This document shows, one piece after another, positions 1-64,000 of a DNA stretch of 64,000 nt (positions are counted from its first letter, which is position 1; every line of letters begins with the position of its first letter). The notes beneath the pieces were generated by a model. The model did no database searches and had not been told where the DNA came from. It saw only the letters and a program-made list of their open reading frames with translations. Source of the stretch: Vicugna vicugna (taxonomy: Eukaryota); assembly GCA_013265495.1 (NCBI GenBank), contig MU057887.1, positions 4,181,668 to 4,245,667 on the forward strand, in the 5' to 3' direction. The position numbers were made by a program, and so were the translations under genes.

Positions 1-205
1 CAGTGACAACTGCCAACCTTGTGAGTGAGCCATCTTGGATGTCCAGCCCAGCTTACCTCTGGCTATAAACAAACTGCATGAGAAACCCCTGACAAGAACT
101 TCCCACTGGAGTCCTTCCTGAATTTATAACCTAAAAACTATAAGTAAAGTGGTTGTTTAATTCCTCTAAATTTGGTGGTAATTTAGTACACAGCAGTAGT
201 ACCGG
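1..205 (+). mobile_element. MaLR (MLT1-like) LTR 3' part
   Basis: gtgagtgagccatcttggatgtccagccca...ggttgttt...aatttggtggtaatttagtacacagcag. Confidence 0.5.
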
Positions 206-1457
206 GAACAAGTTTCTTACGGAGTCAAATAATTGTGGATTTCGTGGTAATAAGAAAGCAAGAAAAATCGGAAGTGATGGTCAGAGAATTGTGAGCTTAA
301 AATCAAGATTCAAGAGGTAGTGAAGCTACTAGTTATGACAGAATTCCCAATAAAGTATGGCTCATAAGCTTTTCATTTTTTGTTTCAGCTATTGGCATTT
401 AAAATTTTGTGTTTGTGACTTCCGTGCTATGTGAGTGAAATAAAAGACAGATAGTTTGCATTTGTTTATTTTCTAATCTATGAGAAAATTGTCAGAAAGT
501 GTCCCCTGACTTTCTAGGATTGATCTGTGGTCAAGACTGCTGAGACTGTGTTGCTGTTCCAATCTTCCATTGTAAGTCCAGCCAATTTTGTGTTTTGTAC
601 TAACTGTACCATTAGTGGACCACATACTATCAGACTGTTGGCTGGTCAGAAGTCAAGAGTGTTGGATGGGTCACTTATGTGGATGTTCATGTTAACCAGT
701 TTGATGACAAGACTCAGGATTGAAAGGAAAGCTGGGAAGTTTTGGTCAAAACTGTTTGTGAATTCTGGGAAGAGATCTGGAGTTTTGTGGGGAAAATCAA
801 AGAGTGGTTAATACATCCAGACTCCTTGAACCCCAGAAATGAAGAATGTTCTTAGTGTTACTAAAATTGAAAAGACAAATGATGAAAAGGATTTAATCCC
901 CCAGACCTGGTAGAGCCTATAAGCCCTCATTCACTCATTCATTCACATATTTGCTGACCACCTACTGTGTGCCAGGCACTGGGCTTGGAGCTTGGAAGTT
1001 TAAAGAGAGATAAAATACTGTCTCTGTTCTCTTGCAGCTCTCAATCATTGAGAGGGAAACATACATTTATAAATGTCATTCTTACAAAAGCACTGTAATT
1101 GAGATAAAATATAAATTGTTGTTGGACCACAAAAGAGGGCACCATCTGCCCCTGGCCATAGGCCTTTTCTCTCGGCTGGAATGATTGCCATCCAAAGAAT
1201 GATGTCACCTTTCCCATCTTGCGTGAGCTCCTTCTGTCCTGTGGTTTCCAAGCATCAATCACTCAAGAGCCTAATCCTTCAGAAATAATTTTCTACAGAA
1301 ATAAATGGACAAAGAAATATCAGGGCATATAATTTCCATCAAGCAAAAAGGAATAATTTTACTGCCACCTTGTTGAAACTCCAGCATCCCTCTTTAGCCA
1401 AATCTTCTCCACAGTCTCCCTATCCTGCTCCTCCTAACTTTCTTTAATAACCATACT

Positions 1458-1585
1458 GGGAGTGGGTGGGTTATAGCTCATGCTTAGCATGTGCAAGGTC
1501 CTGGGTTCAATCCCCAGTACCTCCATTAAAAAATAGATAAACTTAATTACCTCCCCCCAAAACAAACAAAAACAAAAAACAAACA
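1458..1585 (+). mobile_element. tRNA-derived SINE (camelid vic-1-like), internally deleted
   Basis: tatagctca...gtcctgggttcaatccccag B-box, A-rich tail; TSD AATAACCATACT at 1446-1457 and 1586-1597. Confidence 0.85.
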
Positions 1586-1880
1586 AATAACCATACTCAC
1601 AACCCTGATCTGTCCTTCCCCCACTGCAATATCAGATAACCCTCACCGAATGTGACTCCTCCAGCTGGATTTCAACCACTTCTCTCCCTATGCAGCTCCA
1701 CTTGAAGCCAGAACATGTTGATACCCTAAAAAGTGCCAGTAACATAGCTGGTGCTCAAGAAATAGTTTTCCAATTGAATGAACATAGTCTCAGGGTTATA
1801 ACTTCACTCAGTGCCCATGAATACCTCAGTCCAGCCTGCGCAGCCTGTACTATGTACTGAAAGTTCAGTTTTGGCCTCAG

Positions 1881-2129
1881 TCAGCATAGTCTGTATGGCC
1901 AACTCCAAGTCCAGCCGGATCAGCATCCCGTGGTCAGATACCTCTGTCCGGCACTGTTCAGCACTCGCTGGGGAATCAGCGCCTCCAGCTCCGATCAGTA
2001 CCTGCAGGGGAAACAGCTCCTCCAGCCCCAATCAGCTCGTTTTAGGGCGAAATTTCCGTAGACCCAATCAGCACCCTTTGTGGGACAGCTCCAACCAGCC
2101 CTGATCAGCACCCAGACGTGGACAGCTCC
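1881..2129 (+). repeat. Degenerate ~37-bp tandem array of split RE1/NRSE-like units
   Basis: TCAGCACC-like left halves at 1881, 1920, 1958, 1995, 2032, 2068, 2105, most followed after 7-8 nt by a GGACAGCTCC-like half. Confidence 0.65.
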
Positions 2130-2459
2130 TCATCCTCTGCCCAGTCTCCGTATGACTGACTCAGACCCAGACTTGGGACCTCAGCTCTTCTGTTCTGATT
2201 ACTTGGGACGTCAGCGCAGCTCCTAGAGCAGCCGCACCCACCCCTCCACTAGCCCCCCCCCAAAAAAAACTCAGTTAACCAGAGGTCTGCTGACCGACTT
2301 CCCCACCGCAGTTTCTTCATTTAAGCTCTCACCGCACAAACTGATCCCGCATTCTTACCAATCCACTTTTCACCTGCCCCCACCCCGAAAAAACCAAACT
2401 GCACACCCGATCATTCCCCAACCAGAGCCTCTCAGTCAAACCATCTTGTCTCCTCCAAC

Positions 2460-2900
2460 CAGCTTCCCCGCCATCCCCTCCGCCCTCCTCCCGGGTCCGC
2501 CCTCCTCCCCTCCCCCGGATCCTCCCTCTTCCCGGGTCCTCCCCTCCCTTCCCCCAGTTCGCGCTGCCGCGGTGTCCTGGCGTCGAGGTGTGCCGGCGGC
2601 GGGGTGTCGCAGGGCGTGTCACGAGGTGACTCGGGGCGGGCCGAGGGCGGGCAGGAGGGAGCGGCAAGGGCGTGCGGGGCTGTCGCTCTGGGCACCCCTC
2701 CCCCGCCGCAGTCGGCAGGCCTCTCCCCGGAGAAGATGGCGGATCGGGCGGAGATGTTTTCTCTTTCCACCTTTCACTCGCTATCGCCGCCAGGCTGCAG
2801 GTACGCAACTGGGCGCCCCGGGCCTTGGCAGGCCCTTTCCTTCCTGCAGTCCCCTCTCTGACCCAGTGCCCAGACTCCTCCGACCCGAACCTGCCACCTC
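2460..2900 (+). promoter_or_regulatory. CpG island / promoter of MAPK8IP2
   Basis: CpG-dense, GC boxes (gggcggg, ccgccc) around exon 1. Confidence 0.8.
2736..2800 (+). CDS. MAPK8IP2: MAPK8IP2 coding exon 1
   Basis: aagATGg start; [21 protein letters not shown]; donor AG|gtacgc. Confidence 0.95.
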
Positions 2901-5900
2901 ACCCCTATCGTCTACTGGGTACCCAAGCTCCAGGCCTCTCTCTAGTCCTGACTCCTGCTCCCCATCCCCCACCCCTGGGTTCCTGTTATCTCCATTTTTG
3001 TCCTCCTTTTGTCCCCCCTCCTCCAGCCCAATGACCCTCCACCCCCGATTCCTGCTGAGACTCAGTGCCGCACCCAGCCTGGACAGCCGACCCTTCAAGG
3101 GTGGAGGTCGTGGACTGAGCATCTGAGGGGCAGCCTGCCTGGGCAGGATGCTGAGCACACCCTCTGTGCTTGGCAGTGTCCTTTTGGCCTTGTTGGGTTT
3201 CTTTGGTGGAGGCCTGGCCTGGCCTGTCGGGTTCAGGGAGGGAGAGAGTTGAAATCAAGCCTGGAGCCTGGGGGAAGGGACTAAGGTGGGGAGAAGCCTG
3301 AACCTCCGGGTGTAGGCCTGCCTTGGGTGGGAGTGGGGGACAGAGTGGCCAGACTCTGCTCCTAGAACATGCTCAACCCCTCCTCCTCCTTCTACTGCTG
3401 CAGCTTCATCTCCCCCTCCCCCTTCTCTGCTTAGCCCGACTCCCCTGAGGCTGAGGCTGTGACCCAGAGGGGCCTGGAGCCAAGCACAGAGGGAGGAGAG
3501 GCTGCTCGCTCCATGAGGGAGGAGGACTGGGAGGAGGGTTCGAGGGACAGGCAGCTCTTCTGGGCTGATCATGGCTCAGATGGTGGGAGAATCCATTGGA
3601 GAGTAGAGTCTGAAGTCCAAGATAACGGCAGGATGCAGGTCTGGGAGTCAGGGCTATGGAGGTCACAGGGCCCAGGATCCGGGGGGTGGTCTCTCTGGCC
3701 CCTCCTCAGGACCATCTCCCAGATGGAGAGTCCAGAGTTGGTGACTCGGTCAGGAGCCCAGTCCTTGCTCTCTTACCCTGGTCTCTTCATCAGACCTCCC
3801 CAGGACATAAGCCTGGAAGAATTTGATGATGAAGATCTGTCTGAGATCACCGATGACTGCGGTTTGGGCCTCAGCTATGACTCGGACCACTGCGAAAAGG
3901 TGGGAAAGGGGCTGGGGGCATAGAACTCTCTGAAGGGAGAGTCTCACTTGGGCTCTGCTTAACGTTCTTTTTGGGTTTTAGGGCGGGTCTAAACTTACCC
4001 TTGGAACAAGAAATCCTCTGATTGCCTCCTCTCTCTTGGCCTCTTGACCTGGGTTCTTCCTTGATATCAAACCTCCATTTTTCTAACAGACTATAGGCTC
4101 TCCATTGAGGGCCTTCCCCAGCAGTCCTCGCCTGACCTCCATCACTAGGCTAGCTTGGGGGAGGGAAGATGTGCCTATGCTTTGGTGCCCTCTGTCCTCA
4201 GATCACTTCTCAGAAAGATCTAACCCCTTCCAACTGCCATCTCAGTTTGTCTCCTCCTCAGCCCTTTCCCCACCTCTCAAGCCTCCATCTGTTTGCCTCA
4301 TGTCTCTACCCCTGAAATATTTTCTGCCCCCATCTCCTGCTTCTCCTCCTCCCTATCTCTCCATGTTTGTTTTCATTCAAGAACATTCCTGAGCAACTCC
4401 CAAGTGGCAAGTGCTGGGGGCTTCCTGGTGCCTCGGGGGAAAGCAGGACCAGTGTGGCCCTTACCCTCTGGAGCTTATATCTAGTAGAGGAGAAAGACAT
4501 GTGAAAGGCAGTGGCAGCCTGGGTGTCAACGACTAGATTCCAACGGGGGGACACAGGTGCAAAAAGGAGAAACCACCCGAGAATGAGGCCATCGGGATTT
4601 TCCAGTGGAAATGGTGCACAACCATGCCCTTCAGGAACACCAGCAGGAGCTGGCAGATGAGGGAGATAGGAGAGAATGGAGGAAAGGAACTGCTGGCAAG
4701 GGATTATCTGGTCAAAGTTCCTAACCTGAGGTTGGTGCGAGCTTGGTGAGTCTTGGGTGCTAGCTGTCTTTCTTTCAGGCATCCATTTGATATTTACTGA
4801 GCTTCCAGTGTGGGCCAGGTTCTGTTCTCGGTGGGGGGCAGGGTACACCCATGTACAGTATGTACATGGCCCTATCCTGGTGGAGCTTGCAGCTTGGTGA
4901 GGAAGACAGAACCAAAACTCTATGGTAGTTATGAGTTGTGTTAAAATGCTATGATGTAAAGAGTGCTTGTGTCATATGTGATGGGGTTTGGGGGTGAGAT
5001 GAGGCTGACAGGTGGGTTGTGGAATCTCTGTCACCCAGACTTAAGAGTTTGGGCTCTTAGTTACCAAAAACTGGAGTGATCCTTATGTATCCTAAGCCGA
5101 TAAAAAAAAAAAAGCTGTTGGTGGAAAGCAGAGTGAACTCTGCTCCCCTTTCCTGCCACCTGGGATCCCCAGTCACTGTTCTACTCTGGCCCAGCTCTGT
5201 CCTTTTCTTTCCTGCAGGACAGCCTCTCCCTGGGGCGTTCGGAGCAGCCACACCCCATCTGCTCCTTCCAGGATGACTTCCAAGAGTTTGAGATGATCGA
5301 TGACAATGAAGAGGAGGAGGAAGAGGAAGAGGAGGATGAAGAGGAAGAGGAGGAGGAAGGAGAGGGAGAGGGCAAGGAGGGAGGAGGCCCTGGCTCAGAG
5401 GACACTACTCAGGAGCCCCTGATCCCCTCCCCCTCACTGGAAGAGCCCCACAAGCATCGGCCAACCACACTCCACCTGACAACATTGGGAGCCCAGGTGA
5501 GCATCCAGACTCACAGCATCCTGGGGCTAAACTGGGGTTCCTAGCATCCAGGACTCTGGTCCCCATGGCTGCCTGTCCCCTCTTACCCCTGAGAACTGGG
5601 ACCCTTCCTCAACGCTGCTTTCCTAACCTCCACCTCTCAGGACTCCTTGAACAACAATGGAGGGTTTGCTCTGGAGCCTCCAGGCTCCTGGCAGGAGACA
5701 GTGCTGTGCCCACCCGCCCAGGAGCCCCTCAAAGGTGAGTTAGACCGCAGGTTAGGGGTGCATAAGAAGCAAGGGGGTAGGAGTAGAGGGGAGTGGCCTG
5801 GCTGATGCACCTCCTACTCTGCAGAACCGCCCGCCCCGCTCCCACCCACGGACCTGAGCCCCTGTGGGGCGCAGTCACCTTTGCGCCCAGGTTGCGACTG

Positions 5901-8900
5901 CGAAGGAAACCAGCCCGCAGGGCCCTTGGCACAAGGTGGGGCCTCGCCCTCCTCAGATCCGGGCATAGAGGCCGACCTGGGGAGCTCTAGCGGAGGCCGC
6001 GGGGGCCGGCGCAGCAGCCAAGAGCTGTCGTCGCCGGGCTCCGACTCCGAGGACGCAGAGGGCGCGCGCCTGGGGCGCATGATTTCGTCCATCTCAGAGA
6101 CGGAGCTGGAGCGGAGCAGCGACGACGGCAGTAGCAGCAGCGGCCGCTCCTCGCACCTCACCAACTCCATTGAGGAGGCCTCATCTCCCGCCTCGGAGCC
6201 TGAGCCTGAGCCTGAGCCTGAGCCTCCGTGCCCGCCCCCGCGTCGCCCTGCCTTTCTGCCCGTGGGCCCCGATGACACCAACAGCGAGTATGAGTCAGGG
6301 TCCGAGTCTGAGCCAGACCTCAGCGAGGATGCCGACTCGCCCTGGCTGCTCAGCAACCTTGTGAGCCGCATGATCTCCGAGGGCTCCTCGCCCATCCTCT
6401 GCCCAGGCCAGTGCCTGTCTCCCGCTTCGCGTTCTGCCGCGGAGCCTGCAACGCCCGCCGGTGGGACCCCTGAGGCCCCCGAGGCGGCTACCGGGCCAGG
6501 CGGCGTGGAGCTGGTGGACATGGAGACGCTGTGTGGGCCGCCGCCCCCTGCGCCCTCCGCACCTCGGCCCGGCCCCGCGCAGCCCGGGCCCTGCCTCTTC
6601 CTCAGCAACCCCACGCGAGACACCATTACGCCGCTGTGGGCCGCTCCAGGCCGCGCTGCCCGCCCAGGCCGCGCTTGCTCCGCCGCCTGCTCGGAGGACG
6701 AAGAGGATGAGGAGGAGGAGGAGGAGGCTGGGGATAAGGCAGCGCCCCCTGGGGGCAGAGGCTCGGGCCCTGCGGCGCTGGACGCCTCGCTGGTGTACGA
6801 TGCAGTGAAGTACACGCTGGTGGTGGACGAGCACACGCAGCTGGAACTGGTGAGCCTGCGGCGCTGCGCTGGCCTGGGTGACGACAGTGAGGAGGACAGT
6901 GGTGGCGAGGCCAGCGAGGAAGAGGCAGGGGCTGCACTGCTGAGTGGTGGCCAGGGCCCTGGGGACGCCTCCCCAGACAGCCCCGACCTCACCTTCTCCA
7001 AGAAGTTCCTCAATGTCTTTGTCAACAGCACCTCTCGATCTTCCAGTGAGTGGGGGGTGGGGAAAGGGGGTGGTCCCAGGGGAATAAGCTGCCTCCTAAG
7101 CCCCAGGGCCCATGCAGATCCCCAGAGTGCCCAAGGCAGCCCGAGGGTCTGCGGGTGGTCAGGGCTGGGCATTGCCCTCTTCTCCAGGACCTAGGCCTGG
7201 GGCTTTCCCCAGACCCCCGTGGGGTGGGGAGGGCTGCTCTGCCTCCAACCCCTAATGAGCTGGTTCTCCCTCCCTCCCCACCTGAGGACAACCCACACCA
7301 TACTGTTGGGGGCCGGGGGAACTGGCCAGGCCATCAGGTACTTTCTTTCCTCCTCCTCCCTTCCCCTGAGTCTCTGTCTCCTGTTTCTGTCTCTCAGGCA
7401 CTGAGTCTTTTGGCCTTTTTTCCTGCCTGGTCAATGGGGAGGAGAGAGAGCAAACCCACCGGGCCGTCTTCAGGTACAGCCTCTCCCCCTTGCCATTGCC
7501 ACTGGTGACCCTCCTGAGTCTGCAGATGTTATAGGACACTGCTGGCCTCCTGAGCCAGCCAGTCCTGCCCCTGCCCCAGTGACCTCCCACCTCTGACCTG
7601 ATCTCAGGTTCATCCCTCGCCATCCGGACGAGCTGGAGCTGGATGTGGATGACCCGGTGCTGGTGGAGGCTGAGGAGGATGACTTCTGGTTCCGTGGCTT
7701 CAACATGCGCACAGGGGAGCGTGGTGTCTTCCCGGCCTTTTATGCCCACGCAGTGCCCGGCCCTGCCAAGGACCTGCTGGGTGAGGCCCCATCCCCAGGG
7801 AGTCTCTCGTCACCCCAGACTTCCTCTCGCTCACCTGACCTAGCCCCTTGTGACCCTCCCCCAGGGAGCAAGCGGGGCCCCTGCTGGGTGGAGCGCTTCG
7901 ACGTGCAGTTCCTGGGCTCCGTGGAGGTGCCCTGTCACCAGGGTAATGGCATCCTGTGTGCAGCCATGCAGAAGGTCAGTCTAGAGGTGGGGACCCCAGC
8001 CCCCAGGCTGGCACAACCTTGAAGACCCCAGGCCTCTGCCCTCTTCCACAGAGGGTTCAGGGGATGCCTTGGGGACCTCAGATGCCTGGCCCTCCAGCTG
8101 TGATTCAGAGGCCTGGGCAGGCAAACCCAGGACAGTGCTTAGCAGCTGTCCCCCATCACCTCCCACTGGCCCTTCCTCCCCTTCAACTTGTCCTATTCCT
8201 ACCTGAACATCAAGACCAGCTCTCACAGACCCCTCCCTGGGAGTCATTTGCTCATTCACTGATTCACACAGTGGACACTGAGTGAGCGCTGTCCATCTGC
8301 TGGTCCTGTGATTGAGCAGGAGAGCAGTAGGGGTGCAAGACAGCCCTGTATCCGGAAGCCCCCACTCAGCTCCGGAGACATGCAGTGAGGAGGCCTGGGT
8401 CGATGGGAGGAATGGAAAGAAGGTGAGGCAGGCTGTCCCGGGACTGAGGAATGGCCAAGACCACGCTCCCATCTTCCAGAGCCAGTGCAAGAAGTCTTCA
8501 GATCTAATCTAAAATGTTCCCCCAGGAGGGAAAGACATCCTTGTAGGCCCTTGAGACCCCCTTCTTCCCTGGCTTCTTCTCCAGATTGCCACTGCCCGGA
8601 AACTGACCGTCCACCTACGTCCTCCTGCTTCCTGTGACCTTGAGATTTCTCTTCGGGGGGTCAAGCTGAGTCTAAGCGGAGGACCCGAGGTGGGGGTGTG
8701 AGGACCTGAGGACAGGGGAGGCTGGGGGGTGTAAGGCAGGAGGGTCTGACTGAGGGACATCTGGCAGGGGTGGCTGGAATGGCCCTGGGCCAACTCCACC
8801 TAACCTGGCGCACTCCTGCTTCTCCCCTTCTAGTTCCAACACTGCAGCCACTTCTTCCAGATGAAAAACATCTCGTTCTGCGGCTGCCACCCCCGCAACA

Positions 8901-11215
8901 GCTGGTGAGAGCCTGAGCCACCCCATAGTCCCCGAGGGCTGCCCGCACACAGTCCCGCCTTCCACCCCCCACACCCATTTAGCTCCATGAGCTGAGCCCC
9001 CACATGGCACCCACTCTGCTGGGCTCAGGAGACAAGGATCAGACAGACACACAGACAAGTAGTGCTGGAAGCACCTGTAGGGGATCTGGTGGACGTCTGT
9101 ATGGGGCTCCAGTGGTGGGGCCACTCAAGAGGCAACTGAAGAGCACTCTGCAAGCCTTGAAAGACAAGTAGGTGATAGGGTGGGTCTTCTTGGCTGGGGG
9201 CCAGCTGAGCCAAAGCTGTGGGCAAGGGACACTAGGGTCTTGGGGAGCAGCTGGAATAAAGCTTGAAGGACACTTGGGGTACCTGTGCCCTTCTGACTGT
9301 TCCAGGGAGCTTGTACTTAATCCCACTGATGGTGGGGTCACAGTATGACAGGTTGACAAACTGGCTCTGGCTGCTGGGCAGAGTGGAAGGACCCGGGTGC
9401 TGCGTCCTGCAGGCATTCAGGAGGAGGGGCAGGCAGGACCTGGGTCGATAGGATGTGGTTGATTGGCTGACCTGGAGGGAGAATCAAGGGTGACCTGGGT
9501 GTTAGGAAGATAGGAGCCCACATACCAAGAGAAGAGGTATGTGAGTGGCCGGTCAGGCTGGTGGTACAGTATCCAATCGCAGACGCAGTGAGACTGACGT
9601 GGCTGTTGTTACGTGGGTCTGAATGTGGAAAGGAGACCTGGGGGAAGGAATGTTTCCAAGCAGGTGGGTAACTTTGGCCATGAAGCACATAGGAAGCCAG
9701 ACAGAGTGAGAAGAGACTGGGCTGAAAGGGGAGAAGCATGACCACTGTGTGCCCAGCCAGACTCCTGCGCACGGATCCCAGTGCCCCAGATGAAGGAGAG
9801 AGAAGGAGCTACCCAGCGAGGGAGACAGAGGCACACAGAGGCTCAAAGCGCCCGGTGGTATTTGGAGAAGTGGGTCCTCAAGGGAGGCAGGATGTGGGAA
9901 GGGCAAGCTGCTGCTGGGCCTGGCCTGTGACCGATGCCAAGGCCAGCACATGTGTCACCTGGACGTTGTGGCAAGAGAGTGAGGAGGGCTGTGTCTGCTG
10001 GCCGGCGGTGATATCAACCCTCAGCGGGGTCAGAGTCCTGTTTGGCGGCTTCTCCATTGACAAGGGAGGTGGTTTGAGGGGTCCTCTGTATAGGTGCTGC
10101 TCTGAGGGATGGAGGGCTAGGGTAGAGGGCCAAGGCTTAGCCCGGACGGTGGGCCCGGGGTGGGGCTGGGCAGGCTCATGGTGTCATGTGACATGACAAG
10201 GAAGAGTCAGCCAGGATGTGGTGTCCAAAAGACAGGGGAGAGGCCTGGCTCTGTGGTCCAGGCTCGGGGGAGGGCGAGGGTAGGGGAGGCACAGAGATGG
10301 ATGGCAGTGGCTGGGGAGAAGGAAGACGCAGCTGGACACCCCTGTGGTGAAGAAGTTCACGTAGGTCATTAACTCTTCACAGATGCCCAGCACTGTGTTT
10401 GGACAGGGACCCAAAAGGGGGACTCAAATCTTCAAATCCCATGAGCCGCACATTTCCCTCACCCCAACTCTCTCCTTGAGCCCTCTGTCCCTGCCTCTTC
10501 TCCCCAGTCACTGGGGGCTGAGGTGTGAGTCCGCCTTGGCGTCCCTCCATGCCAACTTTCCCTGCCACCCTGCAGCTATTTTGGCTTCATCACCAAACAC
10601 CCGCTGCTGAGCCGCTTTGCCTGCCACGTCTTCGTCTCCCAGGAGTCGATGAGGCCCGTGGCCCAAAGTGTGGGGTGAGTGGGTCCGGAGGGTGGGTATA
10701 GGATTAGGGTTGGGCCAACGCGAGCAATGGCTGGACTGGCGGGGCAGGGAGCAGAACCCATGCAGCAGTGACCTGGGGGGTGAGCAAGCTGGGAGGATGC
10801 GGGGATGAGGTTTGGGGAGACTTGGGGACAGGGGAGGTGGGAGAGGAGGAAGGTCAGGTGAGAGTGATGGAGGTGGAAGGTTGGGAAGGTGGTAGTTGGA
10901 ACACTTGGGCAGGAGCGTTGGGGGATCCTGGGGATGGAAAGGGCACAGTTGCATTGCCCGTGGGGGTGGGGGTGTGGGTGGGGGTGGGAAGGCAGCATCG
11001 AGGCCAGACAGTAAGGGAAGTGGTCTGTGCTGCGGACATGGTTGCTGGGCCAGGAGTGCTGAGTGAAGCTGGGGGGTGATGTGGGCAGGCCCAGGTGGGG
11101 GGGCTTGGGGGCTTTGGGGGCTGAGGACTCTCTCTCCCCCAGCCGCGCCTTCCTGGAGTACTACCAGGAGCACCTGGAGTATGCCTGCCCCACCGAGGAC
11201 ATCTACCTGGAGTAG
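2736..11215 (+). CDS. MAPK8IP2: MAPK8IP2 / JIP2 JNK scaffold, complete spliced CDS (12 exons, 2472 nt, 823 aa)
   Basis: join(2736-2800,3794-3899,5218-5496,5641-5734,5825-7045,7398-7473,7608-7780,7865-7974,8585-8689,8834-8904,10576-10674,11143-11215). All introns GT-AG with consistent phases. Starts [22 protein letters not shown], contains the JNK-docking RPTTLHL, SH3 and PTB domains, and ends [11 protein letters not shown]. Confidence 0.97.
3794..3899 (+). CDS. MAPK8IP2: MAPK8IP2 exon 2
   Basis: catcag| [35 protein letters not shown] |gtggga. Confidence 0.95.
5218..5496 (+). CDS. MAPK8IP2: MAPK8IP2 exon 3 (acidic tract, JNK-binding motif)
   Basis: ctgcag| [34 protein letters not shown]...[16 protein letters not shown] |gtgagc. 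Confidence 0.95.
5641..5734 (+). CDS. MAPK8IP2: MAPK8IP2 exon 4
   Basis: tctcag| [31 protein letters not shown] |gtgagt. Confidence 0.92.
5825..7045 (+). CDS. MAPK8IP2: MAPK8IP2 exon 5 (large central exon)
   Basis: ctgcag| same frame as ORF 5881..7194; [54 protein letters not shown] |gtgagt. Confidence 0.95.
6196..6225 (+). repeat. Coding hexamer repeat (GAGCCT)x5 encoding [10 protein letters not shown]
   Basis: Five perfect copies inside MAPK8IP2 exon 5. Confidence 0.9.
7398..7473 (+). CDS. MAPK8IP2: MAPK8IP2 exon 6 (start of SH3)
   Basis: tctcag| [24 protein letters not shown] |gtacag. Confidence 0.94.
7608..7780 (+). CDS. MAPK8IP2: MAPK8IP2 exon 7 (SH3)
   Basis: tctcag| [57 protein letters not shown] |gtgagg. 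Confidence 0.95.
7865..7974 (+). CDS. MAPK8IP2: MAPK8IP2 exon 8 (PTB start)
   Basis: ccccag| [36 protein letters not shown] |gtcagt. Confidence 0.95.
8585..8689 (+). CDS. MAPK8IP2: MAPK8IP2 exon 9 (PTB)
   Basis: ctccag| [35 protein letters not shown] |gtgggg. Confidence 0.93.
8834..8904 (+). CDS. MAPK8IP2: MAPK8IP2 exon 10 (PTB)
   Basis: ttctag| [23 protein letters not shown] |gtgaga. Confidence 0.94.
10576..10674 (+). CDS. MAPK8IP2: MAPK8IP2 exon 11 (PTB)
   Basis: ctgcag| [32 protein letters not shown] |gtgagt. Confidence 0.95.
11143..11215 (+). CDS. MAPK8IP2: MAPK8IP2 last coding exon (kinesin light chain-binding tail)
   Basis: ccccag| [26 protein letters not shown]. Confidence 0.95.
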
Positions 11216-11848
11216 CCGTCCTGCTACTGGGAGCAGCTGGGGCTGGAGGTGTCTCAATAGGCCACCGCAGCTTTGGCAAGGACTGGACTGGGGGCACGTG
11301 GGATCTGACATCCAGGGAGTCTCCGGGCTATGCTGGGAACTCTCCTTGCTCCCCTGGGGCTGCTGGAGAGTGGAGCCTGCGCCTCCGCTTCCCCTGATCC
11401 ATTCTCTCTCTGTGTCACCTGGTCTGCCCTTGGCCTCCCTCCTCTCTCCTCCTGTCTGTCTCTGCCCCCTCTGTGCCTGCAAACCCTCTCCCTCTGCTCT
11501 TTACTTTGGGGTCAGAACTGGGAGGGGTGTGTGGCGGAAGCTCCCAGGTGATTCCCCCCTCCCACTCGCCCCCTGTGATTTATAAAGGAATTTTAATTTT
11601 TATAGTGAATATCAAGGAATCTTCCCATCCTTGACCATAGGAACCAAGAGAGGGACCCCATACTGCCCCCCACAGAGGTCAGGGGAGGCGGGAAGGAGTT
11701 CCTCAGAAGGGCCCTGGGGGGACTAGGAGCCGTTCCTGATGCTCACCCCAAGCCCCAGACGCTGCTAGGAGGAGGTGCCCGGCCCCGGGCCCCGGCCACA
11801 CCAGCACCTGCTTTGCCGCTGCAAACACTCCCCGCAGTCCAGCACCTC

Positions 11849-11854
11849 AATAAA
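11849..11854 (+). terminator. Polyadenylation signal of MAPK8IP2
   Basis: First AATAAA seen after the stop (~630 nt), followed by GT/T-rich sequence (cttggtgtg...tgtttctgggg). Confidence 0.75.
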
Positions 11855-14225
11855 CTCTCTGCTTGGTGTGACCCTGGCTGTTTCTGGGGTTGGGGAAGCA
11901 GGCGCAGGGCCAGGTGCCGCCCATGGCACGGGGACCAAGTCGTGAGGAGGTTCACCCTTTCAGTGCTCTCCAAAACCATGTCGGGAATTCTCCCCAAATG
12001 CTCCCGGTTGGTCAGCGAGGAAGCTGAGACCAGAGAGAAGCGGTCATGGGATGTGTGTTCCTTCCACCTGTGCAGGAGTGGGTGTGCAAGGGGGTCTGAG
12101 GGTGTGCGTGCTCATGACTGTACGTGCGCGCTTGTGAGTGTGTGTGAGACAGCAGGGGTCAATCTGCTTCAATCTTAAGCCTGGAATTTTCCGAATTTTC
12201 CACAGAAAGCCAGAGGAAAAAAGGTGACTATTTTTCACTATGCCCTAGGTGATTATAGATGCTACCTCCTGGAGAAAGGGCTTTCCTGCTCTCCTGTCCC
12301 TGAATGAGCCCCAGCTCTCAGGTGCTGAGGTCAGCATGCAGTCAGTGCCTTCCTGAGGGTGGGCCTGGGCCCCTAACCCTGAGCCCAGGATGAGAGCAAC
12401 ACCAGGAAGACAACAGGCGAGGCTACGAAACAGGAGTGAACAGCTGCAAGTTCAGACAGATTCATTCCCTGAAGACTGAAAACTGCTGTCTGTAAAAATC
12501 ACACACTCTGCTCTAGTCAAGGGCAACCAGCAAATGGAAATACAGTCACAGCATTAGGGGTCAGTAAATGCCCCACACCTTCAGCATTTGGGAAGCCCCT
12601 GCTCAGGCCAGGGCTCCAGACCAGCGGCACGCCAGCACCCGGGAACATGGCAACCACGCGGCAAGAAGACCAAGTAGAGCATCTGTGGGAAAACGCTCCT
12701 ACTGACTGAAATTGAAAGAGGCGTGGATGTGTTTGTTGGAAGCTTGTACCTTCTCTGCAGCTGGGCGTGGGGCGTGCCCTCCGACCCCACGGCTGTAACA
12801 CTCGCCTTCTGCTCTCTGTCCGGAGGGAATGCCCCACACCCCCCAGGCCCGTCTCAGGGAAGGCGCCATTTGCTCAGCCAGCCTGAGTCCCTGCTGGGCT
12901 CAGTCCCTCCCCCACTCATCTTCCCACTTCTTTGTATCATTAACTTTTCCCTTCCTGCTGGCCCTTTAGGACAGCTGTTGGACATGCTTGGGCTTCCTTC
13001 ACCTGGAACAGCTCCTGCTCTGTGGGGCCTCCCCACACCTGCCCACTTCCTCCACCTCTCTGGCCCCTTCCTGCACCTCGCCGAATGTTCCTTCTCAGAC
13101 CTCGTGGTCTCCAGCTGCGCTGCGCTCCAGACCCCCACTCCGGCTCTGTCCTGGGCTCTCCCTCGCTGGCTTCCTTCCTCCCCGAGGACTCACCTTCCCT
13201 GTGCTGAGGGCCCCAGCGGCTTACCTCTGACCTTCAGTGGCACTCCCTGGGCCAGCCACTGGCCGGGTGCTTTGTGAGTTTTCATAAATATAGTGACCCT
13301 CGCAAGGGCGCTAGGGTGCAGAGGAACAAAACACAGACACAGAACTTACATAAGCCTTTCCCCCACCTGCCCCCATTCTGTGATCTGTGTTTTACGCTTT
13401 TTTCCACTTTCCTGAGCTGGAGTCCTGGAGTCACCCTAGACTGCCCCTGCTGTCACCTTCATCCCCACCCCGTCACCCCTACATCTGCCTGTCCCCCTCC
13501 CTGCCTCTACTTGGATCAAACCACCTTGAGTTGTTGCCTGGATCTTTATGCAACAAGCAGCCTCCTCCAGGCTCCCTGCCTCCACCTGTGTCTGCAAATC
13601 CACCTGCACCTGCAACCAGACCAGGATTTTTAAACAGAAACCTGAGCAGGCCCCTCACCCTCAGATGCTGCTGTGGTTCCCTGTTGAACTTCAGCCTGCC
13701 CCATCCCTGCGCCTCTCCAGCCCCGTCTTCCCTCTACCCCATTTCTGCCCTTAGAACCTGGGCTTCCTGCGGGCATCCACTACCCTTCTCTGCATGTTGC
13801 TGTGTGAACTCCTGTCCTTCTGGATGCCAGGGGCCCTGGCCCTGCCTGCCCCCCTGCAGAGGCTGCCGACCGTGAGTCCGAGCGCAAGACGTGGCTAATG
13901 ACCTCATACTCCCAGAGCCTGGTGCAGAACCTGGTGAGCCCCCCATGCCAGGACTCTGACTTCTGGAAATCCAGCCAAGGATAATACCCTAAATGAAAAG
14001 CTCTGTACACGTTCTTGTTTAAGGTGTTGAAAGCATAAATACAATCTAAATATTGACCACTAGGGTTAACTAAATTAAGGTATATTTACCTAGTTGTAAT
14101 ACTGGGCAGATATGAAAAACTGTGCTTACAAATATTTAGCAATAATACAGAAAATATTTGTCATGCTGTTAAGGAAAAAATATGCAGAATCTGTGCTAGA
14201 AACTATGTTGAAAAAGACTGAAAGG

Positions 14226-14290
14226 TTGACACAACATTGTGAACTGACTATACTTCAATAAAAAAAAAGGTCAAAAAACAAAATAAAACG
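14226..14290 (+). mobile_element. Extremely 5'-truncated young L1 3' end
   Basis: ttgacacaacattgtgaactgactatacttcaataaaaaa + A-rich tail; TSD AAAGACTGAAAGG at 14213-14225 and 14291-14303. Confidence 0.7.
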
Positions 14291-17200
14291 AAAGACTGAA
14301 AGGGAACACACAGGCTCAGCCATTGACGCTGGAGGTGGGGCTGAGGGTTTCTCTTCCTTTTTCTCTGCAATGAACAGGTCTTAATTGTTTCAAGCATTAT
14401 ATGTTGCTTACTAGGGACCTCCAAATGCAAACAGAAACAGCCACAGAAAACCTAAAAATAAAAAAGTAAAGATACATTAATTAAGCACAAACAAAAAAAG
14501 TTATTTTGGCCACTATAAAAATACCTGTCTCATAGGGTTACTAGAAACTTCACTGAGCTCACCTGTCACGCTGAGGGCAGCACTCCAGTGAGTAAACGCT
14601 CCTTACTTTTATAAACACCATGTGAAGTAGAATTTCTCTATTTTATTTTTTAAGTATTATTTTTCCACTATAAAGAGTAGACATGATCATTATAGAAAAT
14701 TTGGAAACTACAGGAAAAAGAAAGAAAGGTAAAAAAGCCTTCCTTTTTTTTAACTTAAAGACAACTATTGCTAATATTTTGGTGTATTTTTTCCAGTCTC
14801 CTTTCTATATGTGGGTTAGATTTTATTATGTTTGAGGCCAGAAAAAAGATTGGGAGAATCAAGGAAGAATTTAAAGCAAAAAGATAAAGGCAAAGTGGCC
14901 AAAATCATCACAAAATAAAGAATGGTGGTCTCAGCACGGTGTCTAGTTATGAGAAAACAGACCAAGAAATTCATGATGCAAAATGTTTGAGTGGCAAGAA
15001 AAGGGGAAAAACATAATCACCGATAAAAAAAATATAACCATAAGGTAAGACAAATACATGTACCCCGGAGCTTACATTCTGCATGTGTAGCGTGCCCTTC
15101 TTTCTGGTCGTCAGTAGGAACATTTCAGCCAGTTCGGTAAGTCTTGCGATGGGTGTGGTGCAAAGCATTCCGCTCTAAGACCAGTCTAATCAGTCAGGGC
15201 GCTTCTTGTGCGGCAGGAGGTCTGGAGGCTGGTGTGGCTGCTAGAAGGTGACATCAAGGACCACAGGCTCCTCCCTGCATCCTGCATCCTGAGTGTGTGG
15301 CCTTTGTCTTCATGATGGCCCGAGGGCTGCTGTAACTCCAAGCATTGTGCTCAGTTCCAGGCAGGAGGATGTGCAAGAGCAGAGGGGCAGGCGGCTGGTT
15401 TTGCAAAAGCTTCACTGTGTGCTGGAGTGAGGAGTGGGCAGGAGTGCAGCAGGGAGGGAGCAAAAGCCAGCCTGAGGCTCATCCCAGAGGCTGGGAGCTT
15501 TTCTGAGAAGCTAGGGTGCGAATTCCTCCCAGAGGCTGAGGAGCAGAAACATTTACCGCTGGCTCCTGGCCCCCACTGGCTAAGGGCCACCCCAGGAGCG
15601 TTCATCCCCTGCCCTTCAGAGCAGCTCAGGTGTGGGCTGAGTGCAAAGTGAAGAAGCAGGTCCCCTAAGGACCACCCCGTCAGCTGCAGCTAAGGTCAGA
15701 GGACCCACCCAGGCTTCTGACCCTTTAAAGCTGAGCAGCCATCCTGACATCCTCGCAAGAGGCACAGTGAGCAAACCCACCAACAGGGTTCCGGGCCCCC
15801 CTGGATGAGGGTGATGGGGAAGTACATGGTAACCCCAAAGAGGGGACGTGAAGGAACATTGCCTTGGTGCTAAGCAGAGCAACGGTACCAGGCCTCCTAC
15901 CCTCAAGACAGCCACTGTGAGCTGACCTCACCTGGTTTGCAGGTGTGAACACAGGTGTGGCGGGATGTGTGCAGGTGTGAGGTGTGTGTGGGACAGGAGT
16001 TGATGCATAGCATGGAGTCTCTCCCCAGGTGTGCCCCCCATCTCCTGCCTGGGTTAGGTTTTATGGGATAGTCAAAAAACCCAGCATACAGGCAGGCCTT
16101 TTCTCGAGTCCTGGTTTCTGTCCGGTGTCAGCACTGACAGAATCCTGTCAGCTGCACCGGGTGCCTCCGCCTCACACCGGTGAGCGGAATCTTCTTATAC
16201 ATAGAGCTTTGTATGGAGGAGGATAAAACAATTTAGCCTAAAAACTGCCTCAGCCATCATTTGGGTTGATGACAGAAGAACAACTTTGATTTTATTTCTT
16301 ATTTCTTTTGTGCAAATTGGGAGCAGATAAGAGTAGCCAGCCGAGGCATCTAACCTGCAGGAGGTAGCCTGGCTCCTGCTTCTGCAGAACTGGCTCATCG
16401 CACGGGGCGGCCCTAACCCTGGAGACAGACAGAACCCTAGCCCTGGAGAGCAGGAGCCCCTGTGCTCCCCTGGGGGTCCTGCATGAGCTCACACCGAGAG
16501 GACACTGACCGCCCCGAGGTGTCTCAGCCTTGCCCTTGTGGTCAGCTCCTGGGAGGGGAGTGGAGCCAGCAGCCTCAGCCCCACCAGCCACTAGGACCTC
16601 ACCCTGTCCTTCCTCAGTGACCCCCATCCTGCTCACATGGCAGGTGTCTCAGGGCAGGTGACGTGGCCTAGGCAGGGATGGCGAAGGAAAGGAGGGTCTT
16701 GTTGTTCAGGAGGGTACATGCCCAGAGTGGGCAGCAGGATGGGCACAGGTGGACCCCTAAGGGCGGCGCCTCGGGGTCTCCAGGGACCAGTCCCCCATCC
16801 TCCACCCCAAACACACAGTATATTACACTGAACCTGTCTGTGGCAGCACCGTCCCCTGGAGGGCAGGGATGTCCCATCCCTCCTAGCCCCAGTCCACATT
16901 TGCTGGGATCAGGAGAGTGGGGTTAGTTTTTAATCTCCTTCTGTATCAGTGAGCATTCTGTGGTCGCGACCAAGCTATAGAAACCAACTCTGGGAAACTT
17001 AGCTAAAAGGAAATGTATTGGGAGGGTGCTGGGGACTCCCGGGTGGAAAAGAAGGCACAAAGGGGCACATGGCTGCTCGGGCACGGTGTGGGTGGGGGTG
17101 GCAGCAACTCCCTCGTGGTGGAGCTGGCCCCTCCCCCACTCTCTGGGCCCCCACCCCCTGAAGATCCACCTCTGGGCAGGAACAGGCATAGGAACAGACC

Positions 17201-19349
17201 CTCCAGGCTGGAGGGGGGCTATGATCCCCAACAGGGAAGCGGGTGCCCTTGGGGAGGGCAGGCCCTGGACCCCACATCAAAGTGGCCGTTCACTCCACAT
17301 TGCTGTCGTGTTTGCAAAATGATGAGGAAAGGCTTCCACTCTTGGGTGGAATCCTGGGCCCGCCACACCCAAACTGCTCCCTCCCTTCAGGCCTGTCACT
17401 AGTCAGCTCTGACCACACCCTCCCCGAGTGCTCCCCTATGGGGCTCTTCCTGCTCGCTGTGGGGGGAGCCAGGCTGCCAAGGAGAACGCAGCTTGTGCTG
17501 CAGGAGGCCACGCTTCCGCCCCCAGGGCTGCAGCCACCTGACGAAGGGCCTTCCCATGAAGGAGCCGAGGAGGCTGGGGGCACAAATAAATGCACTTCCC
17601 CCTCTGTTACTGCTCCCCTCCGTCCCCAACACCAGGCCTGGGGCCAAGATGGGGTCAGGACTCTCCAGACGCTGGACAGGCACTGTCCAGGTGCCATGAG
17701 GGCCAGGGTTGAGTTAAACGCTCAGAGTTAAAATGTATGATTCTCGTGAGCACACACCCACCTGGTAGCGAGGCCCATCTCAGAATGAGCTGCAGGCCCT
17801 GTCTAGGGCACCCTAACAAGGACGTGTTACTTTCGTGATGAAAAATATTCGGAGAAGAGAATTTTATTCCATGGAAACAGCTCCTTTTGCTCCCCCTTCT
17901 GGTCACTCAGGGGAGACGCAAGCACCTAGCACTGGGGGTGGGGGTGGGGGGCTCAGGATGTCTCCTCTTCCTCCCTACACACCTGAGGGGAAACCACTGC
18001 CCCGACAAGTGTGCTGTTCCATTCATTCCAAACACATGTAGCTCCTTCCAGAGGAGACGGGGCTCCTTGAGGAAGCTGCTTGGTGGGAGTGGATGTTCTT
18101 AGGCTCACAGAAGGGCTGCTTTTTAAATCAACAGCAGCAGAGAAGGGACACTGCAGACAGCATTTGGAGCTGCAAGTGTGTGTGAATACGCGTGTGTGCC
18201 TGTCAGGGGTATACGCCTGTTTGTGGGCACGTGTGCACGAATGTGGGAGTGTGTATACACACCAGGGCCCGCATGAGGAGGGTGTATCACACTAAAGCAC
18301 TAAAACGAGAACAAGCTTTTCTGCTCTCAAAGCATCATAACCAAGCCAGAAGTGGAAGGGGAGAGGAGAACCTTGCATGCAGAGGGTGGTATGATTGCCC
18401 CTCCTCAGGTCTCAGCAGAAGGGAAGCAGCATTGACTGGTTCAATGATCTCTCCCCCACTCACCCCATGATTATGCTTTTGTAGGACCAAGGACTCTTCC
18501 TCTGTGGCATTTATCAGGGTTAAATTTTTTTCTTCCAGTTTTACTGAGATATAATTGACACAATCATGATTAAATTTTAATTTCTATTGAAGTATAAAAA
18601 AACATGGCATCAAAAAGTGCACAAATCTTTAGTATGTAGCTTGACAGCTTTATACATACGTGTGCACCATGTTTCCACCTCTCTTTCAAGCCAGAGAACT
18701 TCTGTAGGACCTGGCAGTTCCCTATTGTCTTTCCCAGGCAATACCCTCTTAGCCAAACCCAAGAGGCAGAGGTCATGAGCACACTGAACTCAATGCGGTC
18801 TGAGAGGTCAGGGCTGATGCTAACCTCCTGTGCTAGACACTCAGCATCATGAGAGCAGGGAAGCGGCCCCTCTGCTGACCTGTGCCCCAGCACTAAGCAC
18901 AGCCTTCGGTGGTAAATAAAGGCCCGTGGAATGAATACAGTGATGCTCACCATCCGCAACAGACCTGGACAAGGTGCCTGCAGGTTGTGCCTAAGCGTGG
19001 GCAACCATTTCATTCTTGCTGGAGCGTATGATCGTCGGATGTGATGCAGAGATCAGGCGCCTGCTTCTGTTCTTCTCTGTCCTCATCCTGAAACCAAGGC
19101 ACCTTGATGCAGCTACCAGCTGCAGGCCGCAAGGGGCGGTCCCCCCTTATGCCAGTGTCAGTGGCTGAAGAGGCCCCCAAGGAAACCACTGCCCTATGGG
19201 GCAGCTCCAAGACACAGCAGGATTTGGGGTATGGTTAGTCTCCAAACCAGACTAGAAGTAATGGGAGAGTCGCAGAAGAGGCCTCAGCACCCTGTATCTC
19301 ACACATAGGCTCACTCAGGAAGCCCATGCACACAAACTCATGCCCTTTG

Positions 19350-19790
19350 CAAGTCATTCCAGGAAGAATGCTTTCGGCTGCAAGTAATAAGACAATGCAA
19401 TGGCAGTGGCTTAAACAGGCTGGTTTATTTCCTTACATTGTGAGCTCTGGGGGTACATGACTGGAGACTCTGGCTGCATGATGTCTGGTCAGGGCCAGTG
19501 ATGCCACAGCACCGTCCTCACCAACCAGAGGATGAATGCTGAAGAGGACCCAGGGATCCAGTGGGTTGCCCCGACCTTTCACTGACCAGGACCCTTGGTC
19601 ACGTGCTGCTCCTGGACCAATCACTGGACTGTGGCTCAGACTGGCTACCACCCTCCTAGGACTAGGAGAGGCTGTACCTTGGAGGTCAAGGGGCCTCTGC
19701 ACACCAGTGAAAAAGCAGGGGTCCATTAGTAGGAAGGGGACAGCTGTTTGGTCAACCACGAGAAGATACCCATTTCGGGGTCTTGAGGAA
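19350..19790 (-). mobile_element. MaLR (MLT1-like) LTR remnant
   Basis: gctttcggctgcaagtaataaga...cagtggcttaaaca...tttatttcc typical of the reverse MLT1 3' end. Confidence 0.5.
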
Positions 19791-20323
19791 CCAGACAGCA
19801 CTCTTCTCATTCAACCCATGCTGAGGGAGCACGTGGGGTGTGACGGCCGCTCTGGGAGCAGGTGATCTGACATCAGCACACACACAGGGTAACCCCACAA
19901 GGGCTATGTTTGCCATGCAGACGCAGGTGGGTGGGCAGTCAGGAGGCCCTAGGCAGAGCCAATGAGCACCTTGGCCTGACAATCGGCAGCCAGGCCAGCT
20001 GCCAGGGCTAGGAGGGAAGGGGTGTGGGGTGGGCATGGTAGCTGCTCCAAGGAGTCTGGGGTCTAGTCTGAGCATGATGGTAAGTCTGCAGTTTTGAGCA
20101 GGAATGGAGCCAAACCTGATGTGTTTTCAAGAGATTACTTTGCTGGGTGTAGGCTGGCTCCTGTGGGGGAAGCCAGGAGACTGGAAATGTGTGTGTACCT
20201 GGGAAACGCAGAGCTTTGGAGGGGGCGCAGGGGTGCCGGGAGGGGGCCTTAGGAGCTGCTGACGTGCCTTCCTCAGAGCTGGCAGGGCCCCCAGCCCACT
20301 TCACCACACAGAATGTGCATCTC

Positions 20324-20453
20324 AGGTGGCGGGAGGGTATAGCTCACGTGGTAGAGTGCATGCTTAGCATATACAAGGTTCTGAATTCAATCCCTAGTAC
20401 CTCCTCTAAAAATAAGTAAATAAAACCTAATTATCTGCCCCCTCCCCCAAAAC
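20324..20453 (+). mobile_element. tRNA-derived SINE (camelid vic-1-like)
   Basis: gggagggtatagctcacgtggtagagtgcatgcttagc...ttcaatccctagtacctcc; imperfect 12-bp TSD. Confidence 0.85.
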
Positions 20454-20872
20454 AACATGCATCTCCTCACCCGCCTTCAGACAGGTTTCTGATACGAACC
20501 AGTGTGGTCCAGTTCCTGCGCTTCTTCCCGAGCAAAACCTGGTTCTTATGGGCACTTTGTGTCTTTGGGGTCTGCTGTCCACCTTGCCCTCACCACCCCC
20601 AACCCCTGTTCCTGGTTAGGGTTAGCACCTAGCACTGCTCCCAGGAATGGACATACCCACACTTGCCACCACACTTGTCTGCACTGACACGAACAATCAG
20701 CAGGGGGATGGGGTTAGAATTCCAGCCCAAACTCTCACTGCTGGGCGACCCCAGACAGGTCGCATGACCTCTCCATGCCTCAGGTTCCCCGCGTGTAACA
20801 GGCAGAGCCGCACCTATCTCAGGGCTAGCACAAGGATCACATGAATTGTCACACAGACCAGTGTCAGCTGGT

Positions 20873-20878
20873 GTTATT
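20873..20878 (-). terminator. Non-canonical ARSA polyadenylation signal AATAAC
   Basis: GTTATT on + (AATAAC on -), ~100 nt after the ARSA stop; matches the known human proximal ARSA signal in sequence and position. Confidence 0.7.
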
Positions 20879-20976
20879 AGCTCTCAGGTAGAAACCACCT
20901 GCACACATCCACAGCACACCAATGAACCAATTCCTGGGCAGGGCGAGGGGCCCTGGGCTGGCCTCTACCAGGGCTC

Positions 20977-23580
<2,604 letters not shown>

Positions 23581-23869
23581 GGCCCACGGCACAGACAGCC
23601 CTGTAACAAGAGACCCTCGGGAGGGAGTGCAAACTGGGTCCGGCAAGCTCTACCCCAGAGACCCCAGACCAAAATATTTCCCCGACCGAGGCAACTCCTT
23701 ATCCTGAAGTCTCAGCTAACTCGGCACTCGGGGACCCTTGACCTCAACAGAATCCAGGAGCCCACAGCCTGAGATCCAACTCCCTGGAGACCTTCAAGGA
23801 CCACGACATCTTCAGAATCTCGAGCGGAGAGCTGATCCTCTTCACCTAAAAGTCTGGGCCCAAGCCCGT

Positions 23870-24370
23870 GGTCAGGGGCAGAAGTCCCAGGACACTGACC
23901 CGCGGGGGCCCGCGAGGCAGGACGAAGGGCAGTTCACGGCCAAGGAGGGGCGAGTGCGGGGAGCCGGCAGCAGAGCCCTCCGCCAGCGCTTCCGCCTCGG
24001 ACCGGACCCGCCCCGCCCCGCCCCGCCTCCTGACCCCGTGACCCCGCGAGGCCCGCCCAGGGGCAGGGCGCGGTGCAGGGCCGGGCAGGTCTGGCGGAAG
24101 GCTCCGGGCCTGCGGGGCGTGGCCAGGCCTGCCCGGGCCCGGGGTGGGGGCGGGGTCGCCGCGGGCAGGAGGGGCCGGGTGCTGCGCGCGCTCGGCCCCG
24201 GTTGCGCCCCGAGACCGTTGGCGCCGGTGCCGGGCGGCGTGGGAGGGGCGCGCAGGCCGGCTCCTGGCGTTCGCGCTCGGCGCGCGGAGTGTTCCATAAG
24301 GCACCTGGTCCCGCAGACTGTTGAACGAGCGAATCAAAACGGAAACTGTGGAGCCCGCGGGCTACTGGCT
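23870..24370 (-). promoter_or_regulatory. CpG island / TATA-less GC-box promoter of ARSA
   Basis: CpG-dense; tandem CCGCCC boxes at ~24008-24028, upstream of the ARSA ATG. Confidence 0.8.
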
Positions 24371-24439
24371 TTTCCTTCAGAGTACCTTTGGTGCTTTTCT
24401 TGAAACGTGACACCGAAAATTCTTTCCAACTCTTTCCGT

Positions 24440-24545
24440 GCATGTGTGTGTCTGTTTGTGTGTCAGGGTATGTGTGTGCGTGATGTGCGTGTGAGTGATG
24501 TGATGAGGGATGTGTGTGTGTGGTGGGTGTGGGTGTGTGTGTGCT
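24440..24545. repeat. Degenerate (TG)n microsatellite
   Basis: tgtgtgtg...gtgtgtgt alternating tract with interruptions. Confidence 0.8.
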
Positions 24546-27024
24546 GCGGGATGGGGGCATCTGAGGTCTGGTCTGCCTCTCGTTTACGACAACGGTAGAA
24601 CCCATAAAAAGAGATGACCACGGCCCGGCTCCGAAGCTGGGCAGCCTTGGGTGGATGACTTCACCTTTTTGGTCCCCAGCTTACCTGTTTCAAAGTAAGA
24701 GAACGCCCCCCAGAAGGTGCTTAGGTGGGCATTTTACTCAGTGTAGCTGAGAGCCGCAAAGTCAGCGCTCCCACAGAGCACCTCTCCCCCAGGGAACCCT
24801 CCCCAAGGCAGCTCTCTAGCCTCAGGCTCCCCTACAAGGTCTAACCTCAGGAAGGGCAGGATGTGGGCTGCTGGTTGGGGAGGTCTTCCCTTGGTTACTG
24901 ACCCTGGAGCCGGGGGAGAGTGAACAGGGCCCTGGAAAGGCCTCTGGGGTCCGGGGTGGGGGCCGGGACACAGTTTCCACTGAAGCCCAGCCCTGGCTGG
25001 GGAGCTGGCATTTTCCCAATGAAACATGAATGCGCGAGGCAAGGGGTGGTGTTGGGGAGCAAAATGTGAAGGGCAGGGACTCCCAGAGATGGGGCTGGGT
25101 TTGAGCTGGGTCAGCTCCTTGCTGACCTCGTGGGGAATAGAAGGGGCTGAGCCATCCCTTGATGTCACGTTCCAGTGTGGTTTCTGGGCCTGTGCGTGTG
25201 GGTGGCCAGGACAGAAAGTTTTTCTGTGGCCCAGAAATCTTTGAATCACCTGTAATTGGAGCTATCACAGCTGGTCGGTGCTGTGAATTTGAGTTTAAAA
25301 GGAATCAACCAAAAGCACTTTCTTCCCTTTCAGCGCAAGCTGGGAGCTATCCCAGGCAGCAGAGGACCTGCCCTTATTCTCTGGAAGAGCCTGCCTGTGG
25401 TTGTAATGTTATGCAAATGGCTGGCACTTTCCCCTGCAGTCCCTGGAGGCTGCTAAGGTGTGTTCACACAGGACAGCAGAGCCAGCCCAGCCCTGACCTC
25501 TGGGTGGGGGTAGAGGGTGTGCTGCCAGCTATGTTTGTTCAAAGCCAAGCTCTGCAGGCGTTTGAGTCTTTCGGAGATGTGAGTCTTTCTTAGCATTGCT
25601 GCGGGAGCCGGCAGGAGGGTCAGCTTGGGACAGAGCCCTGGTGGGAGGCAGCCTGCCAGGGTGCGGAAAGCCACTCTGGTTGCCTGGGACAGTGCTAATT
25701 TGGAACTAACACCCACAGTTATGAGGGGGGCCTTGCAACGAGCGTTGCGGGTCTTGTCTTTCTGAACCCAGGACAAGGAAGTGGCCTCCCTCTCCCGGGC
25801 CTGCGTGGGCTGGGTGTGGTGGGTGAACACTTGGCCCATGTGAAGGGATTCTGCACTGGTTCCTAGGGCTGGCCGATGTGGGAACCCAGGACACTGGAGG
25901 CCATTTGTGCAGCCCCACCCCACCCCTTGGGTCTGCTCTGCCCTCCTTTCCCTCAGCAGCCATGACTCCTGTCTGCTGCATACTAGAGGAAACCTATCCC
26001 AAATCAGGCAAAACTGACAGTGAGCATAGGTTCTAGATCTGAGGGGCAAGGATGGTGTTGTCTGTGCTCTGGTAATTAAAACCAGGGCTCATGACAGCCC
26101 ATGTGAATGAAGACAAGATGCTGGAAACTCCTTGGTTTAATGGAGAAAAAGTCATCCCAGGACAGAGAGAGATAGGAGTGTATTGTGCTTGATCTGCTAA
26201 GTTGTCCCCTAACTGTCCTCTGCCAGGGCCTGGGGGACCCTATCAAGCTATTAAGAGGTGTATTTTGGAGTCAGGAAGGAAGCAGCAATACCGTTGAAAG
26301 GCTCTGGGGAGCTGGCATTGCAGGGTGGAAGTTAAATGGAATGAAAGGATACTGGGATGGCAGAGGCCATGTGGCCAAGCAGGTATTGTCGCCATCATGG
26401 TCAGCAAGAATGGTGTGGCCTCAGGGATTTTTGGCTCATTGGCCACGGAGTCACCCTCCCAGACAAAAACAGGAGACAGCACTAGTGGAGGCGGGGGTGG
26501 TGGTGGAAAGACCCTGGGTCTCAGCAACATGGCCCAGACTTGACTCACAATGCAGCTTCTCTTCCAATTCCTGGACATGAGTCACTGACAGACCCGGAGC
26601 CCTCTGCCAGAGGAAGAGACCTGGCGGAATCACCCAGGGCTGTACTACCTTCTCCCTGGCTTCCCCTGCAGAGGAGGGTATGGCCTTTGGCCAGGATGGC
26701 TGTGCACTAGGGGAAGGCTCTCAGGGACTGCTGAGCATTGGCTCTGAGCTAACGCTACTTCCCAGATATTCCGATGCCCCCATAGTCCACTAATCAGAGG
26801 GGGGCTTTGGAGATTAGATGAGACATACATTTTGGGCCTCAGGTTATCTCACAATGGATATAGTGGTTATGTGAGTTTATCTTGCATTAATTTCCCTGGT
26901 TCTCAAGCCAAAATATCTATTTGAATAGATATATTGAGCAGCTGGCCAATGTAACATTACCTGTGGATCCATGCAAGGACTCTGAAGGTGGGAAGCCCGA
27001 TGGAGGCTACTGGAGTTCGCCCCC

Positions 27025-27385
27025 TGTATGGGTCAAGGGAACACCAGCTACTTTGACATATCAACCCCCAAATCTCAGTGACTTAATAACACAAGACATT
27101 TATTTCTTACTCACAGAAAGTCCAGTTTGCAACAAAGGCAGGAGTGGGGGGAGTCTCTGTTCCACATAATCATTTAGGGACCCCTACCATTTTTGACATG
27201 TGGATTTAGGGTCATCCTAGATGCCTGCCTCCAGCCAGCAGAAGGGTGAAGAGACAGCATGCGGGATTGAGCAGGAGGTATTTATGGGTCAGGCCTAGGA
27301 GTGGCACACATCGTTTCTACCCAAACCAACTCCACATGCTCTGCCACGGCCCTACCTAGATGCAAAAGGGGCTGGGAAACACAGG
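27025..27385 (-). mobile_element. MaLR (MLT1-like) LTR remnant
   Basis: ccccaaatctcagtgacttaataacacaagacatttatttcttactcac. Confidence 0.55.
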
Positions 27386-27949
27386 CCTCGACTCAGAGGT
27401 GTCGTCTGCTGGGGTATCAGCCTCCTGATACCTCAGTTTGCTGACTGTGGCAAAAAGAGGAAATCCCCAGGGGACCAGTTCTACTGTGTTGTTGGAGGAG
27501 AGTGTACTTCTAGGAGCTCAGGCTGGATGTTTCAGTACATCCAATGACTGCAGGCACTAATTCCACATACTAAATCCTTTTCTGCTCAAACTAGACATAC
27601 ATGGGCCTGTAATCTACACTCAAACCCTAGCTTTCACAGTCAGTGAGATGAGAGGTGGAGGAACAAGGAGGCCATGGTGTGAGGGGTTACTTGGAGAGAC
27701 AGGGATGATGTCAGAACTTGGGGTGAGCAGACAACCTGTGATCAAGTTGTTGAAGTTCTCACTGAGTGAGAGGATGTGGCTGACCATGTGGGACCCATTT
27801 GATTACTGCTGTATTCTTAGCACCTTACCTTCATAATCTGGTGTGTGTGTGTAAGTGTAATAAACATTTAAAAATGCAGCATCTCCTTCTGTTTGTTTAT
27901 GCATTCATTTAATAGCTGTCCAGCAAACAATCATTAAATACTTCGATGC

Positions 27950-30900
27950 TCTGATTGCTGTAGCTGAATAAGAAAAACAAACTTCCAACAATATAATCTA
28001 AAACTCCTCTATTGCAAAACACTTGGAAATGCTGACGAAAATTTAGTAAGTGGAAACTAAAAGCACCTGAGTAAGCAAGTGTGATTTTAGGGACATTCTG
28101 AATACCAGGAACTTAAAGCTTTGGGTTTTAACGATGCTTAGGAGGCCAGAGATGGGGACTTGGGCCCAGGCAATATAAGAAGTTGGAATTGAGTCCCACA
28201 TAAAATCAGGATTTTAAAAGACCCATAATTTCAATGAAAGGCTAGAAACACTGGGGAAAAAAAAAACTGCTTTCCAGGAAAGAGAAATGAGAGATTTTAT
28301 AACAACCTTACCACAAGACAGAAATCAAACCTCCCTTCAGAATTCGTAAGTATAGACTTACCTTCAAATGGGAGTGGATTTTAAATATATACCACCTCAG
28401 TGGTTTGGAATTGAGTTGAAGTGGTTATAGCTTGGCAGCATTGGGGCACCTAGCAGAAGCAAATGCATATCACCTCTGGAGGAGTTCAGCCTCAACTCAA
28501 TTTCCCAGGTTCCCATAGACTGGATTAACCAAACCTGTGATCATAATCTAAAAATCACAAAACATGTAAGTATGCTAAAAATGGTCATAGAGATGAAAGA
28601 TGCAATTGGAAACCTGAACAAGGAATGAGAAACAACTAGAAAGCATCAGAAAAAAGAAAAAGGACAGAATCTGATAGATTTAAAAGGAACAAAATGTAAC
28701 TTAAGGAATGAAAAATAGAGTAATTGAAATTCCAATGGACAGGTTAATAGCAAACTAGACACAGTTGAGAATTACTAAACTAGAAGACGGGTCTGAAGAA
28801 ATTACCCAGAATACAAAATGGATAGACTAGGAGGGGTGAACATTTTACAGAAGTTAGAATGAGAAGGTCTGATATATTTTTAAAAAGTTTAATCTTAAAA
28901 CTTTTTCACAATTTACATTTTTAATTAAATATACTCACAATGTTGCAGAACCAACGGCACTATTCATTTCTAGAGCTTTTCCGTAATTCCAAACAGCAAC
29001 CCTGTGGCCATTAACAACCAGCACCTGTTCTCTCCTCCCCCCAGCCCTTGGTAACCTGTGTTCTGCTTTCTGTGTCTGTGAATTTGCCTATTCTAGGTAC
29101 CTCATACAAGTAGAGTCACATAATGTTTGTCCTTTTGTGAATGGCTTATTTCCCTTCACATGTTTTCAAGGGTCACCCTTGAGGTCCAACATATTTTTAA
29201 CAGAAGATACTAAGGAAATATCATATTTAAAAAGATAATAGCAGCGAAGTTTCTGATTCAATGAAAGACGTAACTCCTTAGGTTCAGAAGTCACAACAAA
29301 TCCCAAACAGGACAACTGAAACTAAAAAAAGACACCTAGGCACAACATGTTGAAATCGGATACTATCAAACACAAAGTCTTAAAAGTGACCAGAGAGAGC
29401 AGATTACCTAAAGAAAGAATAACAATTAAAAACAGCATTTATTTTGGTGGCAACAGTAGAACCCAGATGACAACAGAACAGCCAACTTAACATGTGGAGT
29501 GTAAATAATCATTAATCTAGAACTGTGTTCCTAGGGGAGCTAGTTGCCTATTCTGACATCCATCATGCCTTCTTCCTCTCAACAAAGCCCAGATTTTCTA
29601 GGGGGCAGTAATGTGCTCACCCAAGGAAGAACATTTTCTAGCTTTACTTGCAGCCAGACCTAGTTCTGGCCAATAGGATGTAAGCAGTTATTGGGTAAGA
29701 TATCAAAAATGTTCCTAAAGAGGGTTAGACACTTGTTCATAACGAAAAACTCTCTACGGACAAGGACTAGGAGGTAACTTCCTAAATCTAATAAAGGGTA
29801 TCTGCAAACAACCTTCAGATAACATTATACTTAGAGAAATATCAAGTATTTCCCCCATGACTGAGAGCAAAGCAAGAATGCCTGCTCCTACCACTGCTAT
29901 GTGACACTGCACTGGTGGGCCTAGCCACTGCAACAAGGCAAGAAAAACAAGAGGCATAAAAATTCAAAAGAAGAAAGTATTTTGCTATTTACTGATTACC
30001 TGATTATTTAGTAAAAAATCCTAAGTAACCTAAAAAATACTGCTAGAACTAAGTGAATTTAACACAATTATAGGCCACAAAATTTATACACAAAATTGGT
30101 TGCATTTTTGTACACTAGCAGTAAACAATTATAACATGAAATTTAAAAAAAGTTCATTTGCAATAATGTGAAATAACAAACTCCTCAGGAACAAATTTAA
30201 CAAAAACGTGTAAGAACACAACACTGAAAACATTAAGCCTTGCTGAGATAATTAAGGAAGACCAAAATAAATGAGGAGAAATGTCACATTCAAACATTAG
30301 AAGATCCAGTTTGGTTAAGATGTCCATTCTCTCTAAATATATTATAGACTCAATGTAATACCAATCAAATTCTCAGCGGGTTTTTAATTTTTGTAGAAAC
30401 TGACAAGCTGATTCTAAAACATACATACAGAAATAAAAATGACCTAGAATAGCTAACAAAATTTAAAAAGAACAAAGTTGCAGGACTTACACTATCTGAT
30501 TTCAAGATAATACAGAGTTATAGAAATTAAGATTGAATGGTATTGGGGAAAGTACATAAATATAGATTAAAGGAAAAGAATAGAGAATTCAGAAATAGAC
30601 CCACATATTATGTGGTCAACTGATTTTCAACAAATGTGCAAAGGCAATTCAGTGGGAAAGGGAAGCCTTTCCAAAAATGGTTTTGGGAGGTCCCTAAAAT
30701 AGTCCAATACGTAGAGACAGACAGTAGATAGTAGTTCCCAGGGGCTGGGGGAGGCGAGGTGGACAGTTACTGTTTAATGGGCACAGAGCTTCCAAACAGG
30801 ATGATGAGAAAGCTCTGGAGAAGTGGTGATGGCTGCACGATGTAAGTGTACTTAATGCCACAGAACTAGACACTTAAAATGGTTAACATAGTACATTTTA

Positions 30901-31740
30901 TGTTATACACATTGTACCACAGTAAAAAAATTTTTTTAAATAATCTAAAATGGCATGAAACAACAGGACACCCCAAAAGGGAAAATACAGACATCAACTT
31001 TTTCTTGACACCACAAACAAAAATTAACTTGAAAATAATCATAGAACTAAATGTAAAAGTTAAAACTACAACTTCTAGTGGAAAACACAGAAGGAAAGTT
31101 TTATGACCTTGTAGTAGGCAAAGATTTCTTAGATAAGACAAAGAATATAAATGATAAAAGAAAAAAAATCGATGGACTCTGTAATAATGAAAAGCTTTTG
31201 TTTTTTGAATGAAGCTGTTACAAAGGTGAAAGGCAAGCCACAAAATTAGAGAAATTTTGCAATACACACATTTTACCAAAAAATTTGTTCCCGTAATATA
31301 TGAAGAGCTCCTAAATTTCAATTAGGCAAATTTTAAAAAAATGGGCAATAGACTTGAACACACACTTCACGAAAGACATGTGAATAGCTAATAAGCACAT
31401 GAAAAGAGGCTTAATATTAGTCATTAGAGAAATGCAAATTTAAACACACAGAGATACCACTACACATCCACAAAAATGGCTAAAAATTAAAAAGCCAGGA
31501 AATACCAAGTGTTGGCAAGGATGTGGAAGAAGTAGACAAAGATGGAATGTAAAACGGTACTACCGTTCTGGAAAACTGCTTGCCAATGTCTTAAAAAGTT
31601 AACAAAAATACTCATAGCAGTTTTACTCATATTGTCCCAAACTAGAAACAACCCAAATATGCATATCAACAGATGAACTGATAAGAAAAATGTGGTATTT
31701 TCATAAAATGCAATACTACTGAGAACAGAAAGAAGGAACT
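27950..31740 (+). mobile_element. Ancient degraded L1 with nested L1 3' fragments (~28880-29180 reverse, ~30690-30940) and a MaLR-like piece (~29540-29730)
   Basis: A-rich strand with L1-like phrases (gaagaaattacccagaa, gacaagctgattctaaa, tcaactgattttcaacaaa, gagaaatgcaaatt); no long ORF. Confidence 0.75.
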
Positions 31741-32198
31741 GAGTGGGATTTACCCCTAGCAGGGCTTCTCTTCAGAGTGGTGGGTGGAGGCAGGCAGGTG
31801 GAAGGGGACTCTGGCAGAAAGCAGGCCAGGGATCCCTGTCACTGAGGAAGCTGAGGAGGAGGGGCTAGGAATTACCTTAAAAACAGTGAAGCCCCTCCCT
31901 GCACTGACAGCTCCACTGCTTCTCTGGCCCAGCGGTCTCTCCAGGCCCTCACCTCACTACATTTGGGGAGGGGAGCAGTTCTTTGACCCCACCTCACCTT
32001 AGCAGGGTCCCCCGTTGCCCGGCTACCCCCTGCCCCAGCAGTCTTCATGCCATTCTGGCTGTGCAGCCAGCTCTTCAGTTTTTGTTGTCTTTTCCATCTT
32101 CTGATCCATCTGCATCATGTCTCCCTGAGATTCCATTCACAATCCATGTGTCTGTCTTCCAGCACTAGGGTGGATTCATTATTTAAAAATACACATTG

Positions 32199-32319
32199 GA
32201 GGGAGGGTATAGCTCAGTGGTAGAGTGCGTGCCTAGCTTACCAAGGTCCTGGGTTCAATCCCCAGCACCATCATTAAAAATAAATAAATAAATAAAACCC
32301 TAATTTCCTCCCCCTCAAA
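32199..32319 (+). mobile_element. tRNA-derived SINE (camelid vic-1-like)
   Basis: A box tagctcagtgg, B box ggttcaatcc; TSD AAAAATACACATTG at 32185-32198 and 32320-32333 at a TT/AAAA site. Confidence 0.88.
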
Positions 32320-33599
32320 AAAAATACACATTGAAAAAAAAGGTTTCATAACAAGAAAAAAAATACACTTTGTTCTTTTTAACACTAATGTATTCTGCAC
32401 TTAAAAATGGTTAAGATGGTAAAATTTATGCTATGTATTTTTTTTTAATCGTAATAAAAAAAACTTCACGTAGTTCTTAAACTGTCAGTGATCTTTGGGA
32501 AGAAGGAGAGGTGAACACATGGGCAAAACTCCCAGTCTTGAACCAAAAGGTAAGGGGAAGACTAGATGTGAAATTAACCAGGCATGTATTTCTCCCTTTT
32601 AATTTCACTGTGAAAATAATACTTTAAGTCTAATGCTCTAAGAACATACAACAAAGCTCAGCCACCCTTAACACGGCTCTAAGTTTTGCCACCAAATGGG
32701 AATAACGTACATTAGAACTCACTCCTTTGGTTGAGAGGACAGAAACCAAATTTGAACCAGCTTTATGATTATAGTAAAAATGTGTTTACTATGTACCAGG
32801 CACATGGTGAGCATTTCACATCCATGTATCTCAACCAGCCTGCACAATGGCCCAGGGGGACAGGAGTCAGCGTGTCAGTCCCTGAAGGCAGGTGCCTGGC
32901 ATGGGGCCTGCACGAGGGCTACTATTGTCCCCAACTTCCAGAGCTCATGCGGAGACACAGGGAAGCTAGGCAGCTTTCCCAGGCCACCAGGGCATCTGGT
33001 AGTTGAGCAGGGAGTCCAATCCAGGCCAGCCCTTCCACCTCTCTTTTACATGGACTTTCAACCTAGAAGGGAAACTTACTGGCTCTTAAAACCAAATGCA
33101 AGAAAGGCAGATTTCGGGGACAAGCTGGGGCTCAGCCTCTTCAGATCCCTCCTTGTCTCTGGTATCTGCACTCCTCTCTGGGCTACTTTCTTCCCGAGGC
33201 TGGAGCCTGGGTCAGCAGTAGCTCCTGAGCTGCACTCGCCTGTGTATGCCAGGGGCAGAGAAAGAGAAGGTGCCAGAGCAGGGTTCTCACTGGCCCTGCT
33301 TGGGCCACAGCTCACTGCCATGTGTCAGACCCTGGTTCCTCCACTGACATGTGACTTTGGCAAGTTAAGCTACTTCTAGCTTGCTTTGTTTCCTCATCGG
33401 TTGAATAAGGACAAAGATGGTCTTGCTTAGGGATTTGGTGATGACTGAATGAGCTAGTACATGTCATACACTTAGACTGACATGCAGTGCTCAAAAACCT
33501 GGTGAGCATTCTATTTTCATAGTTCTTATTATATATTTCTTTTTCATTTAAATAATTTTCATAAAGCTTTGTGGTGGTCTCCCTGGTGCAGTCTCCCTA

Positions 33600-35850
33600 C
33601 GAAGTTGTAACCACTGCCTGTCCTGCACAATTTTGGAGTCTGAAGTATGCTGTTCTTTGTGGTCCTCAGGACCACCAAGCCAAGACAGATAACATACAAG
33701 GAGTCCTGGGCAGGCCACACTCCTCTGAGGGACATATTAAGGCTGCCCAGGATTTCCACAGAAATACAGGCCCAACTGAATTCATAACCCAAGTCACAAA
33801 ATTCTCACAGAAAGAATCCACCATGGATCAGTCGGTGAGCACCGCAAAGAGCAGGATTAGACCACCAAAAAGCTCCTACACAAAGAAACTATTGACTAGA
33901 ATTAAAAAATTTATATTTTTGAAATGATTAAAGACAGAAGAAATCTAAAAATGCATCAAATAAGAAAGAAAAAGACAATATAAAGAAAGAGCAAGCAGAT
34001 TTGATAATATACAAAATAAGGCTTGTAGAAATAAAATCTATGGTCATTGAAATTTAAAATCTATAGGAAAAAAGCCCTCTATGAATGGGATTAACAGCAG
34101 AGTCAACTCGAGCAGAATTAGTGAGACAGAAGTCAGAAATGGGAAAATTACCCAGAATGAAGCACATGGAAAGAAAAATCTTCAAAATATTGAAGAAAAA
34201 AAACTTGTCAATTTAGAATTCTGCACTGGCTAAATTATCATTCAAGAATGAGGGTGACACAAGATATTTCAAAGACAAAGAATTTGTCACTACCAGACGT
34301 TCATTAAAAAATTTTTTTCATAGTGTGTACCAGCAGGAAGAAGAAAATTCAAGCCAGAAGGAAAGTGAGTAAAGAGCTGGTTGACATGTGACTCAGTCTA
34401 AACATGGTTCACTGCTCTACAGAGCAGCAACAATATTTAAAATTCTTACTATACATGGAAGGAAGGTAGAGAGATTAATTAACTTCAGACTGTTAATCAT
34501 GCATGCTAAAAATCTAAGTGCATTTATGAAAATGATGTAACATGTCACTTCCAAAACAACGGGAGTTGTGGGAAAGGGAATGAAGATAACATGATAATCA
34601 AACGGAAGGACCAAAGGGAGAAAAGCAACACCAAGGAGGGAAAAGACCCCAAAACACACAATAAAGTGGGAAAGACACAACAACGCACAATAAGGTGGGA
34701 AAAACCAATTATAACATATCACTAATCACAATAAAACACCATTAAAGGTTGAAAATTCTGAGATTGGTTTTTATAAAAGTCTGGCTACAAATACTACTTA
34801 CCAGAAGCACACCTAAGAATACAGGATGAAGAAAGGATAAAAGGAAAGTGATGGAAAAAGGTATATGAGGTTAATACAAAAAAAAGTATTGTGGTTCTAT
34901 TAATTATTGAAAAATAAAGTTAAGGCAAAAGGCATCACTAGGGATAAAGAAGGGCACCACATAGTGATAACAGGAACACTTTATCAGGAAGCTATAGTGA
35001 TGCCAAACTTGCCAACATTAAAAACAAAGTCTGAAAAGACATGTAAACCCCATATTGGCAAATTTCATGGAGAAATGGCTAAAATGGGATTTTATCTCAC
35101 TCCTGTTAGTAATTTATAAATCAAGCAGATGGAACATTAGAAAGGGTGTAGAATATTTGAATAATACAAGTAATAAGGTCGATACAATGGAGATTACACA
35201 TCTCCTTGCATCCAGTAATTCCTATTGGACTATACATATGGCTATAAAGAAAGTCTTCATAAGATCCCACAGATCAGTATTATGCAGACCATCTTCCCTG
35301 ACCACAGTGCAATGAAATAATAAATCAGTAGCCAAAGGTTAGTCCTCCCTCCCCCAAAACCTAGTATACACTTGAAATTTTAAATAAGCATGCTTTTCAG
35401 CAATTCCTAAAGCAAACAATATAATTGATATTAGAAAATTCAAGAGATGAAATTAAAAATACTACTTATCAAGACTTACTGGACATAACTAAAATGGCAC
35501 TTGGAAATTTACAGCCTGAAATGCTCATTGTTGGAAAAGAGAAAGACTGAAAATTGAGTTAAGTATCCAGTTGAAGAAATAAGAAAAAGAATCTTAACAA
35601 CAACCAAAACAGTAGAGAGAAATAAACAGAATAAAACAAAATAGAAATAGAAATGATGAACAAAATGAAAAGTTGATTCTTTAGAAATATATTTGTGTTC
35701 CTAGAAATATACAACACATCAGACTCAGGTTGAAATAGAACCTAAATATACTGATAGATGTTAAAATAACTAGAAGCCATAAAAAAAAAACTATCCACAA
35801 AAATTATATGAGGTCCAGACGGCTTTACAGTCAACTGAACATTCAAGGAT
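33600..35850 (+). mobile_element. Ancient degraded L1 fragment
   Basis: A-rich, L1 ORF1/endonuclease-like remnants (agggataaagaagggcac, gaccacagtgcaatgaaa); no intact ORF. Confidence 0.65.
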
Positions 35851-38800
35851 TCTAATCCATGGAAACTGCTCTGGAGCTTGGAGAGGGTCTGACCTGAAGA
35901 GAGGACATTGGGGGTAAGCAGTCTGTATAGATAGAGGTTTGGCAGCTATGCCCTGAACATCTCCTTAGCTCCAGGTACTACCACTCCAGGGCCTTGGACA
36001 CACCAGTGACACCAAACTGGCAAAGCTCCCTCCCCACAGGGTGTCTACATTCCGGCTGGGAAAGACAGATCTTAAACAGTAAGCAGCAGGGAAGTAGATT
36101 ACAGGGTGTGTGGGAAGACACCAGCCACTGTGGAAGGGGGAGGGGCACCTGGGGAAGAATCTAGACTGGGAGAGAAGATGGGGCAGCCCACCCCCCTACA
36201 TTGTCAAAGAAACCAAGTAGGGGAGGATTCAGGGTGAGTGAGGTGAGACAGCAGAGAAGGCAGGCCTGCATGGTTTTCAGAAGGAAGTGCTGTGGGGCCA
36301 GGCCACTGCGGGCTGAGGCATGAGGAGGGGGAGGACTGGGATTTGGGTGAGGAAGTGGGCCCCGCCCCAGAGTGTAAACGGAGGCAGGGAGGGATGGTGT
36401 GGTGCAGGAGGGCCCCCAGGAGGGCCAGGAGGTGAGGCAGACAATGCACACTCAAGGGAGCTTCAGACCTTGTGGGTGTGGGGCACCAAGGGTGTCAGAG
36501 GGACTTTGTAGTGGCCGGTGGGCCTAGGGCTGCTGTGGGGTGGTAAGCAGGGGTCCATCCATTATGAGTTTGACTCTGCCAGGTGCTGTTTAGGTGCTTT
36601 GCCCACGTGAGCGCCCCCATGTGTCCGAACTGTGGGGAGGCGAGAACCACGGGTCTAATGGAAGGAAATGGGAGGCAGAAGGACCATGGCGCCTGGGCAG
36701 TCCTCACCTTCAAGGACAGGGACAGGAGAGCAGACGGGCTGGGCTGGAGATAAGAAGCCTGAGGGTCTTTTATTCTCAACAAAAGAAGGGGCAAAGACAC
36801 CCCTGTCCCTGGGCTTCCTGCTCTGTAAACCCACCACACTGCAGGGACAGGAGGACATCATGTGGGTTAGGTGCTTCTGGGTATTGCCAGGGTGGTGGTG
36901 GGGCCAGGGGAGTGGAGCGGGCTTGGAATTCATTCATACAAACCCATTCTTTGCGCCAGGCATTCTGTAGAACCAGTGCTGAGCAAGGGCTCCAGTGTTG
37001 GCCGACTAAGCTTGGAGACCAGGAGTGTGTTGGTCACTGATTGCAAAGATGTGAGGCTTTGTCCTGAAAGCTTGGCAGTCACAGTACTGGTCTCACTAAG
37101 GACAGTGGGCTGGTGAGGAGGCCTGGGGAGGCTGAAGGGGCCCCTATGAGGTTCAGACTGGGTGGACAGTTGGGCACCTGGCTATCCAGGCCAAGGGCAG
37201 GTTTGCAGAGAGAGCAGAGGCCTGGGCTGCTCTGAGCCTGGTTGTGGGGAGAGGTGCAGCCTCCTGCTCAGCCCCACTATGAATCAGGGACTCTGGTGAG
37301 CATGTCCATGGCCTTGCAGCCACAGTAGGAGGGGTGAGGGATGGCAGGGAGGGGCAGCTTTGAGTGATTCCAGGAGGGGAGAACAGGGGCAGGAAGATGG
37401 TGGAGACAGGATGGGGCCTGGAAGCACCAGTTTCCTCTCTCCAGGGCTGGGCCACAGGAAATCCAACCCTCATGCTTCCCAAGGTGCTTCCTGCAGATAA
37501 GGGGGCTTCCGACCGCCCTTTCCTGCTCCCCCCTTTCCCTACCCCTCCCATCCTGCTCCAGCCCCAGGGGACCCTGAGCTCTCCCACTCAGTCCAGGCCA
37601 GTGGCCTTGGGAAGAGCCTGGGGCAGGGTGGTGGTGGGGAGGTCTGGGCATCCTGGGGCCACACTTCTAGGCAGGAAGGGTCCGCCCAGGCTCGGGGAGA
37701 AAGCAGACCAGACCACAGACAGCGCTGGAGATTCGGCTCTTCGGGGTCAGTAAAGTCTTGGGAAGCAGAGATTTTTTTCCTGAAGGAGTGGTGGGTAGTG
37801 GAGGAGAGAGCCCAGGCTCCCTCAGGGGTCAGGACTGGTCCTGGGGAAGAGGACTCAGCTCTGGGGTCGACTAGAGGCTGTTCTGGGGGCAGAGGGGTGG
37901 TATTGTGGGCTTTGTGGTGGTCAAGGTGGCCCTGTGGTGGTGGGGTCTATGTGGGGCTCTGTGGGGAGGGGGCTGTTCTTGGAAGGGATGTCAAGCGTTG
38001 CTCAGTGACAGGTCAGGATATTTCCAAGTTGTCATGGGAAGGGGTAGGGAGATTTTCTGTGTGTGTGTTCATTCAAGTTTATTCCTGGGAGGCTCACGGG
38101 ACCCAGGGATGCTCTTGGAGAAACTGGGTGAAGATGGGGCCTTTTCTATCAGGGACCAGAAGGTGTCCCAATGCTGGGTTGTTCTGTGAAGGTTATCAAG
38201 GGTGTCTTGTGAGAGGGTGAGCGGCTCTGCGCTGGGGGTCAGGGCCTGTTCTTTGGGAAGGAGTCAGGCATGTTGGGGGAGTTTTGTGGGAGTCAGAAGC
38301 TGCTTCTTAGGAAACCAGGGATATTTCGACGTTTACGGGCTGCTATTTGCTTTCGGGGACCTTGGGGCACAGGGTTTCGCAGCACAGGGGTAGTTCTGCG
38401 AGGTTGATCAGTGTCGTGGGGCCTGGCGCGCTCCAACGGGGCGGCGGTGCCTAAGCTGGTCTCTTTACTGCGCTCCCCTCTCCTCCGCCCACTCATCACC
38501 CCCTCCCGCGTTGCCACGACAACGCGTAAAACTAAAATTCACTTCCCAGTCGCAGGTGGAGACTAGTAGCGCCCCCTCCCCTAAGCCCTTCCTCATGGGT
38601 CGCGCCCTCACACTGTCGTCGCTAAGGTGACTGGGAGGGGGTGACAGACGCTGCATCTAGGTGGACCAGAGGACCCGAAGAGGGGGGAGATGGAGAGGCG
38701 GGCTTCAGAGTCCGGAGCGAACTCCCCAAACTCGGCTAGGGGTGGGTGAGCCGCGCTAAACACTGTGTGGTCCTAAGGGTTAAGTCGAAGGGTTAATCGG

Positions 38801-39116
38801 CTCTGGCTGTGGGAGAGCCCCTGGCCTCTCCAGGTTTCCGAGTTCCCCACCGCCCCACTCCCAGGACTGGGTCAGGGTGGTCCCTGTCATCTCCGGGGGC
38901 CTTGAATGGGGTGGGGAGGGGAGGTCGGTAGAGTGAGGAGAAGCTACCACCCCCGGAAATTAATTCTCCTGTTTTTCTCTCCCTTTCCTGCCCTGCCCCT
39001 GGTCCCTGTGCCCAACACGGCCCCCACCCCCGCTCCAGGACCCCCTCCTCGCCGCTTCTTCCCCGGTGGTCCACGGATGCTCTTCCTCAGCCAAAGGGCG
39101 GTGCGGCCCTCCCCTC

Positions 39117-39413
39117 NNNNNNNNNNNNNNNNNNNNNNNNNNNNNNNNNNNNNNNNNNNNNNNNNNNNNNNNNNNNNNNNNNNNNNNNNNNNNNNNNNNN
39201 NNNNNNNNNNNNNNNNNNNNNNNNNNNNNNNNNNNNNNNNNNNNNNNNNNNNNNNNNNNNNNNNNNNNNNNNNNNNNNNNNNNNNNNNNNNNNNNNNNNN
39301 NNNNNNNNNNNNNNNNNNNNNNNNNNNNNNNNNNNNNNNNNNNNNNNNNNNNNNNNNNNNNNNNNNNNNNNNNNNNNNNNNNNNNNNNNNNNNNNNNNNN
39401 NNNNNNNNNNNNN
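39117..39413. other. Assembly gap (N run, 297 nt)
   Basis: Run of N inside the SHANK3 5' CpG island. Confidence 0.99.
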
Positions 39414-39503
39414 CCGGCGGGGGGACAGGGGGGGCCGGGGGGCCGCGCGGAGTCCCGGTGCGCCCCGCTCCTGGCCGCTCCCGGCCCCGGCCCCGGCGCG
39501 GGG

Positions 39504-39566
39504 ATGGACGGCCCCGGGGCCAGTGCCGTGGTCGTGCGCGTCGGCATCCCGGACCTGCAGCAGACG
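39504..39566 (+). CDS. SHANK3: SHANK3 exon 1 (classical start; frame open upstream into gap)
   Basis: gggATGg; MDGPGASAVVVRVGIPDLQQT |gtgagg. Confidence 0.93.
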
Positions 39567-42500
39567 GTGAGGCTCGCCGCCCGGGTCCCGACAGCACAGC
39601 ACAGCATCCCCCGCCCTCCTCGCCCAACCCCCCCACCGGCGCGCTCTGAGCTGGGAGCAGGAGACCCCAGGCCCGCGGCTACTCACCCCTCCCCCGCCGC
39701 CTCCGCCGGGACCCTCCCCACCGCCCGGGCAGGGGCGGGGCCCAGGGAAGCACCGCCCTTGGGGCGAGGCCTTGCCCTCTGGATGCGGAGGCGCTGGGTC
39801 CGCCTCGTGGGCTCCCGAGCTCTGGACTCGCGGGGGCCGGGGGACTTGGTGCCCTGCGCCAGGCAGGCGGGGCGAGTCCTCGCTCATCCGGTCCGCTCTA
39901 ATGAGCCCGCTCCGCCGCAGAAGTGCCTGCGCCTGGACCCAGCCGCGCCAGTGTGGGCCGCCAAGCAGCGCGTGCTCTGCGCCCTCAACCACAGCCTCCA
40001 GGATGCCCTCAACTACGGGCTCTTTCAGCCGCCCTCCCGGGGCCGCGCCGGCAAGTTCCTGGACGAGGAGCGGCTTCTGCAGGAATACCCGCCCAACCTG
40101 GACACGCCCCTGCCCTACCTGGAGGTGAGCGGCGGGCAGGGGCGCGAAACTGGGGGCGGCAGGAGAGCGTTCAGGACGCCCCACCGAGCTCTGGGACGTG
40201 AGCTGTGGGGGGCGCGGCAGCGAGGAGCGACGGCCGTGTGGAGTTAGTGTGGAAGCGGTGGGGCGCTGTGCGTAGCGTGCGCTGTGTAGCGTGTGAAATG
40301 TGAGCAGCGGGCAGTGCCTGCGATCAGCGGCTTGTGCGGTGGGGTGTAAGCGGGAGTGAGTGCCCAGAGCGCGGTGTTGAGTAAGGCAGCCGTCGGCTGT
40401 GTGCACATCCGTGCAGTCGTCCTCCCCGTCCCCCGCCCCTTGTCTCGCTTGAAATTCTTCAAAGGGCAATCTGTCTTCCACTTTTGCTCAGCCGTTCATG
40501 ATGTAAAGGCTGTTGAGTGCCCTGTGAGCAAGGGGACCCAGACTCAGAGTTGCGGGTGGGGTCGTGGCAAGTGCAATGAGCACTGAAACAGACATTATGG
40601 TAGCTGAGCTCAAAGCTGGCTTGGCCTTCGTGGACAGTTCTACTAAGAGAGGGGGTGTCTAGGAAGCTAAGCCTGGAACCTGGTCTTGGAAGGGGACTAA
40701 GGTTTCCAGGGGATCCTGGGGATGGGAATGAGGAAGAAAGGGCACTGCAGGCGAGGGGGACAGCTGGGCATGCATCACACCTGACCTCTGTGTCGGCGGT
40801 GTCTGTGGTGGTGTGTATGGATTTGTGAGGCTGGCAGGCAGGGGTTCTGTTGTTGAGGGTGGGTGGGAGGTGGTGTGGGGCCTCAGCTGCACAGGAGTGG
40901 GCAGGACTGGGTTCTGTGCCTGCTTTCACCCACTCAGCCCAGGTGGGTGCCTTTTTCTACCTTGTTCTTACCTGAGCAGTTTCGATACAAGAGGCGAGTT
41001 TATGCCCAGAACCTCATCGATGATAAGCAGTTTGCAAAGCTTCACACGAAGGTAAGGAGGCAGCCATGGGGAGGGGACTCCAAGGTTACCTCCTGCACTA
41101 CCCCCTCCCCTCGACGCCACCGGCCATGACAAATGTTCCCCCACCCCAGCCTTGACTGGGTTTTGTGATGTCAAAAATGTCCTTTAAAATTTAGTTTCCT
41201 TCTTGAGGCCCTCCCTCAGCTTGGGGCTGACTGGTCAGTCCCTCCGGCTTTGTCCTGTCATCAGGGGCCCAGAGTAAGTGTTGAGGGTGGCTGGAGGGCT
41301 GGATGCAGACTCTGGGCACCACGGCTTTAGGATGGGTGGTCCAGTGATGGGTTCCAGTCACATCAGACTCTTGCAGACCCTTCTGGTGGGCCCCTGGTTA
41401 AGAGGTAGAGTGCGACAGGGCAGTGTCTTGGTGAGCACCTGCTGGGAGAGAAGCGAACCAGCACCTGATGTTGCTGGAGCTGTCGGGGGTGGGGAGAACA
41501 GGGAGTCCAGCCGTCAGTGGTCATCCAGGGCTGGGCATGTGTAATTAGGTGTCTCATTAGTTTTCTCTTGAGAGGGGCTATTATTATCCCATTCTGCTGA
41601 TGAAGACTCTGAGTCCCAGGGAAACTAGTGACTTGCTCATAGCTCTGCATCCATTGATTCTGGGCCTGGAACCAGATTTGTCTGACTCTGGGGTCCTGTG
41701 CCTAGGCTTGCCTATGGGGTCTTTACTCCTGGGCACCGTTGGAAGGAGGGCCTGAATCCAAATACTCTTTGCGGGGCACCTTCTGTGAATGTAGGAGGGG
41801 CAGAGTGGGGCCACAGCCCTTCCCACAAGCAGACTCCTTAAACTCCTACCCCAGGCTCCCGAGGGCCAGTGGACATTGGCTTACTGGATACTTCACTGAC
41901 AGTCTCTGGAGCCTAAGGGAGGGATCTGAGCACTCACCCCTGTGCCCCAGTGACCCCGTCGTGACCCTGGAGGATCTGTGCCAGACTTCTCTTCCCTGAG
42001 GCTTGTGGTGGGCTCTGCCACCATGGGTTCCTCCTGTAGTTACTTCTTCAAAACTGTCCTCAGTGACTCACAGGACACCGGTGACTCTTAACCTTCAGTG
42101 AGTCCCACTTGTTTTTAGGATGAGTTTCAATTCCTATCACAGCCCTGTGTCTCTGCTTGCCGGGGCCCCGGCTGACCCCACCATCACATGGCCCTGCCTC
42201 GTTTCTTCCCTCAGTTGTGAGCACTCTTCCTCCTGCTCCGCTGTCCTGACCCACGTGAGGGGGCCACTCGTTCCTATTTTTGATGCACTTTGTTTCTAGG
42301 GGGCTTGGGGCCTCTGGCCAAGGCACCTTGCCTTGTGCGTGCAGCATTGTAGCACCAGCAGTAAAGCTCAGTAAAGCTTTGCTTAGTGAATTGGTGCATG
42401 ACTGGGTGAAGGAATGAAAGGCAGTCAAAGGCATGCCACAGGAGGGGACACCAGCAGTGGGGGAGGACCTGGAGGCAGGGTCCTGCCATGGGGTGAGATA

Positions 42501-45500
42501 GTGAGGATAGTGGTCTAGAGAAGGAACAGGCCACCTCGGGAGCGATGGGGATGGGGGTTGCCCTAGGCTGGCTTCTGTCTAGGTGGCCTTGGGCTCTTCC
42601 AGGCTGGACAGGTGGGGGCACCAGGGCCAGGGAGAGGGGCCAGGGCAGCGGCGGAGGCTGGCGTAGGGAATTCACTCGGAGGGCGTGACAGGGCAACCTG
42701 GCCTTGTTTAGGGGCTGGCTGGGCTCAGGCGAACAGCTGTGCTGGGCTTGGGATGCGGGGAAGGATTTCAAGTGGCACGTGGGTCCAGCTGAGCTGGGTG
42801 TAGGACTGCAGTGGGAGGGCAGGGCTTAGGGTGACATGAGTGGAGTGACAAGGTCATGATGTAGGGTGATAGGCCAGACTGAGCAGGTGGCCTGAGGCTC
42901 ACTGGTGGAAGGTGGGTGATGGTCAGATAATGGTGGCTGTGGTGCTGGGCTGACCGGGATGCCTGGGTTTTCCAGGCAAACCTGAAGAAGTTCATGGACT
43001 ACATCCAGCTACACAGCACGGACAAGGTGGCCCGCCTGCTGGACAAGGGGCTGGACCCCAATTTCCATGATCCTGACTCGGGAGGTAAGAAGCAGAGCAG
43101 GAAAGGGTGTGGCCTTGGAATGGCCAGGACTATAATCTTCATCTGTCCCCTGAACCCAGAGTGTCCTCTGAGCCTCGCGGCCCAGCTAGACAATGCCACG
43201 GACCTACTAAAGGTGCTGAGGAATGGTGGTGCTCACCTGGACTTCCGCACTCGTGATGGGCTCACTGCTGTGCACTGTGCCACACGCCAGCGGAACGCGG
43301 CGGCTTTGACGGTCAGTGTGGACGGGGCCCTGGCCTGGAGGGGCACGTGGGCCAGGAGGGTGAGGAGGCTGGCCTGGCATGGATACTGAGGTTCCTCACC
43401 GTCAGACCCTGCTGGACCTGGGCGCTTCACCGGACTACAAGGACAGCCGCGGCCTGACGCCCCTGTACCACAGCGCCCTGGGTGGGGGAGACGCCCTCTG
43501 CTGTGAACTGCTCCTGCACGACCATGCTCAGCTGGGGACCACAGACGAGAATGGCTGGCAGGAGGTCCACCAGGTGGGCAGGGAGCATGAGGGCTGGGTC
43601 CCAGGCTTGATCTGTGGGCTTGGGGTGTGGGTTCTGTCTGGGGACCCAGCAGCACCTCCCTCGTCCCCCAGGCCTGTCGCTTTGGGCACGTGCAGCACCT
43701 GGAGCACCTACTCTTCTATGGAGCCGACATGGGAGCTCAGAACGCCTCAGGGAACACAGCCCTGCACATCTGTGCCCTCTACAACCAGGTGTGCCTGCAC
43801 GTGTGCACGTGTGTGTGTACACAGAGGTGACACTATGGAATAACTACATGTGTGTGCACATCTGACCCTGTGTGTCATTCCACAAGTGTATGTCCTGCAG
43901 AGGGCTGTGGCCTTGAAGGCCTAGGTGTGCACATCTGTTCCCTGTATGCACGTGTTACACGTGTGTGTTCTGAACAACCAGGTGTGAATTGTACGCATCT
44001 GGGTCCTCTGGGCTGGGTGGGACTGGCATGCGTATACCTGACCTGCTTGTCTCTATGCTACACATGTGTGCGCTGAACACATAGGTGTGGTTCATGCACC
44101 CTGCACACCTGTGTGCCCAAGTGCTGTTGCTCAGCTGTGAGCCCCCCACTCTGACCCTCCCATAGGAGAGCTGTGCTCGTGTCCTGCTTTTCCGTGGAGC
44201 CAACAAGGATGTCCGCAATTACAACAGCCAGACAGCCTTCCAGGTACACAAGTGTTTACAGGAGCATGAGGCTGCCTCGGGCATGCCAGTCTGTCCTTGG
44301 TCTTTCTGAGCCTTGCTTTCTTACTTGTGAGGCAGGAAGGGAGCTCTGAGCTAAGGATTGCCCAGGGTGAGGTGGAGGAAGAGCATGAGCCAGCGCCATG
44401 CCCAGTTCGCGGGGAGCATTCACTGTGAACAGTGCCCTTGGTCCCCGTCCCAGGGAAAGGAGAGGAGGGACAGAGGGCTCTGGGGCCCGGGGAGAACAGG
44501 TGTGGGCTGGCCTGCCAGAGACAGGCGGCAGGTGTAGGAGCTACGCTGGGGGCAAGACAGGTGGTCCCAGCCCCGACTGAGCTCTGGCGATGTTTCTGAG
44601 CCCTCTCTCTCTGGCCAGGTTCTGAGCACCGGATGACCTGGTGGATGGGTTTCTGTGTGGCCTGGAGTTTGTGGGGGGAGTCTGGGACCGGGTACTGGGG
44701 ACTCTGGATCATGGAGGGAGCTGGGACTGTGCTCTCAGTGGAAGCAAGGGTCATCATGGGTCTCTGAGGAGATGCGGGAAGAGCAGATCAGGCCACTGTG
44801 GTTGTCCAGTCAAGGGGGTGGAGGCTGCAGCAGCAGGCCTGCCGGGTGATGAGACGCAGGAAAGAGAGAAGGGAAGAGGGAGGGTGACAGGAGTAGGGCA
44901 GTGTGGGGTGAGGCTGAGACAGGGAAGATGGTGTGTGCAGGGCCATTAAGAGCATAGGCAGGGTGAACAGTGCACCTCAGCTTTAGCTCTGAAGGTCTCA
45001 TGTCCCAGGAGACCCCTCAGTCCCAGGCAAACTGGGGAGTGAGTTAGACAGGGGCTAGGGTCCGAGCCTGGGGCCCCCAACTGAGCAAGGCCCACATGGA
45101 GTCCAAGAAAGGGCCCTCAGGGCCAAGGGGGCGGTGAGGTCGGTGCCACTGAGCCTCCTCCCTTCTGCCCCCGCCTCCCGCAGGTGGCCATCATAGCAGG
45201 GAACTTTGAGCTGGCAGAAGTCATCAAGACCCACAGAGACTCGGACGTTGGTGAGTTCTGCCCGCCCAGGTGCCAGCTGGATGTGGGTTTCTGGGGGTTG
45301 TCGGGGCCCAACAGTCCGATGGGCAGTGGAGATGTTGCAGGGGAACCCCCCATTCCTCCAGCTCCTCCTCCTCCAGCTCTCCCAGTACAGCTGGGAGTAG
45401 TCTCAGTGGTCCGTTAGTTGCTCCTGCAGGTATGGGGAATGTGCTGAGGGCAGGCCTCTGTAGAGTGGGCAAAGGGTCAGGGTAAAGGGCACGGTTAGGT

Positions 45501-48500
45501 TAGGGCTGTGGGTTGGGGCCAGTGCTGGGTTTAGGGGTCGATTTAGGTTGAAAGTAGAGTTGAAGTTAGGGTCAAGGCTTGTCTTGTTGTTAGGGCATAT
45601 GCAGGACCAGCAGGGGACATGTGGCAGTGGAGCTCAGCCACTGACCTTCAGCCTGGAACATGGGCCAGTTTATGTGGCTGCAGCAAGTAGCAAGCCTCAG
45701 TGTGACACGATGGTGTGAGTCCTCGTGTGATGAAATCAGAACGTGGTGGTGGGGCCACATGCAGGGAAGGGCAGCAGCTGTCTCAAGCGAGGGCTCTGAG
45801 CTCTTGGCGCCCAGTGCGTCCTGGGAGCCCAGTATGTGCCCAGCAGGAAAGCCAGGGGTGCTGCCCAGTCTGGCAAGAGGAAGGGTGCAGGGAGGGCCCC
45901 ACCCCTTCCAACATCAACCATGGGTAGGGGGCTGGCCTGAACCTGAGCTCTGCTGTCCCTCTGGGTGGGCCTTTTCTCATGGAAAGAATATTTTCTGCCA
46001 GAGGCTGCCCTCTCCAGCCACCTGACCACAGAGGGGTTCCCATCTCAGCTCCCTCTGCGCTGGGCGGGCCAGGCTTTTTCTACCCATGGCTCTCTGGAAC
46101 ACAGACTCCCAGGCTCCCCTTTCTGCCATGAGTGATGTGTCCCCATTTTAAAAACCTTTGCAGTGACAGTGGACAGCAAAGGGCAAGGGCTGATCTCAGG
46201 GTTTGAATCCTGGTTGGTTCTAATGTGAGGCTGTGGCTAGGTTAGGGTTAAGACTAAGGTCCAGTTGATGTTTAAGGAGTTTTCCTGTATAGTCTTCCTT
46301 GAACAGACCTCCCTGCAGTGAGGCTTGGTTATGAGCCCCTGGTGCCCCACACAGGGTCAGGGGGCTGTGACAGTGGGTGGACTGTCCAAGGCTGCCGGCA
46401 GACCCTCAAGCCGCAGCTCCAGTAGGTGCCTGTGGAGCACATGACTGAGCTAATGAAGTGGTGTAGGCTTCAGGGAGAACTGTGATGAGGCCTGAGGTTT
46501 GCATTAGGGGTGAGAGGCTGAGCAAGGGCTCCAGTTACGCTCTGGTGGGGGCTGGTAGGGGTTTTGAAGGTGGTTGTTAGCCTGGGAGAAGCCTGGAGAA
46601 GTTTGTGGATTCATGGGGTCCTGTCTTCTGCTTGTGATGTCACTTTGGGAAAGCTGCTTGGGACCTCTGTACCTCAGTTTCTTGTAAGTAAAATATGGTC
46701 TTTTAAGGTTGTTTGCAACCCTCCCCCCGCCGGCCTCATGTGGGATTCGATTCTGTGGGTCTGGACTCTGGTGGGTAGCCTTGGTCCAGCTGGTTAGAGG
46801 GTGGGGGCTTGTCCGTGCTCAGGCTGAGGGTCAGGAAGGCCTCAGCCCCACCTCGTCTTTGGACAGGGATGCTGTGGCCCCTGGCGTCACCATTATCGCA
46901 ACTCTCCATCTGGCTGACCCAGAGTACACTCACCTGGCTGGGGTTAGGCATTTCATTCCTGAGCCAAAGTCCGTATCAGCTAGTTCCATTGCAAGCATCA
47001 GCTCTGGTGGCCGTGCACCCTCTCCTGCTCAAGTGTCTCTCTCACACACTCAGATGACACAGCCAGAGCTAGTGGGTAATGTATTCATGAGTATTTATGA
47101 TAAACTCTGTAATCTTAATTCACTCTCTCAACACCCCCCAGTGAGCGATCATTATTAGTCCATTTTTACAGAGGAGGAAACTGAGGTACGGAGGGGTTAG
47201 TGGTAGAGCCTGTCTTCAGACCCGGGCAATCCAGGGGCCCATCCTTGTTTCTCTCGCTCCCTCTGCACACATTCACTTCAAGGACACTCCCTCCATGAGT
47301 CATGTGTCCTACCCCAGCTTGGGGACCTGGGTGGGGCCTGCCCACAGAGGAGGAGCCAGAGGGAGTCTCTGCCCAGCCTTCCATCTTCCTTTTCCGTAAA
47401 GAGGAATCCCACCTGGAGGGTCTGGTAGGCTGTGACCTGTCACTCTCCAGGGGACAGGTCACTGTGAAGTCTCTCGGCAGCCCCATCACGCCTCCAGACT
47501 GGCCGGCCAGGAGCAGGGGCCCTGGCCTGGGCCAGTAGCTCTGCTCTCTCGCTTGTTGCCTTGAGCTGCTCCTCAAACAGGCTTCTCGCTGACTTGCTGT
47601 CCCCAGTGCTTTTGAAGAGTGCCCTTGGGAAGTGCTTCTCACCTGGTAAGGTACATTTGAGTCAACCAGGGATCTAGTTAAGTGTAGATTCTGACGCAGA
47701 GGGTCTGGGTGGAGCCTGAGATTTTGCATTTCTGAGGTTGAGGGGAGGCCCACACTTTACATAAAAGGAGTCTAGACTAGGGCTTGGCAAACAATGCCCC
47801 TAGGCCAAATCCAGTCCATGGTCTGTGGGGTTTTTTTTTTTTTTTCAGTTGAGGCTTTAAAATTGAGGATTTAATAGAAAGGTCTAAAAAATAAAATAAA
47901 ATTGAGGATTTAAATTCCAGTTAAAACTAAATTCATGTAACATGAAATTAACTATTTTAAATTGAATAATTCAGTGATATTTAGTATATTCACAGTGTTG
48001 TGCAACCAGCTTTATTGAATTCCAAAACATTTTCATCACCCCAAACGGAAACCCTGTATATATTAAGCGATAATTCCACATTCCCCTCTCCCTCAGTCCC
48101 TGCCAACCGTTAATATACTTTCTGTCTATAGAGATTTACCTATTCTGGATATTTCACATAAGTGGAATGACCCTTGGTGTTTGGCTTCTTTCAACAAGCT
48201 GAAGTTTACTGTAGGATGTATCACTACTTCATTCCTTTTTATGGCTGAATGATATTCCATTGTTTGTGTATGTGACACTTTGTTTATCCATTCATCCTTT
48301 GATGGACACTTGGATTGTTTCGACCTTTTGGCTATTGTGAATATTGCTGCTATGATCATGTGTGAAATGTATTTGTTTGAATAACTGTTTTCAGTTACTT
48401 TGGGCACTTAGGAGTGGAGTTGCTGGATCATATGATAATTTTATATTTGTTTTTTTGAGGAACCACCAAATTGTTTTGAACCAGTTTACACCCCCACCAG

Positions 48501-51500
48501 CAATGTGTGAGGGTTTCAAATTCTTCAAAATCTCACTGACACTTGTTATTGTCCATTTTTAAAAAATTATACACATTCTAATTGATGTGTTATCTCATTG
48601 TGGTTTTGATTTGCATACCCCTAATAGCTAATAATGCATCTTTCCATGTGCTTATTGGCCATTTGTGTATTTTCTTTGGAGACATGTCAAGTTCTTTGCT
48701 CATTTTTAAATTGTTCATAGAATAAGTTAGGAAATGTTCCTTCCTCTTCTATTTTCTGGAAGAATTTTAGAAGCATTGGTGCTAGTTTCTTTCCATATTG
48801 GATAGAATTCGTTAGTGGTGCCCTCTGATGCTGGACTTTTCTTTGTTGGGAGATTTGTGATTACTGATCCAACGTCCTCGCTTTCCATAAGGCTGTTTAG
48901 ATTTTCTATTTCTTCTTGAGTCAGTTTTGGTAATTTGTGTTTTTGTAGAAAATTTTCCATCTCCTCCAGCTTATCTAATTTGCTGGCGTACAGTGGTTCA
49001 TAGTATTCTCTTAAATTCTTTTTAATTCTATAGGATCAATAGTAATACCCCATTTTCATTTCTGATTTTAGTTATTTGTGTCTCTCTTCTATTTTTCTCT
49101 CAGTCTAGCTAAATGTTTGTCAATTTTGTTGATGTTTTCAAAGAAACAACTTTTGATCTCATTGGTTCTGTCCGTGTTTCTATTCTGTCTTTCATTTTGC
49201 TCATATAATCTGTGTTATTTCCTTCCTCTGCTAGCTTTGGGTTTGGTTTGACTTTCTTTTCCTAGTTCCATAAGATATGCAATTAGGTTATTGATTTGAG
49301 ACCTTTATTCCTTTTTAGTGTAGGTGTTTACAGCTATAAATTTGTCTCAGTATTGCTTTTGCTGTATCCCATAAGTTTTGGTATGTTGTAATTTTGTTTT
49401 TATTTTCTCAAAGTGTTTTCAGTTTTCCTTATGATTTCTACTTTGACACATTGGTTGTTTAAGAGTGTGTTGTTTAATGTTTCACATATTTGTGAATTTT
49501 CCAGTGTTTTTCTGTTCTTAATTTCTAGCTTCATTACATTGTGATTGAAGAAGATACTTTGTATGATTTCAATCTTTTAAAATTTATTGAGATTTTTTTT
49601 GTGTGACTTCGCATATGATCTATCCTGAAGAATGTTCTTTGTGTTCCATGTGCACTTGAGAATACTGTGTACTCTGCTCTTGTTTTGTGGAGTGTCCTGT
49701 ATATATTTGCAGGTCTAATTAGTTCAAGTCTTTTATATTCTTATTGATCTTCTCTCTAGATATTCTATGCATTATTGAAAGTTGGGTGTTGAAACCATAA
49801 ACATTATTGTAGAACTGTCTCTTTCTCCAAATATGTCAATGTTTCACATATTTTGATACTCTGTTGTTTGGTGCATATATATTAATAATTGTTAATCTAT
49901 TTGACTAATTGACACTTTTATCAATATATAATGTCTTTCTCTGTCTCTTGTAACACTTTTAAGTCTATTTTGTCTGACATTAATATAGCTACTTAGCTCT
50001 CTTTTGGTTACTATTTACATGAAAAAAAATCTTCATTTATTCTCTTATTTTAAGCCTACTTGTGTCTTTGGATGCTTTTGTAAACAACATATAGTTGGAT
50101 CATGTTTTTTAAATCACCATCTGCTATTTAAATAAAGTTTTATTGGAGCTCAGCCACATCATCTGCTTAAATATTGTTTGAGGCTGTTTTCTTGCTGCAG
50201 TAGAGTGCTGAGTTCTTGCAACAGGGACTGTATGGCTTGCAAAGCCTGAAATGGTTACTATCTGATTCTTTACAGAAGTTTGCCAATCCCTGGTCTAGAA
50301 AATCTTTTACAGTTTCTCTGGTTATGGTCAATTGCAGATGGCCCCATATAGTAGTAGTATGGTGAGATTTGTCACATGTGGTCTGTTCTGTCTCCCCGGA
50401 AGCCTGTGGAATGGGCAGTTCCAAGATTTGATCTGAGCATTCCCAAGACATTCATTTCGCTGACAGGATAGCTTCTACCCCTGAAGCAGTTTGGTATGTG
50501 ACCCCCAAATACAGTTTTAGTCATAGGGTGGCCAGCTGTCCTGGTTTGCCTGGGACTGAGGCAGTTCATGGGACACAGAATTTTACTTTTAAAATCCGGA
50601 AAGACTAGGCAAACCAAGATAAGGTGGTCACCCTATCTAGCTGCTCAGAGTCTCACCTGTGCCCCTCCCCCCCAGTACCATTCAGGGAAACCCCCAGCTA
50701 CGCGAAGCGGCGGCGGCTGGCTGGCCCTAGCGGCCTGGCCTCTCCTCGGCCCCTGCAGCGCTCAGCCAGTGACATCAACCTGAAGGGTGAGGTACAGCCA
50801 GCAGCTTCTCCAGGACCTTCACTGCGAAGCCTTCCCCACCAGCTGCTGCTCCAGCGGCTGCAGGAGGAGAAAGACCGGGACCGGGATGGTGACCAAGAAA
50901 ATGATGTTGGTGGCCCTGCAGCAGTCAGTGGCAGCCAGAGCAAGATCAGGTAGGAGGTGGCTGGGAGGCCCTGGCAGGGTCTGGGTAGGTGGGATGCTGG
51001 AACTGGAGCCAGGAGGAGCCAGCATGGGGAGGCAGGGAGAGGCCTAGTGGTGCTTGGCGCTTCTGCAGTGATGAGCTGAGGCTTTGAGTCAGGGGGCTCC
51101 CAGACCCCCAGATGGGCCTCGCTGGATGGGGAAGGGAAGAAGGTGAGGTCCTATGGCCTGGGGCAGTCTCCCCCATGCTGATCTCTGGTTGGAGCTGGAC
51201 TTGCCCCGAGGACAGTGGGCATCTGGTGGAGCATGCTGGGAGGAGAGGGTCTGGCCGGACCTGTGGCTTAGAAAGTCTCCTGTAGTCCTAAGGAGGAGGG
51301 TGAGTGCTGGGATGGGGCAGGGCTGTGTGACATGTGGTAAGAGGTTAGGGAACAGAGCCTCCTCTACATACGGGCTCCAAATCTGTATGTGATCCCTAGC
51401 CCAGTCCCCAAGGTGGAGTTTTGGTCTTACCCCCACCCCTCCAGCCCTGTATAACCATAGGACTCCATGGTTCTTCTCTTTACCCCTCACCACAATGCTG

Positions 51501-54500
51501 GGACTCTGAGAACCAAGGACATGTGAATGGCTTGGCATTCCCAGAACTTAGAGCAAACAGCCTAGGCTGGAGCCCTACTGAGCTGAGCATGGGGAGTGGA
51601 ACATAGATGCTGGCTCTGCAGATAGACGGTCGGGGTCCAGGGCAGCCATGGCATCTGCTGCCCGTGTGGCCTGGGGCAGACCAGCCAACCACTCTATGCC
51701 TGGGTTTCCCAGCAGTAAGGTAGGACTGGCCCTACCCAAGATGTTTCCTTCAGGAAGCCTTCTGGAACCTGGGCAGTGAAGGCTCCCTATTGGGACCCCC
51801 TGACCTGCAGCACAGGCCAGCCATTGCTGATTAAGTCATCTCTCCTCCCTGAATCTTGAGGGCGGGAGCTGTCATTCTTGTTTCCTATGATTTCCCCATA
51901 GAAGGTGCTCAGGAGACATGTTGAATGAAAGTGACTTAAATAACACTTTGTTCTCACAACAACAGCTGAGCTGAGCAGCCTAGTGTGTATCATCTCACTT
52001 AACCTTGAACTTATATGAGGCTGTGCTGTATTTTACAGATGAGGGTCCCAATGCTCAGGTGGGGTGAGTGACTTGTCCAAGGTCACAGAGCTAGGAAGCA
52101 GCTTAGGTAGACCCCAAGGAGACCTGATTCCCAAATGTACTAAGCCTGAGTGTCTTGCAGTGGGCTTGGGGCACAGGGGAGCTTATAGAAGCCGCTTTTT
52201 CCTCTGCTCTTGTCCCTGCTCATACAGCCTTGACTTGTGATGTCTTCTCTGTCTCTCAGTGTCCTTACCCAGACTCCAAGGCTGTCTTCCTGCCCCAGAT
52301 CACTTCAATTCTCCCCCAAAACTTTTGCATGGCCCATGGATTTTCTAATGGTGGGATGGCTCAGTGACTAAAAGAACAAACTTTGGGATGTTTCAGTTTT
52401 GCAGATGAGCTGCTTCTGAGCTGGTGGTGTGTGAATGCCCTGGTTTCATTCATATTTTGTATATTCATTAATTTTTTCAGCAAACAAAAACTAAGACCTG
52501 TTCTGTGCAGGGCTCCAGCTCACTGTCCTGTGGGGACAGCAGAATTATTATGGTTTTTTCTGACATTTAGTAGTATCCAGAGTGCCAGATGTGGTGGGAG
52601 CTAATAGCAGGGGTCCTAAAAGTCTGAGAAGGACATTGACAGCTGGGGCCCAGGGCTAAGAAGCAGTTAGGTGGGTAGTGATCCAGGTAAGGGAGCCTAC
52701 CGGTGAGTGGCCAGGAGTGGGCTGAGGAAGTCTGGCGCAACCTGGAGGGATAGGGTCTGGGGGATGGGGGCAGAGGGAGAGGTCACCTTTGGTGGAAGGA
52801 GAGAAAGTGGCATTTGAGCTGCTTTTGAGGAGGTGGGGGCAGTTCCCCTAGCGCCCCCTGTTGGCCGTTGGCAGAGCCTGGCATGAAATGTGGTCACAGA
52901 GGTCCACCAGCATCACAGGGCAGGGCAGAGAAAGGTGGATTTGGAGCTGAGAGACAGTAACTTAACAACTGGCTGGATGAGCAGGATTTGAATAGTTGAG
53001 GTGTTGGGAACAGCATCATGAACAGCCTGGGGAGGAGTAGGAAGGTACCATGTGACTGGAGTGTAGCTAATTCACAGCCCAGAGAGCCTGGCTGTTGGCT
53101 GAGAATGTGAACCTGGTCAGCCTAGATACCGGGGAGCCAGTGCAGGCTCTTGAGCAGGGTCAGGCTCGGTGCCCAGGTCGGGGGAGTGGTCCAGGGAAGG
53201 TGGTCAGCGTGGAGTGGGCATGAACATCAGGGACAGGTGTCCAGGAGGAAAGGACACAGGTCTGGCGGGGGATTTGGGCGCCCAGCACATTCAGCGGTCA
53301 GGGTGTGAAGAGGCCAAGGCCCGAGCTGGAGGGTGGGGTGCGGACTCACTGGGGGAGCCCCTCCTGGCGGTGAGGCGAACCTTCACTGAGGCGGCTTTTC
53401 TGATGTCTTAAGCCCCCAGTCCCCTCTCCAGCTCCCACCTGGCCGCTCTGACCACCGTTCCCGCCTCCCCCTTCCCTGGGCTTCTCTGTTCGACCCCTCC
53501 TCCCCCCTCTGCGCACAGTAGTCCTCTTCGCCCCTGTGGCCTCTCCCGCGTCGGGGCCGCGGCGACCGGGCCGCAGGGGGAGAGGAGGCAGCCCGGCCCG
53601 CCGCCTGCAGAGGGAGGAGCCGGGCCGCGGAGGAGGCGGGGCGCGCGGAGCGGCCGCGGCATGGAGCGAGCCCGGCGCGCCCGGGAGCGCAGCCCCGCGG
53701 CCCCGGAGCCCTGAGCGGGCGCGGCTCGTGCGCTGGCGGGAGCTGGCCGGGCGCGNNNNNNNNNNNNNNNNNNNNNNNNNNNNNNNNNNNNNNNNNNNNN
53801 NNNNNNNNNNNNNNNNNNNNNNNNNNNNNNNNNNNNNNNNNNNNNNNNNNNNNNNNNNNNNNNNNNNNNNNNNNNNNNNNNNNNNNNNNNNNNNNNNNNN
53901 NNNNNNNNNNNNNNNNNNNNNNNNNNNNNNNNNNNNNNNNNNNNNNNNNNNNNNNNNNNNNNNNNNNNNNNNNNNNNNNNNNNNNNNNNNNNNNNNNNNN
54001 NNNNNNNNNNNNNNNNNNNNNNNNNNNNNNNNNNNNNNNNNNNNNNNNNNNNNNNNNNNNNNNNNNNNNNNNNNNNNNNNNNNNNNNNNNNNNNCGGGGG
54101 GCGGGGTCGCGGGGGGTGCGGCGTGGGGCGAGGGGCCTCCTGGGCTTTGAAGGCGCCACTCGGGGGTGGATGGCCGGGCTTCTTGGCGATCGAGGAAGGG
54201 CTGATGCCATTTTGGGGTGTCTCTCATTAGGGGTGTCCGTGGAAACTCTGAGCCTCTGTGGTCATTATGGGATGCGTCTGCCACTGGGGATTCCTTGTGT
54301 CGCTGTGAAGGGCTCAGTCAGGGAGGGGTGTCTGTCTGTGTGGGGTTCCTGTCATGTGGGTCCCTCTCCATCCTCTGTCGTTATGGGTTCCCTGTGTCAC
54401 CATAGAGGCTCTTCTCGTCATGGGGGTGTTTCTGTGTCATAATGGGGGCTAGTGTCATTGGGGTTCTCTGTGTTTGTAGGGCCCTGTCCCTTCCCTGAAT

Positions 54501-57500
54501 TGTGGGGTTCCTGTGTCACTTCTGAGACTTCTTCATTGGAAACCCTTCTGATACGTGGGGTTTCTGTGCTGTTGTAAGGCATATCTGTGACAGTTATATG
54601 GGTGTCTGTGATGAGGGGCGCCGGTGCCATAAAAGGCTCCTCCCATTTGGGGGGGTCTCTGTCATCACTGGGATCCTGATCTCGTGAGTGCCCTCTGTCC
54701 ATGGGAGCCTGAGGAAGAAACAGTTGCAGACATCAACCTTCCATGGTCCATCATGTGACCTAATCCCCTGGCCACAGCATAATGACCCCGACCTCTTGGC
54801 AGAGACCCCTGGGGTGGGCGACAGAGCAAGGATGGGGGTTGGTTCAAGAGGTGGGAGGAGAGGGGTCAGCTGGGTGAGCAGGAGCAGGGTTGTGGCCCCT
54901 GCCTCTGCCTCCTGTCCCCCCTCGAGTGTGTCCATCTGTCAGTCTTTCTGTCCCCCACATGCCCATCCTGTGCTGTGCCCATCTGTTCTTTTCTCTTTTC
55001 TGTGTGGATCCCAAAATCTTCTTAGGAAAAAGCCAGGAAGATGAAGGGAGGGAAAGAGAAAGAGAGAAAGGGCGAAGGGTGGTGGGCAGAACCTGAGTCT
55101 GAGGTGCTGGTGCTGGTGGTGGTGGCGGGAGAAGTGGGCTCTGGCTGCCCTGGTCTACCCTGACAGCCTGTCTGGCTTTTGTCCCTCCAGTGCTCAGCAT
55201 TGGGGAGGGCGGTTTTTGGGAGGGAACCGTGAAAGGCCGCACAGGCTGGTTCCCGGCTGACTGCGTGGAGGAGGTGCAGATGAGACAGTATGACACACGG
55301 CACGGTGAGTGACCCCTGCATCCCCTGGGTGGCTCCCAAGAGGTGCTGCCCCTTCCAGCTTTCCTTAGAGGCAAATCCACATTGACACTCCCAGGGAAAA
55401 GACTGGAATAAATTGAAACACATTTGAGTTGGGTACAAACATGAGTACATGATAGACATGGCACGTACACACCTCATACTCACCGACACGTGTGTGCATC
55501 GAGACCCTTGCCAGCTATGGAGACACGTGTGATGTGCCCACAGGATGCACACGTATGAATGTGCACCAATCTGTGATCGTACACGTGGCTCCTAGTGACC
55601 ATAACCCGCTCACAAATGGGTCTCACAGAAATACTGGGTACTTGGAGTGCGAGACTCCTGCGTGGCTGGCAGACAAGTAAAGAGGTCAGTATGAGAAAAG
55701 AGGAGTCTTTCCAAAGTGGACAGATTGTCCAAGTGGGCAGTGCAGGGAGGACTGGACCAGCCAAGAGGAAATGAGGCCAGTTGGGCCCAGAGGGGCTGTC
55801 ATGGGTGCCCTGGGGTGAGGATGGGCCGATGGCAGCAGGTGAGGGATGATTCCATCCTTAGCCTGCAGGCAGGACACAAGGACAAAGGCTAGTGCTCCTG
55901 GGGTGAGCAACCTCAGTCTGACCCTGCTGAGCACCTGTGCCTCCAGGAGGGACCCCTCTGGGAGTTGGGATCTGAGGTGGTCCTGCCAGTGGAGAGGAGA
56001 GGCTGGTGCTTCCAAGACCCTAGGCCAGGGCTGACTGTGTGCCCTTGCAATGAGGACTTGGGGGTCTCTGGAGGCCCCTAGACCGGCAGGTATTTCTTCT
56101 GGCCTGGAGAGCTGGTAGGACAAGGGAGCCCTCCCGAGTGGTGGCTAGTGGTGGTCACCAGTGGTGTGTCTGGGCCCAGGGTGCATGCATCAGTCCTGCT
56201 CAGGAAGAGCTCGGGGTTGCTGTGCTCCTTTATCCCGGGTGGAGAGTTTCCCCAGGGAGCCCACCCATGTGTGGCCTGGACTCCTGTCTGGTGTGGAGCA
56301 GGGCGGAGGCCCAGGGAGGCAGGCCTGTGGCAGCTGATCCATTCGTGAGCAGGAGCCTTTACTCCCTTACCTGGCCGTTCACCGCCCTACCAGGGCAGCT
56401 CTCCTGGTGGCTGGGAGCGTGGGACGGACACGACCCCTGTGGTGTGCCTATGGTGGGTGGGTGGGGTGATGTGTTCAGGTGCGGAATGGTTTCAGAAGCT
56501 TGGGCTCTGGTGCCAGCTGAACAGAGGAGGGGAGGAGAAGAGGGGGCCTCCAGACCTGAGTCAGGAGTGGGTCCTGTGCTCCCCCACAAAGAGGGCAATG
56601 AAGGTTCTGTTTTGAGGGATCCAGGGGCAGTTGGCCCTGAGCCTGAAGCTGCAGAGGAAGGAGGGGAGGTCTGGACTAGAGTTGGGATTTGAGAACAGCA
56701 ATCGTCTATTAGGTGCTTGATGGGTGCTGGACCTTGTGCTGGGAGCCAGAATCACAGAGGCTGGCTGTCAGCCCAGTGAGGAGCAGGCGTGCACAGGGCT
56801 GTGGTAGGCGTGAGCAACGGGGAGCTCCTGGGTTGAAGGAGTCACGGAGGGCTTTAACGCAGAGGTGTTGTTTGAACTGAGCCTTCCAGGATGGCTAGGA
56901 TCATCTAGGTGGTCGGCTGAAGGGGTGGGGAGAGCCTGTCGGCCATAGCATGGCACTGGATTCTAGACCTGCATGTGCAGGCACCCAGCGGGCTCCAACC
57001 AGCGTCAGGATACCTGGCTTGGTTTTAAGCACTTTTACATCTGAGGATTCACTGACTCGTCCCAGCAGGTCTGGGAGATGGGGACAGTTGTCAGTCCATT
57101 TCCAGGAGGGCGGGTTCCCCGGCCCAAGGAGCAGAGTCTTGTTTGCAACGTCAGCAGCAGCTTCAGGGTCTGTGCCACAGCCGCCATGCGTCGCGGGCTC
57201 TGGCTGAGTAAACCTGTGTGTGTGGGGGGGGGCGGCAGAGCTGGAGTGGGGAGTGTGCGGCTGGTCAGGTGGCTGTGGACCAAGGGGAAGGACGGTGGGC
57301 TTGAAGTCTGTGGCAGTGTCACAGGAGGAGTCCGAGGGAGGTTGTCCTGGTTGTGCCGGTTGTTTTGGGTTAGGGCGACGGCCCAGGTAGGCCAGAGTGG
57401 GGAGATGGAGACGGGGTCGGCAGGGCTGGGACGGAGTCAGGAGAAGGGAGAGGACACAGTGTAACCTGGTGAAGGAGCTGTAGGCCTTTGGGCAGTTGTG

Positions 57501-60500
57501 GGGCTCTGAGACAGGGGTGGCTCTGGGGTTTGTCATCTGAAAGTGTCAGAAGGTACCTGGGTGGATGGGAGCAGTTCATGGACGGGAAAAGGGAGACAGG
57601 CCTGTGGGCCTGCCCTCTGGGAGGGGGTGGGAACCACCTCTGCCCTCACCTGCAGGCCCGGCCGCCAGCTGCTCTGGGCAGAGTCTCTGGTTGGGACCCA
57701 GGGGCTGAGTTCTGCCAGAAGAGAGAGGGCAGCCCAGGAATGGGAACCTGCTTCCAACAGGCCCAGATCCAAAGAAAGATCTGTTTGTGAGACTGGAGCA
57801 GGGACAGAGAGGGACTTAGAGGCCAAGGAGGGGACACTGCCAACACGTGTGGACCAGGCTGATGCCCAGGGTCAGCAGAGAGTGTGGCTCCCACGGCACC
57901 TGTCTAGGGTGAAAGGAGCTGTTGCAGGCGGGGAGGGTTGAGCCGTGAGGGGAGGAAGCGGGGAGATCGGCCCTGTGCATGCTGGGGGCTGGTATAGGAC
58001 CCCCCACGCTGTGGCCCTGGCTGGCATCCTCTCTCGCCTCCCCTTCTCTTTCCAGGACTTGGGGGTCAAGCTGTGTGTTATTGTTTTAGCTGACTTTTAT
58101 GTATCTGATTTAAAAAACTGGAAAATGAATTTGTGTTATATAATAAATATATTTTGTTTAGTCAACAGGATATAAAAACAGGAGGCCAGTGATCTGTGGA
58201 GTGTGTGTGTGGGGTCCTTCTGCAGGCAGGCACTAGGAACATTTCCAAAGTTGGGTCAGTGTGGAGAAGCATGTGATGGGGCAGGGAGGGGTCTGTGGCC
58301 TCCCTGAGCAGTGACGCGGCCTGCTCTGGCTTTGGGAAAGACAGGACGGTGGGTGCAGGTGCTCTAGAGGGCACGTGAGTGCCTGGGAGGTGACAGAGTG
58401 ATAAAGTGACAGGTCATCGGAACCTAGGGGACCCTCCAAGGTGACTTTTCCTGCTCTGTAAGGAAAAGGCCGACAGGACTGTCAACATGCTAAGAACCAC
58501 AAAAGTTAGTATCAGGGTCCCGCAATCTGGATCTGAGGTTTTCTTGACATCTGTGTCTTCTGATGTTTGCAGGAGCTCTTTTGTTCATCCAGCCACTGCC
58601 CTGTCTACTGTTAACATCCATCTGTCCTTTAACTTACCCACCCATCCATCTACTCACCCATCAGCCCAGCTAGCAAACCCCATCCCCTCATCCCCTCCTT
58701 CCATCTGTCCGTCCACCCCCCACCCCTCGCTCTTTTCCTCCATCCACTTACATCTCCATTTACCTTTGGTCCATTCTTCTATCTGTCTCTTGTTCCATCC
58801 ATCCTTGCATCTTTCCATCCACCCACCCACCCAGCCAGTTGTCTACCTGTCTTTCCCTCTAGTTAGCATTTGGAGTGCCTGTTATGTGCCAAGTGCTGTA
58901 CTTGGTACTAGGATCACAGAAATAAACAAGACATAGTCCTTCCCCGCAAGGAGCTCACAATCAGTGGAGGAGACAGGCCTCCCTGCACAGGCTGCTGACT
59001 GTCCCTGGAACACCCCAGCTGGCACCTGCCGTGTGACTTTGCCCTGAGTGGCCCCACTCCCAGGAAGTCCTTTACCCACATAATCTGACGGCTGCTCCCT
59101 CACATCCTTGTGCCTGCATTAACTCTTCCTTCCCGATGAGGACTTTGTGTGACCACCTAGAGCTGCAGACTTTCTCTGTACTCCCACCTGCTTACCTTTT
59201 TCTTAACGCTTACCAGCATTTGACATGTTATGTTTGTACCTGTTTCTTGTCTCTCTTCTATCTTTGAATAGATCGTAAACTCCACAGGGTAGTGGTTTTG
59301 TTCTCTGCTGTATTCTCAGAGCCTGGTACATAGTAGGAGCTTGTTGAATGAAGAAAGTGATCTTGAGAAATGCTGAACTGACGGATAATGAGGGAGGAGC
59401 TGAGGGATGAAATTTGTGGTGGTGGTGGAGCTGGAGAGCTAGAGACAGACGTGCTGGGAAGCTGGGGGGCAGGAGTGGGTGCAAGGGTACAGGAGCATCT
59501 GATGTACGTGGAGCTGGAGAAGTGAGCCTGGAGCAGGGAGGTTGGGACGGCAGGTGTGGATTGGAACCTGCAGGTGTGCAGGAAATCAGCGAGGCCGAGG
59601 GTGGAGCAGCGGGCAGATAGCTGGCCAGCTCTGGTGGTTACGAGGAGCTTGAGTACAGGTGGGGACTGAGAAAGCTCTGCGATGCAGTGACATCAGGGAA
59701 GGGGACCCAGCCCTCAGCCTGAGCCCCTCCCTGCCCACCCAGGGGCGGGGTCTGGAGCAAAGGACCCCATGAGGTCGAGCATCAGTGGGCTGTGGTGAGG
59801 GATTCAGCAAAGTCACAGGGCCGCTTCCACACCAGTGCACCGAGGTGTGCAGCGTGAAACTTGCAGCGACTGTGGGTCGTGCACACACAGACATGCACGT
59901 GTACAAGCATGTGTGAGCACAGCACTGGCACGTGGGTGCAGGGCACGCGGACATATGGCTGTATGCACACAACACACACTCAGGCTGCGGGCTATGGGCC
60001 ACACACTTGTGTGCACACCTCCTCTGCCCTTAGTTTGGAGGCTTGCTGACTCTCCTGTTGCCCTGGCCTGTCTGGTCGGCTGTGTGCAGCCACTCACATG
60101 AGGGTCCTGCCCTGATCTGGACCCTGACCCCCAGAGGCCAAGATTTCCAGCAAGGCCCCCTTAGCCTTCTTACCTTAGGACCGTTGGGCCCAGGACCCCA
60201 GGATTTGGACCCCTTCCTTCCATGTGGGCACAGCCAGGCCAGGGGTGTGTGTGTGTGTAGACAGAGGCTGATGACCAGCATGGTCGAGGGGCGGTTCGGG
60301 CCATTTGGAAGGTAAAACCCTCCACCAGCTCCTGAACCTCCCCTCAGAAACCCGGGAGGACCGGACGAAGCGACTTTTCCGCCACTACACCGTGGGCTCC
60401 TATGACAGCCTCACTGCACATAGGTACAGGTGGGGCAGGTGGGCAGGGGGGCGAGGATGGGCATGCATGCAGATGGGGTGTCAGATGTGGAGGGAGGCCG

Positions 60501-62610
60501 AGAGCTAGTCTGGAAGGCCTGGGGTGAAGAGGTCAAAGCCGGCAGAGGTGGTGCCCAGCCCACCTGTCTTCTACCTTCCCAGATAAGTCTGAGGACAATT
60601 CTTAGGCACATGTGGGGGTCAGCCTGGCCAGCCGTGCTTTCTGGCAGGTTTCTCCTTACCCCCTCCCTGTTTCCCTCCATCAGCGATTATGTCATTGATG
60701 ACAAGGTGGCTGTTCTGCAGAAACGGGACCATGAGGGCTTTGGTTTCGTGCTCCGAGGGGCCAAAGGTAATGAAGGGTAGGGCACCGGGCTGGCAGGGGT
60801 GGTGCACAAGTCGGGGTGTCTTCTGTGTCTTGCGGCTGACCCTCCCCTCTTCTCTCCTCCTGCCTATCCCCTGCCCACCATGTTCACCCCTGCCCCCTGC
60901 CCTTTGCCCCTGCCTCCCTCATTCCTGGCCTTGCCCTCCCCCCGCTTTCTTCTCTCCCTCTCTTTCTCCCCTTTCTGTGACTCTGTGTTCTTAGTCTGGA
61001 GTGTTGATGGGAGGCAGCAGTCTCTTCCCTCATTGATTTACGGGATCTCTGCTGTGTGTCGAATGGTGTGGGAGGCCTTTCTGGTAGGAGTGAGCTGGGG
61101 GAGGGTATTTCTCAGAGGGGCGTGTTCTGGAATCCTGGGCTGGGTCACTCACGGGGTTGCTGTGTGGCAGCTGCCCCCACCTGGGCCACGCTGGTGAGGT
61201 GCCGTCCTAACTTCCCTCACCCCAACTCCCACAGCAGAGACCCCTATCGAGGAGTTCACGCCCACGCCAGCCTTCCCCGCGCTGCAGTATCTGGAGTCGG
61301 TGGATGTGGAGGGCGTGGCCTGGAGGGCTGGGCTGCGCACTGGAGACTTCCTTATCGAGGTGAGGCTCATCCTTATCTGTGCAGCCCCAGGGGGTGCTGA
61401 CCTCTGGGCCCCCAGGAGAGCACACCTGACTTCCCCACCCACCCCCTGTCTGTCCCAGGTGAATGGGGTGAATGTGGTGAAGGTTGGACACAAGCAGGTG
61501 GTGGCTCTGATCCGCCAGGGCGGGAACCGCCTCGTCATGAAGGTGGTGTCAGTGACAAGGAAGCCAGAAGAAGATGGGGCTCGGCGCAGAGGTGAGGTCT
61601 CAGGCTTTGGTCCTCTGTGCCCCGTCTCTCCCCTCTGGCCCCTGACCTTAGACCTTGACCCCAGGCCCACAATCCTCGCCTCACCCCTGCCATGGCCCCA
61701 GACTGCCGACGTCAGGTGCCTGAGCCTACACGCCCACATCTGTGGCCTGAGCGCCAGTCCCTGATGCTAACCCTGGTCCTGGCCAACCCTGGTCCCGGCC
61801 TCTGACCCCTGACCCCAGGTTGCCCTTCCTAAAGTCCCTGCCCCCTCCTTCCCGTCGGCATCCCGGCCCCTGGCATGGAAGAGCCCTCCTTCCACTGCCG
61901 GCAGCTGCCTGGAGGCCGGGGTTGCCATAGCAACTGTGAGGTTGACGCTGCTGCCGCTTATTGTGGAGGGAGGGGGAGGCGGCACCTGAGGGAAGAGGAA
62001 GAGCGTCTTCTCCCCGCGCCGACGTCGCGGCACAGCCTGGGCCCAGGCGCTCTGCCGGCCTGGCCCAGCCCAGCCCAGGCCCTGGCTTGGCTGACCACAC
62101 CCTGGTCCCCTGAGGTGCAGTGGCCTCCGAGGCCTGAGGGGGCCCTGGAGCAGCAGGGGACCGGCCTGCCGGGAGACCCCTCCCAGCCCCCACCCCATGG
62201 CTCTGGTGCCCCCTTGCTCAGCCCTCGAAGCCTACGGCGCAGGCACTCAGACCGGGGCTGGCCAGCACCGTGACCCACCTGGGGCCCTTGACCACGTCCT
62301 GAGGCCCCGACCACCCCGGCCCAGCCCGGCCCTCAGCACCCCTGAGCTCCCAGCGCCATGAAGAAGTTTGCGTCTAGCCGCAGCCTGAACAAGATCCTGG
62401 CACAGTGCGACTCGTCCTCCCGGGAGTACGAGGAGATCCAGGCGGTGGAGCGCAGGTGGCACCTGCACCTGGCCACGCCGCGCTGCCTGCTGCTGGACAG
62501 GAGGTCCAAGGCCTCCCTCTTCTTTGCAGCCCCGCCGCCCCCCAAGAGGGCCCCCAGCACCACGCTGACCCTGCGCTCCAAGTCCATGACGGCAGAGCTC
62601 GAGGAGCTTG
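39504..62610 (+). CDS. SHANK3: SHANK3, 5' part (exons 1-17; exon 11 hidden in gap; gene continues beyond the window)
   Basis: join(39504-39566,39921-40124,40980-41051,42976-43084,43160-43311,43406-43573,43672-43788,44166-44243,45184-45250,50676-50949,[gap],55191-55304,60348-60423,60684-60766,61235-61359,61459-61591,62530-62610). SPN domain, ankyrin repeats, SH3 and PDZ recognisable. Confidence 0.96.
39921..40124 (+). CDS. SHANK3: SHANK3 exon 2 (SPN domain)
   Basis: ccgcag| KCLRLDPAAPVWAAKQRVLCALNHSLQDALNYGLFQPPSRGRAGKFLDEERLLQEYPPNLDTPLPYLE |gtgagc. Confidence 0.95.
40980..41051 (+). CDS. SHANK3: SHANK3 exon 3
   Basis: gagcag| FRYKRRVYAQNLIDDKQFAKLHTK |gtaagg. Confidence 0.95.
42976..43084 (+). 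CDS. SHANK3: SHANK3 exon 4
   Basis: ttccag| ANLKKFMDYIQLHSTDKVARLLDKGLDPNFHDPDSG |gtaaga. Confidence 0.95.
43160..43311 (+). CDS. SHANK3: SHANK3 exon 5 (ankyrin)
   Basis: acccag| CPLSLAAQLDNATDLLKVLRNGGAHLDFRTRDGLTAVHCATRQRNAAALT |gtcagt. Confidence 0.95.
43406..43573 (+). CDS. SHANK3: SHANK3 exon 6 (ankyrin)
   Basis: cgtcag| TLLDLGASPDYKDSRGLTPLYHS...DENGWQEVHQ |gtgggc. Confidence 0.95.
43672..43788 (+). CDS. SHANK3: SHANK3 exon 7 (ankyrin)
   Basis: ccccag| ACRFGHVQHLEHLLFYGADMGAQNASGNTALHICALYNQ |gtgtgc. Confidence 0.95.
44166..44243 (+). CDS. SHANK3: SHANK3 exon 8 (ankyrin)
   Basis: ccatag| ESCARVLLFRGANKDVRNYNSQTAFQ |gtacac. Confidence 0.95.
45184..45250 (+). CDS. SHANK3: SHANK3 exon 9
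   Basis: ccgcag| VAIIAGNFELAEVIKTHRDSDV |gtgagt. Confidence 0.95.
47630..47769. mobile_element. MER5A1-like hAT-Charlie MITE
   Basis: agtgcttctca...gattctgacgcagagggtctgggtggagcctgagattttgcatttct...ccacacttt resembles the remembered consensus. Confidence 0.6.
47778..50292 (+). mobile_element. MER58A-like hAT-Charlie MITE split by the L1 insertion (arms ~47778-47830 and ~50117-50292)
   Basis: TIRs TAGGGCTTGGCAAAC / GTTTGCCAATCCCTG; 8-bp TSD GTCTAGAC / GTCTAGAA. Confidence 0.8.
47830..50115 (-). mobile_element. L1 fragments in antisense orientation within SHANK3 intron 9
   Basis: T-rich strand; ORF 48727..48960(-) KHKLPKLTQEEIENLN is L1 ORF2-like; 3' UTR-like WINK segment in 48126..48407(-). 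Confidence 0.85.
50524..50635. mobile_element. MER81-like hAT-Blackjack MITE (palindromic)
   Basis: TIRs TAGGGTGGCCA...TGGTCACCCTA; inner arms tcctggtttgcctg / taggcaaaccaaga. Confidence 0.7.
50676..50949 (+). CDS. SHANK3: SHANK3 exon 10
   Basis: ccccag| PFRETPSYAKRRRLAGPSGLASPRPLQRSASDINLK...SQSKI |gtagga. Confidence 0.94.
52849..52866 (-). promoter_or_regulatory. CTCF-like motif in SHANK3 intron 10
   Basis: Minus strand GGCCAACAGGGGGCGCTA vs consensus GGCCACCAGGGGGCGCTA. Confidence 0.6.
53440..54200 (+). promoter_or_regulatory. Intragenic CpG island at SHANK3 intron 10 / exon 11
   Basis: Extremely GC/CpG-rich flanks of the gap; SHANK3 is known to have an intron-10 internal promoter. Confidence 0.75.
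53756..54094. other. Assembly gap (N run, 339 nt), expected to contain SHANK3 exon 11
   Basis: Run of N; exon 10 and 12 phases are incompatible and the N-terminal half of SH3 is absent. Confidence 0.95.
55191..55304 (+). CDS. SHANK3: SHANK3 exon 12 (C-terminal half of SH3)
   Basis: ctccag| LSIGEGGFWEGTVKGRTGWFPADCVEEVQMRQYDTRH |gtgagt. Confidence 0.95.
58600..58980 (-). mobile_element. L2 3' end (reverse) with degenerate (CCAT)n tail
   Basis: catccatc-rich tract followed by gagtgcctgttatgtgccaagtgctgtac...gagctcacaatcagtgg. Confidence 0.55.
60348..60423 (+). CDS. SHANK3: SHANK3 exon 13
   Basis: cctcag| TREDRTKRLFRHYTVGSYDSLTAH |gtacag. Confidence 0.95.
60684..60766 (+). CDS. SHANK3: SHANK3 exon 14 (PDZ start)
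   Basis: catcag| DYVIDDKVAVLQKRDHEGFGFVLRGAK |gtaatg. Confidence 0.95.
61235..61359 (+). CDS. SHANK3: SHANK3 exon 15 (PDZ)
   Basis: ccacag| (A)ETPIEEFTPTPAFPALQYLESVDVEGVAWRAGLRTGDFLIE |gtgagg. Confidence 0.95.
61459..61591 (+). CDS. SHANK3: SHANK3 exon 16 (PDZ end)
   Basis: tcccag| VNGVNVVKVGHKQVVALIRQGGNRLVMKVVSVTRKPEEDGARRR |gtgagg. Confidence 0.95.
61921..61934. promoter_or_regulatory. RFX X-box
   Basis: GTTGCCATAGCAAC, one base from the palindromic consensus GTTGCCATGGCAAC. Confidence 0.7.
62358..62610 (+). CDS. SHANK3: Alternative SHANK3 first coding exon (intron-16 start, in frame into exon 17; Shank3e-like short isoform)
   Basis: gcgccATG; MKKFASSRSLNKILAQCDSSSREYEEIQAVERRWHLHL...SLFFA runs without a stop into exon 17; coding-like GC3-rich codons. 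Confidence 0.7.
62530..62610 (+). CDS. SHANK3: SHANK3 exon 17
   Basis: ttgcag| PPPPKRAPSTTLTLRSKSMTAELEEL |gtgagc. Confidence 0.94.
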
Positions 62611-64000
62611 GTGAGCGGCAGGGCAGACAGCGGGCAGATGACCTAAGGTGGGGGCCAGGCGAAGGGGGGCTGGGCCAGAGGGGAGGAAGACGGACAGATG
62701 ACCGTATGAACAGGTCGGAGGTGAGTGGGTGCTAGAGTGGTGGAGGGGTTGGGTGAATGTGGGGCGAAGAGGGAGATGACATATGGATGGATGAGGGCTG
62801 AGGGCTGAAGGAAGGAGATGGACAGTGGGGCAACCAGGACTGATGGTCAGGGAGCAGGGCCCCCGGTGTGCTTGCATGCGCGTGCACGTGCTGCCTCTGG
62901 CTCTCCACGTCTCCAGTGTGACTGTGCTCCTTCGTTTCATCCAAGTGAGGAAAGGGGCCTGGGCTTTGCTCCTGGCTGGCTCTGCAGGCACCAGCTATAT
63001 GATCTCTGCATTTATTCTACCCTCTCAGCAACTGTTTATGCATCAGTTAAGCAGGGGTAATTACAGTGAGGGGCTGACTTCCCAGGGCTGTGTGAACATT
63101 GCTGGTACAATAATGGAATAGGCCCTCTTGAGTTGCAGGAGGCAAACAGGAGTCTGCTGGGGCTTTGATGGGGCATTTGGTGGACACGATCCCAGGATGA
63201 CCACCAAAGCCTCATTGTGGGCATGTGTCTACATATGTGACTGTTAATAGCCTCATCGTTGGCATGTTCAGCTATACATGAATATGTCCTGACATTTGTG
63301 ACAGTTAATAATGGTCATGCCGTGACTTAGAGTGACCATCAGCGTCTTCTTCATGGCATGTCCGAACACACATGGACTGTTAGCATGCTCTACCCTTCTA
63401 TAATCTGAGTCCAACCCTAGTTCTAAATTTTGCTCTGGTTCCAGCCATGGGAGGACCCCTGACTCTGGTCCTAGGCTGAGTTCTGACCCAGTCCTGGCCA
63501 CAGGAAGGGCCCTAATCCTGGTTCCAAAGCCACAAGCTTGATTTCAGGCTTGATTCTGCCCTGACCATGGAAAGAACCCTTACCTGTCCCGTAAAGTTAT
63601 TCCTGACCTCACTCATGGACTAATCCCAGACCCTGGTCCTTTGCTGAGCCATCCCCTTCTAAGCAGGTCCTCCTGACTGCAGTTTGATTTGGTGTGGAGG
63701 ACAGCCACCAAGACAGACTGAGCAGACATGGTCAGGATCTTCATCCCTATAAATATTCTGAACAAAATAAAACTTTAAAAATACACTGCCCATTCAAAAC
63801 AAAGGAAGAGGAATTTCCCAGTTCTCAAAAATGAAGAGAGAAATGAGACCCAGGAGAGTGCGAGGAAGCTGATGCTTCCGTAGTCCGGGGGGCTTGGGAC
63901 AGGGTATCCATGCAGAGGGCAAGGGGTCAGGGCTCTGATGTCCCCACAAAGCCAAGAGCTGTGGCTGTGGACCCATGAGAAGTAGGAAGGCTAGAACAAA

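Follow-up and report, generated by a model that had tools for sequence, protein, structure and literature searches.

The MAPK8IP2 promoter and its setting

The DNA analysed here, referred to as the window, is a 64,000-nucleotide stretch of the Vicugna vicugna genome (GenBank assembly GCA_013265495.1, contig MU057887.1, positions 4,181,668 to 4,245,667 of the forward strand). It includes MAPK8IP2, with SHANK3 downstream. The identity of MAPK8IP2, which an initial annotation had proposed from the letters alone, is borne out by an exon at 7603-7782 that matches the JIP2 SH3 domain at 52 of 52 aligned residues (E=3e-33, compared with E=6e-21 for JIP1). The promoter region of the gene is CpG-rich (Table 1), and no TATA match was found in 1500-2700. 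A tandem array of RE1-like units ends about 170 bp before the CpG-rich stretch, and its two intact members lie 607-668 bp upstream of the MAPK8IP2 ATG.

Table 1. Array units and promoter features of MAPK8IP2 in the window
Feature	Coordinates	Strand	Description	Basis
Unit 1	1881..1919	+	Decayed; gap 8; 4 mismatches; CAGCAC core and GGA broken	
Unit 2	1920..1957	+	Decayed; 5 mismatches	
Unit 3	1958..1994	+	Decayed; 4 mismatches; left core intact, gap 8, right half without GGA	
Unit 4	1995..2031	+	Decayed; 3 mismatches; 78% identity to unit 3, the closest pair	
Unit 5	2032..2067	+	Most decayed, 6 mismatches; adjoins the intact pair	
Unit 6	2067..2092	+	Intact split RE1; left half 2067-2075, 7-bp gap, right half 2083-2092	Half-site match
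Linker	2093..2103	+	11 bp between the intact sites	Sequence
Unit 7	2104..2129	+	Intact split RE1; left half 2104-2112, 7-bp gap, right half 2120-2129	Half-site match
Partial eighth unit	2161..2190	+	Spacer of unit 7 kept; indels in both halves	Gapped local alignment
Promoter region	2301..2900	.	CpG-rich, CpG o/e 0.72-0.92; GC boxes at 2480, 2497, 2634 and 2645	
MAPK8IP2 first coding exon	2736..2800	+	ATG at 2736; in-frame splice to exon 2 at about 3794-3899	Read from sequence

Several other features of the window were recorded. Within the promoter, 2465-2543 is a C-rich degenerate repeat with a period of 17-24, and its G-rich opposite strand could form a quadruplex. The decayed 3' copies just downstream of the intact pair hold a perfect AP-1 heptamer (2157-2163) and a CRE with one mismatch (2206-2213); an AP-1 site in the promoter of a JNK scaffold might provide feedback, but this heptamer has 11 occurrences on the window's + strand. 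A short SINE with an A-rich tail and a 12-bp target-site duplication (1446-1457 and 1585-1596), which we take to be of the tRNA-like class, was read by eye at 1446-1596, some 290 bp before the array. Two RNA runs contain 43% of the sampled words of 1700-2800, a mostly upstream stretch; this may represent upstream transcription or DNA carry-over and carries no weight as evidence. The 14 DNA-type runs listed contain 95-97% of the sampled words of 1700-2800, with no hint of large copy-number variation, and 10 of them may be the window's own source. Inside SHANK3, 62333-62357 carries a perfect RE1 left half, a 7-bp gap and a right half with three mismatches, directly before an ATG at 62358. Read by eye, this ATG stays in frame for about 57 codons through the end of the intron into the next exon, presumably the SHANK3 exon after the PDZ region, and it possibly belongs to an internal-promoter isoform. 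Runs of N, i.e., assembly gaps, lie at 39117-39413 and 53756-54094, in GC-rich parts of the SHANK3 region.

The array and its intact pair

The initial annotation had described seven units with a period of 36-39 bp, and its starts and quoted letters are all present in the sequence: the units begin at 1881, 1920, 1958, 1995, 2032, 2068 and 2105, in steps of 39, 38, 37, 37, 36 and 37. The self-identity of 1881-2141 is highest at lag 37 (0.478) among lags 5-89. This value was reached by 0/1242 windows of 261 nt elsewhere (maximum 0.443; N-free windows only, leaving out six higher-scoring windows that overlap the two N runs) and by 0/2000 shuffles (maximum 0.373), and these controls exclude chance as the source of the 37-bp period. 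TRF, run on the window, called no 37-bp period and reported only 1974-2038 with a period of 19, which suggests that the array is old. Minisatellites consist of head-to-tail units of tens of bases that arise by tandem duplication, as is the case here, and units 1-5 have spacers and linkers in common; the high unit identity of such repeats is absent, with pairwise values of 47-78% set against a mean of 49% for random pairs. The array is thus a fossil of the minisatellite type, and the period test and the decayed unit identity support the old tandem repeat that had been proposed as its origin.

The array continues on its 3' side, where 2161-2190 is a gapped copy of unit 7 with a local score of 33, reached by 0/956 control windows (maximum 31). 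Within it, the segment 2171-2185 is duplicated again at 2201-2215. This brings the array to a minimum of eight copies and places the live pair inside it, not at its end. Two possible upstream extensions, at 1803-1841 (58-65% identity to the units; random 95th percentile, 59%) and at 1842-1880 (47-58%), were missed by a profile search and are not counted. A metagenome scan with the two-unit pattern returned 79 loci, 0/79 of which resemble the window's upstream DNA (best E=0.91), and chance matches in bacterial DNA seem to account for them. In seven of them (L004, L007, L012, L024, L045, L068 and L071), the search pattern is matched by a shared short tandem repeat of roughly 25-28 bp, probably one bacterial element that is unrelated to the array.

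Units were scored against the RE1 half-site consensus, which agrees with the matched half-sites in the rows of Choi and Lee. Units 6 and 7 each match 18/18 consensus letters, with the CAGCAC core intact and the left half before the right half on the same strand, which is the arrangement of a split RE1/NRSE. A scan of both strands with gaps of 0-12 bp finds two perfect split sites in the window, and these are units 6 and 7, which also carry its only perfect right halves. Under a third-order Markov model, one such site is expected at 3.6e-4 per window, and about three perfect sites with gaps of 7-9 bp would arise by chance per 2 Gb. In contrast to this split type, which had been correctly recognized as non-canonical, no canonical RE1 (2-bp gap) with fewer than four mismatches was found in 1-14000, and with a 2-bp gap the right half of each unit shows 6-8 mismatches. 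Units 6 and 7 agree at 18/18 positions of the halves, at 1/7 of the spacers, and at 6/17 of spacer plus preceding linker, or 8/17 with a shift (Fisher p=3e-5 to 3e-4).

Counterparts in human and mouse

In human, an 855-bp REST peak at 22:50599717-50600572 was found in 23/23 ENCODE REST experiments (Choi and Lee 2024, PMC11025195, supplementary file 4). The half-sites given for this peak lie on the + strand, which is the strand of the gene, in the order left, gap 6, right, 1 bp, left, gap 7, right (PMC11025195). With the start of human MAPK8IP2 at 50600793 in hg38 (PMC12111097), we compute from these published coordinates that the four half-sites are about 490-540 bp upstream of the gene start, a distance similar to that in the window. 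The two pairs also agree in left-right-left-right order on the gene's strand and in 37/38 half-site letters, an identity that is partly by construction, since the human halves were chosen by motif scan. They differ in spacing: the human pair has gaps of 6 and 7, a 1-bp linker and a period of 26, whereas the pair in the window has gaps of 7 and 7, an 11-bp linker and a period of 37. Judging from these sequence comparisons, the human pair under the MAPK8IP2 peak is very probably the orthologous element. Choi and Lee paired passing halves up to 49 bp apart (PMC11025195), and in their rows for the 855-bp peak no passing half-site pair is listed besides the four halves of the two-site pair. A term search of their supplements for the gene name MAPK8IP2 gave no match; the pair is listed there as four rows by coordinate.

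In mouse, ChIP-PET clusters lie 5' of Mapk8ip2, at a distance of 624 bp in ESC (28 tags) and of 643 bp in NSC (14 tags) (Johnson 2008, PMC2573930), and E13.5 pancreas has a 190-bp REST peak at -422 of the gene (Rovira 2021, PMC8415321). The shared position of the REST peaks in human and mouse, for mouse the position of the peak itself, suggests that the pair predates the human-mouse split. REST had been named as the binder of the array, and the published human (23/23) and mouse ChIP peaks at the orthologous position bear this out; by analogy, REST would also bind the pair in V. vicugna.

At the gene level, MAPK8IP2 is among 24 REST signature genes (PMC4139778), a signature defined by an at least 2-fold rise on REST knockdown in HEK-293, MCF10a and T47D (Wagoner 2010, PMC2883591). 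In Rest knockout pancreas, Mapk8ip2 goes up with a log2FC of 0.37 (-0.37 in control-versus-knockout sign; adjusted p=0.06), a weak shift in the same direction as those of Chga and Snap25 (PMC8415321). In neuroblastoma, MAPK8IP2 and REST mRNA correlate at -0.20 in lines (p=0.31) and at +0.23 in tumours (p=0.02) (PMC4139778), and the positive tumour correlation speaks against a simple repression rule there. REST sites within 1 kb of the TSS go with the strongest de-repression (Johnson 2008, PMC2573930). The element of units 6-7 is the putative cause of the repression of MAPK8IP2. The paralogue MAPK8IP1 is, as had been stated, REST-repressed: it has an RE-1, and REST reduces it in beta cells (Martin 2012, PMC3447792). 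This likeness is at the gene level only.

Decayed units, gap lengths and alternative readings

The initial annotation read the array as a seven-unit multi-site REST silencer with site quality highest nearest the promoter and with conserved halves between diverging spacers. The best sites, units 6 and 7, are indeed nearest the promoter; however, mismatches to the consensus across units 1-7 number 4, 5, 4, 3, 6, 0 and 0, which is a step and not a gradient. Likewise, the contrast between halves and spacers holds for units 6 and 7 and fails for units 1-5, where adjacent pairs match at 30/56 positions of the halves (without the TCAG anchor) versus 42/76 of the spacers and linkers (p=0.86). Units 1-5 have decayed uniformly over halves, spacers and linkers. 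In the published account, REST fingers ZF7-8 contact CAGCAC and ZF5, 4 and 3 contact the right-half triplets, with ZF5, which is required, on GGA (Tang 2021, PMC8096226). Units 6 and 7 keep every finger contact named there. Among units 1-5, GGA of the triplets GGA-CAG-CKC is found in 0/5, CAG in 2/5 and the CAGCAC core in 1/5 (unit 3), so that all five break the ZF5 triplet and four of the five break the ZF7-8 contact. Unit 3 is thus the best candidate among the decayed units for weak residual (left-half) binding; in split sites, the ninth C is barely conserved (Tang 2021, PMC8096226). Based on the within-species comparison of the five units and their absence from the stringent human list, units 1-5 appear to be decaying neutrally, with little or no added binding.

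The decayed units also bear on what the ancestral repeat was. When the majority letter is taken at each column of units 1-5 alone, the outcome is a gap-8 split site one letter off the right-half consensus, and the spacers of these units have a G-rich end in common, as common descent predicts; this points to a split RE1, or something a single step short of one, as the ancestral unit. A different origin, which we hold possible at perhaps one chance in a few, is that the ancestral repeat had AG instead of GG in the right half and was not yet a REST site, and that REST sites arose later in two copies. Units 1-5 have A as the first right-half letter in 3/5 and G in 1/5; the unit is made of three CAGC-N-CC-like pieces, and TRF reports a 19-bp sub-period. 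On the other hand, unit 1, the farthest copy, has GG, and with 1/7 spacer letters in common, units 6 and 7 did not arise by recent duplication of a single improved copy. This question concerns the origin only.

Much the same evidence makes it unlikely that most of the seven units bind REST, forming a graded silencer whose weak upstream sites would contribute occupancy when REST is high. Such a silencer could draw on the TCAG found in 5/5 upstream units, on the best right-half match falling at gap 8 in 4/5, and on the intact left core of unit 3; half-sites alone can bind REST (Tang 2021, PMC8096226), and weak RE1-like sequences are found beside strong ones (Johnson 2006, PMC1557810). However, TCAG is the anchor that defines the units, GGA and CAGCAC are lost as given above, preservation in units 1-5 does not favour the halves over the spacers and linkers, and the rows for the human peak hold no passing half-site pair beyond the four halves of the two-site pair. 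The claim of seven sites is therefore not supported, and two remain.

The second difficulty lies in the gap. At 7 bp in both intact units, it is inside the range bound in vivo, given as 7-9 bp with none at 3-6, the latter said to be impossible (Tang 2021, PMC8096226), or as 7-11 bp (Johnson 2008, PMC2573930). The first human site, with a gap of 6, is contrary to the rule against 3-6 bp. In an MPRA of 204 atypically spaced motifs, repression was seen only at 8- and 9-bp gaps (Mouri 2022, PMC9903721), a range in which units 6 and 7 do not fall; the parts of the supplements of that study that were searched contain no element at the human MAPK8IP2 position. The spacer range of 7-10 nt given in the initial annotation is therefore sound for binding, but in that reporter screen repression was confined to 8-9 nt. 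This lowers the case for a silencer on its own, not for a REST-bound site.

Our gap counts cover the MAPK8IP2 rows and, of the 125 rows with altered gaps in Choi and Lee, the first 60. Within those 60 rows, gap-7 sites (n=10) were bound in 14-23 of 23 experiments (mean 20.7), and 3/10 reached 23/23, compared with 16/20 gap-8 rows (mean 22.8; p=0.015); the single gap-6 row was bound in 7/23. A weaker left half occurs in 0/10 gap-7 rows versus 6/20 gap-8 rows (p=0.07), again among the first 60 of 125, and the pair in the window has a weaker first left-half letter, unlike all 10 gap-7 rows, which have the best left half. Gap 7 is bound but sub-optimal. That doubling compensates for it is plausible though unproven; it is not a requirement, since a gap-7 site can reach 23/23 on its own.

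It could accordingly be argued that the pair binds REST and silences little alone, with the response to REST loss coming from another site or arising indirectly. The MPRA limit of 8-9 bp, the lower rate at which gap-7 rows reach 23/23 (3/10 vs 16/20) and the small effect in Rest knockout pancreas (PMC8415321) all point this way. We consider this improbable, more so than graded binding, as against it stand the human peak in 23/23 experiments, the lack of a better site in the gene within the window, the strong de-repression that goes with sites <1 kb from the TSS (Johnson 2008, PMC2573930) and the preservation of all four halves between species. Chance resemblance of low-complexity, C-rich promoter DNA to RE1, for which one could cite that TRF left the 37-bp array uncalled and that some unit pairs are 47-58% identical, near the 49% random mean, is refuted by the period test (0/1242 and 0/2000), the two perfect sites and the same arrangement under the human peak.

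A probable two-site REST element and its relatives

Altogether, units 6 and 7 are most likely a two-site REST element of MAPK8IP2 that survives from a decayed tandem array of at least eight copies of 36-39 bp. The element is probably a two-site silencer, not a seven-site graded one. One REST monomer would occupy each intact site, with ZF7-8 on CAGCAC and ZF3-5 on the right half, while ZF6 would be flipped out to bridge the gap, following the mechanism of Tang 2021. The 11-bp linker would probably let two REST molecules be bound at once, as at CELSR3, where the linker is 9 bp; two-molecule occupancy of the pair is thus predicted by analogy. The 1-bp linker of the human pair may admit one REST molecule at a time, given that ZF1-2 would lie 3' of the right half. 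In non-neuronal and progenitor cells, REST on the pair would hold the CpG-rich promoter, 200-500 bp downstream, silent, and JIP2 would be made where REST falls, in neurons and endocrine cells.

The period of the pair differs by 11 bp, or one helical turn, between the species (37 bp, or 3.5 turns, here; 26 bp, or 2.5 turns, in human), and in a comparison of two species this may be coincidence. A more speculative extension, to which we give little credence, is a geometrically tuned two-molecule silencer. In it, doubling would offset the sub-optimal gaps and the weaker left halves, the half-integral-turn period would put the REST molecules on opposite faces of the DNA, the human gap-6 site would be a working exception to the 3-6-bp rule, and unit 3 might add a third weak contact. 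It draws on the two species, on the left-half counts of 0/10 vs 6/20 (p=0.07) and on a pair with a period of 36 at human 14:35534600. The peak there (14:35534600-35535848; 22/23 experiments) contains a second tandem split RE1 pair, with gaps of 10 and 1 (PMC11025195), and is a natural comparison for the question of spacing. If true, tuned spacing would overturn the view of Johnson 2006 that the spacing between tandem RE1s is unconstrained.

The two-site element has several known relatives. The tandem NRSE pair in CELSR3 exon 1 (Tang 2021, PMC8096226) likewise consists of two split sites head to tail, and in EMSA it gave two shifted bands, one REST per site. It differs in layout, running left-11-right-9-left-11-right inside an exon, whereas the pair in the window has 7-bp gaps and lies upstream of the promoter in a longer decayed array. 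Tandem RE1 clusters, defined by at least two head-to-tail sites within 100 bp, include 27 pairs and groups of up to five, all head to tail, for example at SNAP25, L1CAM and KCNN4; weak copies are found beside strong ones, tandem duplication was proposed as their origin, and their spacing is not fixed (Johnson 2006, PMC1557810). Units 6 and 7, on the same strand with a period of 37, have this arrangement. However, the published clusters are matches to the canonical 21-bp matrix, and the array in the window consists of split sites only, with at least six decayed sister copies; the element works like tandem RE1 clusters but does not by their definition belong to the canonical class. The same half-sites and orientation recur in the atypically spaced RE1 silencers of Mouri 2022 (PMC9903721), where the repressive spacers have 8-9 bp, compared with 7-bp spacers here.

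REST control of MAPK8IP2 (at the level of gene and peak), tandem RE1s and split RE1s are known already. A search of the open-access literature found no description of this array, which is weak evidence of absence; as far as that search shows, what is new is to read the MAPK8IP2 peak as the pair of live copies in a fossil array with eight or more members, together with the change of gap and linker between species. The element offers a natural test of whether sites with 6-7-bp gaps silence when doubled and whether the spacing of tandem REST sites is constrained. The array, in which two live copies stand next to at least six dead ones, clearly documents the duplication and later decay that Johnson 2006 proposed for tandem RE1s, and its base-level anatomy identifies the probable cis-element of a gene from the 22q13 (Phelan-McDermid) region.
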